Source: Chloroflexota bacterium
Lineage (GTDB): Bacteria; Chloroflexota; Dehalococcoidia; Dehalococcoidales; UBA2162
Reading direction: 5' to 3'
Assembly (NCBI GenBank): GCA_043812795.1
Contig: JBDRLU010000042.1
Span: forward strand, 13,903 to 77,902
Length of the DNA stretch: 64,000 nucleotides
In this document: positions 1 to 64,000 of the stretch, piece by piece
Layout of the letters: every line of letters begins with the position of its first letter
Numbering within the stretch: position 1 is the first letter of the stretch
Notes under the pieces: generated by a model
What the model was told of the DNA's origin: nothing
The model's input: the letters and a program-made list of their open reading frames with translations, nothing else
The model's database searches: none
Program-made: the position numbers and the translations under genes

Positions 1-503
1 TGAGCAGTAACCTGGGAAAAGGTATTTTAGATTGGAATGAGAAGCTGGTGCAGTCTAAGGCTGGCGCTATCAAGACAACCGAGGTCATTCCCAACTCCAA
101 CAAATATCTGGGGATGTCAGTGTCCACGGCAAAGAGAGTGCCAATTATTATGACAATCATCTTCTTCCTTTTGTGTGCATTCTCTGTTGTGATGTATATA
201 AAATATAGACCGGCAAGGCCCTCCCTGCTTGAGCAGGAGGCAGCGCGAATCAGTAAGAAGTACGGACAACGGATGGCTGTAGCAACAGACCAGATACCGA
301 CTGCGGGTGAAACAACGATAACTCTAAACTCCATGGAAGACTTAGTTAAGATAGCTGATGAACTGGGCAAACCTATAGTTTATCAAGCCGGCATTGGCCC
401 CGATGAAACGCACACGTATTATGTATTCGATGGCGCCAGCCGATACCAATATGTGCTGGCTACCCGCATCGACACGGAAGCTGAACCTGCCGAGAACAGC
501 TAA
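1..503 (+). CDS. hypothetical membrane-anchored protein, 5' end probably outside the window
   Basis: The frame of ORF 48..503 stays open back to base 3. It has one hydrophobic helix (VPIIMTIIFFLLCAFSVVMYI). No family recognised. Confidence 0.45.
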   Translation, partial: SSNLGKGILDWNEKLVQSKAGAIKTTEVIPNSNKYLGMSVSTAKRVPIIMTIIFFLLCAFSVVMYIKYRPARPSLLEQEAARISKKYGQRMAVATDQIPTAGETTITLNSMEDLVKIADELGKPIVYQAGIGPDETHTYYVFDGASRYQYVLATRIDTEAEPAENS

Positions 504-634
504 TAGTTTTGATATTTTGATATCTGGTAGCTGGCAAAATGATACTTAACCATCTCCAAAGGAAAGTGAGCCTCTAAGTTACTCCGTATGTGAGGTAACG
601 TCATTAGAGAGTTGAATTAAAAGGGATTACACAA

Positions 635-671
635 CAGTCCATTTTGTTTAGTGGATAAACAAGATGGACTG
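635..671 (+). terminator. long imperfect hairpin downstream of the first ORF; weak terminator candidate
   Basis: cagtccat-t-ttgttta-gtgga-taaacaa-g-atggactg followed by agcttttc. The U-tract is poor. Confidence 0.2.
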
Positions 672-767
672 AGCTTTTCAGGCGGTGACCAAAGTAAAAC
701 AAGACGCTATAATTAGAAAAGAACACCGATAACGAAAGTTGGGGAACACAGAAGCAGGACGAAGTTA

Positions 768-1250
768 ATGTTCGGAGGAATCGGTCTCAACTTACCGCCA
801 GCTATTCAATATGGTTTTGGCTCAAAGGAACATGACATTACATGCTTCCGTTGTGGGGAGTGTTGCATTAAGTACCACGTTCGCCTGAGTTTAGTAGAAG
901 CCCGTCGGATTGCAGATGAACTGGGGCTGGCATTTGATGATTGGCTAGACAGATATACTGACAGAGATTGGCAACGAGACGAAAGCTTCGTACTAAAGTG
1001 GCGTAATGGTGAGTGTATATTTCTAGAGCGGGTGAAAGGTAGCAAGAAAACCAGCTGCCTCATTCATGGGGTAAAGCCGGAGGTGTGTAAGGTATGGACA
1101 CCCGGCTTGAATCGCAGGGAGTGCCGGCAAGGCCTGGCGAGATACTGGAGACTCAGCATCAGTCCGTTTGAGAAGTTCGAAGGAAGAAGCGAAGACCTCA
1201 GAGAATTCCACTCATTCTTGAAGTCCCTCAAATTCACGAACAACCCATAG
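768..1250 (+). CDS. YkgJ-type (UPF0153-like) cysteine-cluster protein
   Basis: 160 aa with a CFRCGECC motif plus downstream Cys residues. Paralog of ORF 42136..42576. Confidence 0.65.
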   Translation: MFGGIGLNLPPAIQYGFGSKEHDITCFRCGECCIKYHVRLSLVEARRIADELGLAFDDWLDRYTDRDWQRDESFVLKWRNGECIFLERVKGSKKTSCLIHGVKPEVCKVWTPGLNRRECRQGLARYWRLSISPFEKFEGRSEDLREFHSFLKSLKFTNNP

Positions 1251-1475
1251 ACAAATGTGACGGGGTCACGCAATCGCTTGTTTTGTTACCTGGGTGAACA
1301 AATGACAAGTTATGCATTGCAATCCAGACAGTGGGTCAGATAGTAGACTGGGCTGCCGTCATCACCATTTATGATTGAGACGAGGTGCCATCTTTGAGCC
1401 TAGGCTTCGCTGTGAGCCTTTCCTCGGGCCCGAAGGGGAAGATCCGTGTCAGATTTTACCTTTCGTACTTCTCGG

Positions 1476-1543
1476 CTCCCTTCAAAGGGAGAGGGGTTCA
1501 CCCTGAGGAGTCCTCCCTGAAGGGGATAAAGGGGGTGAGAGAG
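1476..1543. repeat. intergenic repeat, family A (gagagggGTTCACCCTGA...GAAGGGgATaAAGGGgGTGAG type)
   Basis: Shares blocks with copies at 42663-42750 and 44598-44676. ORF 1385..1576 over it is probably spurious. Confidence 0.5.
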
Positions 1544-1634
1544 TACGGGCATTTCGGTAACCTTACTGCATTTTGACGCAATACAGCCAGCCGAGTTCGA
1601 GTGAAAAATCGGCCAAAAGGCCTAAGACTTTGGC

Positions 1635-1664
1635 TTGACTTATTATCGGCCATTAGGGTATACT
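1635..1664 (+). promoter_or_regulatory. sigma70-like promoter candidate for the Wood-Ljungdahl operon
   Basis: TTGACT (1635-1640), an 18 nt spacer, then TATACT (1659-1664), about 90 nt upstream of the cooC start. Confidence 0.35.
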
Positions 1665-1752
1665 ACTGCGGGTAAGCAACCAGATGCCGGCTTGCAAGGC
1701 TGAGTGCTTTCCCAAGGAAGTCTCAGCCTTAATTTTGCCCACAAAGGGTTCC

Positions 1753-2544
1753 ATGAAGATTGCAATTAGCGGTAAAGGCGGAGTAGGTAAAACACTATTA
1801 GCGGCCCTTTTATCTAAAACATTTGCTGAGTCCGGCTATTCCGTAATCGCTATCGACGCCGACCCCGCCGCTAGTCTGGCGGCTACCCTCGGTTTTCCCC
1901 AGCCTGAAAAAATAACTCCCATATCAGAAATGAAAGAACTTATTGAGGAAAGGACCGGTGCCCGGCCCGGTCAATCGGGACCTTACTTCACGCTTAACCC
2001 CAAAGTGGATGACATCCCGGAAAAATATGCCCAGAAACAAGACGGCATCAGACTGATGCGGATGGGGGGCATCAAAGGTGGCGGCAGCGGCTGCTACTGT
2101 CCGGAGAATGCCCTGCTCAGAACACTGGTAGCTCACCTTCTGCTGGCACGGAATGAAGTGGTCATTCTCGATATGGAAGCCGGTATCGAGCATTTGAGCC
2201 GAGGAACGGCTAAGGCGGTGGATAAACTGATTATTGTCGTCGAGCCAGGACGGAGAAGTCTGGAGACCGCCGCCAACATCAGGAAACTGGCCGGGGACAT
2301 CGATTTAAAAACCATAGCTGTCGTCGGTAATAAAGTGAGAGACCAGGCAGACCAGGCATTTCTTAAAGCCAACTTACCTGACTTTGATTTTCTGGGTTTT
2401 ATACCCTATGACCCGGCGATTACCGAGGCCGACCAGGCCCGTCGTTCCGTCCTGGACGCTAGTCCTGCGGTCAAAGCAGCGGCGAAAGAAATATATCAGG
2501 CTTTGCGACAAAGTGCCGGAGAAGGCACTAAAAATAAGAAATAA
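1753..2544 (+). CDS. cooC: CooC/AcsF-type Ni-insertion ATPase (CODH/ACS maturation)
   Basis: MKIAISGKGGVGKT P-loop and a GSGCYCPEN CxC motif. Start moved to the internal ATG at 1753 of ORF 1684..2544. Confidence 0.85.
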   Translation: MKIAISGKGGVGKTLLAALLSKTFAESGYSVIAIDADPAASLAATLGFPQPEKITPISEMKELIEERTGARPGQSGPYFTLNPKVDDIPEKYAQKQDGIRLMRMGGIKGGGSGCYCPENALLRTLVAHLLLARNEVVILDMEAGIEHLSRGTAKAVDKLIIVVEPGRRSLETAANIRKLAGDIDLKTIAVVGNKVRDQADQAFLKANLPDFDFLGFIPYDPAITEADQARRSVLDASPAVKAAAKEIYQALRQSAGEGTKNKK

Positions 2545-2559
2545 GTAGAAGGAGGTTGT

Positions 2560-4332
2560 ATGCCCTACGACGTATCGAAGATGGCTGACTGGCAGATTGC
2601 CGAAGCCGCCGAAGAACACATGCCCACCCCTGACGAATGGCAAGCCAAACTGGGACTCCAGAAAGATGAAGTGCTCGCCTACGGGAAAGTTGCCAAGCTT
2701 GATTTTCTGAAAATAATGGAACGCCTCAAGAATAAACCGGACGGCAAATACATCGAGGTGACTGCGGTCACTCCCACGCCACTGGGCGAAGGGAAGACAA
2801 CCACCACCATGGGTCTGATGGAAGGATTGGGCAAACAGGGAGAGAACGTGGGCGGCTGTATCCGTCAGCCTTCGGGTGGCCCGACCATGAACGTCAAGGG
2901 GACCGCTGCCGGTGGCGGTAACGCCATCCTCATTCCCCATACCGAATTTTCCATGGGCCTTACCGGCGATATCAATGACATTATGAATGCTCACAACCTG
3001 GCGATGGTTGCCCTCACCGCCCGAATGCAGCACGAGCGCAATTATGACGATGCCGTACTGGCCAAACTGAGCCGTATGCGCCGCCTCGATATCGACCCGA
3101 CCCGCATCGAGATGGGCTGGATTCTGGACTTCTGCGCCCAGAGCCTGCGCAATATCATTATCGGCATCGGTGGACGTATGGAAGGCTTTTTAATGCAGTC
3201 CAAGTTTGGCATTGCTGTCAGCTCCGAGCTGATGGCCATGCTATCCATCGTCAGAGACCTGGCTGACCTGCGGGAAAGAATGAATAATATCACCGTAGCC
3301 TTCGATAAGAAAGGCAAGCCCATCACCACCAGTGACCTGGAAGTAGCCGGGGCGATGACGGCATGGATGCGTAATACCATCAATCCCACCCTGTGCTGCA
3401 CGGCCGAATACCAGCCTTGCATGGTCCATGCCGGACCTTTTGCCAATATTGCCGTCGGCCAGTCCTCGATTATTGCCGACCGGCTCGGGCTGAAGATGTT
3501 CGATTATCATGTTACTGAAAGCGGCTTCGCCTCTGATATCGGCTTCGAGAAATTCTGGAATGTGAAGTGTCGCTATAGCGGGCTCAAACCGAACGTATCC
3601 GTACTGGTCGCCACCGTCCGTTCGCTCAAGATGCATGGCGGTGGCCCCAGGGTAGTACCCGGTGTGGCACTACCTGACGCCTATAAGAAATCAGCCCCCG
3701 AACTGGTCGAGAAAGGTTGTGAAAACCTGGTCCATCACATCGGCATCATCCGGGCAGCCGGTATCAATCCGGTGGTCTGCGTCAATACCTTCCCAACCGA
3801 CACTAAAGAAGAGGTTGCCATCGTGCGTAAGGCCGCCGAAGCTGCCGGAGCTCGCTGTGCCCAATCCACTCATTTTTCGAATGGCGGTGCCGGTGCCGGA
3901 GAGCTGGCTGACGCCGTCAAGGAAGCCTGCAAGCAGGAGAACGAATTCAAGTTCCTCTATCCCAACGAAATGAAACTGAGAGATAGGGTGGACAAGGTAG
4001 CCAAGGTGGTCTACGGGGCCAGTGGTGTCTCCTGGAGTGCGGAAGCGGAAGCCAAGGCAAAAGCTTTCGAGGCGGATAAGAAATACGATGAGTACGCCAC
4101 CATGATGGTCAAGACCCATCTTTCGCTGACTCACGACCCGACCCTCAAGGGCGTACCCAAGGGATGGACATTGCCTATCCGCGATATCCTGATTTACTCC
4201 GGGGCTAAATTCCTTTGTCCGATGGCCGGAAGTATCAGCCTGATGCCTGGCACCGGGTCTGACCCGGCTTTCAGAAAGGTTGATGTCGATGTCAATACCG
4301 GCAAAGTCAAAGGATTGCACGAGGTAGATTAA
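2560..4332 (+). CDS. fhs: formate--tetrahydrofolate ligase
   Basis: 590 aa with [13 protein letters not shown] and typical FTHFS sequence throughout. RBS aggagg upstream. Confidence 0.95.
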
Positions 4333-4411
4333 AAAACTAAAATTCGATACCGAAAAAGTAAGCAGTCATCTTAACATAATGTCGTAATCATGGTATCATA
4401 TAGATAGGGTT

Positions 4412-6400
4412 ATGATGGCGAAGAACTCGGCAAACCAGAAAAGAAGAGTGCATTTCGAACCGGGAAATGTTGACATCGTTGTCGAACCGGGAGCTAACCT
4501 GCTGGAGACAGCAATTCAGGCCGGCGTACGGCTAATTGCTTCCTGCGGCGGGGAGGGCACCTGCGGCACCTGCAAGGTTGTCATCAAAGAAGGCGAGGTC
4601 GAAACCAAGCGCACCGCCAAGCTTTCCGACGAGGAATACCAGCGGGGAGTGAGACAGGCATGTCAAAGTAAAGTCATTACCGATTTGAAGGTTTACTTAC
4701 CCGTGGAATCAAGGCTGGAAACGGCCATCCTGGTCCGAGAGCAAAAGTCAACTGGTGCCCGGCAGCAGGAAGCTCTGGCCACCGGCTGGAGATTCAGTCC
4801 GCCGCTGAAGAAGTATTTTGTCGAGCTTCCGCCACCTACGCTTAACGACAATGTCAGCGACCTATCCCGATTATTGAGAGGTCTAAAACAGGACTACAAG
4901 CTGAGTAACATGACGGTAGATTTCGAAGTTGTGGCCAATCTTCCACGCGTACTGAGAGAACAAAATTGGCAAGCGACGGTAACCATCTTGGTAACGGCGG
5001 TGGAATCACAGACAGCTGCCCGCCGCCGGCCAAGGTTGGTTAACGTTGAACCGGGGGATACCCGGAAGCAATACTATTCCCTCGCCATTGACATCGGCAC
5101 AACTACCGTAAAGGCCCAGCTACTCGATTTAACCCGGGGACGGGTTATCGCGGAAGACGCCGACTATAACGGCCAGATTAGTTATGGCCGTGATGTCGTT
5201 ACCCGTATCACCTACTGCCAGCGTCCGGATGGGCTACCGACGCTACAAAAGGCCGTCGTCACTACCATCAACGAAATACTCGGTCGTTTGCTCGTCCAGA
5301 GTAAGGTTGACGTCGGGAATATCGGCCACGTAATCGTCGCCGGTAATACCACCATGCTCCAGATTCTGCTCGGTATCGACCCTAAATATATCAGGCTGGC
5401 GCCTTATACTCCCGCGGCTACTTACGTACCGCCGGTAAAGGCTAAATCGCTCGGCGTCAAGGTCGGGGGGCACGTATATCTTTTCACCTTCCCTCTCGTC
5501 GCCAGCTATGTCGGCGGTGACATCGTATCGGGAGTAGTTGCTGCTGGAGTACACCAGACCAAGAAACTGACTTTTTATATGGATATCGGCACCAACGGCG
5601 AAATTGTCATCGGGAAATCGGATTGGATGGTAACCGCCGCCTGTTCCGCCGGTCCCGCTTTTGAGGGTGGTGAGATAAAGCACGGCATGATCGCCACCAG
5701 CGGCGCTATCGAAGACTTTAGTATTGATGCTACAACTATCGAGCCGACCATCGGCACTATCGGTGACGAGAAACCCAAAGGCATCTGCGGCTCGGGGCTA
5801 ATCAACATCGTAGCCGGTCTGCTTGAAGCCAGGGCCATCAGTCCAAATGGGAAATTCAATACCGACTTGCCCGGCAAGAGAATCAGGGAGGGCAATGAAG
5901 GCTACGAATATGTTCTCGCCTGGGCGCCGGAGACACAGACAGATAAAGATATCGTCATCACCGAGACCGATATCGATAACCTCATGCGGGCTAAAGCGGC
6001 GATGTACGCCGGCTGCCAGACGCTGGTCAAAAGCGTCGGCCTTACCTGCAACGATATCGAGCAGGTAATTATTGCCGGGGCTTTCGGTAGCTATATTAAT
6101 ATTGAAAAGGCAATCACCATCGGTCTGCTGCCTGACCTGCCGCGGGAAAAATTTATCTTCATCGGGAACGGCTCCCTGATGGGAGCCAGACTGGGCTCGT
6201 TCTCCATCGATATCCTCGATGAAGTGAGAAGAGTCGCCAGGTTAATGACCAATTTTGAGCTGAGTGAAAACGTCGATTTTATGAATAATTATGTAGCCGC
6301 CCTTTTCTTCCCCCACACTAACGCCGACGACTTCCCCAATATTACCGAAAAACTTGGTGGGAAAAAGAAACGCACCTCGAAAAGGAGAGTCACGGTTTGA
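4412..6400 (+). CDS. acsV: reductive activator of corrinoid Fe-S protein (RACo/AcsV-like): 2Fe-2S ferredoxin domain plus ASKHA ATPase
   Basis: N-terminal CGGEGTCGTCKV plant-type ferredoxin motif, then an actin-like ATPase motif (AIDIGTTTVKAQL). 662 aa. Confidence 0.75.
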   Translation: MMAKNSANQKRRVHFEPGNVDIVVEPGANLLETAIQAGVRLIASCGGEGTCGTCKVVIKEGEVETKRTAKLSDEEYQRGVRQACQSKVITDLKVYLPVESRLETAILVREQKSTGARQQEALATGWRFSPPLKKYFVELPPPTLNDNVSDLSRLLRGLKQDYKLSNMTVDFEVVANLPRVLREQNWQATVTILVTAVESQTAARRRPRLVNVEPGDTRKQYYSLAIDIGTTTVKAQLLDLTRGRVIAEDADYNGQISYGRDVVTRITYCQRPDGLPTLQKAVVTTINEILGRLLVQSKVDVGNIGHVIVAGNTTMLQILLGIDPKYIRLAPYTPAATYVPPVKAKSLGVKVGGHVYLFTFPLVASYVGGDIVSGVVAAGVHQTKKLTFYMDIGTNGEIVIGKSDWMVTAACSAGPAFEGGEIKHGMIATSGAIEDFSIDATTIEPTIGTIGDEKPKGICGSGLINIVAGLLEARAISPNGKFNTDLPGKRIREGNEGYEYVLAWAPETQTDKDIVITETDIDNLMRAKAAMYAGCQTLVKSVGLTCNDIEQVIIAGAFGSYINIEKAITIGLLPDLPREKFIFIGNGSLMGARLGSFSIDILDEVRRVARLMTNFELSENVDFMNNYVAALFFPHTNADDFPNITEKLGGKKKRTSKRRVTV

Positions 6401-7173
6401 GTTTCTCCATCGCAGTTGCGGGCAAGGGTGGGAGCGGAAAGACTTCGATAACGAGCCTGATTATCCGTTATTTGAAGAATAACCACCTCGACCCGATTTT
6501 AGCAATTGACGCTGACGCCAATGCTAACCTGGGGGATAGTCTCGGACTCACTATCAAGAAAACAGTCGGCTCGATAATCGCCAGTTTCAATACTGAAAAA
6601 ATAAGTATTCCTCCTGGATTGACCAAGGAGGCCTATCTTGAGTATAAATTAAACGAAGCTATCGTGGAAGAAAAAGGGCTTGACCTGCTGACTATGGGGC
6701 GGGGTGAAGGCGCCGAATGCTACTGCTACCCCAACCTGTTGATGAGAAAGTTTATCGACAGTCTTTCCGGAAATTACGCCTATGTGGTCATGGATAACGA
6801 AGCCGGGATGGAGCACCTGAGCCGGAGGACAACGCAGAACGTCGATGCTTTGCTCCTCATCTCGGACCATTCCGTCAAAGGTATCCGTACTATCGCCCGG
6901 ATAAGGGAACTTGTCGCCGAACTCAAGCTGGTCGTGGCACGGCAACTACCGATAATTAATTTCGTGCCGTCTCAACTCGACCCGTTAATCAGCCAGGAAC
7001 TGGCCAGATTAAGCATCGAGCCGGCGGCACTAATTCCACAAGACAAACTGGTCTATGAATGTGACCTCGAGCAAAAACCGCTGCTCGACTTACCCGATTC
7101 ATCAATAGCGGTCAAAGCGGTCGATGACCTGATGGCTGAAGTCCTGCAAAAGGAACACAGCTACAAAGGGTGA
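6397..7173 (+). CDS. cooC: second CooC/AcsF-type Ni-insertion ATPase
   Basis: AVAGKGGSGKT P-loop and a GAECYCYPN CxC motif. The TTG start overlaps the acsV stop. Confidence 0.8.
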   Translation: MSFSIAVAGKGGSGKTSITSLIIRYLKNNHLDPILAIDADANANLGDSLGLTIKKTVGSIIASFNTEKISIPPGLTKEAYLEYKLNEAIVEEKGLDLLTMGRGEGAECYCYPNLLMRKFIDSLSGNYAYVVMDNEAGMEHLSRRTTQNVDALLLISDHSVKGIRTIARIRELVAELKLVVARQLPIINFVPSQLDPLISQELARLSIEPAALIPQDKLVYECDLEQKPLLDLPDSSIAVKAVDDLMAEVLQKEHSYKG

Positions 7174-7212
7174 CAGGATAATTGTATTATCAAATAAGAG
7201 GGAGGTTTAACC

Positions 7213-8091
7213 ATGCCGGCAGAAATAATAGATGGAAGAAAAATTGCTGCTGAAATCCAGGGAGAACTGAAGCAACGGATAAGCAACTTGCAGGCGAAGG
7301 GTGTAGCCCCGAAGCTGGTATCGATTCTGGTTGGCGAGGACCCTGCCTCTCAATCTTACCTCCGTGGCATTGCCCGCACCTGCGGGGAGGTCGGCGTACT
7401 GACCGATACTGCCAGACTCGCAGCGGATGTCACGCAGGCGGTACTTCTCCAGAAAATCAGTGAGCTTAACAACGACCCTCAAGTCCATGGTATCCTCCTC
7501 TTGCTGCCTTTACCCAAACACCTGAATAGCCTTGAGGCCGAGAGTGCCATTTCACCGGCCAAGGACGTGGATGGGACGAACCCCATCAGTGCCGGTAAAC
7601 TATTACTTGGCGAAGAAACTTTCTTTCCTTCGACTCCTTACGGAGTCCAGGAGCTGCTATACCGCAGCGGTCATGACCCGGACGGAAAGCACGTGGTCAT
7701 TGTCGGCCGCAGCAATATCGTAGGGAAACCCTTGATTGGCATACTGGTACAAAAACAAAAGGGGGCCAATGCCACCGTCACCGTATGCCATACCGGCACC
7801 AAGGACCTGCCGGCCATTACGAAACAGGCCGATATTCTGGTTGCCGCCATGGGGAGGGCGAAAGCCATTACCGCCGACATGGTATCGGAGGGAACGATAG
7901 TAATCGACGTCGGGGTGAACTTCATCCCGGACCCGGCCACCGGCAAGAATAAGCAGGTGGGTGATGTCGATTTCGAGGCGGTGAAAGAGAAGGCCGCCGC
8001 CATCACACCCGTACCGGGCGGGACGGGAGCGGTAACCTCGATTATGCTAATGGCAAATACGGTGAGAGCGGCTGAGTCGCTCACCAAATGA
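7213..8091 (+). CDS. folD: FolD-family methylene-THF dehydrogenase paralog 1, lacking cyclohydrolase Lys/Gln signatures
   Basis: 292 aa. GRSNIVGKP, CHTGT and IDVGVN are intact. YLRGI replaces YVxxK, and ILLLLPLP replaces LVQLPLP. Confidence 0.85.
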   Translation: MPAEIIDGRKIAAEIQGELKQRISNLQAKGVAPKLVSILVGEDPASQSYLRGIARTCGEVGVLTDTARLAADVTQAVLLQKISELNNDPQVHGILLLLPLPKHLNSLEAESAISPAKDVDGTNPISAGKLLLGEETFFPSTPYGVQELLYRSGHDPDGKHVVIVGRSNIVGKPLIGILVQKQKGANATVTVCHTGTKDLPAITKQADILVAAMGRAKAITADMVSEGTIVIDVGVNFIPDPATGKNKQVGDVDFEAVKEKAAAITPVPGGTGAVTSIMLMANTVRAAESLTK

Positions 8092-8125
8092 TAAAACGAA
8101 TTACCGGTCTTAGGAGGATAAGACG

Positions 8126-9016
8126 ATGCCAGCGATGATACTGGACGGGAGAAAGATTTCAGCCGAAATAAGAGAGGAACTTAAAGAACAGGCAAAGCTG
8201 CTCAAGGCACGGGGAATCGTGCCGGGTCTGGCTGGAATACTCGTCGGCGAAGACTCCGGCTCGGTTACCTACGTCGGACTGAAGAGCAAGGCCTGTGAAG
8301 AGATAGGTATCAAGGAAATGATGTGCCATCTGCCTGAGGCAGTAACGGAGCCAGAACTTTTCCAGAATATCGAAAAGCTGAATAAAGACCCGCAGGTCCA
8401 TGGCATCTTCATCCAGCTTCCTCTACCCAAACACCTGACGGCGTGTGAGGATAAAGCGCTGGCCGCCATCGTACCGGAAAAAGACGTTGACGGCTTCCAG
8501 GCTGTTAACGTGGGCAAGGCCTGGCTGGGACAGTCCGCCTTCGTACCGGCGGTAGCCATTGCCATGCATGAGATGCTCATCCGGGGCGGGTATGACCTCA
8601 AAGATAAAGAAGTAGTCATCGTAAATGTAGATAATATGGTAGGTAAACCGCTGGCCTCCATCCTGGTCCAGGACAAAGAAAAAGCGAGAGCTAACGTCAC
8701 CCTGTGCTATCCCACCACGCCAAATCTAGCGGCATATACCCGGCGGGCCGACGTAGTGGTAGTTTCGGTCAACAAACCGAAATTCATTACCGCCGATATG
8801 ATTAAGGAAGGGGCCGTGGTAATGGACTTCGGAGGAACATTTGTCGAAGACCCGGTGACCAAAAAGAGAAAGACAGTAGGTGATGTGGACTTCGAGGCAG
8901 TCAAAGAAAAAGCCGGGGCAATAACGCCGGTCCCCGGCGGAGTGGGACCGATGCTGGTCACCATGCTTATGCTGAGTACAGTTAACGCCGCCAAACTAGC
9001 GGCTGGATTAGCTTAG
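8126..9016 (+). CDS. folD: FolD-family paralog 2: cyclohydrolase signatures retained, nucleotide-binding motifs degenerate
   Basis: 296 aa. YVGLKSK, IFIQLPLP, KDVDGF and PVPGGVGPM are present. IVNVDNMVGKP, CYPTT and MDFGGT replace the canonical GRSxxVGxP, CHSxT and IDxGIN. Confidence 0.85.
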   Translation: MPAMILDGRKISAEIREELKEQAKLLKARGIVPGLAGILVGEDSGSVTYVGLKSKACEEIGIKEMMCHLPEAVTEPELFQNIEKLNKDPQVHGIFIQLPLPKHLTACEDKALAAIVPEKDVDGFQAVNVGKAWLGQSAFVPAVAIAMHEMLIRGGYDLKDKEVVIVNVDNMVGKPLASILVQDKEKARANVTLCYPTTPNLAAYTRRADVVVVSVNKPKFITADMIKEGAVVMDFGGTFVEDPVTKKRKTVGDVDFEAVKEKAGAITPVPGGVGPMLVTMLMLSTVNAAKLAAGLA

Positions 9017-9030
9017 AAAGGGAGGTAAAT

Positions 9031-9249
9031 ATGCCAGAGAAAATGGTGAAGAAAAAGGCTCCGGGACGGGGAGAGGTAGAGGTACTGGGCGAAACCTTCG
9101 AAGAAGGCAAACCCGAAGATAAGGACTTGGGCCGGTGGGAACAGAAGCTTGCTACCAGACAAGATAAACTGAAATACCTGGAAACGGCTGAAAGGTACTG
9201 GTACAGCAAGGAAGGGTTCGGCAGCGAAAAAAGAAAGAACCCGGCTTAA
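9031..9249 (+). CDS. small charged hypothetical protein (72 aa) inside the acs cluster
   Basis: It exactly fills the folD2-acsD gap and has a strong RBS (gggaggtaaatATG). Lys/Glu-rich. No family recognised. Confidence 0.5.
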   Translation: MPEKMVKKKAPGRGEVEVLGETFEEGKPEDKDLGRWEQKLATRQDKLKYLETAERYWYSKEGFGSEKRKNPA

Positions 9250-9257
9250 AGGAGGCG

Positions 9258-10208
9258 ATGATGGTATTTGAGATTCCGAAAACACTTTATAGCGGCAAAA
9301 TCAAAGAAATAGCTTTGGGCAAAGGCGATAAGTCAATCACGGTTGGCGGCGAGACAGCCTACCCGTTTTATCAGTTCGAAGGCAAAATGCCACACGCACC
9401 CAGAATCGCCATGGAAGTCTGGGACTCTTCGACTGAAGACTGGCCGGAAGCCGCCATCGAACCCTTTGCTGATGTCATCAACGACCCGGTTGCCTGGGCG
9501 AAGAAATGCGTCAGTAACTACGGGGCCGAGATGGTCTGCCTGCAATTAATCAGCACTGACCCCAATGGGATGAACCGTAGCCCTGAGGAAGCGGCGGCCG
9601 TAGCGAAGAAGGTAGCTGACGCTATCGACGTCCCTTTGATTGTCTGGGGCGTAGCTAACGTCGATAAAGATACCGAAGTGCTCAGAACGGTCGCTGAGGC
9701 CTGTCAGGGGAAAAACCTGATTCTAGGACCGGTTGAGGAAGCCGGCCACAAGAAGATAGGTGCTTCCGCCATTGCCTACCATCACACCATTGCAGCTTCG
9801 ACTCCCATTGACATTAACCTGGCCAAGCAACTGAATATCTTGCTCGGTAACCTGGGTGTGCCGGAAGGCCAGCTCATTATCGACCCGACCGTCAGCGGCA
9901 TCGGTTACGGCATCGAGTACGCTTTCTCGGTGATGGAAAGAGTTAGAATGGCCGCCCTGACCCAGCAGGACGATAAACTGCAGTTCCCGATAATTTGTAA
10001 CGTCTCGAAAGAGGTGTGGAAAACAAGAGAAGTAAAAATCCCCACCGCCGAAGACCCCAAGCTCGGCGATGTTAAGAAGAGGGGTATCTTAATGGAGGCC
10101 ATGTCGGCTACCGTGCTGCTTATCGCCGGCGCCGACGTTCTCATTATGAGACACCCCGAAGCAATAAAATTAGTGCGTGAAGTGATAGCCGATTTAACCG
10201 CTTCATAA
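9258..10208 (+). CDS. acsD: corrinoid/Fe-S protein small subunit (AcsD/CdhD-like)
   Basis: 316 aa TIM-barrel-like CFeSP delta subunit sequence. RBS aaaggagg. Sits beside acsA, acsB and acsC. Confidence 0.85.
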   Translation: MMVFEIPKTLYSGKIKEIALGKGDKSITVGGETAYPFYQFEGKMPHAPRIAMEVWDSSTEDWPEAAIEPFADVINDPVAWAKKCVSNYGAEMVCLQLISTDPNGMNRSPEEAAAVAKKVADAIDVPLIVWGVANVDKDTEVLRTVAEACQGKNLILGPVEEAGHKKIGASAIAYHHTIAASTPIDINLAKQLNILLGNLGVPEGQLIIDPTVSGIGYGIEYAFSVMERVRMAALTQQDDKLQFPIICNVSKEVWKTREVKIPTAEDPKLGDVKKRGILMEAMSATVLLIAGADVLIMRHPEAIKLVREVIADLTAS

Positions 10209-10231
10209 TAACGCAGAATCAGGAGGAAAAT

Positions 10232-12190
10232 ATGGCAGAGAAAGAGATTAAGAGTATTGACCAGGCTGCTCTTGAAATGATTGAAAAGGCGCAGAAGGAG
10301 AACGTACGAACGGTCTTTGACCGGGCTGAACAAATGAAGCCTTGCCCGATTGGTAGCGAGGGCAGTTGCTGTAGTAACTGCGCCATGGGCCCTTGCCGGG
10401 TGCCGCTGGCCAGGAATAAAGAAGAGACACCAGAAGAACACGCCAAGCGAACGGGCGTCTGTGGCGCTACCGCAGAGACAATCGCCGCCCGCAACTTCGT
10501 GAGGAAGATTGCCGCCGGAGCGGCAGCACACAGTGACCATGGCCGCAAAGTTGTCGAGGCTTTCAAATTAATGGCCGAAGGCAAGGCCAAAGACTTTGAG
10601 ATTAAAGACGAGCAGAAACTAATCAAACTGGCTCTTGACCTCGGCGTGGAGATTGGTGAACGCAGCAATCAGGAAATCGCCCTGGACATCGCCAAGATTT
10701 GCGAAGCTGAGTTTGGCAAGCAGGAAGGCGAACTTCTCTTTGGCCGACTGGCCCCTTTGAAGAGACAGGAAATCTGGCGGAAGCAGGGTGTGTACCCTCG
10801 TGGCATTGACCGCGAAGTCGTTGAACTGATGCATCGCACCCATATGGGTGTGGACCAGGACTACAAGAGCCTGCTGAAACAGGGTACACGCTGCGCGCTG
10901 GCAGACGGCTGGGGCGGCAGCATGATTGCCACTGAACTGCAGGATTGTATGTTCGGCACACCGTCTCCGGTTCTCAGCGAGATTAACCTGGGTGTGCTGA
11001 AAGAGGATATGGTCAACATCATTATCCACGGCCACGAACCGGCACTGGCTGAGATGCTGGCGGTGGTAAGCCAGGAGCCTGAACTTATCAAATATGCCGA
11101 ATCTAAGGGGGCTAAGGGTATCAACTTGGCCGGCATGTGCTGCACGGCGAATGAAATCTTGATGCGCCACGGCGTTCCCATTGCCGGTAATTTCCTGCAG
11201 CAGGAGTTAGCCATCGTCACCGGGGCTCTCGAAGCGATGGTAGTCGACGTGCAGTGCATCATGCAGGGACTGGCCGACGTTGCCAGGTGTTTTCACACCA
11301 AGCTTATCACGACTGATGAGCGTGCTCACATCACGGGGTCTACTTTCATGCGCTTCGACGAGCAAAATGCCAGAGAATCGGCTAAGGCCATTGTCAAAGC
11401 AGCTATTGACAACTTCCCTAAACGCGGTAAAAACGTCCGTATTCCCCAGGTGAAGACAACGCTGGTAGCCGGCTTCTCTCATGAGACTATTAACTACCTG
11501 CTAGGAGGACTTTTCCGTGCTTCATATCGGCCACTGAACGATAATATCATTAATGGCCGTATTCGTGGCCTCGCCGGGGTGGTCGGCTGCAACAACGCTC
11601 GTACCATACATGACGGAGACCATATCGCCATGATTAAAGAACTTTTAAAGAACGATGTGCTGGTGCTCACCACCGGCTGCGGCGCCATGGCGGCAGCCAA
11701 GGCGGGTCTCATGGTACCAGAAGCGGCGAAAGAGTACTGTGGTGCTGGGCTGGCTGAGGTTTGCGAAACGGTAGGTATTCCGCCAGTACTACACATGGGT
11801 TCCTGTGTCGACAATGCCCGTATCCTGATTGCGGCGACAGCCGTGGTTAAGGACGGCGGCCTGGGCGACGATATCAGCGACCTTCCCGCCGCTGGTGCTG
11901 CCCCCGAGTGGATGAGCGAGAAGGCCATCTCTATCGGCCAGTACTTCGTCGGCTCTGGTGTTTACACCGTATTTGGCACTACTTGGCCAACCGGCGGCAG
12001 CAAGGAACTCACCAAATACCTGTTTGAAGAATTCGAAGAACAGTATGGCGGCAAGTGGGACTTTGAGCCTGACCCCATCAAGGCGGCTCAAAAGATGATC
12101 GCCCACATAGACAAGAAGCGCAAGGCTCTGGGTATTGACAAAGCCAGAGAAAGAGTGCTTTACGATATGGCCATGCGTCGGGAGCTATAA
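10232..12190 (+). CDS. acsA: anaerobic carbon-monoxide dehydrogenase catalytic subunit
   Basis: 652 aa with an N-terminal CPIGSEGSCCSNCAMGPCR cluster motif and CooS-like sequence throughout. Confidence 0.9.
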   Translation: MAEKEIKSIDQAALEMIEKAQKENVRTVFDRAEQMKPCPIGSEGSCCSNCAMGPCRVPLARNKEETPEEHAKRTGVCGATAETIAARNFVRKIAAGAAAHSDHGRKVVEAFKLMAEGKAKDFEIKDEQKLIKLALDLGVEIGERSNQEIALDIAKICEAEFGKQEGELLFGRLAPLKRQEIWRKQGVYPRGIDREVVELMHRTHMGVDQDYKSLLKQGTRCALADGWGGSMIATELQDCMFGTPSPVLSEINLGVLKEDMVNIIIHGHEPALAEMLAVVSQEPELIKYAESKGAKGINLAGMCCTANEILMRHGVPIAGNFLQQELAIVTGALEAMVVDVQCIMQGLADVARCFHTKLITTDERAHITGSTFMRFDEQNARESAKAIVKAAIDNFPKRGKNVRIPQVKTTLVAGFSHETINYLLGGLFRASYRPLNDNIINGRIRGLAGVVGCNNARTIHDGDHIAMIKELLKNDVLVLTTGCGAMAAAKAGLMVPEAAKEYCGAGLAEVCETVGIPPVLHMGSCVDNARILIAATAVVKDGGLGDDISDLPAAGAAPEWMSEKAISIGQYFVGSGVYTVFGTTWPTGGSKELTKYLFEEFEEQYGGKWDFEPDPIKAAQKMIAHIDKKRKALGIDKARERVLYDMAMRREL

Positions 12191-12228
12191 CGCCATGATA
12201 AGAATACAAAGGGAGGGCTCAACGAGAG

Positions 12229-14436
12229 ATGTCTAAAATCATAGCTTCAGCCGTAATCAGAGGAGCTCACAAGATTGTTGACCGGGCTGAAAAAACATGG
12301 CAGCAGGCCATGGAAAAGCACGGGGCCAACGAAGCCGTCGGTTTTCCGAACACAGCTTATTACCTGCCTATCATCTACGGCATCCTGGGCGCCAAAGTCG
12401 AAAAACTGGGTGATATGGAACCGGTCCTGAAGAAATGCCGGTCGCTGTTGCCACCGCCGGTGAAGGAGTTACACCCGCTACCCTATCTGGCCCCCGCCCT
12501 CGATGCCGGCATGGCCACGCTGTGGGCCGAGGAAATAATCGAGGCTATCCGGTACCTGGAACAGCCGGACTTCTACGTCAGAGGTGAAGACGTCACCGAA
12601 GACAATATCTGGCTCGGGGCTGCCGATGATATCATCCTCCGTAAGAGGGGCATCGAATTCGTCGATGGCACCGCTCCGGGCTTTGCCGCTGTCCTCGGCG
12701 CCGCTCCGACCAAAGAGATTGCCGCCCAAATCGCTCAGGAACTTCAGCAGAAAAACCTGTATGTTTTTATGGGTGCCGAATATAACGGCAAGAGGTTCGC
12801 CGAACAACTGGTGGAGGCCGGCGTGCAAATTGGCTGGCCGACTCGCCTCGTTTCCTTTGGCCCCGATGTCAGCGCTGTGGTTTTCGCCATGGGTTTCGCC
12901 ACGCGGGCAGCTATGTCCTTCGGCGGTATCGAACCCGGCGATTTCCGTAAAATCCTGATCTATAATAAAGACCGCGTTTTTGCTTTCGCTTTACCACTCG
13001 GCTTTGTCAGCGATGAATGGTACGCTAATGCCGCCGGGGCTATCAACTGGGGCTTCCCGGTTATTGCCGATACTCCGATTCCCGAGGTCTTACCCAGCGG
13101 CATCTGCACCTACGAACATGTTGTCTCCAATATCCCGCACGACAGCATTGTCGCCAAGGCCGTTGAGGTACGCGGTCTGAAAGTCTCTGTATCCGAGATA
13201 CCCATTCCTGTCGCTTATGGTGCCGCTTTCGAAGGTGAAAGAGTCAGAGGTGAAGATATTTTCCTCGAGTGCGGCGGTGGCCGGACTGCCATGGTGGAAT
13301 GGGTCACCAGCAAGCGGATGGATGAAGTTGAAGACGGTAAAGTGGAAGTCATCGGGCCGGAGGTAACTGACGTTAAAGCCGGCTCCAGACTACCGTTCGC
13401 TATCACGGTGGAAGTGGCCGGGCGCCAGATGCAGGAAGACTACGAGCCTATTCTGGAACGGCAGATTCACCACCTCATCAACTACGCCCAGGGCGTCATG
13501 CACATCGGCCAGAGAGATATCGCCTGGATACGTGTCGGCAAGCAGGCCGTCGAAAAAGGCTTCAAACTGGAGCACATCGGTGTCATCCTGCATGCCAAGC
13601 TGCACCAGGACTTCGGCCGAATCTTCGATAAAATGCAGGTCAAACTTTATACCAAAGAAGAAGACGTCGCCAAGATTGTCGAACAAGCGAGACAAGTTTA
13701 CCAGACGAGGGACGCCCGTATCGAAGGGATGACCGACGAGAGCGTCGAGACCTATTACTCCTGCACGTTGTGCCAGTCTTTCGCTCCAACCCACGTTTGC
13801 AGCATCAGTCCGGAGCGGACGGGGCTTTGCGGTTCCTACAACTGGATGGACTGCAAAGCTTCCTACGAGATTAACCCCACCGGGCCCAACCAACCGATAG
13901 AAAAAGGCGAGGTCCTCGACCCCAAACTCGGACGGTGGAAGGGAACCGACGAATTTGTCTTCAAGGCCTCGCGCGGCAAAATCGACCATTACTACTTCTA
14001 CAGCATTGTTAATGACCCGATGACCACCTGCGGCTGCTGCGAGTGTATTGCCGCCGTCCTGCCGACGTGCAACGGCGTCATGACGGTCAACCGGGAATAC
14101 ACCGGTGAGACCCCCTGCGGCATGAAATTCACCACTCTCGCCGGGACTATCGGCGGTGGTCTGAGCACCCCCGGTTTTGTCGGTCACGGCAAATACAATC
14201 TCACCCAGAGGAAGTGGATTCTGGGTGATGGCGGTCTGTTACGGCTGGTCTGGATGCCCAAGATGCTCAAGGAAGAACTCCGTGAGCGACTTCTGGCCAG
14301 GGGTAAAGAACTGGGCGTGCCTGACCTTATCGATAAAATCGCCGATGAAACCGTCGGTACTACCGAGGAAGCGATTCTCCCCTTCCTGACCGAAAAAGGA
14401 CATCCCGCCCTCGGTATGGACCCAATTCTAGGCTAA
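12229..14436 (+). CDS. acsB: acetyl-CoA synthase (CODH/ACS alpha subunit, AcsB)
   Basis: 735 aa. Cys-Gly-Cys A-cluster motif (TTCGCCECI) and a typical AcsB N-terminus. Confidence 0.9.
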   Translation: MSKIIASAVIRGAHKIVDRAEKTWQQAMEKHGANEAVGFPNTAYYLPIIYGILGAKVEKLGDMEPVLKKCRSLLPPPVKELHPLPYLAPALDAGMATLWAEEIIEAIRYLEQPDFYVRGEDVTEDNIWLGAADDIILRKRGIEFVDGTAPGFAAVLGAAPTKEIAAQIAQELQQKNLYVFMGAEYNGKRFAEQLVEAGVQIGWPTRLVSFGPDVSAVVFAMGFATRAAMSFGGIEPGDFRKILIYNKDRVFAFALPLGFVSDEWYANAAGAINWGFPVIADTPIPEVLPSGICTYEHVVSNIPHDSIVAKAVEVRGLKVSVSEIPIPVAYGAAFEGERVRGEDIFLECGGGRTAMVEWVTSKRMDEVEDGKVEVIGPEVTDVKAGSRLPFAITVEVAGRQMQEDYEPILERQIHHLINYAQGVMHIGQRDIAWIRVGKQAVEKGFKLEHIGVILHAKLHQDFGRIFDKMQVKLYTKEEDVAKIVEQARQVYQTRDARIEGMTDESVETYYSCTLCQSFAPTHVCSISPERTGLCGSYNWMDCKASYEINPTGPNQPIEKGEVLDPKLGRWKGTDEFVFKASRGKIDHYYFYSIVNDPMTTCGCCECIAAVLPTCNGVMTVNREYTGETPCGMKFTTLAGTIGGGLSTPGFVGHGKYNLTQRKWILGDGGLLRLVWMPKMLKEELRERLLARGKELGVPDLIDKIADETVGTTEEAILPFLTEKGHPALGMDPILG

Positions 14437-14451
14437 AGAAGGAGTAACGAA

Positions 14452-15798
14452 ATGCCACTTACGGGAATACAGATTTTTAAGTTACTACCCAAGACCAACT
14501 GCGGTCAGTGCGGCGTACCGACCTGCCTCGCTTTCGCCATGAACCTGGCCGCAGGGAAAGCGGAACTGACCGCCTGCCCCCATGTCTCCGAGGAAGCCAA
14601 AGCCCAGTTACAGGAAGCTTCCGCCCCACCCATCCGGCCGATAACCATCGGCGCCAATGGCCGGACAGCAAAAGTAGGCGGCGAGACCGTCATGTTCCGT
14701 CACGAAAAAAGGTTCGAGAACCCGACCGGGATTGCCATGCTGATTAAGGACACGATGGATGCCGCTGAAGTGGACGCCCGCCTGGAAAAGTGTAAAACGC
14801 TCCAGTACGAACGGGTAGGCCTCACCCTGCGTCCGGAATTGGTAGCTGTCAAAGACGAAGCGGGGGATGCCAGCAAATTTGCCGCTTTGGTCGATAAGGT
14901 CAAACAAAATAGTGACTGCGGCATCATTCTGATGAGTAGTAATCCCGATATCCTGGCAGCAGGCGTGAAAGCCTGCGCCGACCGCAAACCACTGATATAT
15001 GCCGCAACCAAGGATAATCTGGACAAAGTGGCGGCGCTGGGCAAAGAGAGCAACTGTCCGGTAGCGGTCAAAGCCGCCAGCGTGGCCGAAGCCGCCGAGC
15101 TAACCGGCAAATTGGAGCAGGCCGGGGTCAAAGATATTGTCATTGATTCCGGGGCCAGAACGCTCCGCCAGGCTTTCGAAGACCAGGTTGTTATCCGGTC
15201 CTCGGCTTTAAACAAGAAGTTCCGCCCGCTCGGCTTTCCTACCATCGTTCTCCCCTGTGAGATGACCGATAACCCGTTGAAAGAAGCGGTAATGGCGGCG
15301 GCATTCGTAGCTAAATATGCCGGCATCCTCGTGCTCTCTGATTTTCAGGGCGAGAGTCTGTTCCCGCTGCTGGTGGAAAGGCTGAATATCTTCACTGACC
15401 CGCAGCGGCCGCTGGCTACCACCGCCGGGGTCTATCCCATCGGTACTCCCAACGAGAACTCACCGGTACTCCTGACCAGCAACTTCTCGCTGACCTACTT
15501 CCTGGTTTCAGGCTATATCGAGACCAGTAAAGTCTCTACCTACCTTCTCGTTATGGACACCGAGGGGCTTTCCGTCATGACCGCCTGGGCGGCGGGAAAG
15601 TTTGTTGCTGACGCTATCGCCCCCTTTGTTAAAAAATCTGAGGTTTGGGAAAAGGTCAAGCACAAGAAACTGGTCATTCCGGGATACGCCGCGGCCGAAA
15701 GCGGTGGCCTGGAAGAAGAGCTTGCCGGCTGGGAGATTTTGATTGGTCCCCGGGACGGCGCTCATATTCCGGCTTATCTCAAAACATGGAAAGCATAG
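14452..15798 (+). CDS. acsC: corrinoid/Fe-S protein large subunit (AcsC)
   Basis: 448 aa with the N-terminal 4Fe-4S motif KTNCGQCGVPTCLAFAM. Confidence 0.9.
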   Translation: MPLTGIQIFKLLPKTNCGQCGVPTCLAFAMNLAAGKAELTACPHVSEEAKAQLQEASAPPIRPITIGANGRTAKVGGETVMFRHEKRFENPTGIAMLIKDTMDAAEVDARLEKCKTLQYERVGLTLRPELVAVKDEAGDASKFAALVDKVKQNSDCGIILMSSNPDILAAGVKACADRKPLIYAATKDNLDKVAALGKESNCPVAVKAASVAEAAELTGKLEQAGVKDIVIDSGARTLRQAFEDQVVIRSSALNKKFRPLGFPTIVLPCEMTDNPLKEAVMAAAFVAKYAGILVLSDFQGESLFPLLVERLNIFTDPQRPLATTAGVYPIGTPNENSPVLLTSNFSLTYFLVSGYIETSKVSTYLLVMDTEGLSVMTAWAAGKFVADAIAPFVKKSEVWEKVKHKKLVIPGYAAAESGGLEEELAGWEILIGPRDGAHIPAYLKTWKA

Positions 15799-15808
15799 GG
15801 AGGAAAAG

Positions 15809-16687
15809 ATGATCCTTATCGGAGAAAGCATCAACATAATGTCCAAGACCATCGGCCCGGCAATGCGCGAGAGAAACGCCCAGCCGATTCAGGATATGGC
15901 TAAAGCCGAGACTGATGCCGGGATGGACTACCTCGATATCAATATCGGCCCGGCCCGGAAGGCCGGTGATGAATTGATGAAATGGATGGTCGAGACCGTG
16001 CAGCAGGTGACCAACTTGCCTTTGTCCCTCGATACCACCAATCCGGTCGCTATGGAAGCTGGTCTGCAGGTTCATAAGGGCAAAGCCCTCATGAACTCGA
16101 TTTCTTTACAGCCGGCCCGGATTGAAGCAGAATTGCCCATGGCCAAGAAATACAACGCCAACATGATTGGTCTGCTATGGGGCGTCGAAGGAATGCCGCG
16201 TGATGCCAACGAGCGGGCGGCCCTAGCCGTTGACCTCATTTACAAAGCGTCTGAAACAACTATCCCTAATGAAGATATCTGGATTGACCCCATCGCCAGC
16301 CCGATATCGGTCGAAATCAACCAGGTGAAATCATGCGTCGAGTTTATGAGTATGCTGGGTGAAATTGCTCCCGGCTGCAAATCGACCGTCGGTCTGTCCA
16401 ATATCTCCAACGGCACACCCGCTGAACTACGGCCCATCCTTAATCGGACTTACCTGATAATGCTGATGAAGTACGGCCTTTATTCCGCCATTGTTGACCC
16501 GCTGGACACCGAACTGGCGAAAATAGCCAAAGGGCAAATGCCCGAAATCGTTGACCTGGTATACCGCATGATGGATGGCGACAAACCCAACATTGCTACG
16601 CTCAGCAAAAAGGAAGCGGAATATGCGAAAACAGTCCGTGTCCTTACCGGAGAGACGCTCTATTCCCATTCCTGGCTTGAGATATAG
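15809..16687 (+). CDS. acsE: methyl-THF:corrinoid/Fe-S protein methyltransferase (AcsE)
   Basis: Pterin-binding domain sequence (MILIGESINIMSK..., LDINIGPA). Start moved to ATG 15809, which follows gggaggaaaag. Confidence 0.85.
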   Translation: MILIGESINIMSKTIGPAMRERNAQPIQDMAKAETDAGMDYLDINIGPARKAGDELMKWMVETVQQVTNLPLSLDTTNPVAMEAGLQVHKGKALMNSISLQPARIEAELPMAKKYNANMIGLLWGVEGMPRDANERAALAVDLIYKASETTIPNEDIWIDPIASPISVEINQVKSCVEFMSMLGEIAPGCKSTVGLSNISNGTPAELRPILNRTYLIMLMKYGLYSAIVDPLDTELAKIAKGQMPEIVDLVYRMMDGDKPNIATLSKKEAEYAKTVRVLTGETLYSHSWLEI

Positions 16688-16712
16688 AAGTTTTTGATAA
16701 AGGAGAGATGAG

Positions 16713-17609
16713 TTGACAGTTAAAGAGCTCCCTGTTGTCTGGTTGCAGACAGCCTGCTGTACCGGTTGCTCCGTTTCCCTCCTCAATTCAGCCAGCCCGA
16801 CCATTAAGAACATCCTTATTGACCAGATAATTCCCGGCGTCCACATCAATCTGCGTTTCCATGCCACGATAATGGCTGGCTCCGGCGAACCGGTGCTCCA
16901 GGTTCTTGAAGACACCGCCAAGAACAAGAGTGGGGAATACGTCCTTTGTGTTGAAGGCGCTATTCCGACCGCCACTGATGCCAGTTACGGAGTCCTGGGT
17001 GAGCGGGGTGGCAAGCCCGTGGGGATGCGGGAGAGGGTAGAGGAGCTTGCCCGGCAGGCGCTGGCCGTACTGGCCGTCGGCACTTGCGCTTCTTTCGGTG
17101 GTATCCCGGCCGCCGCCCCCAATCCCACCGGCTGCAAACCGGTACGCCAGATACTTGCTGAGAAAGGTATCAACAAACCCTTAATCAATCTTCCCGGCTG
17201 CCCACCCCATCCCGATTGGTTCGTGGGAACGGTGGCCAGTATCTTACTCAAAGGATTACCTCAAGCTTCCAAATTAGATGACAATTTGAGGCCCCTTGCC
17301 TTCTATGGAAAACTGATTCATGAGAACTGTCCCCGCCGCGCCTATTTCGATGAAGGTAAATTCGCCAAAAAGCCGGGCGAAGAAGGGTGCCTTTACGAAC
17401 TGGGCTGCAAAGGGCCGATTACTTACGCCGACTGCCCGCTGCGACGGTGGAACGGCGGGACGAACTGGGTTATCGGTGCCGGTGCACCCTGTAACGGTTG
17501 CACTCAGCCTGAATTCCCCGATGGGACGTCCCCCTTCTATCAGAAACTGGCCGAAATCACCGCACCCACTGTCGGCGCCTACTGGCAGGCGAGTAAGGAG
17601 ACGAAGTAG
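16713..17609 (+). CDS. [NiFe]-hydrogenase small subunit, no Tat signal
   Basis: 298 aa. VVWLQTACCTGCSVSLLN proximal-cluster motif and a C-terminal GCKGP...CNGCTQPEFPD motif. No RRxF leader. TTG start after aaaggagag. Confidence 0.85.
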   Translation: MTVKELPVVWLQTACCTGCSVSLLNSASPTIKNILIDQIIPGVHINLRFHATIMAGSGEPVLQVLEDTAKNKSGEYVLCVEGAIPTATDASYGVLGERGGKPVGMRERVEELARQALAVLAVGTCASFGGIPAAAPNPTGCKPVRQILAEKGINKPLINLPGCPPHPDWFVGTVASILLKGLPQASKLDDNLRPLAFYGKLIHENCPRRAYFDEGKFAKKPGEEGCLYELGCKGPITYADCPLRRWNGGTNWVIGAGAPCNGCTQPEFPDGTSPFYQKLAEITAPTVGAYWQASKETK

Positions 17610-19123
17610 TGAGCAAAATAATTGTTGACCCGGTAACGAGAATTGAAGGTCATCTCAAAATCGAGACGGTCGTGGAAGGCGGGGAAGTTAAGGACGCGCA
17701 GAGCACGGGCAATCTTTTCCGTGGGCTGGAACTTATCCTCAGAGGTCGAGACCCGCGGGACGCCCAGATAATAACCCAGCGCATTTGCGGCGTTTGTCCC
17801 CAATCTCACGGCATCGCTGCCTCGCTTAACCTCGATAGTGCTTTCGGTATCAGCGATAAGATACCGGACAACGCTCGCATCATACGTAACCTCATCCAGG
17901 GGTCCCACGTGGCCCAGGACCACGTCCTCCATTTCTACCACCTGGCCGCTCTCGATTACGTTGATGTTACCGATGTGGCCAAATATGAGGGCAATAGTTC
18001 CGATTTGAATTCGGTCAAAGATTTTATTATGCGCGGCGAACTGGGACCGTTCGTACCACGTTACGAAGGTGACTACCGCCTGCCACCCAAGGTCAATCAG
18101 GAAGCGAGCGCTCATTATTTACAGGCCCTCGAAATTAGGCGCATGGGGCACGAAATGGTCAGTATTTTCAGCGGCAAAATTCCCCACAGCGTGGGCGTGA
18201 TACCCGGTGGCGTCACCACCGATATTACGGTTGATAAGATAGCCGCCTTCTTATGGAAACTCAGAAAATTGCAGGACTTCATCAATAATGTCTATATTCC
18301 CGATGTCTTAGCCGTAGCCGGTGCTTACCCCGATTATTGCGAAATCGGTGCCGGTTGTAAGAATTACCTCTCTTACGGTGCTTATGACTTGAACGGTACC
18401 GACCCGGACTATACCAAACGCAAACGGCTTTTTAGCCAGGGTGTTGTCTCCGCCGACCTGAAAGCTCAGCCGCTGGACATCAACAAGATAAACGAGCATG
18501 TTAAGCATTCCTGGTACGAGGACTCTTCCTCGGGTCGTCATCCTTCGCATGGTGACACCAGGCCTGAATATGGTAAAGCCGGTGCTTATTCGTGGGTCAA
18601 GGCGCCGCGCTACGATGGCAAGGTCTGTGAAGTCGGCCCGCTGTCCAGAGTGCTGGCGACCTATGCCAGCGGTGACCCTGAAATGAAAAAAATGGTCGAT
18701 TCGTCCCTCGCTCAGCTCAAGGCACCGCCTTCGGCGCTCTTTTCCGTAATGGGCCGCCACCTGGCGCGCGCCCTGTCCGCCAAATTTATCGCCGATAACC
18801 TGGATAAATGGCTGCTGGAGTTGAAGCCGGGAGAACCTACCTTTGTTGACTATACCATCCCGGAAGAGGCAACGGGCTTTGGCCTGACCGATGCTGCCCG
18901 CGGCGCTCTCGGCCACTGGATTGAGATAAAAGATAAGAAGATTGCCAACTACCAGTGCGTGGTCCCGACCACCTGGAATGCTTCGCCCCGGGACGATAAC
19001 GGCAACCCCGGCCCGATAGAACAGGCCATCATCGGCACCAAAATAAAGGACAAGGATAACCCGTTTGAAATTGTACGCATCGTCCGTTCTTTTGACCCCT
19101 GTCTCGCCTGCGCAATCCATTAG
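17609..19123 (+). CDS. [NiFe]-hydrogenase large subunit ending at the conserved His (no C-terminal extension)
   Basis: 504 aa with PVTRIEGH and RICGVCPQSH. The C-terminus is DPCLACAIH followed directly by TAG. The GTG start overlaps the small-subunit stop. Confidence 0.9.
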   Translation: MSKIIVDPVTRIEGHLKIETVVEGGEVKDAQSTGNLFRGLELILRGRDPRDAQIITQRICGVCPQSHGIAASLNLDSAFGISDKIPDNARIIRNLIQGSHVAQDHVLHFYHLAALDYVDVTDVAKYEGNSSDLNSVKDFIMRGELGPFVPRYEGDYRLPPKVNQEASAHYLQALEIRRMGHEMVSIFSGKIPHSVGVIPGGVTTDITVDKIAAFLWKLRKLQDFINNVYIPDVLAVAGAYPDYCEIGAGCKNYLSYGAYDLNGTDPDYTKRKRLFSQGVVSADLKAQPLDINKINEHVKHSWYEDSSSGRHPSHGDTRPEYGKAGAYSWVKAPRYDGKVCEVGPLSRVLATYASGDPEMKKMVDSSLAQLKAPPSALFSVMGRHLARALSAKFIADNLDKWLLELKPGEPTFVDYTIPEEATGFGLTDAARGALGHWIEIKDKKIANYQCVVPTTWNASPRDDNGNPGPIEQAIIGTKIKDKDNPFEIVRIVRSFDPCLACAIH

Positions 19124-19151
19124 TTTCCGGGATAAGAGTTAAGGAGGGAAA

Positions 19152-19817
19152 ATGATACTTTCAAGACAGAAACCCTGGGAGGAAATTCTGGGCTATTTAG
19201 ACGGTCAGAATAACATCTTCATCGTCGGCTGCAATGGCTGTGCTCAGGCTTCGGGCACGGGCGGACCGGTACAGGTCGCCGAAATGAAAACCAAACTGGA
19301 AGAAGCTGGCAAAAAAGTCACCGGCAGTACGGTAGTCGATTTCCTCTGCCAGAAAGCACTGGTAGCGTCAAAATTAAGCCCCAGAAGCGAACAAATCGGG
19401 GCCGCCGATTCGCTACTGGTAATGACCTGCGGTATTGGCGTGCAGGCTACCGCAGCTGTTGTCACTAAAGTCTGCCATCCCGCTTGCGATACATTAAGCC
19501 TGGGCGGCAGCCGGGGCGAATGGCAGGGCAGCGAAAGATGCTTGGAATGCGGCGAATGCTTGCTGGAATATACCGGAGGAATATGCCCGCTGACCGCCTG
19601 CACCAAAAGCCTGATTAACGGCCAGTGCGGCGGGGCCAAGGACGGGAAATGTGAACTTGACCCCGGTAAAGATTGCGGCTGGGAACTGATTTATAACCGG
19701 CTCAAAAGATTAAACCAGCTCGACAAGCTAAGCCAACTGGTCACACCCAAGAACTACGCCAAGATGATGCCCGAGGTCAAGACGATGGCTACCTCGATGT
19801 GGGCACTGGAAAGATAA
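19152..19817 (+). CDS. metV: MetV (methylene-THF reductase accessory Cys-rich subunit)
   Basis: 221 aa and Cys-rich (CLECGECLL, CPLTACTKSLINGQCGG). Immediately upstream of metF. Confidence 0.8.
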   Translation: MILSRQKPWEEILGYLDGQNNIFIVGCNGCAQASGTGGPVQVAEMKTKLEEAGKKVTGSTVVDFLCQKALVASKLSPRSEQIGAADSLLVMTCGIGVQATAAVVTKVCHPACDTLSLGGSRGEWQGSERCLECGECLLEYTGGICPLTACTKSLINGQCGGAKDGKCELDPGKDCGWELIYNRLKRLNQLDKLSQLVTPKNYAKMMPEVKTMATSMWALER

Positions 19818-19832
19818 AAGGAGATAGTGCAA

Positions 19833-20708
19833 ATGAGTTTGAAATCAGCTATTGAAGCCGGAAAATTTGTGGTTACTGCCGAAGTGGGCCCTCTGAAAGG
19901 GACTGACGTTACCGAACTTAATGAGGTGGGTGAACTGCTCAAGGGACGAGTGGACGCCGCTAACGCCACCGACCAGCAAAGCTCAGTAATGAGGCTGGGT
20001 TCTCTGGTAACCTGCCACCTGCTTAAGCAAAAAGGTCTTGACCCCGTGCTCCAGATGACTTGCCGCGACCGGAACCGCCTCGCCTTACAATCCGATTTGC
20101 TCAGTGCGGCGGTTCTGGGCATCAATAACGTACTGGCACTGACCGGCGATTTGCCGTCGCTGGGCGACCACCCTCAGGCCAAACAAGTCTATGACCTGGA
20201 TTCGGTTGGCTTATTGTGGGCCATCGGCCAGCTAAACGAAGGGAAGGATATGGCCGGTAACGCACTCCAGGGAAAGCCAGACTTCTTTCCTGGGGCCGTC
20301 GTCAACCCCGGTATCAATACCGAAGCCGGCTTTGAACTCCAGCTTGCCAAGATGGAAAAGAAAATCAATACCGGCGCCAGATTCTTTCAGACTCAGGCGA
20401 TTTACGAGCCAGAGAAATTCGCCAAATTCATGAAAAGGGCCGCCGAGTTTAAAGTGCCTGTCCTGGCTGGCATCATACCCCTCAAATCAGTTGGTATGGC
20501 CCGCTTCATGAACAAGAACGTGGCTGGTGTCTTTGTTCCCGAGCCGCTAATCCAGCAAATGAGTGCCGCCAAAGACAAGACCCAGACCGGGCTACAGATT
20601 GCCGCCGACCTGATTAAACAGCTCAAGGACATGTGCCAGGGCGTACATATTATGGCCATCGGCTGGGAAAAGAAAGTACCTCAGATTCTTGACTCAGCCG
20701 GGCTTTAG
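19833..20708 (+). CDS. metF: methylenetetrahydrofolate reductase (acetogen-type MetF)
   Basis: MetF-like TIM barrel sequence (VTAEVGPLKG, QMTCRDRN, LALTGD). ATG 19833 is better spaced from aaggag than GTG 19827. Confidence 0.85.
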   Translation: MSLKSAIEAGKFVVTAEVGPLKGTDVTELNEVGELLKGRVDAANATDQQSSVMRLGSLVTCHLLKQKGLDPVLQMTCRDRNRLALQSDLLSAAVLGINNVLALTGDLPSLGDHPQAKQVYDLDSVGLLWAIGQLNEGKDMAGNALQGKPDFFPGAVVNPGINTEAGFELQLAKMEKKINTGARFFQTQAIYEPEKFAKFMKRAAEFKVPVLAGIIPLKSVGMARFMNKNVAGVFVPEPLIQQMSAAKDKTQTGLQIAADLIKQLKDMCQGVHIMAIGWEKKVPQILDSAGL

Positions 20709-20713
20709 CGGAC

Positions 20714-21373
20714 TTGTTTCCGGTGCAAGATAAACATCTGGCTGTACCTGGGTATAAGGACTACGAATATGCTTACGGGCAATCTTATCAGGTGGCCCGC
20801 GAGCAGTTCGCCAGGATTGATATTGAGCAGCAGTGCCGCAATAGCGATGCTCAATATCAATCAGCCGGTACCAAGGAAATCACCATCCGCTATTTAAACC
20901 AGGCCTATCGCATCACCCTGCCCGATATTGTTGTCTCCTTGGTAAATGGCGCGGCCACTATCCCGATAAGAGATAAACTGCTCATCCTCCACTATTTCAT
21001 TACCGCCAAGGGCACCCCCCCGACCAACAAGCTCATTACTTTTAAGGAGTTACCCGAAGGCACCGTCTATTTCCCGACCTTCGCCAAGCGGACGATTAAG
21101 CCTCTACTGGATAATTTCAGCCAGGAGCCGAGCCAACTGGTATCGGCTGGTGAGAAACTGGGGGGGCATCAGGCCAACTACGGTGATGCTGCTGTTACTT
21201 TCACCCCCTTCAGCCGGGTGCCGATAACGTTCATCTTGTGGCGTGGTGATGACGAATTCGCTCCGCAAGCCAGTGTCGGCTTCGACGCTAATATTCGAGA
21301 TTACTTACCTACCGAGGATATCATTGTCCTCTGTGAGACCATCGTCTGGCGGCTGGTCAGGTCTCTCAAATAA
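20714..21373 (+). CDS. DUF3786-like protein (family recalled as common beside acs genes)
   Basis: 219 aa and the last gene of the operon. The family assignment is from memory of sequence character only. Confidence 0.45.
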   Translation: MFPVQDKHLAVPGYKDYEYAYGQSYQVAREQFARIDIEQQCRNSDAQYQSAGTKEITIRYLNQAYRITLPDIVVSLVNGAATIPIRDKLLILHYFITAKGTPPTNKLITFKELPEGTVYFPTFAKRTIKPLLDNFSQEPSQLVSAGEKLGGHQANYGDAAVTFTPFSRVPITFILWRGDDEFAPQASVGFDANIRDYLPTEDIIVLCETIVWRLVRSLK

Positions 21374-21406
21374 TCAGTGAGTTGCTTTTTGGTCAGTGTT
21401 CCAAAA

Positions 21407-21513
21407 TGTCATTCTGAAGGAGCAAAGCGACTGAAGAATCCGTTTTCCCTCGAGTAAAACACGGGTTCTGCGCGGAGTTTACACTGAGCGTGGCGAATGT
21501 GCTCAGAATGACC
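21407..21513. repeat. ~105 bp element with terminal inverted repeats (gtcattctga ... tcagaatgac), family B
   Basis: Arms at 21408-21417 and 21503-21512. Same architecture as 55421-55514. Confidence 0.5.
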
Positions 21514-21549
21514 GACCATTGTTTCAGACAGTCCCGAGATGAGGATAGG

Positions 21550-22209
21550 GTGCCAACACGTAAAAGTAAACTACCGGAGATAAGTGGAGATGACCGGAAG
21601 CCGATAAAGGTTACGGCTATCGTTCTCGCTGGCGGTAAATATCTGCGCCTGGGCAAAAACAAAGCACTTGAAGTTATCGGCGGTACGAGCCTGATTGAAC
21701 GTGTTATCGAAAGGCTGCAGCCTTTCGCCAGCCAGATTTTAATCGTAACTTCGCCCGAGCTTGTGACGTTCCCTGTTTCTGAAAAAGCAAAAGCCCTCAT
21801 TGACCTTTATCCCGACAAAGGCCCACTGGCCGGTATTTACACCGGTCTGCAAGCAGCCCGCACGTCATATAGCCTTGTCGTCGCCTGTGATATGCCTTTT
21901 CTCAACCAAAGACTGCTGGGCTATATGATTGGACTGGCGCCTGGTTTCGATGCCGTAGTTCCCCGTTTAGGTGAGCGGATGATGGAGCCGCTTCATGCTG
22001 TCTATGCCCGGAGCTGCCGGGACAAGATGAAAGCCCGGCTGGAAAATGACCAGTTGAGCCTCAACTCTTTTCTCGGTACCGTGAAAGTAAGATACGTTGA
22101 ACGGGACGAATGCCAGCGCTTCGACCCACAGCTTCTGTCCTTCTTTAATATCAATTATCCGGCCGACCTGGACAAAGCGATTACGTTAGCCGTCCAAGAA
22201 AAGAAATAA
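21550..22209 (+). CDS. mobA: molybdenum cofactor guanylyltransferase (MobA)
   Basis: AIVLAGGKYLRLGKNKAL nucleotide-binding N-terminus. The 5' part of ORF 21490.. overlaps repeat B, so GTG 21550 is preferred. Start uncertain. Confidence 0.7.
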   Translation: MPTRKSKLPEISGDDRKPIKVTAIVLAGGKYLRLGKNKALEVIGGTSLIERVIERLQPFASQILIVTSPELVTFPVSEKAKALIDLYPDKGPLAGIYTGLQAARTSYSLVVACDMPFLNQRLLGYMIGLAPGFDAVVPRLGERMMEPLHAVYARSCRDKMKARLENDQLSLNSFLGTVKVRYVERDECQRFDPQLLSFFNINYPADLDKAITLAVQEKK

Positions 22210-22294
22210 CGGCAACTTGACCTGGAATATGTGTTCCCAACGAACTTGATATTCCATACCTAATCAATTACCATTAAGAATAGTTTCTCTCTAA

Positions 22295-22978
22295 GTGATG
22301 GAAAACACATCGTTCTTAGTTGCTTTTGGGGCCGGGCTGCTCTCCTTTGTCTCGCCCTGCATTTTACCGGTAATACCGGTGTACCTGGGTAGCCTTTGCG
22401 GCCCGGAAGTGTACCAGCCCCTGACGAGAAAAATTCGCTGGTCTATGTTTCTCCATTCCCTTGTTTTCGTCGCCGGGTTTTCTTTGATTTTCATTTTGCT
22501 CGGTGCAGTGGCCGGACTTACCGGCTTTACCATCAACCTGCACTCGAGGCTGACTCGCCAGATAGCCGGCAGCTTACTCATAATCTTCGGCCTGCTAATG
22601 ATAGCGAGCCTGAAAATACCCTGGCTAAATTATGAGAGACGGCTGTCCCCATCTCTGGGCACTACAACCGGTTATTTCCGTTCTTTTCTGACGGGAAGCG
22701 TATTCTGCCTCGCCTGGACGCCCTGTGTTGGCCCCCTATTGGGTGGCATCCTGGCCCTGGCGGTGAATTCAGCCACAGCCTGGCACGGTACCTATTTACT
22801 GGCCATATACTCCCTCGGTTTAGGGCTGCCTTTCATCATCGCCGGCATTGCTTTCGACGTAATCACGCCCGTCCTGAGACGCATCCGAAGTTATTCGACC
22901 GCCATTTATCTTTTCAGCAGTGTTCTGCTCATCACCATGGGCGTCCTGACGCTGCTCAACAAGCTAATTTGGCTTTAG
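22295..22978 (+). CDS. ccdA: CcdA/DsbD-family thiol-disulfide electron transporter
   Basis: 227 aa polytopic protein with SPCILP and WTPCVGP motifs. Confidence 0.8.
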   Translation: MMENTSFLVAFGAGLLSFVSPCILPVIPVYLGSLCGPEVYQPLTRKIRWSMFLHSLVFVAGFSLIFILLGAVAGLTGFTINLHSRLTRQIAGSLLIIFGLLMIASLKIPWLNYERRLSPSLGTTTGYFRSFLTGSVFCLAWTPCVGPLLGGILALAVNSATAWHGTYLLAIYSLGLGLPFIIAGIAFDVITPVLRRIRSYSTAIYLFSSVLLITMGVLTLLNKLIWL

Positions 22979-23008
22979 TCTCAGCTTTAAGGTAAAATAA
23001 AGAAAGAC

Positions 23009-23554
23009 GTGAAAAGAATATCAAGAGTAATTATACCTGTATTTTTTGTTGGGGTGCTGGCTTTAAGCGGCTGCTCTACCGGCTTCGGTCCCGCCGGAGC
23101 CCAGACCGGGAGTACGGTGCTGACCGGAACACAGCCGGGACAGCAAGCCCCCGACTTCCAGCTTAAAGACGTTGACGGACAGGTTGTCTCTTTAAGCGGA
23201 CTACGCGGCAAGCCGGTACTGCTCAATTTCTGGGCAACCTGGTGTCCTCCATGTCGTTCTGAAATGCCATTGCTTCAGCAGACCTATGAGGAATGGTCAG
23301 CTAAAGGGCTGGTCTTGCTGGCAGTCGATATCGGTGAGAGCCCAGCTACGGTAAAAGAGTTTCTATCCAGTAACAAACTCACGCTGCCGGTACTTTTGGA
23401 CAGCCAGCAGCTTGTCGCCGAACAGTATCGTATCTCCTTAATCCCGACAACTCTCTTCATCGACAAAGACGGCATAATCCGGCAAAGAATAGTCGGTGCT
23501 TTTCCCGACCGAGCTGTGATAGAAACAGAGCTACAGAAGATAATGACGCAATAA
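23009..23554 (+). CDS. TlpA/ResA-like thioredoxin-fold lipoprotein
   Basis: Lipobox-like LALSGC, WATWCPPC active site, 181 aa. Confidence 0.8.
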   Translation: MKRISRVIIPVFFVGVLALSGCSTGFGPAGAQTGSTVLTGTQPGQQAPDFQLKDVDGQVVSLSGLRGKPVLLNFWATWCPPCRSEMPLLQQTYEEWSAKGLVLLAVDIGESPATVKEFLSSNKLTLPVLLDSQQLVAEQYRISLIPTTLFIDKDGIIRQRIVGAFPDRAVIETELQKIMTQ

Positions 23555-23576
23555 ACGGGGGTGACTTACTAACAAG

Positions 23577-23900
23577 ATGAGTGATGTTTTAAATGAAGCT
23601 TACGGCATCGTCCAGTGCAAAGAATGCCCGTGGTATAAGTCCTGCGTGACACCGATGCGCTTTACCGCCGAGGATATTCGCCGGCAACTGGAAGCATCCG
23701 CACCGGCCATGGGCGCCGCCCAGCAGGCCGACCTGACCATGCAGAGCCTTCTCCAGAATATGGCTTCGGCGGCCCAGAACTCATTGCTGGAAGGCTGTCC
23801 GGTCTTTATCGACCGGCTGCGGGCCAACCCTGAGCTAGCCCGGCGCATCAAAGAAATCATGCGCAACTGGGGCAAAGAAGAGAACAAAGAGACAAAATAA
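23577..23900 (+). CDS. hypothetical 4-Cys protein
   Basis: 107 aa with CKECPWYKSC plus one distal Cys. No family recognised. Confidence 0.4.
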   Translation: MSDVLNEAYGIVQCKECPWYKSCVTPMRFTAEDIRRQLEASAPAMGAAQQADLTMQSLLQNMASAAQNSLLEGCPVFIDRLRANPELARRIKEIMRNWGKEENKETK

Positions 23901-24022
23901 CAAAATCTCCTTGTAACTCCTCTCCTTTACAAGACTAAACATTTTTTGATACCCTTAACCTGTAACTTCATGCCCCTGGATTAAAAAATGACCAAACGGA
24001 AGTACTTGTGAGGAGATGAGCC

Positions 24023-25621
24023 ATGACCGAGCCACGCGAGCGAAAAAGTGTCTTCCTGACCACGGTTGACGGGCTGGAAGTAAAACGCGTTTATTCCCAG
24101 GACGATTTAGCCAGCAGTCAGGACGCCAGCCTCCCCGGAGATTTTCCTTATACCCGCGGCATCATGCCTTCGGGCTACCGCAGCCGCCTGTGGACAATGC
24201 GGCAATATGCCGGCTTCGCCACCGTCGAGGAAACGAACAAGCGTTACAAATACCTCTACGAGCAGGGACAGACCGGTTTCAGTGTGGCTTTTCACCTGCC
24301 CACCCAGATTGGCTATGACTCCGACCATCCGATGGCCGCCGGTGAGGTCGGGCGGTGCGGGGTGGCCATCGACTCGCTGCGCGATATGGAAGAACTATGG
24401 GAGGGCATCCCCCTCGCCCAGGTCAGCACCTCGATGACTATTAACGCCACGGCCCCGATTATCCTGGCGATGTATATCGCTGCCGCCGAAAAGCAGGGTG
24501 CCGATAGAAACAAACTCGAAGGGACAGTCCAAAACGACCTGCTCAAAGAATATATCGCCCGCAATACCTATATTTTCGCCCCTGAACCGTCCATGCGCCT
24601 GACCACCGACCTCTGCTCTTACTGTGCCCGGCATCTGCCCAAATGGAACTCAATCAGCATCAGCGGCTATCACATGCGGGAGGCGGGGTGTACCGCCACT
24701 CAGGAAGCCGCCTTTACCATCGCCAATGGCATTGCCTACGTCCAGGCGATGATTGACCGGGGTATGGAGGTGGACTCTTTTGCTCCGAGGTTCTCTTTCT
24801 TCTTCGGGGCCTATACCAACCTGTTTGAAGAAGTGGCTAAGTTCAGAGCGATGCGCCGCATCTGGGCGAAAATAATGACAGACCGGTTCGGCGCCAAAAA
24901 CCCGCGGTCGCTGACCATGCGCTATCACGTCCAGACCGATGGTTTTACTCTCACCGAGCAGCAGCCGCTGAATAACACGGTCAGAGTCACCATCCAGGTC
25001 CTGGCGGCAGTACTGGGTAGCTGTCAATCGCTTCATGCCAACTCTTATGATGAAGCACTATCGCTGCCCAGCGAAGGGGCCGTACAGCTATCGTTGCGCA
25101 CGCAGCAAATTATCGCCTACGAGAGCGGCGCCACCGATACCGTGGACCCCCTCGGCGGCTCCTATTACGTCGAGCGACTGACCGACCAGATAGAGGCGGG
25201 AATTCAGAAATACATTACTCGTATCGACGAACTGGGCGGAGCTTCGGAAGCCATCAAGAAAGGCTACATTCAGCAGGAAATCAGACGCTCGGCCTACAAC
25301 TATCAGAATGCTGTCGACTCCGGTGAGCAGGTAGTGGTCGGCGTGAATATGTTTGCTACCGGCGAGGAGCCGGCCAACGAAATATTCGAAATCGATGAAA
25401 GCGTCGAGAAAAAACAGGTAGAGAGATTGAAAAAATTACGTTCCGAGCGCGACAACGAAAAGGTAAAGAAAGCCCTGGAGGAAGTCCGCCGCGTCGCCCG
25501 GAGCGATGATAACACCATGCCCGCATTAATCGACGCCGTCAAGGCTTATGCCACCGTCGGGGAAATAAGCGACGCATTGCGGGACGTTTTCGGCGACTAC
25601 CGGGAGCGGCCTGTTATCTAA
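24023..25621 (+). CDS. methylmalonyl-CoA mutase, large (substrate-binding) subunit
   Basis: 532 aa with FPYTRGI, RQYAGF and typical MCM barrel sequence. Confidence 0.9.
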
Positions 25622-25634
25622 ATTGGAGGAGACT

Positions 25635-26039
25635 ATGCAGCGAAAAAACATTCGTGTCCTGCTGGCTAAACCGGGATTGGACGGACATGATAGGGGGGTA
25701 AACGTCATCGCCCATGGTCTCCGTGACGCCGGCATGGAAGTAATTTATCTGGGCATCCGCATGATGCCCGAGCAGATTGCCCAGGCCGCTATCGAAGAAG
25801 ATGCCGATGTCGTCGGCCTGAGCTGCCTCTCCGGCGCTCACCTGACCCTCTTTCCCAAAACAGTCAAGCTCGTCCGGGAAAAGACCGGCAAGGATGTCCT
25901 TTTTATCGGCGGCGGCATCATCCCGCGAAAAGATGTGCCGAAACTAATTGAAGCCGGTTTTGCCCAGACCTTCGGGCCGGGCACACCCATCCCTGAGATT
26001 GCCAAATTCATCAAAGAAAAACTGGGGGTGAAGGAATGA
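25635..26039 (+). CDS. methylmalonyl-CoA mutase B12-binding subunit
   Basis: GLDGHDRG cobalamin-binding motif. ATG 25635 follows ggagga. Confidence 0.85.
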
Positions 26040-26437
26040 TTACTAAAATCAATCATATCGGGATTGCCGTCAATAACATCGATGAGGCGGTGAAACTCTA
26101 TACCGAGGCCCTGGGGCTGACGCTGAAAGACGTCGAAATTAACGTCGAGCAGAAAGTGAAAACGGCCCTCATTCCGGTGGGCGAAAGCATGATTGAGTTG
26201 CTGGAATCGACCGAGCCGGATGGAACGATTGCCAAGTTTATCGAAAGAAGAGGGGAAGGGCTGCACCACCTGGCTTTAGAAGTAGATAATATTGAAGATG
26301 CTTTAAAAATGCTGGCCGGCAAAGGCATCAGCCTCGTTGACCAGACACCGAGAAGCGGTGCCGAAAATACCCGCATTGCCTTCCTCCACCCCAGGAGCAC
26401 CAAGATACTTATCGAAATCGTCGAGCCGGGGAAATAA
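26036..26437 (+). CDS. mce: methylmalonyl-CoA epimerase (VOC family)
   Basis: 133 aa with INHIGIAV ... [11 protein letters not shown]. Confidence 0.8.
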
Positions 26438-26438
26438 C

Positions 26439-28013
26439 ATGGCCGAGGAAGATAAAGATATCAAGAATAAATTGATAGGCAGCCTGAGGGAGCGCCGTGA
26501 GAAAATCAGGGAAATGGGCGGCAAGGAACGCGTCGATGCCCAGTTAAAACGTGGCAAGCTGACCGCTCGCCAGCGCATCGATACGCTTCTGGATAAAGGC
26601 ACCTTCCGCGAGATGGGTATGTTCGCCAAAAGTCGTGGTTCGGCTTCCTATGGTGATGTTCCCGCCGATGCCGTGATTACCGGCTACGGCCTGATTGATG
26701 GCCGCAAGGTATTTATTTTCTCTCAGGACTTTACCAGCATGGGCGGCACGCTTTCGGAAATACACGCTAAGAAAATTTGCCAGGTGCTCGATGGCGCCAT
26801 GAAAGCCGGATGTCCGGTCATCGGACTCAACGATTCCGGCGGCGCCCGCATTCAGGATGGTGTTGACTCTTTATCCGGCTTCGGCCAGATTTTCTATCGC
26901 AATACGCTGGCCTCTGGTGTAATTCCCCAGATTTGCGCGATATTAGGACCGAATGCCGGCGGCGCCGTCTATTCTCCGGCCCTGATGGACTTTATCTTCA
27001 TGGTCAAGGGCATCAGCATGGCCTTTATCACCGGGCCGAGAGTGGTCAAAGCCGTGTTAGGGGAAGATGTCGATGAAGAGGAACTCGGTGGCGCGATGGC
27101 CGCCCAGAAGAAAGCCGGCGTCGTCTGCCGTTCGGAAAACAGCGAATTGGAATGTTTACTCAATATCAAGGAACTGCTCAGCTATTTACCGTCGAGCAAC
27201 CGTGACCGGCCGCCCCGCATCGACCAGGGCGATAAGCCCGACCGCACCGACCCCACCCTGTTCGATATTGTTCCGGCGCAACCCAACCAGCCGTACGACA
27301 TGCACCGGATAATCGAAAAAGTCTTCGACCAGCGGGCGGACGGGCAGAAAAACTATTTCGAGCTATTCCCCCTTTTCGCCACCAATATCATCACCTGTTT
27401 CTCGCGGCTGGACGGACGCTCGGTGGGTATCATCGCCAACCAGCCGATGTCCAAGGCCGGGGTGCTGGATATCGATTCCAGCGACAAAGCCTCGCGGTTT
27501 ATCCGCTTCTGCGATGCTTTCAATATCCCGATAATTAACCTCGTTGACGTACCGGGCTACATGCCGGGCACGGCTCAGGAGTGGGGTGGCATCATCCGGC
27601 ACGGGGCCAAGATGCTCTACGCTTACGCGGAAGCTACTGTTCCCAAACTGACGGTCACTATCAGAAAAGCCTACGGCGGCTCCTACCTGGGCATGTGCAG
27701 CAAGGACATGGGGGCCGACTTCGTCTTCTGCTGGCCGACGACCGAGTTGGCCGTCATGGGTGCCGAGGGCGCCGCGCCCATCATCTTCCGCCGCGAACTG
27801 GAAAAAGCCGCCGACCCGCAAAAAGCCCTTCAGGAGAAAATAAGGCAGTACCGTGAGGAATTCACTAATCCCTACCGGGCGGCCGAAAACCTCCATATCG
27901 ATGACGTCATCGACCCGGCGGAAACCAGGCCGAGGCTAATCGAAGCCCTAAACATGTTCTCCGATAAACTGGAGAAACGTCCCCACAAAAAGCACGGCAT
28001 CATGCCGACGTAG
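26439..28013 (+). CDS. methylmalonyl-CoA/propionyl-CoA carboxyltransferase (acyl-CoA carboxylase beta family)
   Basis: Typical carboxyltransferase sequence (DSGGARIQDG, ITGPRVV). Start moved to ATG 26439. Confidence 0.85.
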   Translation: MAEEDKDIKNKLIGSLRERREKIREMGGKERVDAQLKRGKLTARQRIDTLLDKGTFREMGMFAKSRGSASYGDVPADAVITGYGLIDGRKVFIFSQDFTSMGGTLSEIHAKKICQVLDGAMKAGCPVIGLNDSGGARIQDGVDSLSGFGQIFYRNTLASGVIPQICAILGPNAGGAVYSPALMDFIFMVKGISMAFITGPRVVKAVLGEDVDEEELGGAMAAQKKAGVVCRSENSELECLLNIKELLSYLPSSNRDRPPRIDQGDKPDRTDPTLFDIVPAQPNQPYDMHRIIEKVFDQRADGQKNYFELFPLFATNIITCFSRLDGRSVGIIANQPMSKAGVLDIDSSDKASRFIRFCDAFNIPIINLVDVPGYMPGTAQEWGGIIRHGAKMLYAYAEATVPKLTVTIRKAYGGSYLGMCSKDMGADFVFCWPTTELAVMGAEGAAPIIFRRELEKAADPQKALQEKIRQYREEFTNPYRAAENLHIDDVIDPAETRPRLIEALNMFSDKLEKRPHKKHGIMPT

Positions 28014-28033
28014 AAAACCCAGCCAGAGCTAGG

Positions 28034-28606
28034 TCACAGCTTTGAAGCCTTAAGGCGTTTGGGTTTAAGGACGATGGCTGGTTTTGTTCTTTTTGAATAG
28101 GTGAAACCTTCGGCGCTGAGAATGTGACCATACTTGGCTTCAAGCTCAGATAATATACCCGCATCGAGTGCCTTGGTGGGGCAGGCCTCAACACAGACCG
28201 GTTTTTTCCCCTCCTCCCACCTATCGAGACAGAAGTCACATTTGTGCATCTTGGCGGCAGTCTCGGGTCCAAATTGCGGGGCTTTATAGGGGCACACCGT
28301 AAGACACTCGGTTCTGCAAGTATCTTTACCAAGACAGGCCTGAGTATCCACGACTACTATACCGTCTTCATCCCTTTTGGAAATAGCGTGAGTTGGGCAT
28401 GCCTTGACACAAATGGGGTCCAAGCAGTGGTAACAAGGCATCGCCATATAGCTGACGAATACATCTGGATAACTGCCCTTTTCATTGTAGAGCATTCTTA
28501 TCCAGTTCTCAGGTCCGGCAGGTATGTCATGCCAGTCTTTGCACGCTATCCTACAGGCACCACAGCCGGTACAGCGGGATTGGTCGAAATAGAAACCAAC
28601 CTGCAT
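28034..28606 (-). CDS. DmsB-like four-cluster Fe-S subunit (beta-1)
   Basis: 190 aa with CTGCGACRIAC, CYHCLDPICVKACP and CDFC...CVEACP. The third motif is atypical: CLGKDTCRTECLTVCP. Confidence 0.85.
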   Translation of the reverse strand: MQVGFYFDQSRCTGCGACRIACKDWHDIPAGPENWIRMLYNEKGSYPDVFVSYMAMPCYHCLDPICVKACPTHAISKRDEDGIVVVDTQACLGKDTCRTECLTVCPYKAPQFGPETAAKMHKCDFCLDRWEEGKKPVCVEACPTKALDAGILSELEAKYGHILSAEGFTYSKRTKPAIVLKPKRLKASKL

Positions 28607-28607
28607 T

Positions 28608-30797
28608 CTATTTGTCCTTTTCCTTACTTACCTGCACCACCACGGTATTCAAGGTGCATGCCCCTCCCTCAGTGTAGCCATCATCAGTCAGGACATTTGC
28701 ACAACCGCCACGGTCAATGCCTTCTTCATCAGGGTCATACCAGGCACCCTCGAAGATGCAGACCACTCCGGGCATGATGCGTTCCGTCACCCGGGCTGTG
28801 ATAGATAGCTTGCCCCGGTCATTGAAAACATAGACCAGGTCGCCATCGGAGATGCGCCTCTCTTTAGCGTCCACCGGGTTAATCCACATCCGGTGCGGTT
28901 CTATTTCTCTGAGCCAGTCCACATTGTCTAAACTGGAATGGACTCTGTTCTTGGCGTGGGGTGATATGAACTGGAGGGGATATTTTTGCCTCAGTGGGTG
29001 ATTCAGGTCCTCTCCAAGGCTAAAATACTTGGGTATAGGCGGACATAGAGGGTTATTTAGGTCGGCAACCCGTTGTGAATAGATTTCTATTTTGCCCGAA
29101 GGTGTGGGGAAGGGATTAACTTCTGGATTGTCGATCTGTTTCTTAAAGGCGACAAAGGGTTCAGCCAGCTTAATCCGAGCGACACCGTCGCGCTTGAATC
29201 CAGCATAATCCTGAATCGGTTTGCCTTCCGGGTTAATGGCCGACTTCTTGAGCCAATCTTCCTCTGAAATTTTATCGAAGTCTTCGAAGCCCAGCTTCGC
29301 TGCCAGTTCCTTCGCAATTTCCCAGTCCGACTTGCATTCTCCTGGCGGCTCAATTGCCTTGGTACTAAAGGTGACGTAAGGTCCTGAAGTCCACGGCCCC
29401 GTCAGGTCGTTGTGCTCTGGAAACAGGGTTACTGGTAGGAGGATATCGGCGAATTTCGCAGTCGGGGTCATGAACAATTCCGAGACGACAAAGAAATCGA
29501 GGCTGGCTAATGCTCTCACTCCCTTGTTAGTATTGCCGAGTTGATTCAAGTAGTTGCCACCGGCGAACCAGGCCATCTTGATGTCTGCCGGATATCCTCC
29601 GGCTTTGCCCTTCAGAAAGGCATCGAATATCTTGTTAGAGTGAATGCTATAGGCAAGCCGCGCTTTGAGGTCAACCACATTTCCTGCCGCGGCGCTGGCC
29701 TCAATGGGGTTCTTCACTCCTGGCGTTCCAGCAGCACGGACATTTCCCATTGGTATGCGCATCAGTCCCCCGGCAGCGCTGCCGCCATGCCGGCCGATGT
29801 TCCCGGTCATCGCGGTCAATGTGATAGCACAGCGGTTGAACTGTTCGCCCATGGCGCTTCGCGCCGGTCCATAACAGTCCATAAGTGCCGCCGGCTTGGT
29901 AGTCGCATATTCTCTGGACAGATATACTATCGTTTCTGCCGGGACTCCCGTAATTTTTTCTGCCCAGGCCGGGGTCTTCTTGATGCCATCCTCCTTACCC
30001 ATGACATAATCACTGAATCTATCAAATCCGACCGTGTATCGGTCAAGAAACTCTTTGTCGTAGAGGCCCTCCTGAATCATCGTGTAGGCCATGCTCACCA
30101 TCATGGCGGTGTCTGTACCGGGGCGAATAGGTATCCATTGGTCTGCCAGCAAAGCTGCAGTGTCATGGTAGCGCGGGTCAATGCAAATGATTCGTATGCC
30201 TGCCTCTTTGGCCTTGATGAGATTACCGATGGTGTCGGTACCATGAATTATTCTTACCGGGTCCCAACCCCACAGGATAATCAACCGTGAATTCAATAAA
30301 TCTTCACGGCTGTTGCCGACTAGAGTAGTTCCATAGCTGACCTGTGATGCCCATAAGCAACCTTCTGTGGATATATTCCCGTAGCGGGTTGTGTACCCGC
30401 CGAACATGGCGAGCAATCTACCCACGGCCTCCCGGCCGCTATGCAGCACGCCGTTATACCCGCCGCCAGTAAAGAAAATACTTGCATTGCCGTACGTCTG
30501 CTTAACGTGCTTCAATTGCCGGGCTACCGTTTCGAGAGCTTCATCCCATGTTATGCGCTCGAATTCACTTTTTCCTTTGGCGCCGGCGCGCTTCATCGGG
30601 TACTTCAGTCGGTCAGGGTGGTATACCAGGTGCCGCAATGCCCGGCATCTCAAGCAGGACCTGAGCTGTTCAGGTTCTTGGGCATCGTCTCCCTCGACTT
30701 TGATAATTTTCCCAGCTTTAATATGAAGCCTGAGAGGGCAGCGTCCGCCGCAATTAAACGTGGACGCTGTTCGGACAATTTCCTTCGTGTCGCTCAT
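28608..30797 (-). CDS. DmsA-family molybdopterin oxidoreductase (alpha-1), no Tat signal
   Basis: 729 aa. The C-terminus closely resembles DmsA (TPSGKIEIYSQRVADL..., PGVVCIFEGAWYDPD). The N-terminus is STFNCGGRCPLRLH. Confidence 0.85.
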   Translation of the reverse strand: MSDTKEIVRTASTFNCGGRCPLRLHIKAGKIIKVEGDDAQEPEQLRSCLRCRALRHLVYHPDRLKYPMKRAGAKGKSEFERITWDEALETVARQLKHVKQTYGNASIFFTGGGYNGVLHSGREAVGRLLAMFGGYTTRYGNISTEGCLWASQVSYGTTLVGNSREDLLNSRLIILWGWDPVRIIHGTDTIGNLIKAKEAGIRIICIDPRYHDTAALLADQWIPIRPGTDTAMMVSMAYTMIQEGLYDKEFLDRYTVGFDRFSDYVMGKEDGIKKTPAWAEKITGVPAETIVYLSREYATTKPAALMDCYGPARSAMGEQFNRCAITLTAMTGNIGRHGGSAAGGLMRIPMGNVRAAGTPGVKNPIEASAAAGNVVDLKARLAYSIHSNKIFDAFLKGKAGGYPADIKMAWFAGGNYLNQLGNTNKGVRALASLDFFVVSELFMTPTAKFADILLPVTLFPEHNDLTGPWTSGPYVTFSTKAIEPPGECKSDWEIAKELAAKLGFEDFDKISEEDWLKKSAINPEGKPIQDYAGFKRDGVARIKLAEPFVAFKKQIDNPEVNPFPTPSGKIEIYSQRVADLNNPLCPPIPKYFSLGEDLNHPLRQKYPLQFISPHAKNRVHSSLDNVDWLREIEPHRMWINPVDAKERRISDGDLVYVFNDRGKLSITARVTERIMPGVVCIFEGAWYDPDEEGIDRGGCANVLTDDGYTEGGACTLNTVVVQVSKEKDK

Positions 30798-30996
30798 CCA
30801 ATGTCTCCATAAGACTCACCCTGACTCATCACTATACTACCTCCTTCAGCCGCTGTCTTTTCGTGAGTTATAGAATTATAGAATAGTAATCGAGAATATT
30901 CCATCCCAAGAGATGATGAGATGGTTCCACTTAGACTGGCCTGTTTTAGAATACCTTGTATGTAGCAGGTACCACCTTAATTCCTAGTAGTCCGCT

Positions 30997-33114
30997 TTAC
31001 GCCTTATACACCTTGCACAGGAAAGAGCGCCAGGACTCGGAGCCGGTGTGCGGGTCGTAGGGCATGCCGCCGGTCAGGAAGTTGATATTGGACTCTTTGT
31101 AGCCATACTCCGGCGGGTCTTTCTCCGGGAACCACCAGCTATGCTGCGCGTTGACCACGCCCGGCAGGATATTGGTCGTCACCTTTGCCTTCTGCTGGAC
31201 TTTACCGCGGTCATTTTCAATCCAGACCCAGTCGCCATTCTTTATCCCCAGTGGCTTGGCGGTATCGGGGTGAATTTCAACCAGCGGGTCGGGGCAACGC
31301 TTGCGCAGGGAAGGTATTTGCCGGTCCTCGGAGTGGAAAAAGTGCTGAATCCGCGCCCCGCTGGTGATAATCAGCGGATATTTCTTGAATAGCTCCGGCG
31401 TCGAATAAGGACTTTCCGGCGGCTCGACGTAATACGGTAGCGGGTCGTAGCCCATCTTTTCCAGGGTGGTGAAGTAAAACTCGAATTTCCCGGAGGGCGT
31501 CTCGAAACCCTTCTCCTCGTACTTCCGGTAACGCATCTCACCCGGAAGGATGCCTATCTTCTTAAACTCCTCGAAGGTAATACCGCTATCCTTCAGCATC
31601 CAGTCGCAATACTCTCTCACCGTTTTCCAGGGGAAATATTTATTTAGTCCCAGCCGGTGCGCCAGGTCGATTAGAATTTGTTTGTCATCACGGCACTCGC
31701 CGATGGTGGCCAGCTTCTGCCGCGCCATGACGCACCAGACCATTTTCAGCCCGGCGACGTCATCGATTTCGAGCCAGCTGGCTGCCGGTAAGACGATATC
31801 GGCCATCTGCACGGTCGGGTTCATAAACATATCGGAGGCGAAGATAAAGTCAATCTTCTTCAAGGCACGGAGCATCTTTTCCGGTTCGCTGCGGGCGACC
31901 AGCGAGTTATTCCCCATAATCATGAGTGCCTTTACCGGATAGGGCTTTTCGGTCAAGGCGGCTTCCCAGAACTCGGCGGGATGCACCTGGTCGAGCACGC
32001 GGTATTTTTCAGCGCCGATTTTCTTCGCCCACGTTTCGGGAGAAAGGGTGGGGTAGGGCACGGTGGGGTTAATCTGGTCGTTCAGGTTGCCGACTTTCGC
32101 CGGGCGTACCCAGAAGGCATCGCCGCCGGGAACGTCGATATTGCCGGTAATACCGGAGAGAATATGTACCGCCCGGATGGTCTGGAAGCTATTGATGTTC
32201 TGGTCGATGGCCACGCCCCATTGCATGCAGGCCGGTTTAGTCGTCGCATAAACACGGGCGACTTCACGGATGGTATCGGCCGGAATCCCGGTAATATCGG
32301 CCATCTTTTCCGGCGGGTAGTCGGCGACTCTTGCCGCCAGCTTGTCGAAGCCCAGGCACCACTTCTCGACGAAGTCCTTATCGTAGAGCTTCTCTTTGAT
32401 GATGGTGTGCAGCATGCCCAGGGCGAGAGCGCCGTCGGTACCCGGACGGATTTGCAGGTGGTAGTCGGCTTCGGCCGCAATGGGTATCTTTCTCGGGTCG
32501 ATAACGATTAAGGTAGCCCCCCGCTTTATCGTCTGGGTAAGCTGGTAGCCACACATCTCGTCGGCGGCACCCGATTCGGCGATATTACAGCCCCAGACCA
32601 CCACGCATTTGGGATAAACACCGCCGAAACCGTAGTAGTCGCAGACCGGAAGAGTGCCGCCGGTCATCTTGCAGGCGGCAATTCTCGGCGAGTAACAGAT
32701 GTGTCCGCCGCCGGGCCGGTTCGGCGTGCCCAGAGCCAGCAAGAAACGACGGAGGAAGGTGGTGTAAGGCCGGGCCGTCCCGTACATACCGGCAATCGAT
32801 TCCGGGCCGAACTCACGCTTGAAGGAGCTGAGTTTACCGGCGATGGTATCCAGGGCTTCATCCCAGCTTATTCTTTCCCATTTGTTCTCTCCTCGCTCCC
32901 CCATTCTCTTCATGGGATACTTCAAGCGGTCGGGATGGTAGAGGAGCTCCACGGAGGCCCGACCTTTGGTGCAGATGTACCCTCGTGAACTGGGACAGTC
33001 CGGGTCACCGGTGGCCTTGACCACCCGGTCGTTTTTCAGATGTACCAGGAGACCGCAAATACCGTGACACATCCGGCACGCCGACTTAACTACCGCTTCG
33101 CCATCCTTCTCCAT
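30997..33114 (-). CDS. molybdopterin oxidoreductase (alpha-3), stand-alone, no signal peptide
   Basis: 705 aa with CRMCHGICGLLV...YICTKG 4Fe-4S motif and MopB-like sequence. Substrate unknown. Confidence 0.8.
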   Translation of the reverse strand: MEKDGEAVVKSACRMCHGICGLLVHLKNDRVVKATGDPDCPSSRGYICTKGRASVELLYHPDRLKYPMKRMGERGENKWERISWDEALDTIAGKLSSFKREFGPESIAGMYGTARPYTTFLRRFLLALGTPNRPGGGHICYSPRIAACKMTGGTLPVCDYYGFGGVYPKCVVVWGCNIAESGAADEMCGYQLTQTIKRGATLIVIDPRKIPIAAEADYHLQIRPGTDGALALGMLHTIIKEKLYDKDFVEKWCLGFDKLAARVADYPPEKMADITGIPADTIREVARVYATTKPACMQWGVAIDQNINSFQTIRAVHILSGITGNIDVPGGDAFWVRPAKVGNLNDQINPTVPYPTLSPETWAKKIGAEKYRVLDQVHPAEFWEAALTEKPYPVKALMIMGNNSLVARSEPEKMLRALKKIDFIFASDMFMNPTVQMADIVLPAASWLEIDDVAGLKMVWCVMARQKLATIGECRDDKQILIDLAHRLGLNKYFPWKTVREYCDWMLKDSGITFEEFKKIGILPGEMRYRKYEEKGFETPSGKFEFYFTTLEKMGYDPLPYYVEPPESPYSTPELFKKYPLIITSGARIQHFFHSEDRQIPSLRKRCPDPLVEIHPDTAKPLGIKNGDWVWIENDRGKVQQKAKVTTNILPGVVNAQHSWWFPEKDPPEYGYKESNINFLTGGMPYDPHTGSESWRSFLCKVYKA

Positions 33115-33208
33115 AATATGGAATCCTCCTCGGTCTCAGTAATGCTATTCTATGCAGCGGGGAAAAAGAAGTCAACGTTGAACAAGGACTAAACCTCTTG
33201 CGGACATA

Positions 33209-33238
33209 TTGACAAATAGCTGGCGCTGCGTTCATAAT
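33209..33238 (+). promoter_or_regulatory. promoter candidate for efp-epmA
   Basis: TTGACA (33209-33214), an 18 nt spacer, then CATAAT (33233-33238). Confidence 0.3.
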
Positions 33239-33283
33239 TTCCACTCAGAACAATAAAAATAAGCCTTATTGGAAGCAGGTGAT

Positions 33284-33850
33284 ATGGATATTGCCGGTGT
33301 ACACAAAAATAGTAAACTCCTCATCGATGGTGTCCCGTATGATGTCGTGGACGTCGATTTCGTCAAGCCGGGTAAAGGCCGGGCGATTTACCGTCTCCGG
33401 CTGAAGAACCTTGTCGATGGCAATACCCTCGACCGCACCTATCATTCCAGTGAAAGCGTCGAAGAAGCCCGCATTTCAACGGAGGAAATGCAATATCTAT
33501 ACCGGGATGGCGACCATTATGTCTTTATGAACACGGAAACTTTCGAGCAATTACCTTTGTCCGCCGAACGATTGGGCGACAAAAGCCACTTCCTGAAGGA
33601 AGGCACTACGGTTACGGTCATGATGCTGGATGATAAACCGCTCGATGTTATCATACCGGTCTTCGTCGAACTGGCCGTAGTCGAGACCGCCGCCACCACC
33701 CGCAAAGAGACTATTACTGCCCAGAACAAATCAGCCGTTCTCGAAACAGGCTACGCTATCGATGTGCCCACCTTTATTAAAGAAGGTGACATCCTCAAGA
33801 TAGATACCCGCACTGGAAACTACGTGGAGCGAGCCGGTCCCAAGAAATAA
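33284..33850 (+). CDS. efp: elongation factor P
   Basis: KLLIDGVPYDVVDVDFVKPGKGRAIYRLRLKNL contains the modified-Lys loop (PGKG). ATG 33284 preferred. Confidence 0.9.
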   Translation: MDIAGVHKNSKLLIDGVPYDVVDVDFVKPGKGRAIYRLRLKNLVDGNTLDRTYHSSESVEEARISTEEMQYLYRDGDHYVFMNTETFEQLPLSAERLGDKSHFLKEGTTVTVMMLDDKPLDVIIPVFVELAVVETAATTRKETITAQNKSAVLETGYAIDVPTFIKEGDILKIDTRTGNYVERAGPKK

Positions 33851-33854
33851 GGCG

Positions 33855-34781
33855 ATGGCAGACGAGCAAGAGCGTCTCGCCCGTATCAAGCCCAATCTGG
33901 AACGGCGAGCGCTGATTTACCAATCGACCCGGGCTTTCTTTCGGCGATGTCGCTTCCTTGAAGTCGAAACACCCGTCCGCATGTCCGCGGTCGCCCCCGA
34001 GTCCTACATTGTGCCCTTCGACAGCGAAGGCTGGTTTCTCTCCACCTCTCCCGAACTTTACATGAAGCGGCTCCTTGCTGCCGGCTACGAGCGGCTCTTT
34101 CAGATTAGCCATTGTTTCCGCAAGGGAGAATGCGGACGGCAGCATAATTCTGAGTTCGCCATGCTGGAATGGTACCGTTCTGGCGCCGGCTACCGGCAGG
34201 TGGTGCAAGACGCAGAGCAACTGGTCGCTATGCTGGCCGATAAACTTTTAGGTGGCTATTCATTAAAATATCGAGGGCAGATTATTGACCTTTCTCTACC
34301 CTGGCCGGAGATTACGGTACGTGACGCCTTTCTCCAGGCGGCTGGCTGGGACCCGGTGACCGAGCTTGACCCCGTACGGTTCGATACCGACCTCGTGGCC
34401 AAGGTGGTTCCCGGCTTCAGTCCCCACCGTCCCACGGTGTTACTCGACTACCCGGCAGCGATGGCCTCGCTGGCCCGTCTCAAGCCGCATGAACCGGCGG
34501 TAGCGGAACGGGCCGAAATTTTCATCGGCGGGCTGGAACTGGCCAACGCCTTCAGCGAGCTGACCGATGCCGCCGAGCAGAAAAAACGGTTTCAAGCTGA
34601 AATAAAGCAAATCCAGCAGGAAGAGAAACGGGAAGTTACTATGCCGTGGCCGTTCCTTGAAGCGATAGCCCATTTACCCGAGTGTGGCGGCATTGCCCTC
34701 GGCATGGACCGGCTGGTAATGCTTCTCTGCAATGCCACCTCCATCGATGAGGTGGTAGCTTTTACCGAAGATACGGCTTGA
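33855..34781 (+). CDS. epmA: EF-P lysine beta-lysyltransferase (EpmA/GenX, class II LysRS paralog)
   Basis: 308 aa with class II aaRS motifs (FRKGECGRQHNSEFAMLEWY, GIALGMDRLVM). Adjacent to efp. Confidence 0.8.
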   Translation: MADEQERLARIKPNLERRALIYQSTRAFFRRCRFLEVETPVRMSAVAPESYIVPFDSEGWFLSTSPELYMKRLLAAGYERLFQISHCFRKGECGRQHNSEFAMLEWYRSGAGYRQVVQDAEQLVAMLADKLLGGYSLKYRGQIIDLSLPWPEITVRDAFLQAAGWDPVTELDPVRFDTDLVAKVVPGFSPHRPTVLLDYPAAMASLARLKPHEPAVAERAEIFIGGLELANAFSELTDAAEQKKRFQAEIKQIQQEEKREVTMPWPFLEAIAHLPECGGIALGMDRLVMLLCNATSIDEVVAFTEDTA

Positions 34782-34802
34782 TTTTGATGGACCTTCCCTG
34801 AC

Positions 34803-34918
34803 CTCTTCTCCTGAAGGAGGGAGGGAATGAAACAAAAGAAGGGGGCAGTTTGCCCCCTTCTTTAAAATCTTCCCCTTCCCCTGGACTTAGGGGAAGGGGA
34901 CAAAGGGGTTAGGGTAAG
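34803..34918. repeat. intergenic repeat, family A variant (paired G/C-rich hairpins)
   Basis: gaagggggcagtttgcccccttc and cttccccttcccctggacttaggggaaggggac hairpins, then aaggggttagggtaag. Confidence 0.4.
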
Positions 34919-34990
34919 TAGTTGAAAACTGCCGACTTAATGAAGTAAATACGACTCAAACATACACAATGATTATCAGGTGAACTAACT

Positions 34991-35566
34991 ATGGTTAGCT
35001 TGTTCGAAGCCAAATTCAAAGAGTGGACGGAAGGAAAGGACCCGTTACAAGCCCGGATATCTATTTACGAGCATGTCAGAGATATTCCTTATGCCCTTGT
35101 TCCCGAGCTAAACGACCCGGAAAAATATGTCGATATCCTCAGGGTAGAGCGCGGCTCATGTACTCCCAAGCATTTTCTTCTCGGCAATATGTACCTGCGG
35201 TTGGGTCTGCTGGTACTGTATGTTGTTTATCCCTTCCGATGGAGTGAATTCGCTGATAATTATCCGTCCCGGCTTCGCCGGCTGGCGGAGGAGGCACCAC
35301 CAGGCCACCATCTGGCCTGTAAAGTAGAGATTGAGGGGAGACTGGTGCTGGTGGACGCTACGCTAGACCCGGTCTGGGCGCGTTACGGTTTTCTGGTCAA
35401 CCTGGAATGGGATGGCTACAGTAATACCGTGCTGCCGATGGAGCTTAGTGGTGACGAAGAGCTTTATCATCCCGGTGAAGCGCGTCTGATGAAAGCCAGT
35501 TACAGTGAAAAAACGCTTGCTTTCTATCGGGAACTTAACGCCTGGCTGGATGCGAGACGGGTCTGA
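34991..35566 (+). CDS. transglutaminase-like cysteine-protease-fold protein
   Basis: 191 aa. RGSCTPKHFLLGNMY (Cys), then HHLACKVEI and VLVDATLD (His/Asp), consistent with a C-H-D triad. Confidence 0.5.
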   Translation: MVSLFEAKFKEWTEGKDPLQARISIYEHVRDIPYALVPELNDPEKYVDILRVERGSCTPKHFLLGNMYLRLGLLVLYVVYPFRWSEFADNYPSRLRRLAEEAPPGHHLACKVEIEGRLVLVDATLDPVWARYGFLVNLEWDGYSNTVLPMELSGDEELYHPGEARLMKASYSEKTLAFYRELNAWLDARRV

Positions 35567-35587
35567 AGAGTATCATTCTCTTGACAC

Positions 35588-36919
35588 TCACAGGAATTTT
35601 TCGACGTCGGTGACCTGGGCCGGGGGCTTGGGGGGCGGAATCAGCATCATACTTATCGCGGAAAAACTGAGCATCGCCACAAACGCCGTGAAAGCATTAA
35701 GGTAGCTACCCGTGGTATCATACACCCAGCCGGTATAAATTGGCGCCACCACGATGAAGGGTGTGACCATCATGCGGGCAAAACCATAAATGGAACCGAA
35801 TGCCTTCCGCCCGAAATAGCGGGCCCTGATGACCGTATTCACCGGCGCGGCGATACCGTGAGCAAAGTAATAGAGAAAAAAGAAGAGGTAGGCCATGAAG
35901 ATGGACTGGTGGAGCAGGAAGACGGCAATGCCCGCAGCCTGCATTACGTACGCTCCCCCGATTAGAAAGCGTAGTTGGCCTTTTCTCAAATGGTCGGAGG
36001 CAAAACCGCCGATAAATCTCGCTGGCGTGCAGAGCAATCTGATGAGGGCCAGCGCGGCTGCAGCCTGCAGCAGGTCGATGCCCATATCGGTCAGGAAGGG
36101 CATGGCATGTAGAATCATCGTCGGTACCACCATGTCATGGCCAACGCTGGCGCCTATCAGTAACCAGTAGTTGGGTGTTCTCATTGCCTGGCGAAGGCTG
36201 AACTCGACTTCTTCGGCCTCGGCAGCGTATGCCACGCCTCGTTCGACCATCCGGTCTTTTTCAGCAGCCGCTTCGGCGGCGGTGGCGCCGTCAGGGAGTA
36301 ATCCGTAATACTCCGGTCGGTACCGCTTGAAACTAAGCAAGGCGAGTGGTATGCCGGTGACGGCCAGGGTTATTCCGCCGATGACGCAGGCTATCCGCCA
36401 GCCCTGCGTTACCGCCAGCCAGGCGACTAACGGCAGCATCACCACGCCGGAGAGTCCGGAAAATATCCATTTTAAACCAAGGGCGGAGCCTCTTTTCTTG
36501 ACGAACCAGTTGGTAATGGCCTTGTCGACAGGGATACCTGAGGAAATATTGATACCGGTAGCGGTTATTCCGCCCCAGACAATATAAAAAGCCCAGAGCG
36601 AATGAATGAAATTCATCAGGATAAGTCCGGTGACGACGAGGATAACGCCGGAGGTGACAATCCACTTCGGCCCGAACTTATCGGTAAGCCAGCCGGCAAT
36701 GGGTGCCTCGAAGCCTCCCTCGAAATTTCCAATACTCGAGGCAACTGACGTCACTGCCCGGCTCAGACCCAGGTCGGCGGCAATCATCTTGAAAAAAACG
36801 GACATGCCGGTGTAGTAGTAGCCGAACCCCCAGAGGATGATAAAGCCGCCGGCGAGAACCGTCCACCACCCGAAAAAGACCTTGGATAATTTTATTTTTG
36901 CCAAGGCTGCTCCTAACAC
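35588..36919 (-). CDS. MFS transporter
   Basis: 443 aa with about 12 hydrophobic segments and MFS-like loops. Substrate unknown. Confidence 0.8.
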   Translation of the reverse strand: MLGAALAKIKLSKVFFGWWTVLAGGFIILWGFGYYYTGMSVFFKMIAADLGLSRAVTSVASSIGNFEGGFEAPIAGWLTDKFGPKWIVTSGVILVVTGLILMNFIHSLWAFYIVWGGITATGINISSGIPVDKAITNWFVKKRGSALGLKWIFSGLSGVVMLPLVAWLAVTQGWRIACVIGGITLAVTGIPLALLSFKRYRPEYYGLLPDGATAAEAAAEKDRMVERGVAYAAEAEEVEFSLRQAMRTPNYWLLIGASVGHDMVVPTMILHAMPFLTDMGIDLLQAAAALALIRLLCTPARFIGGFASDHLRKGQLRFLIGGAYVMQAAGIAVFLLHQSIFMAYLFFFLYYFAHGIAAPVNTVIRARYFGRKAFGSIYGFARMMVTPFIVVAPIYTGWVYDTTGSYLNAFTAFVAMLSFSAISMMLIPPPKPPAQVTDVEKFL

Positions 36920-37003
36920 GTTGTCAGGAATAACGCCTATAATACATGAGTCGGCCTGTTAAAGCAATATGGTGATCGCTTATCTCAGCCATAATCGGCG
37001 TGT

Positions 37004-37032
37004 TTGACAATGTTTCGGTTTTTCTTTAGCAT
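37004..37032 (+). promoter_or_regulatory. promoter candidate for the alpha-2/beta-2/ggt operon
   Basis: TTGACA (37004-37009), a 17 nt spacer, then TAGCAT (37027-37032). Confidence 0.3.
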
Positions 37033-37073
37033 AAGGGCATCTATTAGCGATTGTGAGAGTGAGGGGGTCAGTG

Positions 37074-39260
37074 ATGGAACTTATTCCTACCGGCGGTTGC
37101 CACGACTGTGGCGCAAAATGCCCTTACAAAGTCTGGGTGGAAAATGGAGTTGCCAAACGCATCGAACCCTACGAAGATTTACGTCCCTGCATTCGTGGCT
37201 ATGCCTATCTGGAGCGGCTTTATTCACCCGAACGACTGAAGGCTCCCCTCAAACGGGTGGGGGAACGGGGCGAGGGTAAGTTCAAGGAAATATCCTGGGA
37301 TGAAGCCCTTGATACGGTGGCCGGTGAACTACTCCGCGTGAAGCAGACCTACGGCAATGCCGCCATCATGGGCGTGCTCGGCAGTGCTTATCAGGGCCAT
37401 CTGCATAACTCAGGGGTACTGCAACGGCTATTGAATATGTTCGGCGGCTACACCGGTCTCTGGGGGTCGATGTCCGCCGAGGCCAAAGCGGCCGCCTCCA
37501 CCATAACTTACGGCACTTTCAATACCGGTCACAGCCAGGACGACATTCTGGCGACGAAGCTGGTGGTGATGTTCGGAGCTAATCCGGCGGTAACGACCAA
37601 TGGTACCGATAGCACCTTCAGTCTCATTCGGGCCAAAGAAAAAGGTATCAGGTTCATTGCCTTCGACCCGCGTTACAGCAATTCCATCGCCATTCTGGCC
37701 GACCAGTGGATACCGATATATCCCGGCACGGATGCGGCAGTATTGCTGGCGATGGCCCATGTCATCATCACCGAAAACCTTTACGACCGCAAATTCCTCG
37801 ATACTTACACGGTTGGTTTTGATAAGTTTGCCGACTATGTTCTGGGTAAAGAAGATGGCCTGGCCAAGACGCCGGCCTGGGCGGAGCCGCTTACCGGGGT
37901 TGATGCTAAAGTAACCGAACAGGTAGCCCGCGAATATGCCACCAATAAGCCGGCAGTCATCCTTTCCGGGAATGCTCCCGGGCGTACGGCTTACGGCGAG
38001 CAGTTCCACCGGGCGACTCATGCTCTGGCGGCGATGACCGGTAATATCGGCGTCCATGGTGGCAGTCCGGCCGGCATGGGACGTCTGCCCGGCGGTGCTC
38101 CCGGCGAGAGGTTGAGCCTGGGACCTTCGCTGCCTACCGGCAAGAACGCCGTCGAAAAGGAAGACCTGGGACCGATGATGGGCAGCCCGGTGCTCGATTC
38201 CAACAAGAAGAACCGCTACCGGGTGAATTCCACCCAGGTGTGGGATGCCATTCTTAAGGGTAAGGCCGGCGGTTATCCCGCCGATATTAAATTACTGTAC
38301 GTCGTCATGCGTAATATCGTGAACCAGTACCCGAATACCAACAAGACCAGAGAGGCTCTCAAAAACGTGGAGTTTTTCGTCACTCACGACCAGTTTCTCA
38401 CACCCAGCGGTAAGTTTGCCGATATTATTTTACCGGTAACCACCCACTGGGAGAAGACTGATTTCCTGCGCTCGCACACGACCTATTTCATTCTGGCCAA
38501 TAAGGTCGTTAACCCCCTGCCCGGCAGCAAGAGCGACTTCGAAGTTTGTGCCGAACTGGCCAGGAGATTAGGCTTACCTGCCTACAGTACCAAGACGGAA
38601 GATGAATGGCTCAAAGAAATAATTGCCATGGGGCCGGATAGCTCTAAAGAGATTAAGGACTATGACCAGCTTAAGAAAGACGGGCTGCACCGGATGAAAC
38701 CGGTAGAACCCGTCGTGGCCTTCACGGAACAAATTAACGACCCCGAACATAACCGTTTCCCGACGCCATCAGGGAAAATCGAAATCTTCTCACAGCGGCT
38801 GGCTGACCTCAACAACCCGCTTACGCCACCGATTCCCAAATATATCCCGACCTGGGAAGGTAGAGAAGACCCGCTGTTCCAGCAGTACCCGCTGCAACTG
38901 GTCACTTTCCACGTTAAGACGAGGACTCATTCCACCTTCTATAATATCGCCTCGGTAAGAGAGCTGGACCATCGCACTACCCGCAGCGTCTGGATTAATC
39001 CGGTGGATGCGGAAAAGCGGGGCATTACCGATGGTGAAAAAGTCAGGGTCTTTAACGGACGCGGGGAGATGGTCATCGAGGCTTTTGTTACCAACCGGAT
39101 TATGCCCGGGGTGGTGGCTATCGGCGAAGGTTCCTGGTACCAGCCCGATGAAAACTGGCTCGACCATGGCGGTTGTGCTAACGTCCTGACTCGCGACCAA
39201 CCCTCGCCGATGGGGTCGCACGCGTCGAACACAAGTCTAGTCCAGGTGGAGAGGCGGTGA
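37074..39260 (+). CDS. DmsA-family molybdopterin oxidoreductase (alpha-2), no Tat signal
   Basis: Paralog of alpha-1 with a CHDCGAKCP...C motif and a DmsA-like C-terminus (SPMGSHASNTSLVQVE). ATG 37074 follows gaggggg. Confidence 0.85.
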   Translation: MELIPTGGCHDCGAKCPYKVWVENGVAKRIEPYEDLRPCIRGYAYLERLYSPERLKAPLKRVGERGEGKFKEISWDEALDTVAGELLRVKQTYGNAAIMGVLGSAYQGHLHNSGVLQRLLNMFGGYTGLWGSMSAEAKAAASTITYGTFNTGHSQDDILATKLVVMFGANPAVTTNGTDSTFSLIRAKEKGIRFIAFDPRYSNSIAILADQWIPIYPGTDAAVLLAMAHVIITENLYDRKFLDTYTVGFDKFADYVLGKEDGLAKTPAWAEPLTGVDAKVTEQVAREYATNKPAVILSGNAPGRTAYGEQFHRATHALAAMTGNIGVHGGSPAGMGRLPGGAPGERLSLGPSLPTGKNAVEKEDLGPMMGSPVLDSNKKNRYRVNSTQVWDAILKGKAGGYPADIKLLYVVMRNIVNQYPNTNKTREALKNVEFFVTHDQFLTPSGKFADIILPVTTHWEKTDFLRSHTTYFILANKVVNPLPGSKSDFEVCAELARRLGLPAYSTKTEDEWLKEIIAMGPDSSKEIKDYDQLKKDGLHRMKPVEPVVAFTEQINDPEHNRFPTPSGKIEIFSQRLADLNNPLTPPIPKYIPTWEGREDPLFQQYPLQLVTFHVKTRTHSTFYNIASVRELDHRTTRSVWINPVDAEKRGITDGEKVRVFNGRGEMVIEAFVTNRIMPGVVAIGEGSWYQPDENWLDHGGCANVLTRDQPSPMGSHASNTSLVQVERR

Positions 39261-39263
39261 AAT

Positions 39264-39842
39264 ATGCAACGAGGATTTTACTTCGACCAATCACGGTGCT
39301 CGGGTTGCGATGCCTGTACGGTAGCCTGCAAACAGTGGCATAACCATGACCGGCAGGTAGCTAACTGGAGGTGGTTGACGACCCTGGAGGAAGGCAAGTT
39401 TCCCGATGTATCGGTATCCTTTCTTACCCTGACCTGCCTGCACTGTGCTCATCCCGCCTGCATTGAGGCCTGTCCGGCCAATGCCATCACCAAAAGAAAA
39501 GAAGATGGGGTGGTATTGGTTGACCAGAATAAATGCCTCGGTAAAGAAGCCTGCGGGTCGCTGTGCCTGGAAGCCTGTTCCTACCAGGCCCCGAAGTTCG
39601 GCACCGAGGCTAATGCCAAAATGGAAAAATGCGATTTCTGTCTCGACCGCATCGACGCTGGTCAGGAACCGATGTGTGTCAGTGCTTGTCCCTTACGGGC
39701 GCTGGACGCCGGACCTCTGGACGAACTGAAAAAGAAGTATGGCACTCTGTCCAAGGTGCCGGGATTTGTTCCCGATGCCAAACTAGGGCCGGCCATTGTG
39801 TTTAAAGCGAAATCAGTTCCAGCTAAATCAAAGAGGAGGTAA
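39264..39842 (+). CDS. DmsB-like four-cluster Fe-S subunit (beta-2)
   Basis: 192 aa paralog of beta-1 with the same atypical third motif, CLGKEACGSLCLEACS. Confidence 0.85.
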   Translation: MQRGFYFDQSRCSGCDACTVACKQWHNHDRQVANWRWLTTLEEGKFPDVSVSFLTLTCLHCAHPACIEACPANAITKRKEDGVVLVDQNKCLGKEACGSLCLEACSYQAPKFGTEANAKMEKCDFCLDRIDAGQEPMCVSACPLRALDAGPLDELKKKYGTLSKVPGFVPDAKLGPAIVFKAKSVPAKSKRR

Positions 39843-39845
39843 TCC

Positions 39846-41468
39846 ATGAAGAACATCGTCGTCGCGCCACAGCCAAGGGCGGTCGAAGCCGGTATCGAGA
39901 TGTACCGGAAAGGCGGCAATGCCATCGATGCCGCTGTTGCCACCGGCTTTGCCCAGGGTGTCATCGACCCCACCAATACCTCCCTCGGTGGCATGGGTGT
40001 CCTCTCCATCTATCATGCCAAGTCCGGCGACCGGACGATGATTTCTTTTCATGGTAAAGCACCCCTCAATGCCACGCCGACGATGTTCGAGCCGATACCT
40101 GGACAGGTAGACGGCCCGATGTCCACCGGCACCTGGCTGGTCAAAGACTATGCCAATCAACTGGGTTACAAATCTATCACCGTACCCGGTGATTCGATGG
40201 CGCTGTGCCAGGCCCTCGCTAAATACGGCACCATACCCCTCAAGGAAGTGCTCCAGCCGGCGATAAGATATGCTAACGAAGGCTGGCGGGTAGGCGCCGA
40301 GCAGCGTCAGGGCTGGCTCCGTCCGACGCCGAGCGGCCGGCTGGATATTCTCACCCGCTTCCGGGCCACGCCGCCGGGGGCCAAACTTTACACCAAGAAT
40401 AATGGCCAGCCCCTCGATGTCGGCGACCTGGTGGTCAATAAAGACCTGGGTAATACCCTCAGCAAGATTGCCGAAGGCGGGGCGGATGTCTTCTACAAGG
40501 GTGAGATTGCCCGGACTATCGCCGATGATTTCAAGAAGCACGGCGGGCTGATTACCGAAAAAGACTTAAACCAGTACCAGACAAGGATAGAGTCGCCGCT
40601 GAAATCTACTTACCGCGGGTATGATTTGACCTCTTCGACACCACCGGCGGGCGGTCTGGTCGTCCTGCAGATGCTCAATATCCTCGAGGGCTTCGAGTTG
40701 AGCAAGATGGACCCGATGAGCGTCGAGTACGTCCATTTGCTGGCAGAAACGATGCGCCTTGCCTATTACGATATGAACCGTTACTTGGGCGACCCGGCCT
40801 TCGTCAAAATCCCGCTGGACAGGCTGCTCTCCAAGGAATACGCCGCCGAGTGCCGTAAGAAAATCAATCCGAACCAGAGAATGGAACTGCCCAAGATAGA
40901 TGAAGCTCCATCGGGGGAGACCACCCAGGTCACGGCCGTGGACGCTCAGGGCAACGCCGTTTCCCTGACCCACACGCTGGGGGCGGTTTCCGGTGTGGTC
41001 ACTGCCGGACTGGGCTTCATGTATAACGGCGCCATGCACCGCTTTAATCCCAATCCCGGTTTTGCTAATTCCATTGTCCCCGGCAAGAGCCGCGTCACCG
41101 GCATGTCCACGACCATGGTCTTCAAAGATGGCAAGCTGTTCATGTGCCTCGGCGCCCCGGGCGGACAGTCAATCATTTTGGGGGTTTTCCAGACTATCCT
41201 CAATGTTATCGACCACAAGATTAGTGTCCTCGAGGCGGTCTCCGTGCCGCGCTTCCACTGCGAAGGCGGTGCCATCACTCTGGAAAATAGATATCCCTCC
41301 TCGCTGTTAGACGAACTGAAGAAAAAGGGCCATCCCGTCGCCCAGAGTATGTACAGCTATGACGGCCAGCTCTCCGGTAACGTCCATGCCGTCGTCATCG
41401 ACCGGGCGGCTGATAAACTCACCGGTGCCGCTGACCCGCGCTCGCCGGGCACCGCGATGTATTATTAA
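39846..41468 (+). CDS. ggt: gamma-glutamyltransferase family protein, no signal peptide
   Basis: 540 aa with GGNAIDAAVA and the autoprocessing/catalytic Thr region GETTQVTAVD. Starts 3 nt after beta-2. Confidence 0.85.
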   Translation: MKNIVVAPQPRAVEAGIEMYRKGGNAIDAAVATGFAQGVIDPTNTSLGGMGVLSIYHAKSGDRTMISFHGKAPLNATPTMFEPIPGQVDGPMSTGTWLVKDYANQLGYKSITVPGDSMALCQALAKYGTIPLKEVLQPAIRYANEGWRVGAEQRQGWLRPTPSGRLDILTRFRATPPGAKLYTKNNGQPLDVGDLVVNKDLGNTLSKIAEGGADVFYKGEIARTIADDFKKHGGLITEKDLNQYQTRIESPLKSTYRGYDLTSSTPPAGGLVVLQMLNILEGFELSKMDPMSVEYVHLLAETMRLAYYDMNRYLGDPAFVKIPLDRLLSKEYAAECRKKINPNQRMELPKIDEAPSGETTQVTAVDAQGNAVSLTHTLGAVSGVVTAGLGFMYNGAMHRFNPNPGFANSIVPGKSRVTGMSTTMVFKDGKLFMCLGAPGGQSIILGVFQTILNVIDHKISVLEAVSVPRFHCEGGAITLENRYPSSLLDELKKKGHPVAQSMYSYDGQLSGNVHAVVIDRAADKLTGAADPRSPGTAMYY

Positions 41469-41476
41469 GAAAATAC

Positions 41477-41547
41477 CCCATCCCCCTGTCCCCCTTCCCC
41501 TAGTAGGGGAAGGGGGTAAAATTTTAAAAAGAGGGCTACACCCTCTT
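41477..41547. repeat. intergenic repeat, family A variant (inverted order of the two hairpins)
   Basis: cccccttcccctagtaggggaaggggg followed by aagagggctacaccctctt. Confidence 0.4.
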
Positions 41548-41862
41548 AAACACCTGGTTTCCAACAGACCCGCCTACGTATCTTCACCCTTCGCAACCGT
41601 CCCGAGGTCGCTTAGCACTTCTATATCGACTTTCGTCGGTTCAGGGTAGTCCCGCTGTTAGCTTATCCCACCACACGTATCTCCCAGAACAAGGAAATTT
41701 AACGTAACGTTAATACTGTTTTCACGTTATTTTAATGTACAGTTGCTAATATATATTTTTCCAAGAGTTTTCCTCTGTGACAATAGTCACATACAATGAG
41801 TCAGCCCCACCCTATACTGGGGTCAGTAGCTGAAAGGTTGGAGTACTGACAGGAGGGCAAAG

Positions 41863-42096
41863 ATGGTAAGAGAAGGATTTGTACCAAAGCATTGCCCGCG
41901 CTGTGGCGGAAATATGTACCTTGAAAAAGACCATGAGGAGTGGTACGAACGCTGCCTTATGTGTGGTTATTACCGGGTACTCAGAGTACTGGTCACGGCT
42001 GAAAAGGGAGCCGGCGCATCAGAATCGGGAGAAGCCGGGGTAAGTACCAAAGATAACCTGACTGAAAAACGGAAAAAGGTGCCTGCCAGGAAATGA
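41863..42096 (+). CDS. small zinc-ribbon protein
   Basis: 77 aa with CPRCGG...17 aa...CLMCGY. RBS caggaggg. Confidence 0.45.
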   Translation: MVREGFVPKHCPRCGGNMYLEKDHEEWYERCLMCGYYRVLRVLVTAEKGAGASESGEAGVSTKDNLTEKRKKVPARK

Positions 42097-42135
42097 AACC
42101 TACGGTGCTTTCCGTACCTTTCCAGGACTGCTACA

Positions 42136-42576
42136 ATGTGTTTGATGGCAGATACTTCCGGTCAGAGTCCGGCACGAGGCACACTGGTCTGTTTCCGGTG
42201 TGGAGCGTGCTGTAGTGATTTTCAACCTGCCCTGAGCGTTGCCGAAGCGAGGCGGATTAGCGATGCCTTGGGTCTGGGATGGGTTAAGTTCCTTGACCAC
42301 TATACTGACTCACGCTGGGTCGGTGATACCTTTCTTCTCCGGCAGCGCCACGGCAGCTGCGTCTTTCTCGAGCGACACGAAGGTAGTGCCCTGAGTACTT
42401 GCCTCATTGAGCCCTTTAAGCCTTCCGCCTGTCGGGACTGGATGCCGGGGTGGGAAAAAACGGAATGCCGTAAAGGGTTAGCCCGGTACTGGGAACTGAC
42501 CGCGGACTGTTCCGGGAAGCTCCAGGGCCCTGAGGAAAAAATCAGACAATTTCAGTCTTTTCTGGAACAATTATAG
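42136..42576 (+). CDS. YkgJ-type cysteine-cluster protein (paralog of 768..1250)
   Basis: 146 aa with CFRCGACC, and alignable along its length with the first copy (AEARRI.D.LGL, GLARYW). Confidence 0.65.
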   Translation: MCLMADTSGQSPARGTLVCFRCGACCSDFQPALSVAEARRISDALGLGWVKFLDHYTDSRWVGDTFLLRQRHGSCVFLERHEGSALSTCLIEPFKPSACRDWMPGWEKTECRKGLARYWELTADCSGKLQGPEEKIRQFQSFLEQL

Positions 42577-42662
42577 AGCCGTCAGCTTTAAACTATTTAT
42601 TTCCATTCCGACGACACGTCGTCCTTTAGCGAAAAGACGTCTTGCAATGACAATTGTAAGGA

Positions 42663-42750
42663 GTTGCTAGAAGAGGGCGAAGCCCTCTTATTCTTATTTC
42701 CCCCTCTCCTTTTAGGAGAGGGTTCACCCTGAAGGGATTAAGGGTGAGGT
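42663..42750. repeat. intergenic repeat, family A
   Basis: The first ~60 nt (42663-42722) match 44598-44658 with one mismatch plus a 1-nt length difference in the terminal G run. Hairpins are agagggcgaagccctct and ccctctccttttaggagaggg. Confidence 0.65.
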
Positions 42751-42904
42751 CGGACTATAAAGAAGTGCCAGAAGGAGAACAGCAAAGTCGGCTTTTAAAG
42801 TCGCCGAAAAAGAGATAATTGAAAACCAACCGAAAACGATACTCAAACTGGACAATTGGTCAGAATACGAATATAATCTGATAGTCTGAGGAGGTTTTTA
42901 CGAT

Positions 42905-43198
42905 ATGCCCATCTATGAATATGAATGTCAGGCTTGCTCCTGCCGCTTCGAAGTCAGACAGAGCTTTGGTGATGATTCCGAAGCCATCTGTCCCCGCTGC
43001 AAGGGTAAGGCCCGGCGAACGTTTTCACCTGTCCCGGTTATTTTCAAAGGGTCAGGATTTTACAGCACAGACCATCGGAAAGGTAAGGCGGAACCGACCG
43101 CCAAGGACATGGACAAAGCAGCCGAAGTGGACAAGCTAGCCAAATCTCTCGAAGATAAAGGGGATACGGCGAGTGAAGCCAAACCTAAGGCCGGTTGA
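42905..43198 (+). CDS. FmdB-family (CxxC_CxxC_SSSS) zinc-ribbon protein
   Basis: MPIYEYECQACSCRFE...CPRCKG signature. 97 aa. RBS gaggagg. Confidence 0.8.
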   Translation: MPIYEYECQACSCRFEVRQSFGDDSEAICPRCKGKARRTFSPVPVIFKGSGFYSTDHRKGKAEPTAKDMDKAAEVDKLAKSLEDKGDTASEAKPKAG

Positions 43199-43313
43199 TA
43201 GATATTCCTCGAATTGCTGATAGCATTTCATCACCAACCAGATGATAGAATAAATCGGGAACACACCGTAAGGTCTCTCCCGGCGAGGGAAGGCTTCGGA
43301 AGGGAGTTGTGCT

Positions 43314-43484
43314 GTGGAAGCATGTACCAAACGAATCTACTGTGCCGATTGCCAGAGGCTGGTTAAGTGCCGGCAAGAACAGGTCAGTGGCAAAGACTCT
43401 GTATTATGCTCCCGGTGCGGCCGTCTGCTCTGGGTTCACGAGCCTACCGGTTGGAAGTACGCTGCGAAAGCGGCTGGCAGTTAA
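43314..43484 (+). CDS. candidate 56 aa zinc-ribbon protein not in the ORF track
   Basis: My own translation from GTG 43314 gives MEACTKRIYCADCQRLVKCRQEQVSGKDSVLCSRCGRLLWVHEPTGWKYAAKAAGS. The CxxC pairs are 18 aa apart, and ggaaggga lies upstream. Confidence 0.3.
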   Translation: MEACTKRIYCADCQRLVKCRQEQVSGKDSVLCSRCGRLLWVHEPTGWKYAAKAAGS

Positions 43485-43525
43485 TCCCTGGACTAGACAA
43501 GATTCCGGTTTAGGAGGGCAGGCTA

Positions 43526-44410
43526 ATGTATCAGCGGATACTGGTGCCGTTGGACGGCTCTCGTGCCGCCGAAGTCGTTCTTCCCTATGCCGAGGAAATC
43601 GTCACTAAAACCGGGGCCGAAATCATCCTGGTCAGCGTTTCTGAAACGAAGACTACCGATATCGACCATCTTTATCGTTCCTATCTTGAGCGTGTCACCG
43701 AGCAGGTACACGACCGGCTCAAAAGCTATGGCGCCAAAGAGACGAAAGTTAGGACCAAAGTCCTTATCGGCAAACCGGCTAATGAAATCGTAAGTTGTGC
43801 CGATGAGAATGACGTCGACCTGATTGCTCTGGCCAGCCATGGAGGTTCAGCGCAGGGGTCATGGCTATTAGGTGCTATCGCCGGTAGGGTGCTCAGGGTA
43901 GCCGCAAGGCCGGTGCTGCTGGTCAGGACTCCCGCCAGCGCTACCGCCCGTAAAGAGAAGCGACTGGTAAAGAAGATTCTGGTGCCCCTCGATGGGTCTA
44001 AAGCCGGCGAGTCGGCCTTGCCGTGTCTCGAAATGCTGGCGCCGTCATTAGGTGCCGAACTGGTGCTGTTCCAGGTAGTGCGGCCAATCACTGTCTGGGC
44101 CGGAGTCGAGGGCGGGGCCGCTTACGTCGTGCCCCAGGATGAGGACACTCTGAAGTCCTCGGCACTGGAGTATCTTAACGGCATTGGCAAACAGCTACAG
44201 GAAAAAGGGCTGCGCACATCGAGTATCGTCGTTCTGGGTGCTCCCGCCGAGCAAATTCTCGATTATGCTGCCAGTAATACTATCGACCTTATTGCCATGG
44301 CCACTCATGGCCGGTCGGGTATCGGGCGGTGGGTCTTCGGTAGCGTTACCGACAAGATACTCCATGCCGGCGATACGGCCGTCCTGGTCGTCCGTTCGGT
44401 TAAGACATAA
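43526..44410 (+). CDS. tandem-domain universal stress protein
   Basis: 294 aa with two UspA-like halves (ILVPLDGS..., HGRSGIGRWVFGSVT). Confidence 0.85.
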   Translation: MYQRILVPLDGSRAAEVVLPYAEEIVTKTGAEIILVSVSETKTTDIDHLYRSYLERVTEQVHDRLKSYGAKETKVRTKVLIGKPANEIVSCADENDVDLIALASHGGSAQGSWLLGAIAGRVLRVAARPVLLVRTPASATARKEKRLVKKILVPLDGSKAGESALPCLEMLAPSLGAELVLFQVVRPITVWAGVEGGAAYVVPQDEDTLKSSALEYLNGIGKQLQEKGLRTSSIVVLGAPAEQILDYAASNTIDLIAMATHGRSGIGRWVFGSVTDKILHAGDTAVLVVRSVKT

Positions 44411-44442
44411 TACCCCTTACGAACACCTGTTATAATTATCCG

Positions 44443-44497
44443 CTCGTGGTGAGCTTGTCGAACCACGAGTCACCCTTCGACAGGCTTAGGGTGAACG
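44443..44497. repeat. hairpin element, family C (ctcgtggtgagcttgtcgaaccacgag...cttagggtgaacg)
   Basis: 7 bp stem ctcgtgg/ccacgag plus a conserved-looking tail. Single copy in this window. Confidence 0.3.
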
Positions 44498-44597
44498 TGA
44501 ACTATAAACAAGAGAAGAGATTTTTAAAGAGAAAGGGCGTGTGCCTCTTCTTTTACTATAGTCCTATTTGGTTTCGGTTGAGGGTAACTCAATAGAA

Positions 44598-44676
44598 GTT
44601 GTTAGAAGAGGGCGAAGCCCTCTTATTCTTATTTCCCCCTCTCCTTTTAGGAGAGGGGTTAGGGGTGAGGTGAGAG
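44598..44676. repeat. intergenic repeat, family A
   Basis: Near-identical to 42663-42722 over ~60 nt, then diverges (ggttaggggtgaggtgagag). Confidence 0.65.
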
Positions 44677-44725
44677 ATTGGCGAATAGGTTTACCACCGG
44701 CGTCGGTTCGACCAGCAACATTCGA

Positions 44726-45607
44726 TTACAGTTTTTCCAGCAGCCGGTACATATTGCGGTAGGCTTTAGCGAAGTCCGGGTCGATCCGCTTCATTTTCCC
44801 GCTTAAATCTTTCATGCGGTCGATAAATTGCCGCTCGTCTTTGTTCTTGACGATATCAGTCCAGAGTGCGGTGTTTTTCTGGAACCGGCCTTCGATTTCA
44901 GCCAGCCTGGGCAGGTGCATCTGCAATGACGCGTAAAGCTCGGGGTCTTCCAGCAGGACGCTTTTAGCCAGGGTGACCAGCAATTTGTACGTGCTGCCGC
45001 CGATAGCTTCTCTTTCCTTCGCTTTACCCAGATTGAGCAGCGTATCGGCGGAGACGATGGCGATAAAATGGGCCAGTCCGAGGACAACAGCCATCATCTC
45101 ATCGTGTTCCTGCGGGCTCATCAGGGTCACGCTGGCGCCGCGCTGTTCCAGGTAGGCCTTGATTTTTTCGGCCAGAGTTGCTTCCATATCGTTGGTCGGG
45201 GTCAGGACGAAGTTTTTCCGGACGATACTCCGGGCACCGGGACCGAAAAGGGGATGGACGCCCAGCACCAGACCGCTCTTGACATAACGGTGCATTATTT
45301 CTACCGGGGATGTCTTGACGGAAGTGATATCGATGACTATCTGTTGGGGCTTGAAGTAAGGCCGTAGCTCTTTGACCACGGCCTCGAAATTATCCATCGG
45401 TACAGAAAGGACGACGACGTCGGCGGTCTTAATGGCTTCGCTGTTCGAGGCAATGGCCACGCCCAGCTCTTTCCCCGCCTCCTCGAGTTTTTGCTGGTTG
45501 CGGCCGGTGATAACCACTTCCATACCCTCTTTCAGAAGGAAACTGGCCGACCACCGCCCCATCTTCCCCGACCCGCCGATGATAGCCACTTTCATACGTT
45601 TTTTCAT
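44726..45607 (-). CDS. tyrA: prephenate dehydrogenase
   Basis: 293 aa with MKVAIIGGSGKMG Rossmann motif and TyrA-like sequence. Confidence 0.85.
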   Translation of the reverse strand: MKKRMKVAIIGGSGKMGRWSASFLLKEGMEVVITGRNQQKLEEAGKELGVAIASNSEAIKTADVVVLSVPMDNFEAVVKELRPYFKPQQIVIDITSVKTSPVEIMHRYVKSGLVLGVHPLFGPGARSIVRKNFVLTPTNDMEATLAEKIKAYLEQRGASVTLMSPQEHDEMMAVVLGLAHFIAIVSADTLLNLGKAKEREAIGGSTYKLLVTLAKSVLLEDPELYASLQMHLPRLAEIEGRFQKNTALWTDIVKNKDERQFIDRMKDLSGKMKRIDPDFAKAYRNMYRLLEKL

Positions 45608-46047
45608 AGTGTGACCATTTTAACCTTATCGGCTAGGTTTTGGCTAGTAGCCCTGCCGGTTTTTGCTCTGTTGGCACAGTGGAGAACTATGCTTATAATA
45701 CACGTATAGGGAGAGGTGCCAGACAGAATAAAATGACAAAACCATTGATAAAGAAGTACGCTGTTCGTCCCACTCTTGAATCATCCTACGCGGCAATTGC
45801 CAAAGACAGAAAGCGAGAGAAAGAGGCTATAGAATAGGCTGAGATTGCTTTCCAGGAATCGTGCTGCACAAAATTGAGGAAGCTATCAAAATACAACATG
45901 ATATTTGTTAGAAAACTGATGCAGTTCTAATAGGCTAGGTGGTTTTCTTATACTTTAACACCTACGTCAGACGCGTTAGGTTTGACACGTTAGATATAAA
46001 GACTTAAGCTAATAATCGAAATATAACACTATAGGTTACTGCGGGAA

Positions 46048-46950
46048 ATGGACGTATCTGGAACAGTAGGCTTGGTATTTGGCGCTATAGGTCTAATTGG
46101 AGTTATTTATACCGTTTATTATGGTCAAAAGGGCCTAAGGAAAAAACTTCTTGTGTTTCATAATTCAATGGCAATACCTCTCGCACAAGCGTACTCACCT
46201 GGAGATGATTATAGACTGTCAGTCTTGTACCAAAGAAAGGGTTCTAACGAGGAGAGAATTGAAAGCGTTTACACAACTTTTTTGAAATTCGCAAATCTCG
46301 GTAAAGAGCCGATACGTGGTGTTGACATAGCCCCTTCTAATCCAATCAAAGTTATCGTTGAAAGCGCACGTACTCTTGACATTCAAATAGAAGCAATAAC
46401 TAGAAAAGTGAATAATGTATCCATAAGAAATCCAATATTAGCAGATAATGAATCGTCAGCAGAAGTTCATTTCGATTTTCTGGACTTTAAAGACGGAGCA
46501 CTAATTAAAGTTTTGACTGTTGGTGACAAGGGGAAGATTTCACTCTCAGGCGATATCATTGGTATGCCAGAAGGTATAATAAAGATTGGGGAAGCTGGCA
46601 GGGACGAATTTGAAGGGTCTTCAATTTCCGGATGGTCTGCTTTAGGTCTTTATATTGCATCGTTAGCGTTATCTGCGTTTATCTTTTATCTAGTAATTGG
46701 GACATGGGATAAAATATGGTTAGTCGTCGTACCTCTTTTTGTTTTGCTTACATTAGCGGCATTAGTGTTAATCCCTATCTCGTTATGGCTTATGCGAAAA
46801 CGGTCTTTCCCCAAAAACCTTGACTTACCTAAATGGTGTCGTTCCATTATTCCGTATCCAAGGCGCATGATGCGCAAACGACTATCAGAAATGAAATTGG
46901 AAGGAAAGACAGCTAAACCTGTGGACTTTCAGATTTCGAAACATTTATAA
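46048..46950 (+). CDS. orphan membrane protein in AT-rich islet
   Basis: 300 aa: N-terminal TM, a ~170 aa soluble region, two C-terminal TMs and a basic tail. About 40% GC by hand count of one 60-nt line. No family recognised. Confidence 0.5.
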   Translation: MDVSGTVGLVFGAIGLIGVIYTVYYGQKGLRKKLLVFHNSMAIPLAQAYSPGDDYRLSVLYQRKGSNEERIESVYTTFLKFANLGKEPIRGVDIAPSNPIKVIVESARTLDIQIEAITRKVNNVSIRNPILADNESSAEVHFDFLDFKDGALIKVLTVGDKGKISLSGDIIGMPEGIIKIGEAGRDEFEGSSISGWSALGLYIASLALSAFIFYLVIGTWDKIWLVVVPLFVLLTLAALVLIPISLWLMRKRSFPKNLDLPKWCRSIIPYPRRMMRKRLSEMKLEGKTAKPVDFQISKHL

Positions 46951-47063
46951 ATAATAATAATTAGCTATCCGTTAACTAACAAAATGGAAAATCCCCCTGG
47001 CCTTTTACTGATTCGGGGATTTTAACCCCAGTTTTAGTAGCCAAAGTAGGATTTAACCAAAAA

Positions 47064-47169
47064 CTACTTTACTTCGCCTTCGGATATGAACCCAGGACTT
47101 TGAGGAAAAGGGCGGACTGCTCAAGACTCGCCAGAGTTTCCATGGCGATTTTGTCCTCGCGGTGGCCTC
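47064..47169 (-). repeat. displaced duplicate of the pheA 3' end (copy C)
   Basis: Roughly 85% identical by eye to 48536-48640. The minus strand reads [32 protein letters not shown], against the real PheA tail [32 protein letters not shown]. Confidence 0.8.
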
Positions 47170-47184
47170 AAATAGGAACAATCT

Positions 47185-47392
47185 CTACTTCAAAAGTCTA
47201 ATAAATTCCTCAACGCTGATATCCGCCGTACGGATGATTTCCCAAACATAGATGGATAACTTCTTTGATATTATCCAAGGCTTCTTCGCGCGTCTTGCCC
47301 TGCGTAAAGCAACTTTTGAGTACGGGCACTTCGGCCACGTAATAGCCATCTTCGTCCCGTGTGATAACAACCGGCAGTCTTAATTTTTTCAT
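47185..47392 (-). pseudogene. decayed hicB-hicA-like module: antitoxin N-terminus joined out of frame to a HicA-like C-terminal tail
   Basis: MKKLRLPVVITRDEDGYYVAEVPVLKSCFTQGKTREEALDNIKEVI is HicB/UPF0150-like. A different frame ends ...EIIRTADISVEEFIRLLK*, resembling HicA tails. Confidence 0.4.
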
Positions 47393-47469
47393 GGTTCATC
47401 CCGCTTCTTTTTTTAATTATAGCATACTGCTTGTTGGGTACGGCTGTTTGGATTTAACCTTAGCCGTCG

Positions 47470-47553
47470 CTACTTTGCCCTTGGATATGACCCAGCACCT
47501 TGAGGAAGGGAACCTAATCTTCGCCAATCTTTGCGACAAAATCCCCTTGCCTC
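47470..47553 (-). repeat. degenerate duplicate of the pheA 3' end (copy B)
   Basis: ctactttgcccttggatatgaccc... still reads GSYPRAK* at its end, but FLKVLG lies in another frame. The upstream flank ggatttaacc is shared with copy C. Confidence 0.55.
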
Positions 47554-48081
47554 TTGTTTTTCCCTGACTTACAATATTATTACGTTTGTGCGTAGCCGTT
47601 AACTTAAACGCTCCGTCAGATTCTGGCCGCTGGAGTCAGTTCAGGGTAATCGGGAAGACCCTGCCATTGACCAGCAAAGCGGTAACGCAGGTCGCCGGAC
47701 AGAGACCGTCAAGTCTTGGGTCCACAGGCCGCCCCCCTTTGAGTCGGTTGGCTGTCGACAAGGCTCTCGTCAGAATCGCCCCCGGAAAGTCCAGTAAGGG
47801 ATGAATATCGGCTCACTCCGTCCCGGAAAATCATGGTTATCGGCGGTTTTTGGCCATGCCGGAGCCTTGGCCTACTATCACGGGACCTGAGCAACTTTGG
47901 TTTTCGGGAGACCAGTTACCTCTCATTATCTTCTGATATGAGAATGCCTCCGCATACCCGGTAGGGTTTGTTTTTGTAAAAAATGCACCTTAACAACAAA
48001 ATTAGAATTAGAGTTTCTTACTTGCCCGCCATATACACGTCACGGAAAAAGTAGTAAAATTTCTCATATAGGAGTCTAGTG

Positions 48082-48294
48082 ATGGAAAAGGAAATAATAT
48101 TTCTGGTGGAAGAGGATGAGACCGAGGGCGGTTATACCGCACGGGCCCTCGGTCATGACATCTTTACTGAAGCCGAGACTGTTGGAAAATTGAAGGCCAT
48201 GATTCAAGACGCAGTCAACTGCCATTTCGATGAAACAGAGAGGCCATCGATTATCCGTCTGCACATTGTTAAGGACGAGGTCATTCCGGCGTGA
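48082..48294 (+). CDS. HicB-like antitoxin (small family often misannotated as 2-oxoisovalerate dehydrogenase)
   Basis: MEKEIIFLVEEDETEGGYTARALGHDIFTEAETVGKLKAMIQDAVNCHF...IRLHIVKDEV. Its stop overlaps the GTG of the downstream hicA (gtga). Confidence 0.6.
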   Translation: MEKEIIFLVEEDETEGGYTARALGHDIFTEAETVGKLKAMIQDAVNCHFDETERPSIIRLHIVKDEVIPA

Positions 48295-48535
48295 GGCTGC
48301 CGAGAAACTTGAGTGGCCTGGAACTGGCCAAGCTTTTGGCAAAATATGGTATCAAATCACTCGTCAGACAGGCAGCTATCTCAGGTTAACATCTACTATC
48401 AAAGGCAAAGAGCATCATCTAACCATTCCGAAGCATAGTCCCCTGAAAATTGGTACGCTCTCAGGCATCGTTACCGATATCGCCGGATACCTGGAGATAG
48501 ATAAGAGAAAGTTACTCTCGGAACTATTCAGGTAA
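48291..48535 (+). pseudogene. hicA: HicA-family toxin gene disrupted by a 1-nt deletion
   Basis: Frame 0 reads VRLPRNLSGLELAKLLAKYGI and stops at 48387-48389. Frame -1 continues YQITRQTGSYLRLTSTIKGKEHHLTIPKHSPLKIGTLSGIV.... The junction is at ggt(t)atcaa, ~48350. Confidence 0.65.
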
Positions 48536-48538
48536 CTA

Positions 48539-49606
48539 CTACTTCGCCCTTGGATAAGACCCCAGGACTTTGAGGAAAAGGGTGGACTGCTCCAGGCTCG
48601 CCAGCGTCTCCGTGGCGATTTTGTCCTCACGGTGCCCTTCGAAGTCGAGGTAGAAGTTGTATTCCCACGGCTTCTGGCGGGTGGGTCGGGACTCTATCTT
48701 GGTCAGGTTGATATTACGTACGGCCAGTTCTTTGAGGAAATCGTATAACGCTCCCGGCTTGTGCCTGACCGAGAAAACGATGGACGTTTTGTCGTTACCG
48801 GTGGGCGGGGAATCGTGCTTGGCCAGCACAAAGAACCGCGTGAAGTTATGCGGGTTGTCCTCAATCTCGCGGGCGAGGATTTCCATGCCGTAGATTTCAG
48901 CGGCGCGGGCGCTGGCAATGGCGGCGCCGTCGGTGATGCCTTTTTCTTTAATCATTTTGACGCTGCCGGCGGTATCATAGGTCGGTACCAGTTCGCGACC
49001 TAAATGTCTCAGAAAAGCCTGGCACTGGCCGAGGGCTTGCGGATGGGAATAGACCCGCTTGATAAGCTCGATCTTGGTCCCCGGGTTGGCAATGAGGCAA
49101 TGGCTGACCCGCAGCCCGGTCTCGCCGCAGACGAGCAGGCTCGAATCGAGCAGTAAGTCATAAGTGCGGCTGATACTGCCTTCGAGAGAGTTTTCGATAG
49201 GCACCACGGCGAACTGGGTCTCGCCTTCCTCGACGACCTTGAAAACGTCGTCCAGGCTTTCACAGGGCCGGGCCTGGACGGCATTACCGAAGAACTGGTA
49301 GGCGGCTTCCTCGCTATAAGCCCCGACTTCCCCCTGGAAAGCGACGACAACCCCTTGCACGCCTTTGGACATGCGGATGAGCTGACGGTAAACATTTTCG
49401 ATATCGGCCGGGTTTATTTTTTCGGCACGGGCCAGCTTCTTTACTTTGTCGATGACAACTTTTTCCCGGTTGTTATCCGTCACCGGCTGGCCGCTGGCCT
49501 TTTTGGTCCGCCCGATTTCCTCGGAAATGCGTATCCTTTCGGCAATGAGCTTGATAAGCTGGGCATCGACTTTATCGATTTTCTGGCGGAATTCTTCCAG
49601 GCTCAT
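48539..49606 (-). CDS. pheA: bifunctional chorismate mutase / prephenate dehydratase
   Basis: 355 aa with an N-terminal CM domain ([22 protein letters not shown]), a PDT domain and a C-terminal ACT domain. Confidence 0.9.
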
Positions 49607-50691
49607 TTCAGCACCTCCGGTATCAGTCGCGCCCTCAGGGCAAAATCGGACAGGGTGACAGCCATCATGGCTTCGACCACGGGCACGGCCCGCGGTACGA
49701 TACAGGTGTCATGCCGACCTTTGATATTCAGGGTGGTACTTTTCATGGTTTGCAGGTTGACCGTATTTTGGGGTTTGGAAATGGAAGGCGTCGGTTTCAC
49801 GGCGACTCGGGCGACAATAGGCATGCCGTTGCTGATACCACCCAGAATGCCGCCGGCATTGTTGGTCGCGGTCACCACTTCACCTTTCTTGAGGGTAAAG
49901 GCGTCATTATTCGCCGAGCCCTTGCTCCTGGCGGCGGAGAAACCGGCGCCGAATTCGACTCCTTTCACGGCCGGGATGGCAAACAAAGCTTTGGCCAGAT
50001 CTCCCTCCAGAGTATCATAGACCGGTCCACCAAGGCCGACGGGCACATTGATGGCCAGCCCTTCGATAATACCACCGACACTATCGCCGGCGGCTCTGGC
50101 CTGCTCAATCACTTTCGTCATAGCTCTGACGGCAGCCGGATCGGCACAGCGGAGGGGGCTACTGGCCACGTTTTTCTTTGTCTCGGCGAGAGTTTTACTC
50201 TTAGCGGTGACACCGCCAATTTCAACGGCGTGAGCCAACACCTCAATATCGATGGTACTGAGCAGCTTTTTCGCCACGGCGCCGGCCATGACGAAAGCGG
50301 CGGTAATTCTACCGGAGAACTGGCCGCCGCCGCGGAAATCATTGAAGCCGCCGTACTTCATGAAGGCGGTAAAATCGGCGTGACCGGGGCGGGGCAAGAA
50401 CCTCATTTTTTCATATTCGCTGGAATCGACGTCTTTATTCCAGACCATCAGGCAGATAGGGGCACCGGTAGTATAGTCTTTATAGATGCCGGAAAGGACT
50501 TCTACTTTATCTTCTTCCGCCCGCCGGGTGGTACCGACGGCGGACGGCCTTCTTTTATCCACTTCGCTCTGGATGTCGGCTTCAGTGAGAAGGAGACCGG
50601 CCGGGCAGCCGTCGATAATAACGCCGACGCAGCGGCCGTGGCTCTCACCGAAGCTGGTGATGCGAAACAGTTTGCCGAAACTATTACTCAT
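49603..50691 (-). CDS. aroC: chorismate synthase
   Basis: 362 aa with [15 protein letters not shown]. Confidence 0.95.
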
Positions 50692-51946
50692 CTAGCTTTA
50701 CCTCACCTCCGATACTTTGCAGTACATCCCAGAATTCGGGGTAGGTCTTGGTGACACATTCCGCCCCCATAATAGTTGTCTGGCCGGTGCTCAGTCCGAG
50801 CAGACTGAAGGCCATGGCAATGCGATGGTCACCCTTGCTATCGATAACCGCACCTCTGGGTGAAGCGCCGGTAACAGTCAACTTATCCTTTTCCTCGCAG
50901 GTGGTAACGCCCATCCGCGCCAGTCCTTCGACAATGGCCGAGATACGGTCGGACTCTTTCAATCTCGCCCGGGCGACGCCGGTAAATTCACTGGTGCCTT
51001 CGGCCACTGCCGCCATTACCGCCATCGTCGGTAATAGGTCGATACAATCGGATAAATTAGCCTTAATCGCTTTCAAATTGGCCTTTTTCACCACGATAGA
51101 AGACTCATGTTTGGTCACCGAAGCCCCCATCTCATCGAGGAAGTCCAGCAGTATTTTATCACCTTGTAAGCTCCTGGGGTTGAGGTTGGTGACTTCTACC
51201 TCGCCGGCCAGAGCACCGAGGGCCAGCAAGTACGATGCGGAAGACCAGTCGCCTTCTACCAGGTATTTCGTCGGTTCGTAGGCCTGTTTCACCGTCTCAA
51301 ACTCTCTTAGGTTCTCGGAGTAAGCTACCGAGACCCCGAATTGCTGGAGGCATTCCAGCGTCATCAGGACGTAGGGCTGCGATTCCAGAGGCGTGGTCAG
51401 CCTGATTTGCATCTCATTCTCGGCAAAGGGGGAAATGAGGAGCAGGGCAGTGACGAATTGCGAACTGATATTGCCGGGGAGTGCGGTGAGTCCGCCCTGT
51501 AATTTGCCTCCCTGCACGATAATAGCACTTTGTCCATTCTCAAAATGGCAGTCCACCTTCAGTTGCCGGAGCGCCTGGAGGAGGGGTTCGATGGGCCTTC
51601 TGGCCAGCGAAGGGGTCATCGTCAGGCGGCACTGGCCGGGGACGAGCGAGGCAATGGCCGTCATAAACCTCAACGTCGCCGCCGATTCACGGCAAAAGAG
51701 GTCGCTCGACGGCTGACGGAAATTCCCGCCATTAACCGGCCAGGCTTGTTCCTGCTGGCGTACGCTGATGCCAATCTTGTCCAACACATCGAGGGCGGCT
51801 TCGGTATCGTCCGAGCTTAACGGATTGATGATTTCACTCTGGCCATGAGCGAGAGCGGCACAAACCAGACCCCGGATGGTATAGCTCTTGGAGGAAGGGG
51901 CAACTACTTTGCCTTTTACCCGGCTCTTAGAAATTAAAGCTTTCAT
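50684..51946 (-). CDS. aroA: 3-phosphoshikimate 1-carboxyvinyltransferase (EPSP synthase)
   Basis: 420 aa with [12 protein letters not shown] and typical EPSPS sequence. Confidence 0.9.
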
Positions 51947-52457
51947 CCTTTTCCAGTTTCTTTATTATTCGCCTGACCACGGCCTCGATATTCAGTTTCG
52001 ACGTGTTTATTTTAATATCAGCCGCCCGCTCGTAAAAAGGTTTTCTGAACGCCATCAACTCCCGGATACGCGGCGCCATTTCAGGCACGTCGAGAAGGGG
52101 CCGGGTGGTCTTATCGACGGCCGTCCTCGAAAGGACGGCTTCCGGCGAGGCGGTGAGGAGGACGATAACGGCCCCTTCTTTCAGCCGGTCGATATTTATT
52201 TTGTTGAGAACAAGGCCGCCCCCGCAGGCAACGACCACGTGGTCTTCTTTCGCAATATCCTTGGCCGCGGCAATTTCCAGCTCCCGGAAAGCTATTTCAC
52301 CATCCCTTTGAAAGATATCCGGGATTGGCTTGCCGGCTTTCTGCTCGATTACCGCGTCCAGTTCAATAAATTTCCGGTGCATCTTGGCAGCGAGCAGCTT
52401 ACCCACCGCCGTTTTACCCGTCCCCATAAAACCGATTAAGGCGATATTACTTTTCAT
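51927..52457 (-). CDS. aroK: shikimate kinase
   Basis: IALIGFMGTGKTAVGK P-loop. ATG 52457 preferred; it overlaps the aroE stop. Confidence 0.85.
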   Translation of the reverse strand: MKSNIALIGFMGTGKTAVGKLLAAKMHRKFIELDAVIEQKAGKPIPDIFQRDGEIAFRELEIAAAKDIAKEDHVVVACGGGLVLNKINIDRLKEGAVIVLLTASPEAVLSRTAVDKTTRPLLDVPEMAPRIRELMAFRKPFYERAADIKINTSKLNIEAVVRRIIKKLEKDESFNF

Positions 52458-53325
52458 GGTTTTCCAGTAGCTCCACGACAATTTGCTTCATGATATTTAC
52501 CGGAGCTTTCTGCCCGGTCCATTGCTCGAAGGATAAAGCTCCCTGCCAGACCAGCATATCCACGCCGCTCACGGTAGCCGCCCCGACCTGCTCGGCTTCC
52601 CTGACCAGTCTGGTCTTAATCGGGTTGTAAACAATATCATAAACGAAAAGGTCGGGCCGGAGCAGGTCAGCCTCAACCGGTGTCGCATCGGTCTGCGGAC
52701 TCATCCCCACGCTGGTCGCGTTAACCAGGATATCGGCTTCGCCGATAACTTTCTTCAGATTTTCCTTATTCAATTCGAGAGCAGTTACTTCCTGGCGGAA
52801 GAAGTGCGAGATACGGTCAGCCAGGTCTTTCGCCCAGTTAAATTCTTCGAGACGATTGAGGATAACCAGACGGGCGCCCCGGTCAGCGAGAATAAAAGAA
52901 AGTGCCCGTGAAGCGCCCCCGGCACCCAGAATAGCGATATTCTTCCCTTCAGGTCCGACTCCTTTTTCGAGAAGGGCCTGGAGAAATCCGCTAGCATCGG
53001 TGTTGTAGCCGCATAAAACTCCATCATTATTGACAATAGTATTGACCGCACCAATCTTCCTGGCCAGGGGGTCAAGCTCATCCAGGAATGACATGACCGC
53101 TACTTTATGCGGAATGGTAACATTAAGCCCTCTGACATTTAAGGCTCTCATCCCATCAATCGCCTGGCCCAGCCGTTCTTTCCTCACGTGGAAGGGGACG
53201 TAGATATAGTCCAGTCCCAGGTTACTGAAGGCAACATTGTGCATAGCCGGCGACATCGTATGTTCTACCGGGTCGCCAATGATACCGCAGATGGTCGTCT
53301 TGCCCGATACCTCTAAATTGCTCAT
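52447..53325 (-). CDS. aroE: shikimate dehydrogenase
   Basis: 292 aa with GIIGDPVEHTMSPAMHN and GAGGASRA. Confidence 0.9.
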   Translation of the reverse strand: MSNLEVSGKTTICGIIGDPVEHTMSPAMHNVAFSNLGLDYIYVPFHVRKERLGQAIDGMRALNVRGLNVTIPHKVAVMSFLDELDPLARKIGAVNTIVNNDGVLCGYNTDASGFLQALLEKGVGPEGKNIAILGAGGASRALSFILADRGARLVILNRLEEFNWAKDLADRISHFFRQEVTALELNKENLKKVIGEADILVNATSVGMSPQTDATPVEADLLRPDLFVYDIVYNPIKTRLVREAEQVGAATVSGVDMLVWQGALSFEQWTGQKAPVNIMKQIVVELLENHEK

Positions 53326-53978
53326 GCTCTCACCATTTCATAGATACTCACCAGGTCGCGGACCGTCATCTGCCCCGAGGCCGATTCCTTACCGGACTCG
53401 ATTGATGCGTAGATGAACTCGCTACCGGCCAATGGACAGAACACCCGGCTCATCACGCCCAGCGGCCCCATGGCAAATGCCACCAGCTTTATTCCCAGAA
53501 ATTCCGGGAAAAGTCGCAAGACAGTCAAATTGTCCGTTACTGTCCGGGCGGTGGTCACTACTTTGCAGATATCGGCGCCGGCTTTAAGCTGCCGTTCGAC
53601 GATGGCTTTCATCTCGTCGAGGGAAGGGGTCTTCGCTATATCGTGAAAAGACAGGAGACACTTCGTCCGCTTCTTGATAACTTTTACGATATTGTCCAGA
53701 TTGGCGGTACGCAGCTCGATATCAATCATATCGGCACCCAGTTCAATCGCCTGCAGCAACTGTTCAATTCTTCTGGCTTCACTGCCCTGCCACTGCCCGC
53801 TCTCATCAACGGTGCGGTTACAGGCAATCCATGGTTTTCTGAGGTGTGTCACCAGTCCCGGCCAGCCATCGCCAATGAGGTCAATTCTTACCTCGAATAG
53901 CTCAACCAGAGGCTCAATATCCCTTATCCCTTTCGGGTCGGCATTGACCAGGACGGCACAAATCTTGGGCTTCTTCAT
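53322..53978 (-). CDS. aroD: type I 3-dehydroquinate dehydratase
   Basis: 218 aa with DHQase-I-like sequence (ELRIDL-like VRIDLIGD, IASYH-like LSFHD). Confidence 0.8.
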   Translation of the reverse strand: MKKPKICAVLVNADPKGIRDIEPLVELFEVRIDLIGDGWPGLVTHLRKPWIACNRTVDESGQWQGSEARRIEQLLQAIELGADMIDIELRTANLDNIVKVIKKRTKCLLSFHDIAKTPSLDEMKAIVERQLKAGADICKVVTTARTVTDNLTVLRLFPEFLGIKLVAFAMGPLGVMSRVFCPLAGSEFIYASIESGKESASGQMTVRDLVSIYEMVRA

Positions 53979-55054
53979 TCCTTTTCCACCAGAGCTTCTT
54001 CAATTAAAGAGAAACTTACTTCATCGGTGATAAATACGTTACCAATGGCTTTGGGCAGGACAAATCTTACCTTGCCTTGCACAATCTTTTTATCATGTTT
54101 CATGGCTTGGAGTAATTTCTCCCGCTCCAGCGCCGGGAACTTCGTGGGCAGGCCGGCGTGGGTGATAACAGCCTTTAACCGTTTTAGTTCCTTTTTATCG
54201 AACAGGTCCATCTTGTTGGCGATGCGGGCGGCGGCGAGCATCCCAATGGCGACCGCTTCTCCATGTCGCACCGAGAAATTAGAGACCGACTCAATGGCAT
54301 GGCCGATGGTATGGCCATAATTCAAAACATTCCTCGGGCCGAGGTCTCTTTCGTCCTTTTCCACAATCTCGGCTTTGATTTTGGCGGAACGGAAGACAAT
54401 CGTTTCCAGGGCTTTAGCATCGAGTGCTTTTATTTTGTCAAGATTTTTCTCGATGTAGGCAAACAACTCCGGGTCGGCAATGACGCCGTATTTGATGACC
54501 TCGGCCAGGCCATCGATAAACTGGCCACTAATAAGCGTGGTTAAAGCGTCAATATCAGCGATGACCAGCCTGGGCTGGTAAAAGGCCCCGATTTTATTTT
54601 TCAACGGGCCGAAGTCCACGGCAACCTTACCACCGATACTGCTATCCACCTGGGCCAGCAGAGTGGTCGGGATTTGGATGAGAGGCAACCCGCGGAGATA
54701 GGTGGCAGCCACAAATCCGGCCAGGTCACCGATGACCCCGCCACCGAGGGCAATAATGGGCGTTGACCTTTCGACATAAAGACCGGTCAGTTCCCGGTAG
54801 AGTTTACCTACATTTTCCAGTGACTTTTGCTCTTCGCCTTCGGGAATCTCAAGGATACTGACCTGGAAGCCGCTCTTGGCCAGACTTTGCTTCAGGCTAT
54901 TGCCATACAGGCCTTTGACCGTCGGGTCGGTGATGATGACCAGCTTACCCTCGAATCCACTTTCCTTCAAGCGTAGTTCGGTCTGCCTGAGCAGTCCGGC
55001 GCCAATCTGGATATTATAGCTATTACTATTTAGCTTAACTCTGACTGTCCTCAT
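53975..55054 (-). CDS. aroB: 3-dehydroquinate synthase
   Basis: 359 aa with GGGVIGDLAGFVAATYLRG and HGEAVAIGM. Confidence 0.9.
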   Translation of the reverse strand: MRTVRVKLNSNSYNIQIGAGLLRQTELRLKESGFEGKLVIITDPTVKGLYGNSLKQSLAKSGFQVSILEIPEGEEQKSLENVGKLYRELTGLYVERSTPIIALGGGVIGDLAGFVAATYLRGLPLIQIPTTLLAQVDSSIGGKVAVDFGPLKNKIGAFYQPRLVIADIDALTTLISGQFIDGLAEVIKYGVIADPELFAYIEKNLDKIKALDAKALETIVFRSAKIKAEIVEKDERDLGPRNVLNYGHTIGHAIESVSNFSVRHGEAVAIGMLAAARIANKMDLFDKKELKRLKAVITHAGLPTKFPALEREKLLQAMKHDKKIVQGKVRFVLPKAIGNVFITDEVSFSLIEEALVEKE

Positions 55055-55192
55055 TAAAAATGTCCTAGACTTTACTATGGCTGCGTCTGATTGTTTTGAA
55101 AATCCGGTTGCAGACTCTCAGTTGCCTCGGCTTGCATGATAATCACGTTATCCTCCGTTACATTATAAGCGAACTCCGTTTGCTTTGGTAGC

Positions 55193-55224
55193 TGAAATAT
55201 AAAAACCCTCCACCTGGGAGGGTT
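55193..55224 (-). terminator. rho-independent terminator (minus strand) upstream of aroB
   Basis: Minus strand reads aaccctcc-caggt-ggagggtt followed by tttatattt. Confidence 0.5.
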
Positions 55225-55420
55225 CTCAATTACTTTCATTCAATTCTTTGATTAACTGTCTTTCTTTACCAAAGCTCCCAAGCGCACCTAACCTGGCACC
55301 GTAAAGGCGAAATAGAAGTAATATTTGTTTCTGCAAGTCTGGTAAGTCAACATCTCTGTCACAACTTTAGCACCAAGACTATCATAACGAATCTAGCCTT
55401 GTCAACAGACTAATAAGGCA

Positions 55421-55514
55421 TGTCATTGCGAGGGCTTCAGCCCGAGGGCAAAGCCTGTGATAATCTCTGAGATTACTTTGTCGTCCTTCAACGGAAGGAC
55501 TCCTCGCAATGACA
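55421..55514. repeat. ~94 bp element with 13 bp terminal inverted repeats (tgtcattgcgagg ... cctcgcaatgaca), family B
   Basis: Arms at 55421-55433 and 55502-55514. Nested internal hairpins include taatctc/gagatta and gtccttc/gaaggac. Confidence 0.55.
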
Positions 55515-55579
55515 TTTGATTTAGATAAAGCCCAAGTAAAGCACTAATCGCCGATAAAATTCTTCGAGAGCGAGGGCAA

Positions 55580-56557
55580 TTAGTTGTTTAAGGTATAGGT
55601 CATTCCGTTGCCCTGAGTTCCCTTTTTGACCTTGCCTTTATTCTCCAGGTACTTCAAATGTGAGATAGCCTCACCAAAAGCAAACCATTTTTGATGTGCT
55701 GGGAATTCGTCCCATGTTTCGTAGCTCATGTCCCACGTCATGCGTGAGGCTACGTGATAGCCATCCAGGGAGCCTTTGTCCAGAATAGAGAGAACCTCGT
55801 TGGCCCTTTTCTCATGATGTTTCTTCAACTCTCGAATCCGCTTCTGGCAATCCTTAAACCGGCGCCGGTGCCCGGGTAAGACCAGCTTAATATCCAGCCC
55901 GTAGACTTTATCCAGACTGCTCAGGTATTCACTCAGCGGGTCTTCGCTGTCCGACCAGAGGGAAATGTTGGGAGTGATATCAATAAGAATATGGTCGCCG
56001 GAAACAAGGATTTTGCGGTCGGCTTCGTACAGGCACATGTGGCCCCGGGTATGTCCCGGCGTCTCAATACATCTGAAGGAATAATCGCCAGCTTTGACAG
56101 TGTCGCCTTCTTTCAGGATGCGAAAAGCGATGTCTTCTTTGCCGGTATAAATACGGGCGGGGTGGTTCTGAATGGCTTTTTGGCGCTCCTCCGGCGGGAA
56201 ACCGTTCTGGTCGGCAAAGGCCGCATTTCTTTCCCAGGAGCTGCCCATTTTAAGCAGGGCATTGGCATCAGCCCGGTTAAAATAGATAGCTGACGACTCG
56301 GTAGCAAGACGGGCAACGAGGCCGACATGATCGGCATGGATATGAGTGATGAAGAAATCGGTTTTCTTTAGGTCGATACCCAGCTCGTCCAAGCCAGCCG
56401 ACATAGCGCTATAACATTCGTCACGGTTCATCCCGGTATCGATAATCAGGTTACGCCCGTTCCCTTTAATCACATAAGAATTGAGTGCCCTCAGGGGGTT
56501 GCCGGGAAGGGGCACCTCGATTTTGTACAGATTAGTCAAGACTTTTCTGATTGCCAT
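55580..56557 (-). CDS. MBL-fold metallo-hydrolase
   Basis: 325 aa with the THIHADHVG motif. Confidence 0.8.
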   Translation of the reverse strand: MAIRKVLTNLYKIEVPLPGNPLRALNSYVIKGNGRNLIIDTGMNRDECYSAMSAGLDELGIDLKKTDFFITHIHADHVGLVARLATESSAIYFNRADANALLKMGSSWERNAAFADQNGFPPEERQKAIQNHPARIYTGKEDIAFRILKEGDTVKAGDYSFRCIETPGHTRGHMCLYEADRKILVSGDHILIDITPNISLWSDSEDPLSEYLSSLDKVYGLDIKLVLPGHRRRFKDCQKRIRELKKHHEKRANEVLSILDKGSLDGYHVASRMTWDMSYETWDEFPAHQKWFAFGEAISHLKYLENKGKVKKGTQGNGMTYTLNN

Positions 56558-56683
56558 CCTGCCTCCACGAATTCATGATTTCTGCCGCCGCCCTGGTATG
56601 CTGAGGCCGACGAAAGGATGCCAGCTAGTGTACCACTCTTTTAGTTGGGTGTAAAGAAAATATTCTCTTCTTGGCTGCAATCT

Positions 56684-56887
56684 TCAATCATATTGAAAAA
56701 CTTCTTCGATGGGCACTCCAAAAGCTTGAGCGATTCTAAAAGCCAGTTCGATAGATGGAACGTATTTGCCCTGCTCCAGAGCGATGATAGTCTGCCGGGT
56801 GCAGCCGGCGAGATTAGCCAGTTCTTCCTGTGTCATCTCGTTATGGTCGAAACGTAACTTTCTAATCCGGTTCTTTATTCTACCCAT
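56684..56887 (-). CDS. XRE-family helix-turn-helix transcriptional regulator
   Basis: 67 aa with [36 protein letters not shown]. Confidence 0.85.
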
Positions 56888-57317
56888 CGCGGTTCATTCT
56901 CCAGTAAACCAGCAGAATACCAAGAGACTGAGCCAGGACACTGACAATTAGTGTGGATATGAATATCAAGTTCAAGAATGCGACTGGTACTTGTCCCTGG
57001 TCCCGATAAATTTCGGTCAGTGCAATCGTCCAGGCGACCAACGTAAATATCACCGCCAGATATTGAACCCGGCCGGACCTTTCCATAATGAGCCGGTCAC
57101 GTTCATCAACCTGTGTTGGCTTGCGGAGAGTCAGGTTAACCAATACGAGGTATATTAGTGGTACTCCAATCATTGCGGCATACATAATCAGCCTGATGTT
57201 CAAGTTTCTCTCAAAGGCAGTAACATCGCCTTGAGCTACCAGGACAGCGATGAGAATGATAGTGAGAATAAGTCCGATAACCAAGCTGTATAACGCTCTT
57301 TTTTGTAGTGGCGCCAT
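56880..57317 (-). CDS. small integral membrane protein co-transcribed with the XRE regulator
   Basis: 145 aa with four hydrophobic segments. Overlaps the XRE start by 8 nt. RBS aaaggagg. Confidence 0.6.
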
Positions 57318-57359
57318 TATCTTACCTCCTTTAAGCCTTCCATCTATAGTATCTTATCC

Positions 57360-57408
57360 ATTACATATAGTAATATATAAATTACATCTTGTCAAGTATA
57401 CATTACAT
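57360..57408 (-). promoter_or_regulatory. near-consensus promoter interleaved with three ATTACAT repeats at 21 bp phasing
   Basis: Minus strand has TTGACA (57395-57390), a 17 nt spacer, then TACTAT (57372-57367). ATTACAT occurs at 57360, 57381 and 57402. Confidence 0.5.
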
Positions 57409-57500
57409 TGGGTCTTGGCGAAGCCATTCCAGTACATCAAAAACAAGATGAAATCTTTTTTGCAGACTGGCCCGGAAAAGTGCTAACATAAAACGGTGAG

Positions 57501-57887
57501 GTGATGAATCGAATGGATACTTGCCCCGTATGTCACAATAAGGTAAGTGAAACCGCTAAGTTCTGTCCCGAATGTGGTACCCGGCTCACCGGGGGAACGG
57601 CTAACTCGGCATGGATTGCGGCGATGCAAGAGAGGATAAGACACACCAAGGAAAATGACTTGTACTACATAATATTCGCTGCCGTAGGCGCAGTAACTGC
57701 GATTGTGATTCCCTACGTCACTCGCTTCGTTTTGAGGTTCCGGATGGATGGTATAAGCTGGCTGCTTACCTTGGTGGGCATACTATTTTTTATCGGTGGT
57801 TTTCTAGGAACCTGGTATAGCGACAGGAAAGTAAAGGAGTTGATAGAGGACCTGGAGAAGGGACCGGGCCAGGAACATCTGCCGTAA
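57501..57887 (+). CDS. zinc-ribbon membrane protein
   Basis: CPVCHNKV...CPECG N-terminus followed by two TM segments. 128 aa. Confidence 0.55.
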   Translation: MMNRMDTCPVCHNKVSETAKFCPECGTRLTGGTANSAWIAAMQERIRHTKENDLYYIIFAAVGAVTAIVIPYVTRFVLRFRMDGISWLLTLVGILFFIGGFLGTWYSDRKVKELIEDLEKGPGQEHLP

Positions 57888-58089
57888 CCCTTCTTTCAGT
57901 ATCGACCACTAAAGTGCGCGTCCGGTTATGCCATCTATCGCTGTTATGTGATGTTACCGCTGTTAAAGCTTCTGCTAAGTTCATCACCATCCTCTGTTTT
58001 CGACAGTGCTGCGGCCCTCACATGGCAATCGATTTGCACTGAACTAACCGGGCCACTACAATAATCGTTAATCTTTAGAAGAAAAAAGT

Positions 58090-59106
58090 ATGCAACGTAG
58101 AAAGAAGAAAATTCAGCAAGCATTAGAGAAGGAAGCTGGGGCGGAGATTACCGTTAAAACCCCGTCAAAGAGCCGAACGGTATTTCTGGCTATTTCGGTA
58201 GTGGCAGTCATCATGCTGATTATCGGTGGAGTCCTCTATTATCGCTCCAATGTTGCTCCCTTTCAGCGTCCGGTGATGATGATAGACGACACCGCCATCT
58301 CAATGGGCTATTTTTTGAAGAGAGTCAAGCTATCCGGTAGCGACTACGTGTCTACGCTGAACCAGCTGGTTTACGAACAAATTATCAAACAGGAAGCACC
58401 GCGGTTCGGGATAGAAGTGACCCCGGAGGATGTCGATAATAACCTGCTTTATACAGCCGGCACGAGTAATAGCGAGAATACTACTGCGGACACTACCATG
58501 AATATCACGGAAGCTGAATTTAAGAAATGGTACCGCCAGCAGCTCGACCAGACCCGACTTTCCGATGCGGAATACAAAGACCTGGTCCGCACCAACATGT
58601 TAGCCGCCGGCCTCCACCAGTTGCTGGCGGATAACATACCTACGAGCAGTGAGCAGATTCATCTCAATGTTATCGTGTTAGCCAACTCTAAGGATGCCGC
58701 TGCCGCCAAGTCAAGAATCGAAGCTGGGGAAAGTTTTGCGGCGGTCGCCCGTGAGGTGTCGCTAGATGCCCAATCCAAGGAAAATGGTGGCGAGATTGGT
58801 TGGGTACCCCGGGGCGTTGTTCCCCATGATGACGTTACTTTCAGTCTCGATATCGGGATAGTCAGTGACCCGGTGGTGAGTGACCCGACGCAGCCTGCCA
58901 GTCAGTATCTTCTCTTTATGGTTTCAGAAAAAGCTCCTGACCGTGAGATAGATGAGGGCCCCCTGCAGGTACTTAAGTCCAGAGTTTTATACGACTGGCT
59001 TGATCAGGAAGTACAATACCACACTATTGATGTAACCTATGATTTTAACGACACGCAGAATCAAGCCTGGATTGACTGGCAACTGGCTAAAATGTCGCCA
59101 AAATAA
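58090..59106 (+). CDS. membrane-anchored parvulin-type peptidyl-prolyl isomerase (PrsA/SurA-like)
   Basis: 338 aa with an N-terminal TM and a PPIC-type domain (HLNVIVLANSKDAAAAKSRIEAGESFAAVAREVSLD...GGEIGWV). Confidence 0.75.
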   Translation: MQRRKKKIQQALEKEAGAEITVKTPSKSRTVFLAISVVAVIMLIIGGVLYYRSNVAPFQRPVMMIDDTAISMGYFLKRVKLSGSDYVSTLNQLVYEQIIKQEAPRFGIEVTPEDVDNNLLYTAGTSNSENTTADTTMNITEAEFKKWYRQQLDQTRLSDAEYKDLVRTNMLAAGLHQLLADNIPTSSEQIHLNVIVLANSKDAAAAKSRIEAGESFAAVAREVSLDAQSKENGGEIGWVPRGVVPHDDVTFSLDIGIVSDPVVSDPTQPASQYLLFMVSEKAPDREIDEGPLQVLKSRVLYDWLDQEVQYHTIDVTYDFNDTQNQAWIDWQLAKMSPK

Positions 59107-59231
59107 CCGGACGGCCATCGTAATCGTCAAGATTTAATCGTACCGTCACTTCCCCTGGATAAATCCTAACATTGAGAACCCTGTGGTCCGCCTGGTTTGA
59201 CACGCAGTTTCTTCTACCCTAGAGTATAGAT

Positions 59232-59605
59232 GGGTCAAGTGGACCGGGTGACCGCTCCCTTCATCGAAGGGGGAGGAAAGTCCGAACTCCACCGGGCAGG
59301 ATGCTGGGTAACGCCCAGGAGGGGTGACCCTACGGAAAGTGCCACAGAAACATACCGCCAGCGGTCCTTCTTCGGAAGGATGCGGGCAAGGTTGAAATGG
59401 CGAGGTAAGAGCTCACCAGCGGACCGGGTAACCGGCCGGCTGGGCAAACCCCATCCGGAGCAAGACCAAATAGAGGGACGTAAGGATGCCCGGCCTGTCC
59501 CCGGGTTGGTCGCTTGAGCCCGATGGTAACATCGGGCCTAGAGGGATGGTCACCGTCCTTCACTTGTGAAGGACACAGAATTCGGCTTACAGGTCCACTT
59601 GACCC
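59232..59605 (+). ncRNA. rnpB: RNase P RNA, bacterial type A
   Basis: P1 pairing gggtcaagtggacc/ggtccacttgaccc. Conserved GGAGGAAAGTCCG, AGTGCCACAGAAA and ACAGAAttCGGCTTA blocks. ORFs over it are spurious. Confidence 0.9.
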
Positions 59606-59701
59606 TTTTTATGCGCCTGTCTGAGCCGTTCCTCTGTTTAAGACCACGGCGATAGTGTTATACTTGAGAATCCAGCAACTGTCTTAAGGAGAACGAGGGC
59701 C

Positions 59702-60841
59702 ATGTCAAAGAGAATAAATATTATCGCATTAGTATTACTATTGCTGGTTAGCCTGAATCTAGCTTCGGTCGTGGGGTGTGACCTCATCCCAAACCCGGCA
59801 GTACCATCCGGACAAGCCCCAGGTGTTGTTAACGAGGCATGGTCGCTTATTTTCCAGGACTATGTGACCAAAGATAAACTGGATGCCGAGAAGCTGGCCC
59901 AGGGAGCCGTCACGGGCATGGTCGATGCCCTCAATGACCCTTATAGTGCCTATCTACCCCCTGATACTTACCGATTGACCGAAAGCGACCTGCAGGGTAA
60001 ATTTAATGGCATTGGTGCGGTTGTTACCATTAGGGATAATCAACCCACAGTGGTGATGCCTTTTCCAGATTCACCAGCCGAAAAGGCCGGCATTCAGACA
60101 GGCGATGTCATCCTGGCTATCGATGATAATTCGACAGAAGGAACGAGTCTTGAAGAGACCGTATTACGCATCCGTGGTCCGAAAGGGACTTCGGTAAAGC
60201 TTCTCATTTTACATGAGGGCGAGATTCAGCCGCAGGAAATAGAAGTTATCCGGGCGGAAATAACTGTCCACAGCGTACTTTTTGAAATGCGCGGTGACAT
60301 CGCTTATATCCGGCTGCTTACTTTCTCCGAAAATACCGATATCGAACTTATCTCGGTACTGGGCAACGTTACGCAGGCTAAGGCGACGGGTATTGTCCTT
60401 GACTTACGTCGGAATTTGGGAGGCCTGGTGGATTCGGTGACCGATGTCGCCAGCCACTTTTTACACGAGGGAGTCGTGGCTTATCTGGTAGATAACCAGG
60501 AAAAAGAAGAGGTCTATTCGGTAAGACCGGCCCAGGTAACCACCGACCTGCCCATAGTCGTCCTGACGGACAATTTTACCGCCAGCGCCAGTGAACTGCT
60601 GGCAGGAGCTCTGCAAGACTATGACCGGGCTATTGTTGCTGGCAAACTTACTTACGGTAAAGGTAGCGCCAATACTCTTTACCCGTTGAGTGATGGTTCC
60701 GGCCTGTATCTCACTACCGCCCGCTGGTACACGCCTGACCGCCGTCTCATCGAAGGTAAGGGGATTGAACCAGACTATCCACTGACTCTGGAAGGGGACG
60801 ACCTTGTCCAGTGGGCGATAGATTACCTGAACGGCAAATGA
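59702..60841 (+). CDS. S41-family C-terminal processing peptidase with PDZ domain
   Basis: 379 aa with a signal/lipobox-like N-terminus, a PDZ domain (PAEKAGIQTGDVILAID) and the active-site region (DLRRNLGG, TASASE). Confidence 0.85.
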   Translation: MSKRINIIALVLLLLVSLNLASVVGCDLIPNPAVPSGQAPGVVNEAWSLIFQDYVTKDKLDAEKLAQGAVTGMVDALNDPYSAYLPPDTYRLTESDLQGKFNGIGAVVTIRDNQPTVVMPFPDSPAEKAGIQTGDVILAIDDNSTEGTSLEETVLRIRGPKGTSVKLLILHEGEIQPQEIEVIRAEITVHSVLFEMRGDIAYIRLLTFSENTDIELISVLGNVTQAKATGIVLDLRRNLGGLVDSVTDVASHFLHEGVVAYLVDNQEKEEVYSVRPAQVTTDLPIVVLTDNFTASASELLAGALQDYDRAIVAGKLTYGKGSANTLYPLSDGSGLYLTTARWYTPDRRLIEGKGIEPDYPLTLEGDDLVQWAIDYLNGK

Positions 60842-60868
60842 TGCGGTGAATGTTAGCTGACTACCTGG

Positions 60869-61378
60869 TTATGAACTCATACCGGACTCAGGTTCAGGCT
60901 GGGGTTTCGGCGGCTCGATTTTGCGCAGCTTATCCGGGCTTTCCAGATGGTCGATATAAAGCACACCGTTTATATGGTCGATTTCGTGTTCCAACGCTTC
61001 GGCCAGCAGCTCCTCTCCCTTAATCCGTATCTCTTTGCCGCTCCGGTCAAGCCCTTTGACAGTTACCGAGGTAGCGCGCTTAATCTCACCGACGTAGCCG
61101 GGGACGCTGAGACAGCCTTCGTTTAAAATTCGTTCCCCTTTTCTCCGCACTATCATCGGATTGATGAGAATGATTTCTTCCTGCTCGGGCAGGCCAATCA
61201 CAATCACGCGCAGGGAAACGCCGACCTGCGGTGCGGCCAGCCCGACTCCGGAAGCATCATGCATCGTCTCAATCATATCGTTGATGAGCTTCTTTATGGA
61301 GCGGTCAATCGAGGTCACCCGTTTCGCCTTTTGCCGCAGTACCGGGTCGGGTGCTTTACGAATGGGAAGAATAGCCAT
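60869..61378 (-). CDS. def: peptide deformylase
   Basis: 169 aa with GVGLAAPQ, EGCLS and HEIDH motifs. Confidence 0.95.
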   Translation of the reverse strand: MAILPIRKAPDPVLRQKAKRVTSIDRSIKKLINDMIETMHDASGVGLAAPQVGVSLRVIVIGLPEQEEIILINPMIVRRKGERILNEGCLSVPGYVGEIKRATSVTVKGLDRSGKEIRIKGEELLAEALEHEIDHINGVLYIDHLESPDKLRKIEPPKPQPEPESGMSS

Positions 61379-61401
61379 CTATCTCTCCTGCTATTTTAGT
61401 G

Positions 61402-63827
61402 CTATAGTCCCACGGGGTCAATATCTATTGACCACCCCGGCGGGATATCGAGCGGCTCAAGGAAGTGAGAAAGGTCGGTGCCGCGCAATATTAACTGCCA
61501 GCGGAACCTGCCCCGCAAGCGGGGAATGAAGGCCGGCGCCGGCCCGATGATATTCAGGTCAGCAATGCCACGGATATCCTTCTCGTTGATAATGAGGTTC
61601 TTCATTCGCTCGGCTTCTCGCTGGCCGAAGTTACTATTAGTGTGGGTATAGACCAGGCTGGCCAGCTGGCGGAACGGCGGGTTGCGCAACTGGCGGCGGA
61701 AAGCAATTTCTTTCTCATAGAAGAGGGTATAATTGTGCTTGGCGGCTGCCCGGACGGCATAATGCTCCGGGGAATAGGTCTGGATAATAACCCGTCCGCC
61801 CCGGGCACCGCGTCCGGCTCTACCGGCGACCTGGCTCAATAACTGGAAAGTCCTCTCTCCGGCACGAAAATCGGGCAGGTTCAGGCCGGTATCGGCATTA
61901 ATGACACCGACCAGGGTAACGTCGGGCAGGTCGAGGCCTTTGCTGACCATCTGTGTCCCGATGAGAATATCCGCCTCATGGGCACGAAATTTGTTCAATA
62001 TTACCTGGTGGGAATTCTTCCCTGTAATAACGTCGCTGTCCCAGCGCAACAACCTGGCGGCGGGGAAAGTACGGCTTAGTTCCTGTTCCAGCTTTTCCGT
62101 TCCGGTGCCGAGAAATTTTATCCGCGGGCTGGAACATTGCGGGCAGGTGTATGGGACAGCCATTCGGTAGTTACACGATGGCAGACCAACGCATTTTCGG
62201 CCGAGTGATAAGTAAGAGGTACCTCACAACGACGGCAACGGAAAACAAAACCACAATTACGGCATTGAATGAAGGTAGCCCCTCCCCTCCGGTTGAGGAA
62301 AAGAATTACCTGCTCCTTGTTCGCTATAGCGTTACCGATAGCTTGATACAGAGAGCGGCTGAATAGACTCCGGTTGCCGGCTTTAAGCTCTTCCCTCAAA
62401 TCGACTACCTCCACCTTGGGGAGAGGCGAACTTTCGGTGGGGGTAACCCGCTCGGTCAGTCCCAGCAGCTCATAATCGCCTCTCTGGGCGTGATAGAAAG
62501 TCTCGACGTCGGGCGTCGCGCTGCCCAGCACCACGGCCGCGCTGGTCAATTCGGCCAACTTTAAGGCAACGTCACGAGCATGGTACCGCGGCGATTTATC
62601 CGACTGCTTGTAGTTCCATTCATGTTCCTCATCAATAATGATAAGGCCCAGGCCGGGCTGCGGCGCAAAAAGAGCACTGCGCGGCCCGATGACCACATCC
62701 ACTTCTCCCTGCTTAATCCGCTGCCATTCATCGAATTGTTCACCCAGAGAGAGCTGGCTGTGCAGGACAGCCACCCTACCCGGGAAGCGCGCCGCAAAAC
62801 GTTCTATGGTCTGGGGAGTGAGGGCAATTTCCGGGACCAGGACAATGCCCCGCTTGCCCAGCCTGACGGCTTCGGCTAAAGCCTGGAGATAAATTTCAGT
62901 CTTACCACTGCCGGTAACGCCGTGTAAAAGAAAAACGGACGGCTTCTTTAGCGCATCTTTTAGACTCGACTGAATAGCTTTGAAAGCTGACGCCTGTGCC
63001 CCGGTAAGAGGTAACGGCAGGGACATAGCGATGCCCTGGCGGGCCAATGGGTCGCGTCTTACCGCCAAGCTCCGGACAGTGACCAGTCCTTTCTTAACGA
63101 GGGCGTTGGTGGTGGCTCTGTCCGCGCCCGCCTGCTTTCGGGCTTCACTCTGTGGTACCGGTCCCGGCTGCTGCGCCAGAAAGTCGAGGAGCACTGCCTG
63201 TTTCCTGGCCTTTCTGCTCAATTCAGCGATAGCTTGCCGAGCTTGCTCCTGAGCGACGGCCAGGCTGAGATAAAGCTCTTCCTTTACTTTTACCTTGATT
63301 GGCTCGAGCTCATAACTTCTGGTAACCATCCCCTGCCTGACCAGTTGGGCAATAATGGTCTGTGCCTTTTTCTTACCCAGGGTCTTCTCTAACTGTCTAA
63401 GGCCGATTTTACCTGTTGGCGGTATTAAACCAAGAGCGTGCTTTTGTTCGGAGGTAAGCGAGGGTAAGAGGTCCTTAGCAGTGGGGGATAGCGAGATAAA
63501 GGTGAGTGCCTTCCGCTCGAACCCGGGCGGCAACATCAAAGCTACGGCGTCGAAAAGTGGCGATAAGTAGTACTGGCTTAGCCAGCGGGCTAATTGCGCC
63601 CGGGCGGAGGATAATAGCGGCGCCGGCTCAATAAGGTCGGCGATATCTTTTGTTTTTTCTACTGACGGGTAATCGGTAAGCTCCAGAACAATGCCCTGAA
63701 GTAGTTTCTCACCAAAAGGGGCCCAGACTGCCTGTCCCACACTTACACTAAGGTGCGGTGGAATGGCATAGCTGAATGTGTGGCGTCGCGCTGCTGGGGA
63801 ATTGACACAGACCTCAGCATACCCCAT
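61402..63827 (-). pseudogene. priA: primosomal protein N' (PriA) split by an apparent 1-nt deletion inside the zinc-finger region, or an assembly error
   Basis: ORF 62118..63827 carries helicase motifs (HGVTGSGKTE, DEEH) and ends ...LVCHRVTTEW. ORF 61402..62163 begins MAVPYTCPQCSS. The other frame reads SCNYRMAVPYTCPQC. Confidence 0.8.
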
Positions 63828-63853
63828 TTGTACTCCAGCGAGGTAGCCGTAAA

Positions 63854-64000
63854 CTACGGTTTTTCTGCTTCAGGTGAAGGTTCTGATGCTGCAGGTTCCG
63901 CTTCTGGTTCCACTGCCGCCGATGCAGTTTCTTCCATTTCTGCCTCGGCCAGTGTGGGCATTACTTCCGCCTCGGCTTCGGTTACCCGTCTTTCTTTGAT
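63854..64000 (-). CDS. 3' end of an unidentified gene (acidic Ala/Glu/Pro-rich tail)
   Basis: The minus strand is open from the window edge to TAG (63856-63854): ...EAEVMPTLAEAEMEETASAAVEPEAEPAASEPSPEAEKP*. It ends 26 nt upstream of the priA start. Confidence 0.3.
   Translation of the reverse strand: MKERRVTEAEAEVMPTLAEAEMEETASAAVEPEAEPAASEPSPEAEKP

Follow-up and report, generated by a model that had tools for sequence, protein, structure and literature searches.

A 2.9 kb islet flanked by repeated pheA 3′ ends separates pheA from tyrA in an uncultured Dehalococcoidales genome

Site-specific integration at a housekeeping protein gene is exemplified by SGI1 at the trmE 3′ end and SCCmec at the rlmH 3′ end. 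SGI1 also forms documented tandem arrays (PMC2297512). SGI1 and SCCmec differ from the locus described here in their short att cores (18 bp in SGI1), in keeping their recombinases intact and in being large resistance islands. As recounted in PMC13626634, citing Hill et al. 1989, e14 (and phage 21) integrates in the 3′ end of icd in E. coli and brings a replacement end that keeps icd functional, and the displaced C-terminal fragment, the icdC pseudogene, is found at the far end with mainly synonymous or conservative changes. The e14 prophage is a single element that keeps its integrase and excises. In Dehalococcoides, low-GC islands lie in tandem downstream of ssrA, a single-copy essential gene, with direct repeats of its 3′ end (McMurdie et al. 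2011, PMC3146451). Some of these islands have no genes for integration and are regarded as fixed (PMC3146451). Another comparison is provided by integron cassette arrays without a nearby integrase (CALINs), which consist of small promoter-poor cassettes that often carry toxin-antitoxin (TA) genes.

The window analysed is a stretch of 64,000 nt (64 kb) in a metagenome-assembled contig from the MAG of an uncultured member of the Dehalococcoidales. An islet of 2.9 kb (2,931 nt) parts tyrA from pheA, and its cargo consists of foreign, largely broken genes located between two amino-acid synthesis genes that normally adjoin. The tyrA gene (prephenate dehydrogenase; 44726-45607, reverse strand) has Pfam domains PDH_N (9e-26) and PDH_C. 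The pheA gene (48539-49606, reverse strand) is full length and codes for 355 aa with CM_2, PDT and ACT domains; residues 1-355 align with those of relatives from end to end, and the target gene is intact. In pheA orientation, the array runs from pheA with its own tail (copy A) through a HicB-HicA segment, tail C, a HicB fragment, tail B, block B′, a membrane-protein gene and spacer block D to tyrA. The GC content is 0.433 in the islet and 0.39 in its segment 3, as compared with 0.543 in tyrA and 0.559 in pheA. A first, sequence-only reading had described the islet as AT-richer than the flanking genes, which holds overall (GC 0.43 versus 0.55) but not for a GC-rich exception of 300 nt at 47600-47900 (GC 0.57).

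Because pheA and tyrA are adjacent, with tyrA directly after pheA at a gap of 7-30 nt, in 56 of the 61 relatives holding both genes, the islet is an insertion into an ancestrally tight junction. In the closest relatives (L090 and L092, 76-77% PheA identity) the two genes adjoin and the site is empty. The tightness of the junction bears out the earlier proposal that insertions cut tyrA off from the aro operon, and the 2.9 kb is not core sequence shared among the related genomes. Insertions at the pheA-tyrA junction of five relatives carry no tail repeats, and a search for an extra pheA tail in about 100 related loci gave no second case.

Direct repeats of the pheA 3′ end flank the inserted DNA, and all three tails are co-oriented on the reverse strand. 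Copy A, the working end (48539-48638), comprises 33 codons and the TAG stop (48539-48541). In block B (47049-47168), a displaced tail, the 32 codons at 47072-47167 are intact and run into a TAA stop (47069-47071); GGTTAAATCC (47049-47058) forms the end of its spacer. In block C (47450-47507), a decayed tail, 12-13 codons remain, with 1 nt deleted; the stop is TAG (47470-47472), and the spacer likewise ends in GGTTAAATCC (47450-47459). The recurrence of the pheA 3′ end, which had been claimed from the letters, was upheld by computed alignment: copies A (48534-48638) and B (47062-47168) agree at 87-88% of positions across 99-107 nt (blastn E 7.6e-31 to 1.7e-29), and none of 500 shuffles reached their score. 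Copy B was likewise confirmed as a PheA-like tail of 32 codons and a stop with 3 substitutions. Identity is 87% over 39 nt between A and C and 76% over 59 nt between B and C, scores matched by 0 of 500 shuffles in either case; all three tails are thus significant. The extent given before for copy C, 47470-47553, had to be redrawn. Its significant part is 47450-47507, consisting of 39 nt of tail (with the 1-nt deletion) and 20 nt of spacer, while 47508-47553 aligns no better than shuffles; no similarity to the pheA tail was detected upstream of 47507. The duplicated lengths are unequal (107 nt, 59 nt and about 30 nt). An in-frame TGA is located just upstream of block B, beside an unrelated gene, and the displaced copy is therefore without a pheA body. 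The presence of three co-oriented pheA tails therefore requires at least two insertion events.

The sequence GGATTTAACC follows both block B (47049-47058) and block C (47450-47459), in agreement with the outer flank ggatttaacc that had been reported as common to them; the shared spacer motif GGTTAAAT is missing from copy A. Blocks B and C terminate at an identical 10-mer that is absent elsewhere in the window. When both strands of the 64 kb are counted, GGATTT(T)AACC occurs three times, each time within the islet, and ATTT(T)AACC seven times, of which four are in the islet on one strand, including one at 45617 beside tyrA. The motif noted earlier upstream of the tyrA start is indeed present at 45617, but alone it is only marginally significant (9-10 nt exact, p about 0.06; gapped, p 0.02-0.05). 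It belongs to block D (45617-45655, reverse strand), a spacer remnant at the tyrA start that reads GGCTACTAGCCAAAACCTAGCCGATAAGGTTAAAAT in pheA orientation. In gapped alignments block D matches block B′ at p about 0.017 and the C spacer at p about 0.047, and it is probably related to the other spacer blocks. Block B′ (47017-47045, reverse strand; GGCTACTAAAACTGGGGTTAAAAT in pheA orientation) is a short spacer-like copy recognized by motif count and alignment. Blocks B′ and D, both of marginal significance, bracket segment 3. Block D also includes a promoter-like match, a −35/−10-like pair (TAGCCA, 18 nt, TAAAAT) that ends 9 nt before the tyrA ATG, and tyrA is now probably transcribed from this site.

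The shared 7-mer GTTAAAT agrees with both the integron core GTTRRRY and the XerD arm of dif, and the islet could be read as an integron-like cassette array or as an array of elements that exploit Xer and dif. Small cassettes including TA genes are in keeping with such arrays, which do not require an element-encoded integrase. Nonetheless, this origin seems extremely improbable to us. There is neither an inverse core site nor an attC-like hairpin, and single-strand folds (z +0.2 to −1.4) are no better than those of shuffles. In place of an attC with paired R″/R′ boxes, only the 7-mer GTTAAAT is found, with no partner box. The relaxed dif consensus matched at 4 places, with 2.95 expected; the single islet match (46957-46977, 3 mismatches) is beside none of the repeat blocks. 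As to IMEX elements, 28-bp dif-like sites are not found at the borders, and a GC-skew switch is absent. In contrast to CALINs, the locus has no attC structure, and its repeats are plainly pheA coding sequence.

The divergence of the tails is informative about their source. Copies A and B differ at 12 sites, nine of them third-codon positions (dS 0.54, dN 0.043, dN/dS 0.08; Fisher P 9e-5), and A and C differ by four substitutions, all at synonymous third positions, and the 1-nt deletion. The variant residues of B (A, K) are present in the working PheA proteins of relatives. This near-purely synonymous divergence indicates that the spare tails came from other working pheA alleles and not from duplicates that decayed in place; they bear the signature of ends that once functioned in other lineages, which is expected if the incoming DNA supplies a gene end of its own. 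An in-place duplication of the pheA end, by slippage or target-site duplication, with the spare copies decaying neutrally afterwards, would agree with the frameshift in copy C, and the near-identical junction duplications described below for three relatives could be fresh target duplications. However, the codon positions leave this reading strongly disfavoured, and we assign it a very low probability: about 20 non-synonymous differences would be expected from neutral decay of B, and 3 were seen (P about 1e-6), B retains an open frame and stop, and all four A-C substitutions are synonymous. Divergence limited to synonymous sites is a simple, reusable test to tell a foreign replacement end from a local duplication once the integrase is gone. 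An assembly artefact, in which strain variants of the pheA end were joined in tandem, deserves consideration since the source is a MAG and many related MAG contigs end just after pheA. We give it hardly any credence, because the copies share identical runs of 22 nt at most, below the usual assembly k-mers, and each spare tail is joined to unrelated but coherent cargo (promoter and gene), not to a pheA body.

Segment 3 (45656-47016, forward strand) contains a strong promoter-like site (45671-45699, 11/12 match) and a gene (46048-46950) for a 300-aa protein with an N-terminal transmembrane helix, a beta-sandwich domain and two C-terminal transmembrane helices. The protein matched no Pfam, PADLOC or PHROG family, and its AlphaFold model (pLDDT 80.9) matches only a generic beta-sandwich. 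The sequence-only reading called it an orphan, a description that was abandoned when 75 homologues were found. Elsewhere, homologues ride small tyrosine-integrase elements stacked in tandem at tRNA genes. In one related locus (L100) a member of the family is carried by a tyrosine-integrase element of 6.5 kb that lies at tRNA-Leu between 86-nt repeats. In another (L102) a member is found among islets lined up in tandem at tRNA-Lys, where the repeats measure 44 nt and the integrase is truncated. With respect to the repeats, the genes of both are ordered and oriented as in segment 3: counted from the target, a repeat, the integrase (where there is one), the membrane-protein gene pointing to the target, and a repeat. 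These islets differ from the pheA islet in their tRNA targets and in that an integrase or integrase fragment is still there.

We judge the chances to be about even that the islet is left over from small mobile elements, two at the least and probably three, that entered by Campbell-type integration where the pheA end meets the tyrA start. Each element would have been inserted at this junction through one reciprocal recombination, from a circle that brought its own pheA tail and a short spacer. Since the incoming circle carries a pheA tail, its insertion would keep pheA complete and shift the spare tail towards tyrA, and repeated insertion would build the observed array of tails and cargo. We infer that the recombination was site-specific and that events took this order. 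The agents would most likely be tyrosine-integrase elements like those that bear this membrane-protein family at tRNA loci of related Chloroflexota, with the integrase genes and most cargo later deleted or broken. The pheA 3′ end had been proposed as an attachment site used at least twice; the minimum of two insertions, the formerly functional tails and the occurrence of the cargo on integrase elements sustain this proposal, but the action of a site-specific integrase gained no direct support, as the searches turned up no integrase in the islet, no attP-bearing element and no second scar. Neither the ORFs nor the stop-free frames of the islet showed an integrase or recombinase domain, and tblastn with two integrases found nothing there. 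For the remainder of the window, the ORF list was read by eye and the same tblastn was run, which returned one weak match at 1232-1375; the earlier statement that the window has no integrase was upheld for the islet. A search of IMG/VR and one metagenome pattern scan for an attP-bearing element with the pheA tail produced chance matches only. No tRNA or tmRNA gene was found in the window. The missing integrase, attP element and second scarred genome, together with the unequal repeat lengths, count against the integration model. So do the tail-free insertions at this junction in five relatives, the absence of the spacer motif from copy A, the marginal significance of blocks B′ and D and the metagenomic origin of the contig.

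A possible but doubtful alternative is integrase-free cassette traffic, in which illegitimate or duplicative insertion would create small cassettes flanked by duplicated junction sequence that later spread among related lineages by homologous recombination, as a one-repeat circle or via conserved flanking genes. The pheA tails would then be the homology used, not a recombinase site. Single-gene inserts without an integrase do occur in relatives, each bounded by a duplicated stretch (24-147 nt) of its own junction: between aroC and pheA in L004 (37-nt repeat, 36/37 identical), between aroB and aroD in L033 (24-30 nt repeat around an AbiV gene) and after leuD in L017 (147-nt repeat, 96.6% identical, around a DUF4389 gene). 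Small inserts are found at several aro-operon junctions, pheA-tyrA not being unique, the repeat length varies unlike a fixed att core, the islet itself is without an integrase, and a donor of related lineage equally predicts foreign tails. On the other hand, RecA would work poorly on tails that differ at 12% of positions and share identical runs of 22 nt at most. The use of one junction in three events and the identical 10-mer at which B and C end give the impression of site specificity, the membrane-protein family found here as cargo demonstrably moves on integrase elements elsewhere, and the origin of the first duplication is not accounted for. A broader version, which we think unlikely, is that Dehalococcoidales have a general integrase-free route that adds single-gene defence, TA or membrane cassettes at tight or overlapping junctions, duplicating 24-150 nt of the junction and leaving both neighbours intact. 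The duplicate would be a handle for excision, transfer and re-insertion, and the pheA array a multiply used example with the tail-plus-hairpin unit as the handle.

Under Campbell-type integration, the parallel with e14 at icd is that the 3′ end of a protein-coding metabolic gene is targeted, the gene stays functional and a displaced fragment is left. The locus shows flanking co-oriented repeats, an intact target, a foreign functional end and an empty site in relatives; a recombinase gene inside the element and an attachment sequence on elements elsewhere were not found. It differs from e14 in its pheA target, three tails, lack of integrase and inserts that are relics of 0.3-1.4 kb. The ssrA islands of Dehalococcoides belong to the same bacterial class and are also low in GC, tandem and bounded by gene-end repeats. 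They differ in their tmRNA target, fixed 20 bp repeat, serine recombinase DsiB module and size of kilobases to tens of kilobases, whereas the pheA islet has repeats of 40-107 nt of coding sequence and no recombinase. Neither the DsiB/DsiA module nor the 20-bp ssrA repeat occurs in it. On this reading, pheA adds a target gene to a process already known, insertion into a gene end with the end rebuilt. If the integration model is correct, the pheA 3′ end can be listed with icd, trmE, rlmH, ssrA and tRNA genes among the gene ends at which elements dock, and streamlined Dehalococcoidales acquire small defence and TA cargo within an essential operon for biosynthesis, and later erode it, while keeping both neighbours. 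Integrase-less inserts with junction duplications at other operon junctions of this order, if general, could reflect a mode of gene gain missed by island finders keyed to integrases and tRNA genes.

The rest of the cargo includes TA modules, which are typical of such islets. Segment 2 (47170-47449, reverse strand) carries a HicB-like antitoxin fragment (ORF 47210-47392, 60 aa; Pfam HicB_lk_antitox 2.7e-6, phrog_497 4e-12) that is truncated or frameshifted, has its own promoter-like TGCTATAAT and is without a toxin partner. The left part of segment 1 (47508-48078) has no recognizable gene: its stop-free frames gave no Pfam match, Rfam gave none either, and fold z-scores were −0.7 and −0.5. Next to it, a small intact gene of the HicB antitoxin family (48079-48294, forward strand; 70-71 aa) adjoins a hicA toxin pseudogene (48291-48535, forward strand) as in a type II HicAB module. 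The pseudogene has one frameshift near 48350; its C-terminal frame matches Pfam HicA_toxin (1.3e-4), and the rejoined sequence matches phrog_353 'toxin' at 2e-6 across the frameshift junction. The lone HicB fragment and the split HicA frame agree with the decayed TA modules described by the sequence-only reading. The hicA and pheA genes converge, with their stops 3 nt apart. The intact antitoxin has more than 1,500 homologues of 69-70 aa, which the sources name 'RNase H-like HicB family nuclease' or '2-oxoisovalerate dehydrogenase'.

The pheA gene (48539–49606, minus strand; CM_2, PDT and ACT domains) and the tyrA gene (44726–45607, minus strand; PDH_N and PDH_C domains) are separated in the window by 2,931 nt. 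Comparisons were made with 80 species-level relatives carrying PheA, and the retrieved DNA of 61 also included tyrA. Of these 61, 56 have tyrA beginning 7–122 nt past pheA, usually 10–25 nt, and the tight junction is also found in L090 and L092, loci of other genomes with 76–77% PheA identity. The nearest PheA beyond the source genome's own in a search of 5.8 billion proteins is 77% identical. This adjacency confirmed the proposal of the sequence-only reading that the 2.9-kb content is an insertion between the two genes. Inserts of 0.5–2.7 kb occupy the same junction in five relatives, with DsbA-like, GNAT, HicBA, NYN, DUF2971 or unknown cargo, and none of them includes an integrase or tail repeats. 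The junction is not uniquely hot, since aroD–aroE and further aro-operon junctions also hold small inserts. In L090, the closest relative, two small opposite-strand ORFs are inserted between aroE and aroA (5282–5718), several aro genes were each called as two pieces, and the space separating pheA from tyrA contains a hairpin repeat.

The insert, or islet, has an overall GC content of 0.433 compared to 0.54–0.56 in the neighbouring genes. The description of the islet as AT-richer than its flanks is therefore correct overall, but not for about 300 nt at 47600–47900, where the GC content is 0.57. No ORF with a family match, Rfam match or folding signal was detected in this GC-rich stretch; folding of 47580–47990 on both strands gave no structure signal and Pfam searches in any frame returned nothing. 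Rfam searches of the islet at E values up to 5 gave no match, and a scan of the whole window at the gathering threshold found nothing inside the islet. Genes for tRNA or tmRNA are absent from the window, which includes a bacterial class A RNase P RNA (59236–59605; Rfam, 314.8 bits). At 45617–45646 on the minus strand, a promoter-like pair (TAGCCA, 18 nt, TAAAAT) sits within the repeated GGTTAAAAT motif, with 9 nt between its end and the ATG of tyrA; transcription of tyrA may now start from it, with almost no leader.

In the pheA orientation, the order of the array is pheA ending in copy A (the working 3' end), segment 1, copy C, segment 2, copy B, block B', segment 3, block D and tyrA, where B and C are spare pheA tails and B' and D are short spacer-like blocks. 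The last ~105 nt of pheA had been reported to recur at about 47064–47169, and the alignment of copy A (48534–48638) to copy B (47062–47168) bears this out: they are 87–88% identical over 99–107 nt (E ~1e-29 to 1e-31), a score reached by 0 of 500 shuffles. As had also been noticed, the reading frame of B retains the stop and 32 PheA codons, three of them substituted (T to M, T to A and R to K). An in-frame TGA ahead of B indicates that it has no attached pheA body. The decayed copy originally placed at 47470–47553 is significant over 47450–47507 (copy C, which consists of 39 nt of tail, one nucleotide being deleted, together with a TAG stop and 20 nt of spacer), but farther upstream than 47507 its similarity to the tail is no better than that of shuffles. 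The common outer flank of B and C was verified, as both end in GGTTAAATCC in the pheA orientation, and counting GGATTT(T)AACC on both strands of the 64 kb gave three sites, every one of them in the islet and on the same strand. Of the same flank motif described beside the tyrA start, what stands is a related motif, ATTTTAACC, 9 nt from the tyrA ATG; block D (45617–45655) is only probable, its gapped alignment with block B' (47017–47045) having a p value of ~0.02. B' and D, which flank the membrane-protein gene on either side, are probably genuine repeat blocks. An array of this kind could be an artefact of assembly, which is unlikely considering that the longest identical run between copies is 22 nt and that every tail is joined to coherent cargo.

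Each tail copy has a perfect 6–7 bp inverted repeat with a 14–16 nt loop at most 2 nt past the stop codon (48510–48537, 47043–47070 and 47440–47467). The stem sequences are unlike each other, and the loops after B and C contain a shared GGTTAAATC. The individual chance of these hairpins, a post hoc observation, is 0.014–0.076, and such a hairpin is present in 1 of 52 relatives. The T-to-M change in B makes an in-frame ATG and a predicted mini-ORF of 24 codons (47069–47143, minus strand). Similar motifs of the form TAGC..CCGTTAACT(T)AA(A)C at 46961–46982 and 47589–47608 may be recombinase-binding relics. On the plus strand of the 64 kb, CGTTAACT is found only at these two positions, each a few tens of nucleotides from a repeat block.

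Of the 96 coding positions compared between copies A and B, 12 are different, including nine third-codon positions (dS 0.54, dN 0.043, dN/dS 0.08, Fisher P 9e-5). Between C and A there are four substitutions, every one synonymous, besides the 1-nt deletion. The bias toward synonymous differences indicates that most of the divergence accumulated while each tail ended a working pheA. Duplication in place followed by neutral decay was rejected because a local duplicate such as B should then show some 20 non-synonymous differences, against the three observed (P ~1e-6). By the substitution pattern, the spare tails are alleles of other lineages, brought with or displaced by the incoming DNA.

The segments had been described as carrying decayed toxin-antitoxin modules. 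This is accurate for the hicA toxin gene of segment 1 (48291–48535), broken by one frameshift, and for the 60-amino-acid HicB fragment of segment 2, which has its own promoter-like box, but the HicB-family antitoxin gene of segment 1 (48079–48294), assigned by its homologues, is intact. HicB homologues are too widespread for donor tracing. The left part of segment 1, before 48079, has no assignable gene and includes the GC-rich 300 nt. Segment 3 (GC 0.39) encodes a 300-amino-acid membrane protein for which three membrane helices are predicted and which has a beta-sandwich domain; its structure model is confident, but a fold search produced only generic beta-sandwich matches (E 0.003 or worse), family searches gave no informative match and its profile had no matches in IMG/VR. 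The protein is not the orphan it was taken for, with 75 homologues found, chiefly on very short contigs. On long contigs, a homologue can be a lone insert among core genes, e.g., between rplT and pheS in L093. In L100 the homologue is carried at tRNA-Leu by a 6.5-kb element that has 86-nt flanking repeats and also encodes a tyrosine integrase and an excisionase-like HTH protein. In L102 it is part of a tandem islet pair downstream of tRNA-Lys, beside a truncated integrase; the tRNA end, repeated three times as a 44-nt copy, delimits the islets, and the order is repeat, integrase remnant, membrane gene facing the target gene, repeat. Segment 3 has the same layout, except that the integrase is missing. 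The shared cargo is a second tie between the islet and integrative elements. Five GGTTAACTTTT repeats surround the integrase gene of the L100 element.

The view that the pheA end was an attachment site used at least twice is favoured by the tail repeats, the insertion and the foreign tails, but no integrase turned up beside them, nor did an attP-bearing element in IMG/VR or a single metagenome scan. No integrase-like sequence was detected in the islet. PheA had no relatives in IMG/VR, the nine IMG/VR matches to a 17-mer of the tail are attributable to chance because none extends, and a single metagenome scan for the pattern "tail end + 6–24 nt + GGTTAAAT" gave one chance match, in a queC gene. 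We consider the chances of serial integrase-type integration having produced the islet to be about even. These negative searches speak against a dedicated pheA-specific integrase, as do the unequal lengths duplicated among the copies, the absence of the shared spacer from A and the lack of any other locus with an extra tail, whether relatives' tails were compared to their own downstream DNA or the PheA-tail peptide to all loci. Relatives also have integrase-less inserts bounded by junction duplications, which makes a homology-driven or duplicative route without an element-encoded integrase a serious rival, one that we hold to be possible though rather improbable. These single-gene inserts encode a secreted 156-amino-acid protein between aroC and pheA in L004 (37-nt repeats, 36/37 identical, 9271–9307 and 9970–10006), an AbiV defence gene between aroB and aroD in L033 (24–30 nt repeats, 4787–4816 and 5626–5655) and a DUF4389 membrane protein after leuD in L017 (147-nt repeats, 96.6% identical, 16048–16194 and 16956–17102). 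Their near-identical duplications leave the neighbouring genes on both sides intact.

Comparable systems are known. At icd of E. coli, the e14 element provides a replacement gene end and leaves the icdC fragment (PMC13626634), the same pattern of foreign replacement end and displaced fragment as in the pheA islet, and the Dehalococcoides ssrA islands (PMC3146451) are tandem gene-end islands like the pheA locus. The searches at the pheA locus found neither a recombinase nor an independent attP, two of the marks of membership in such a system. The locus is well documented as a scar, and the responsible enzyme is unproven. By analogy, it would belong with gene-end integration sites of the e14/icd and ssrA type, with pheA itself a new site; our literature search turned up no paper that describes pheA in this role. 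Readings of the repeats as integron attC sites or as dif/Xer (IMEX) sites were tested and rejected.

Other repeats and a possible remnant were observed elsewhere. Within the window, intergenic DNA at 1232–1375, beside a hairpin repeat and 44 kb from the islet, has a weak translated match to the tyrosine integrase of L100, in its N-terminal part (35% over 48 amino acids, E 4e-4 for a search of the window), which may be an integrase remnant or chance. A toxin-antitoxin pair (RHH/ParE) downstream of a phosphatase gene in L095 lies between direct repeats of ~100 nt (4536–4637 and 5333–5462) of the GTCATTGCGAGGAACGAAGTGACGAAGCAATC type, 87% identical over 77 nt. Seven to nine of the 80 related contigs terminate within 500 nt past pheA. 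A dispersed two-hairpin repeat (AGAGGGCGAAGCCCTCT ... CCCCCTCTCCTTTTAGGAGAGGG) is found in the window at 42659–42722, 44594–44657, 41474–41536 and 34852–34916; over 64 nt, identity is 97% between two of the copies, of which one lies directly downstream of tyrA. Several relatives have hairpin elements of a similar kind, CCCCCTCTCCC/GGGAGAGGGGG, after the stop codon of pheA.
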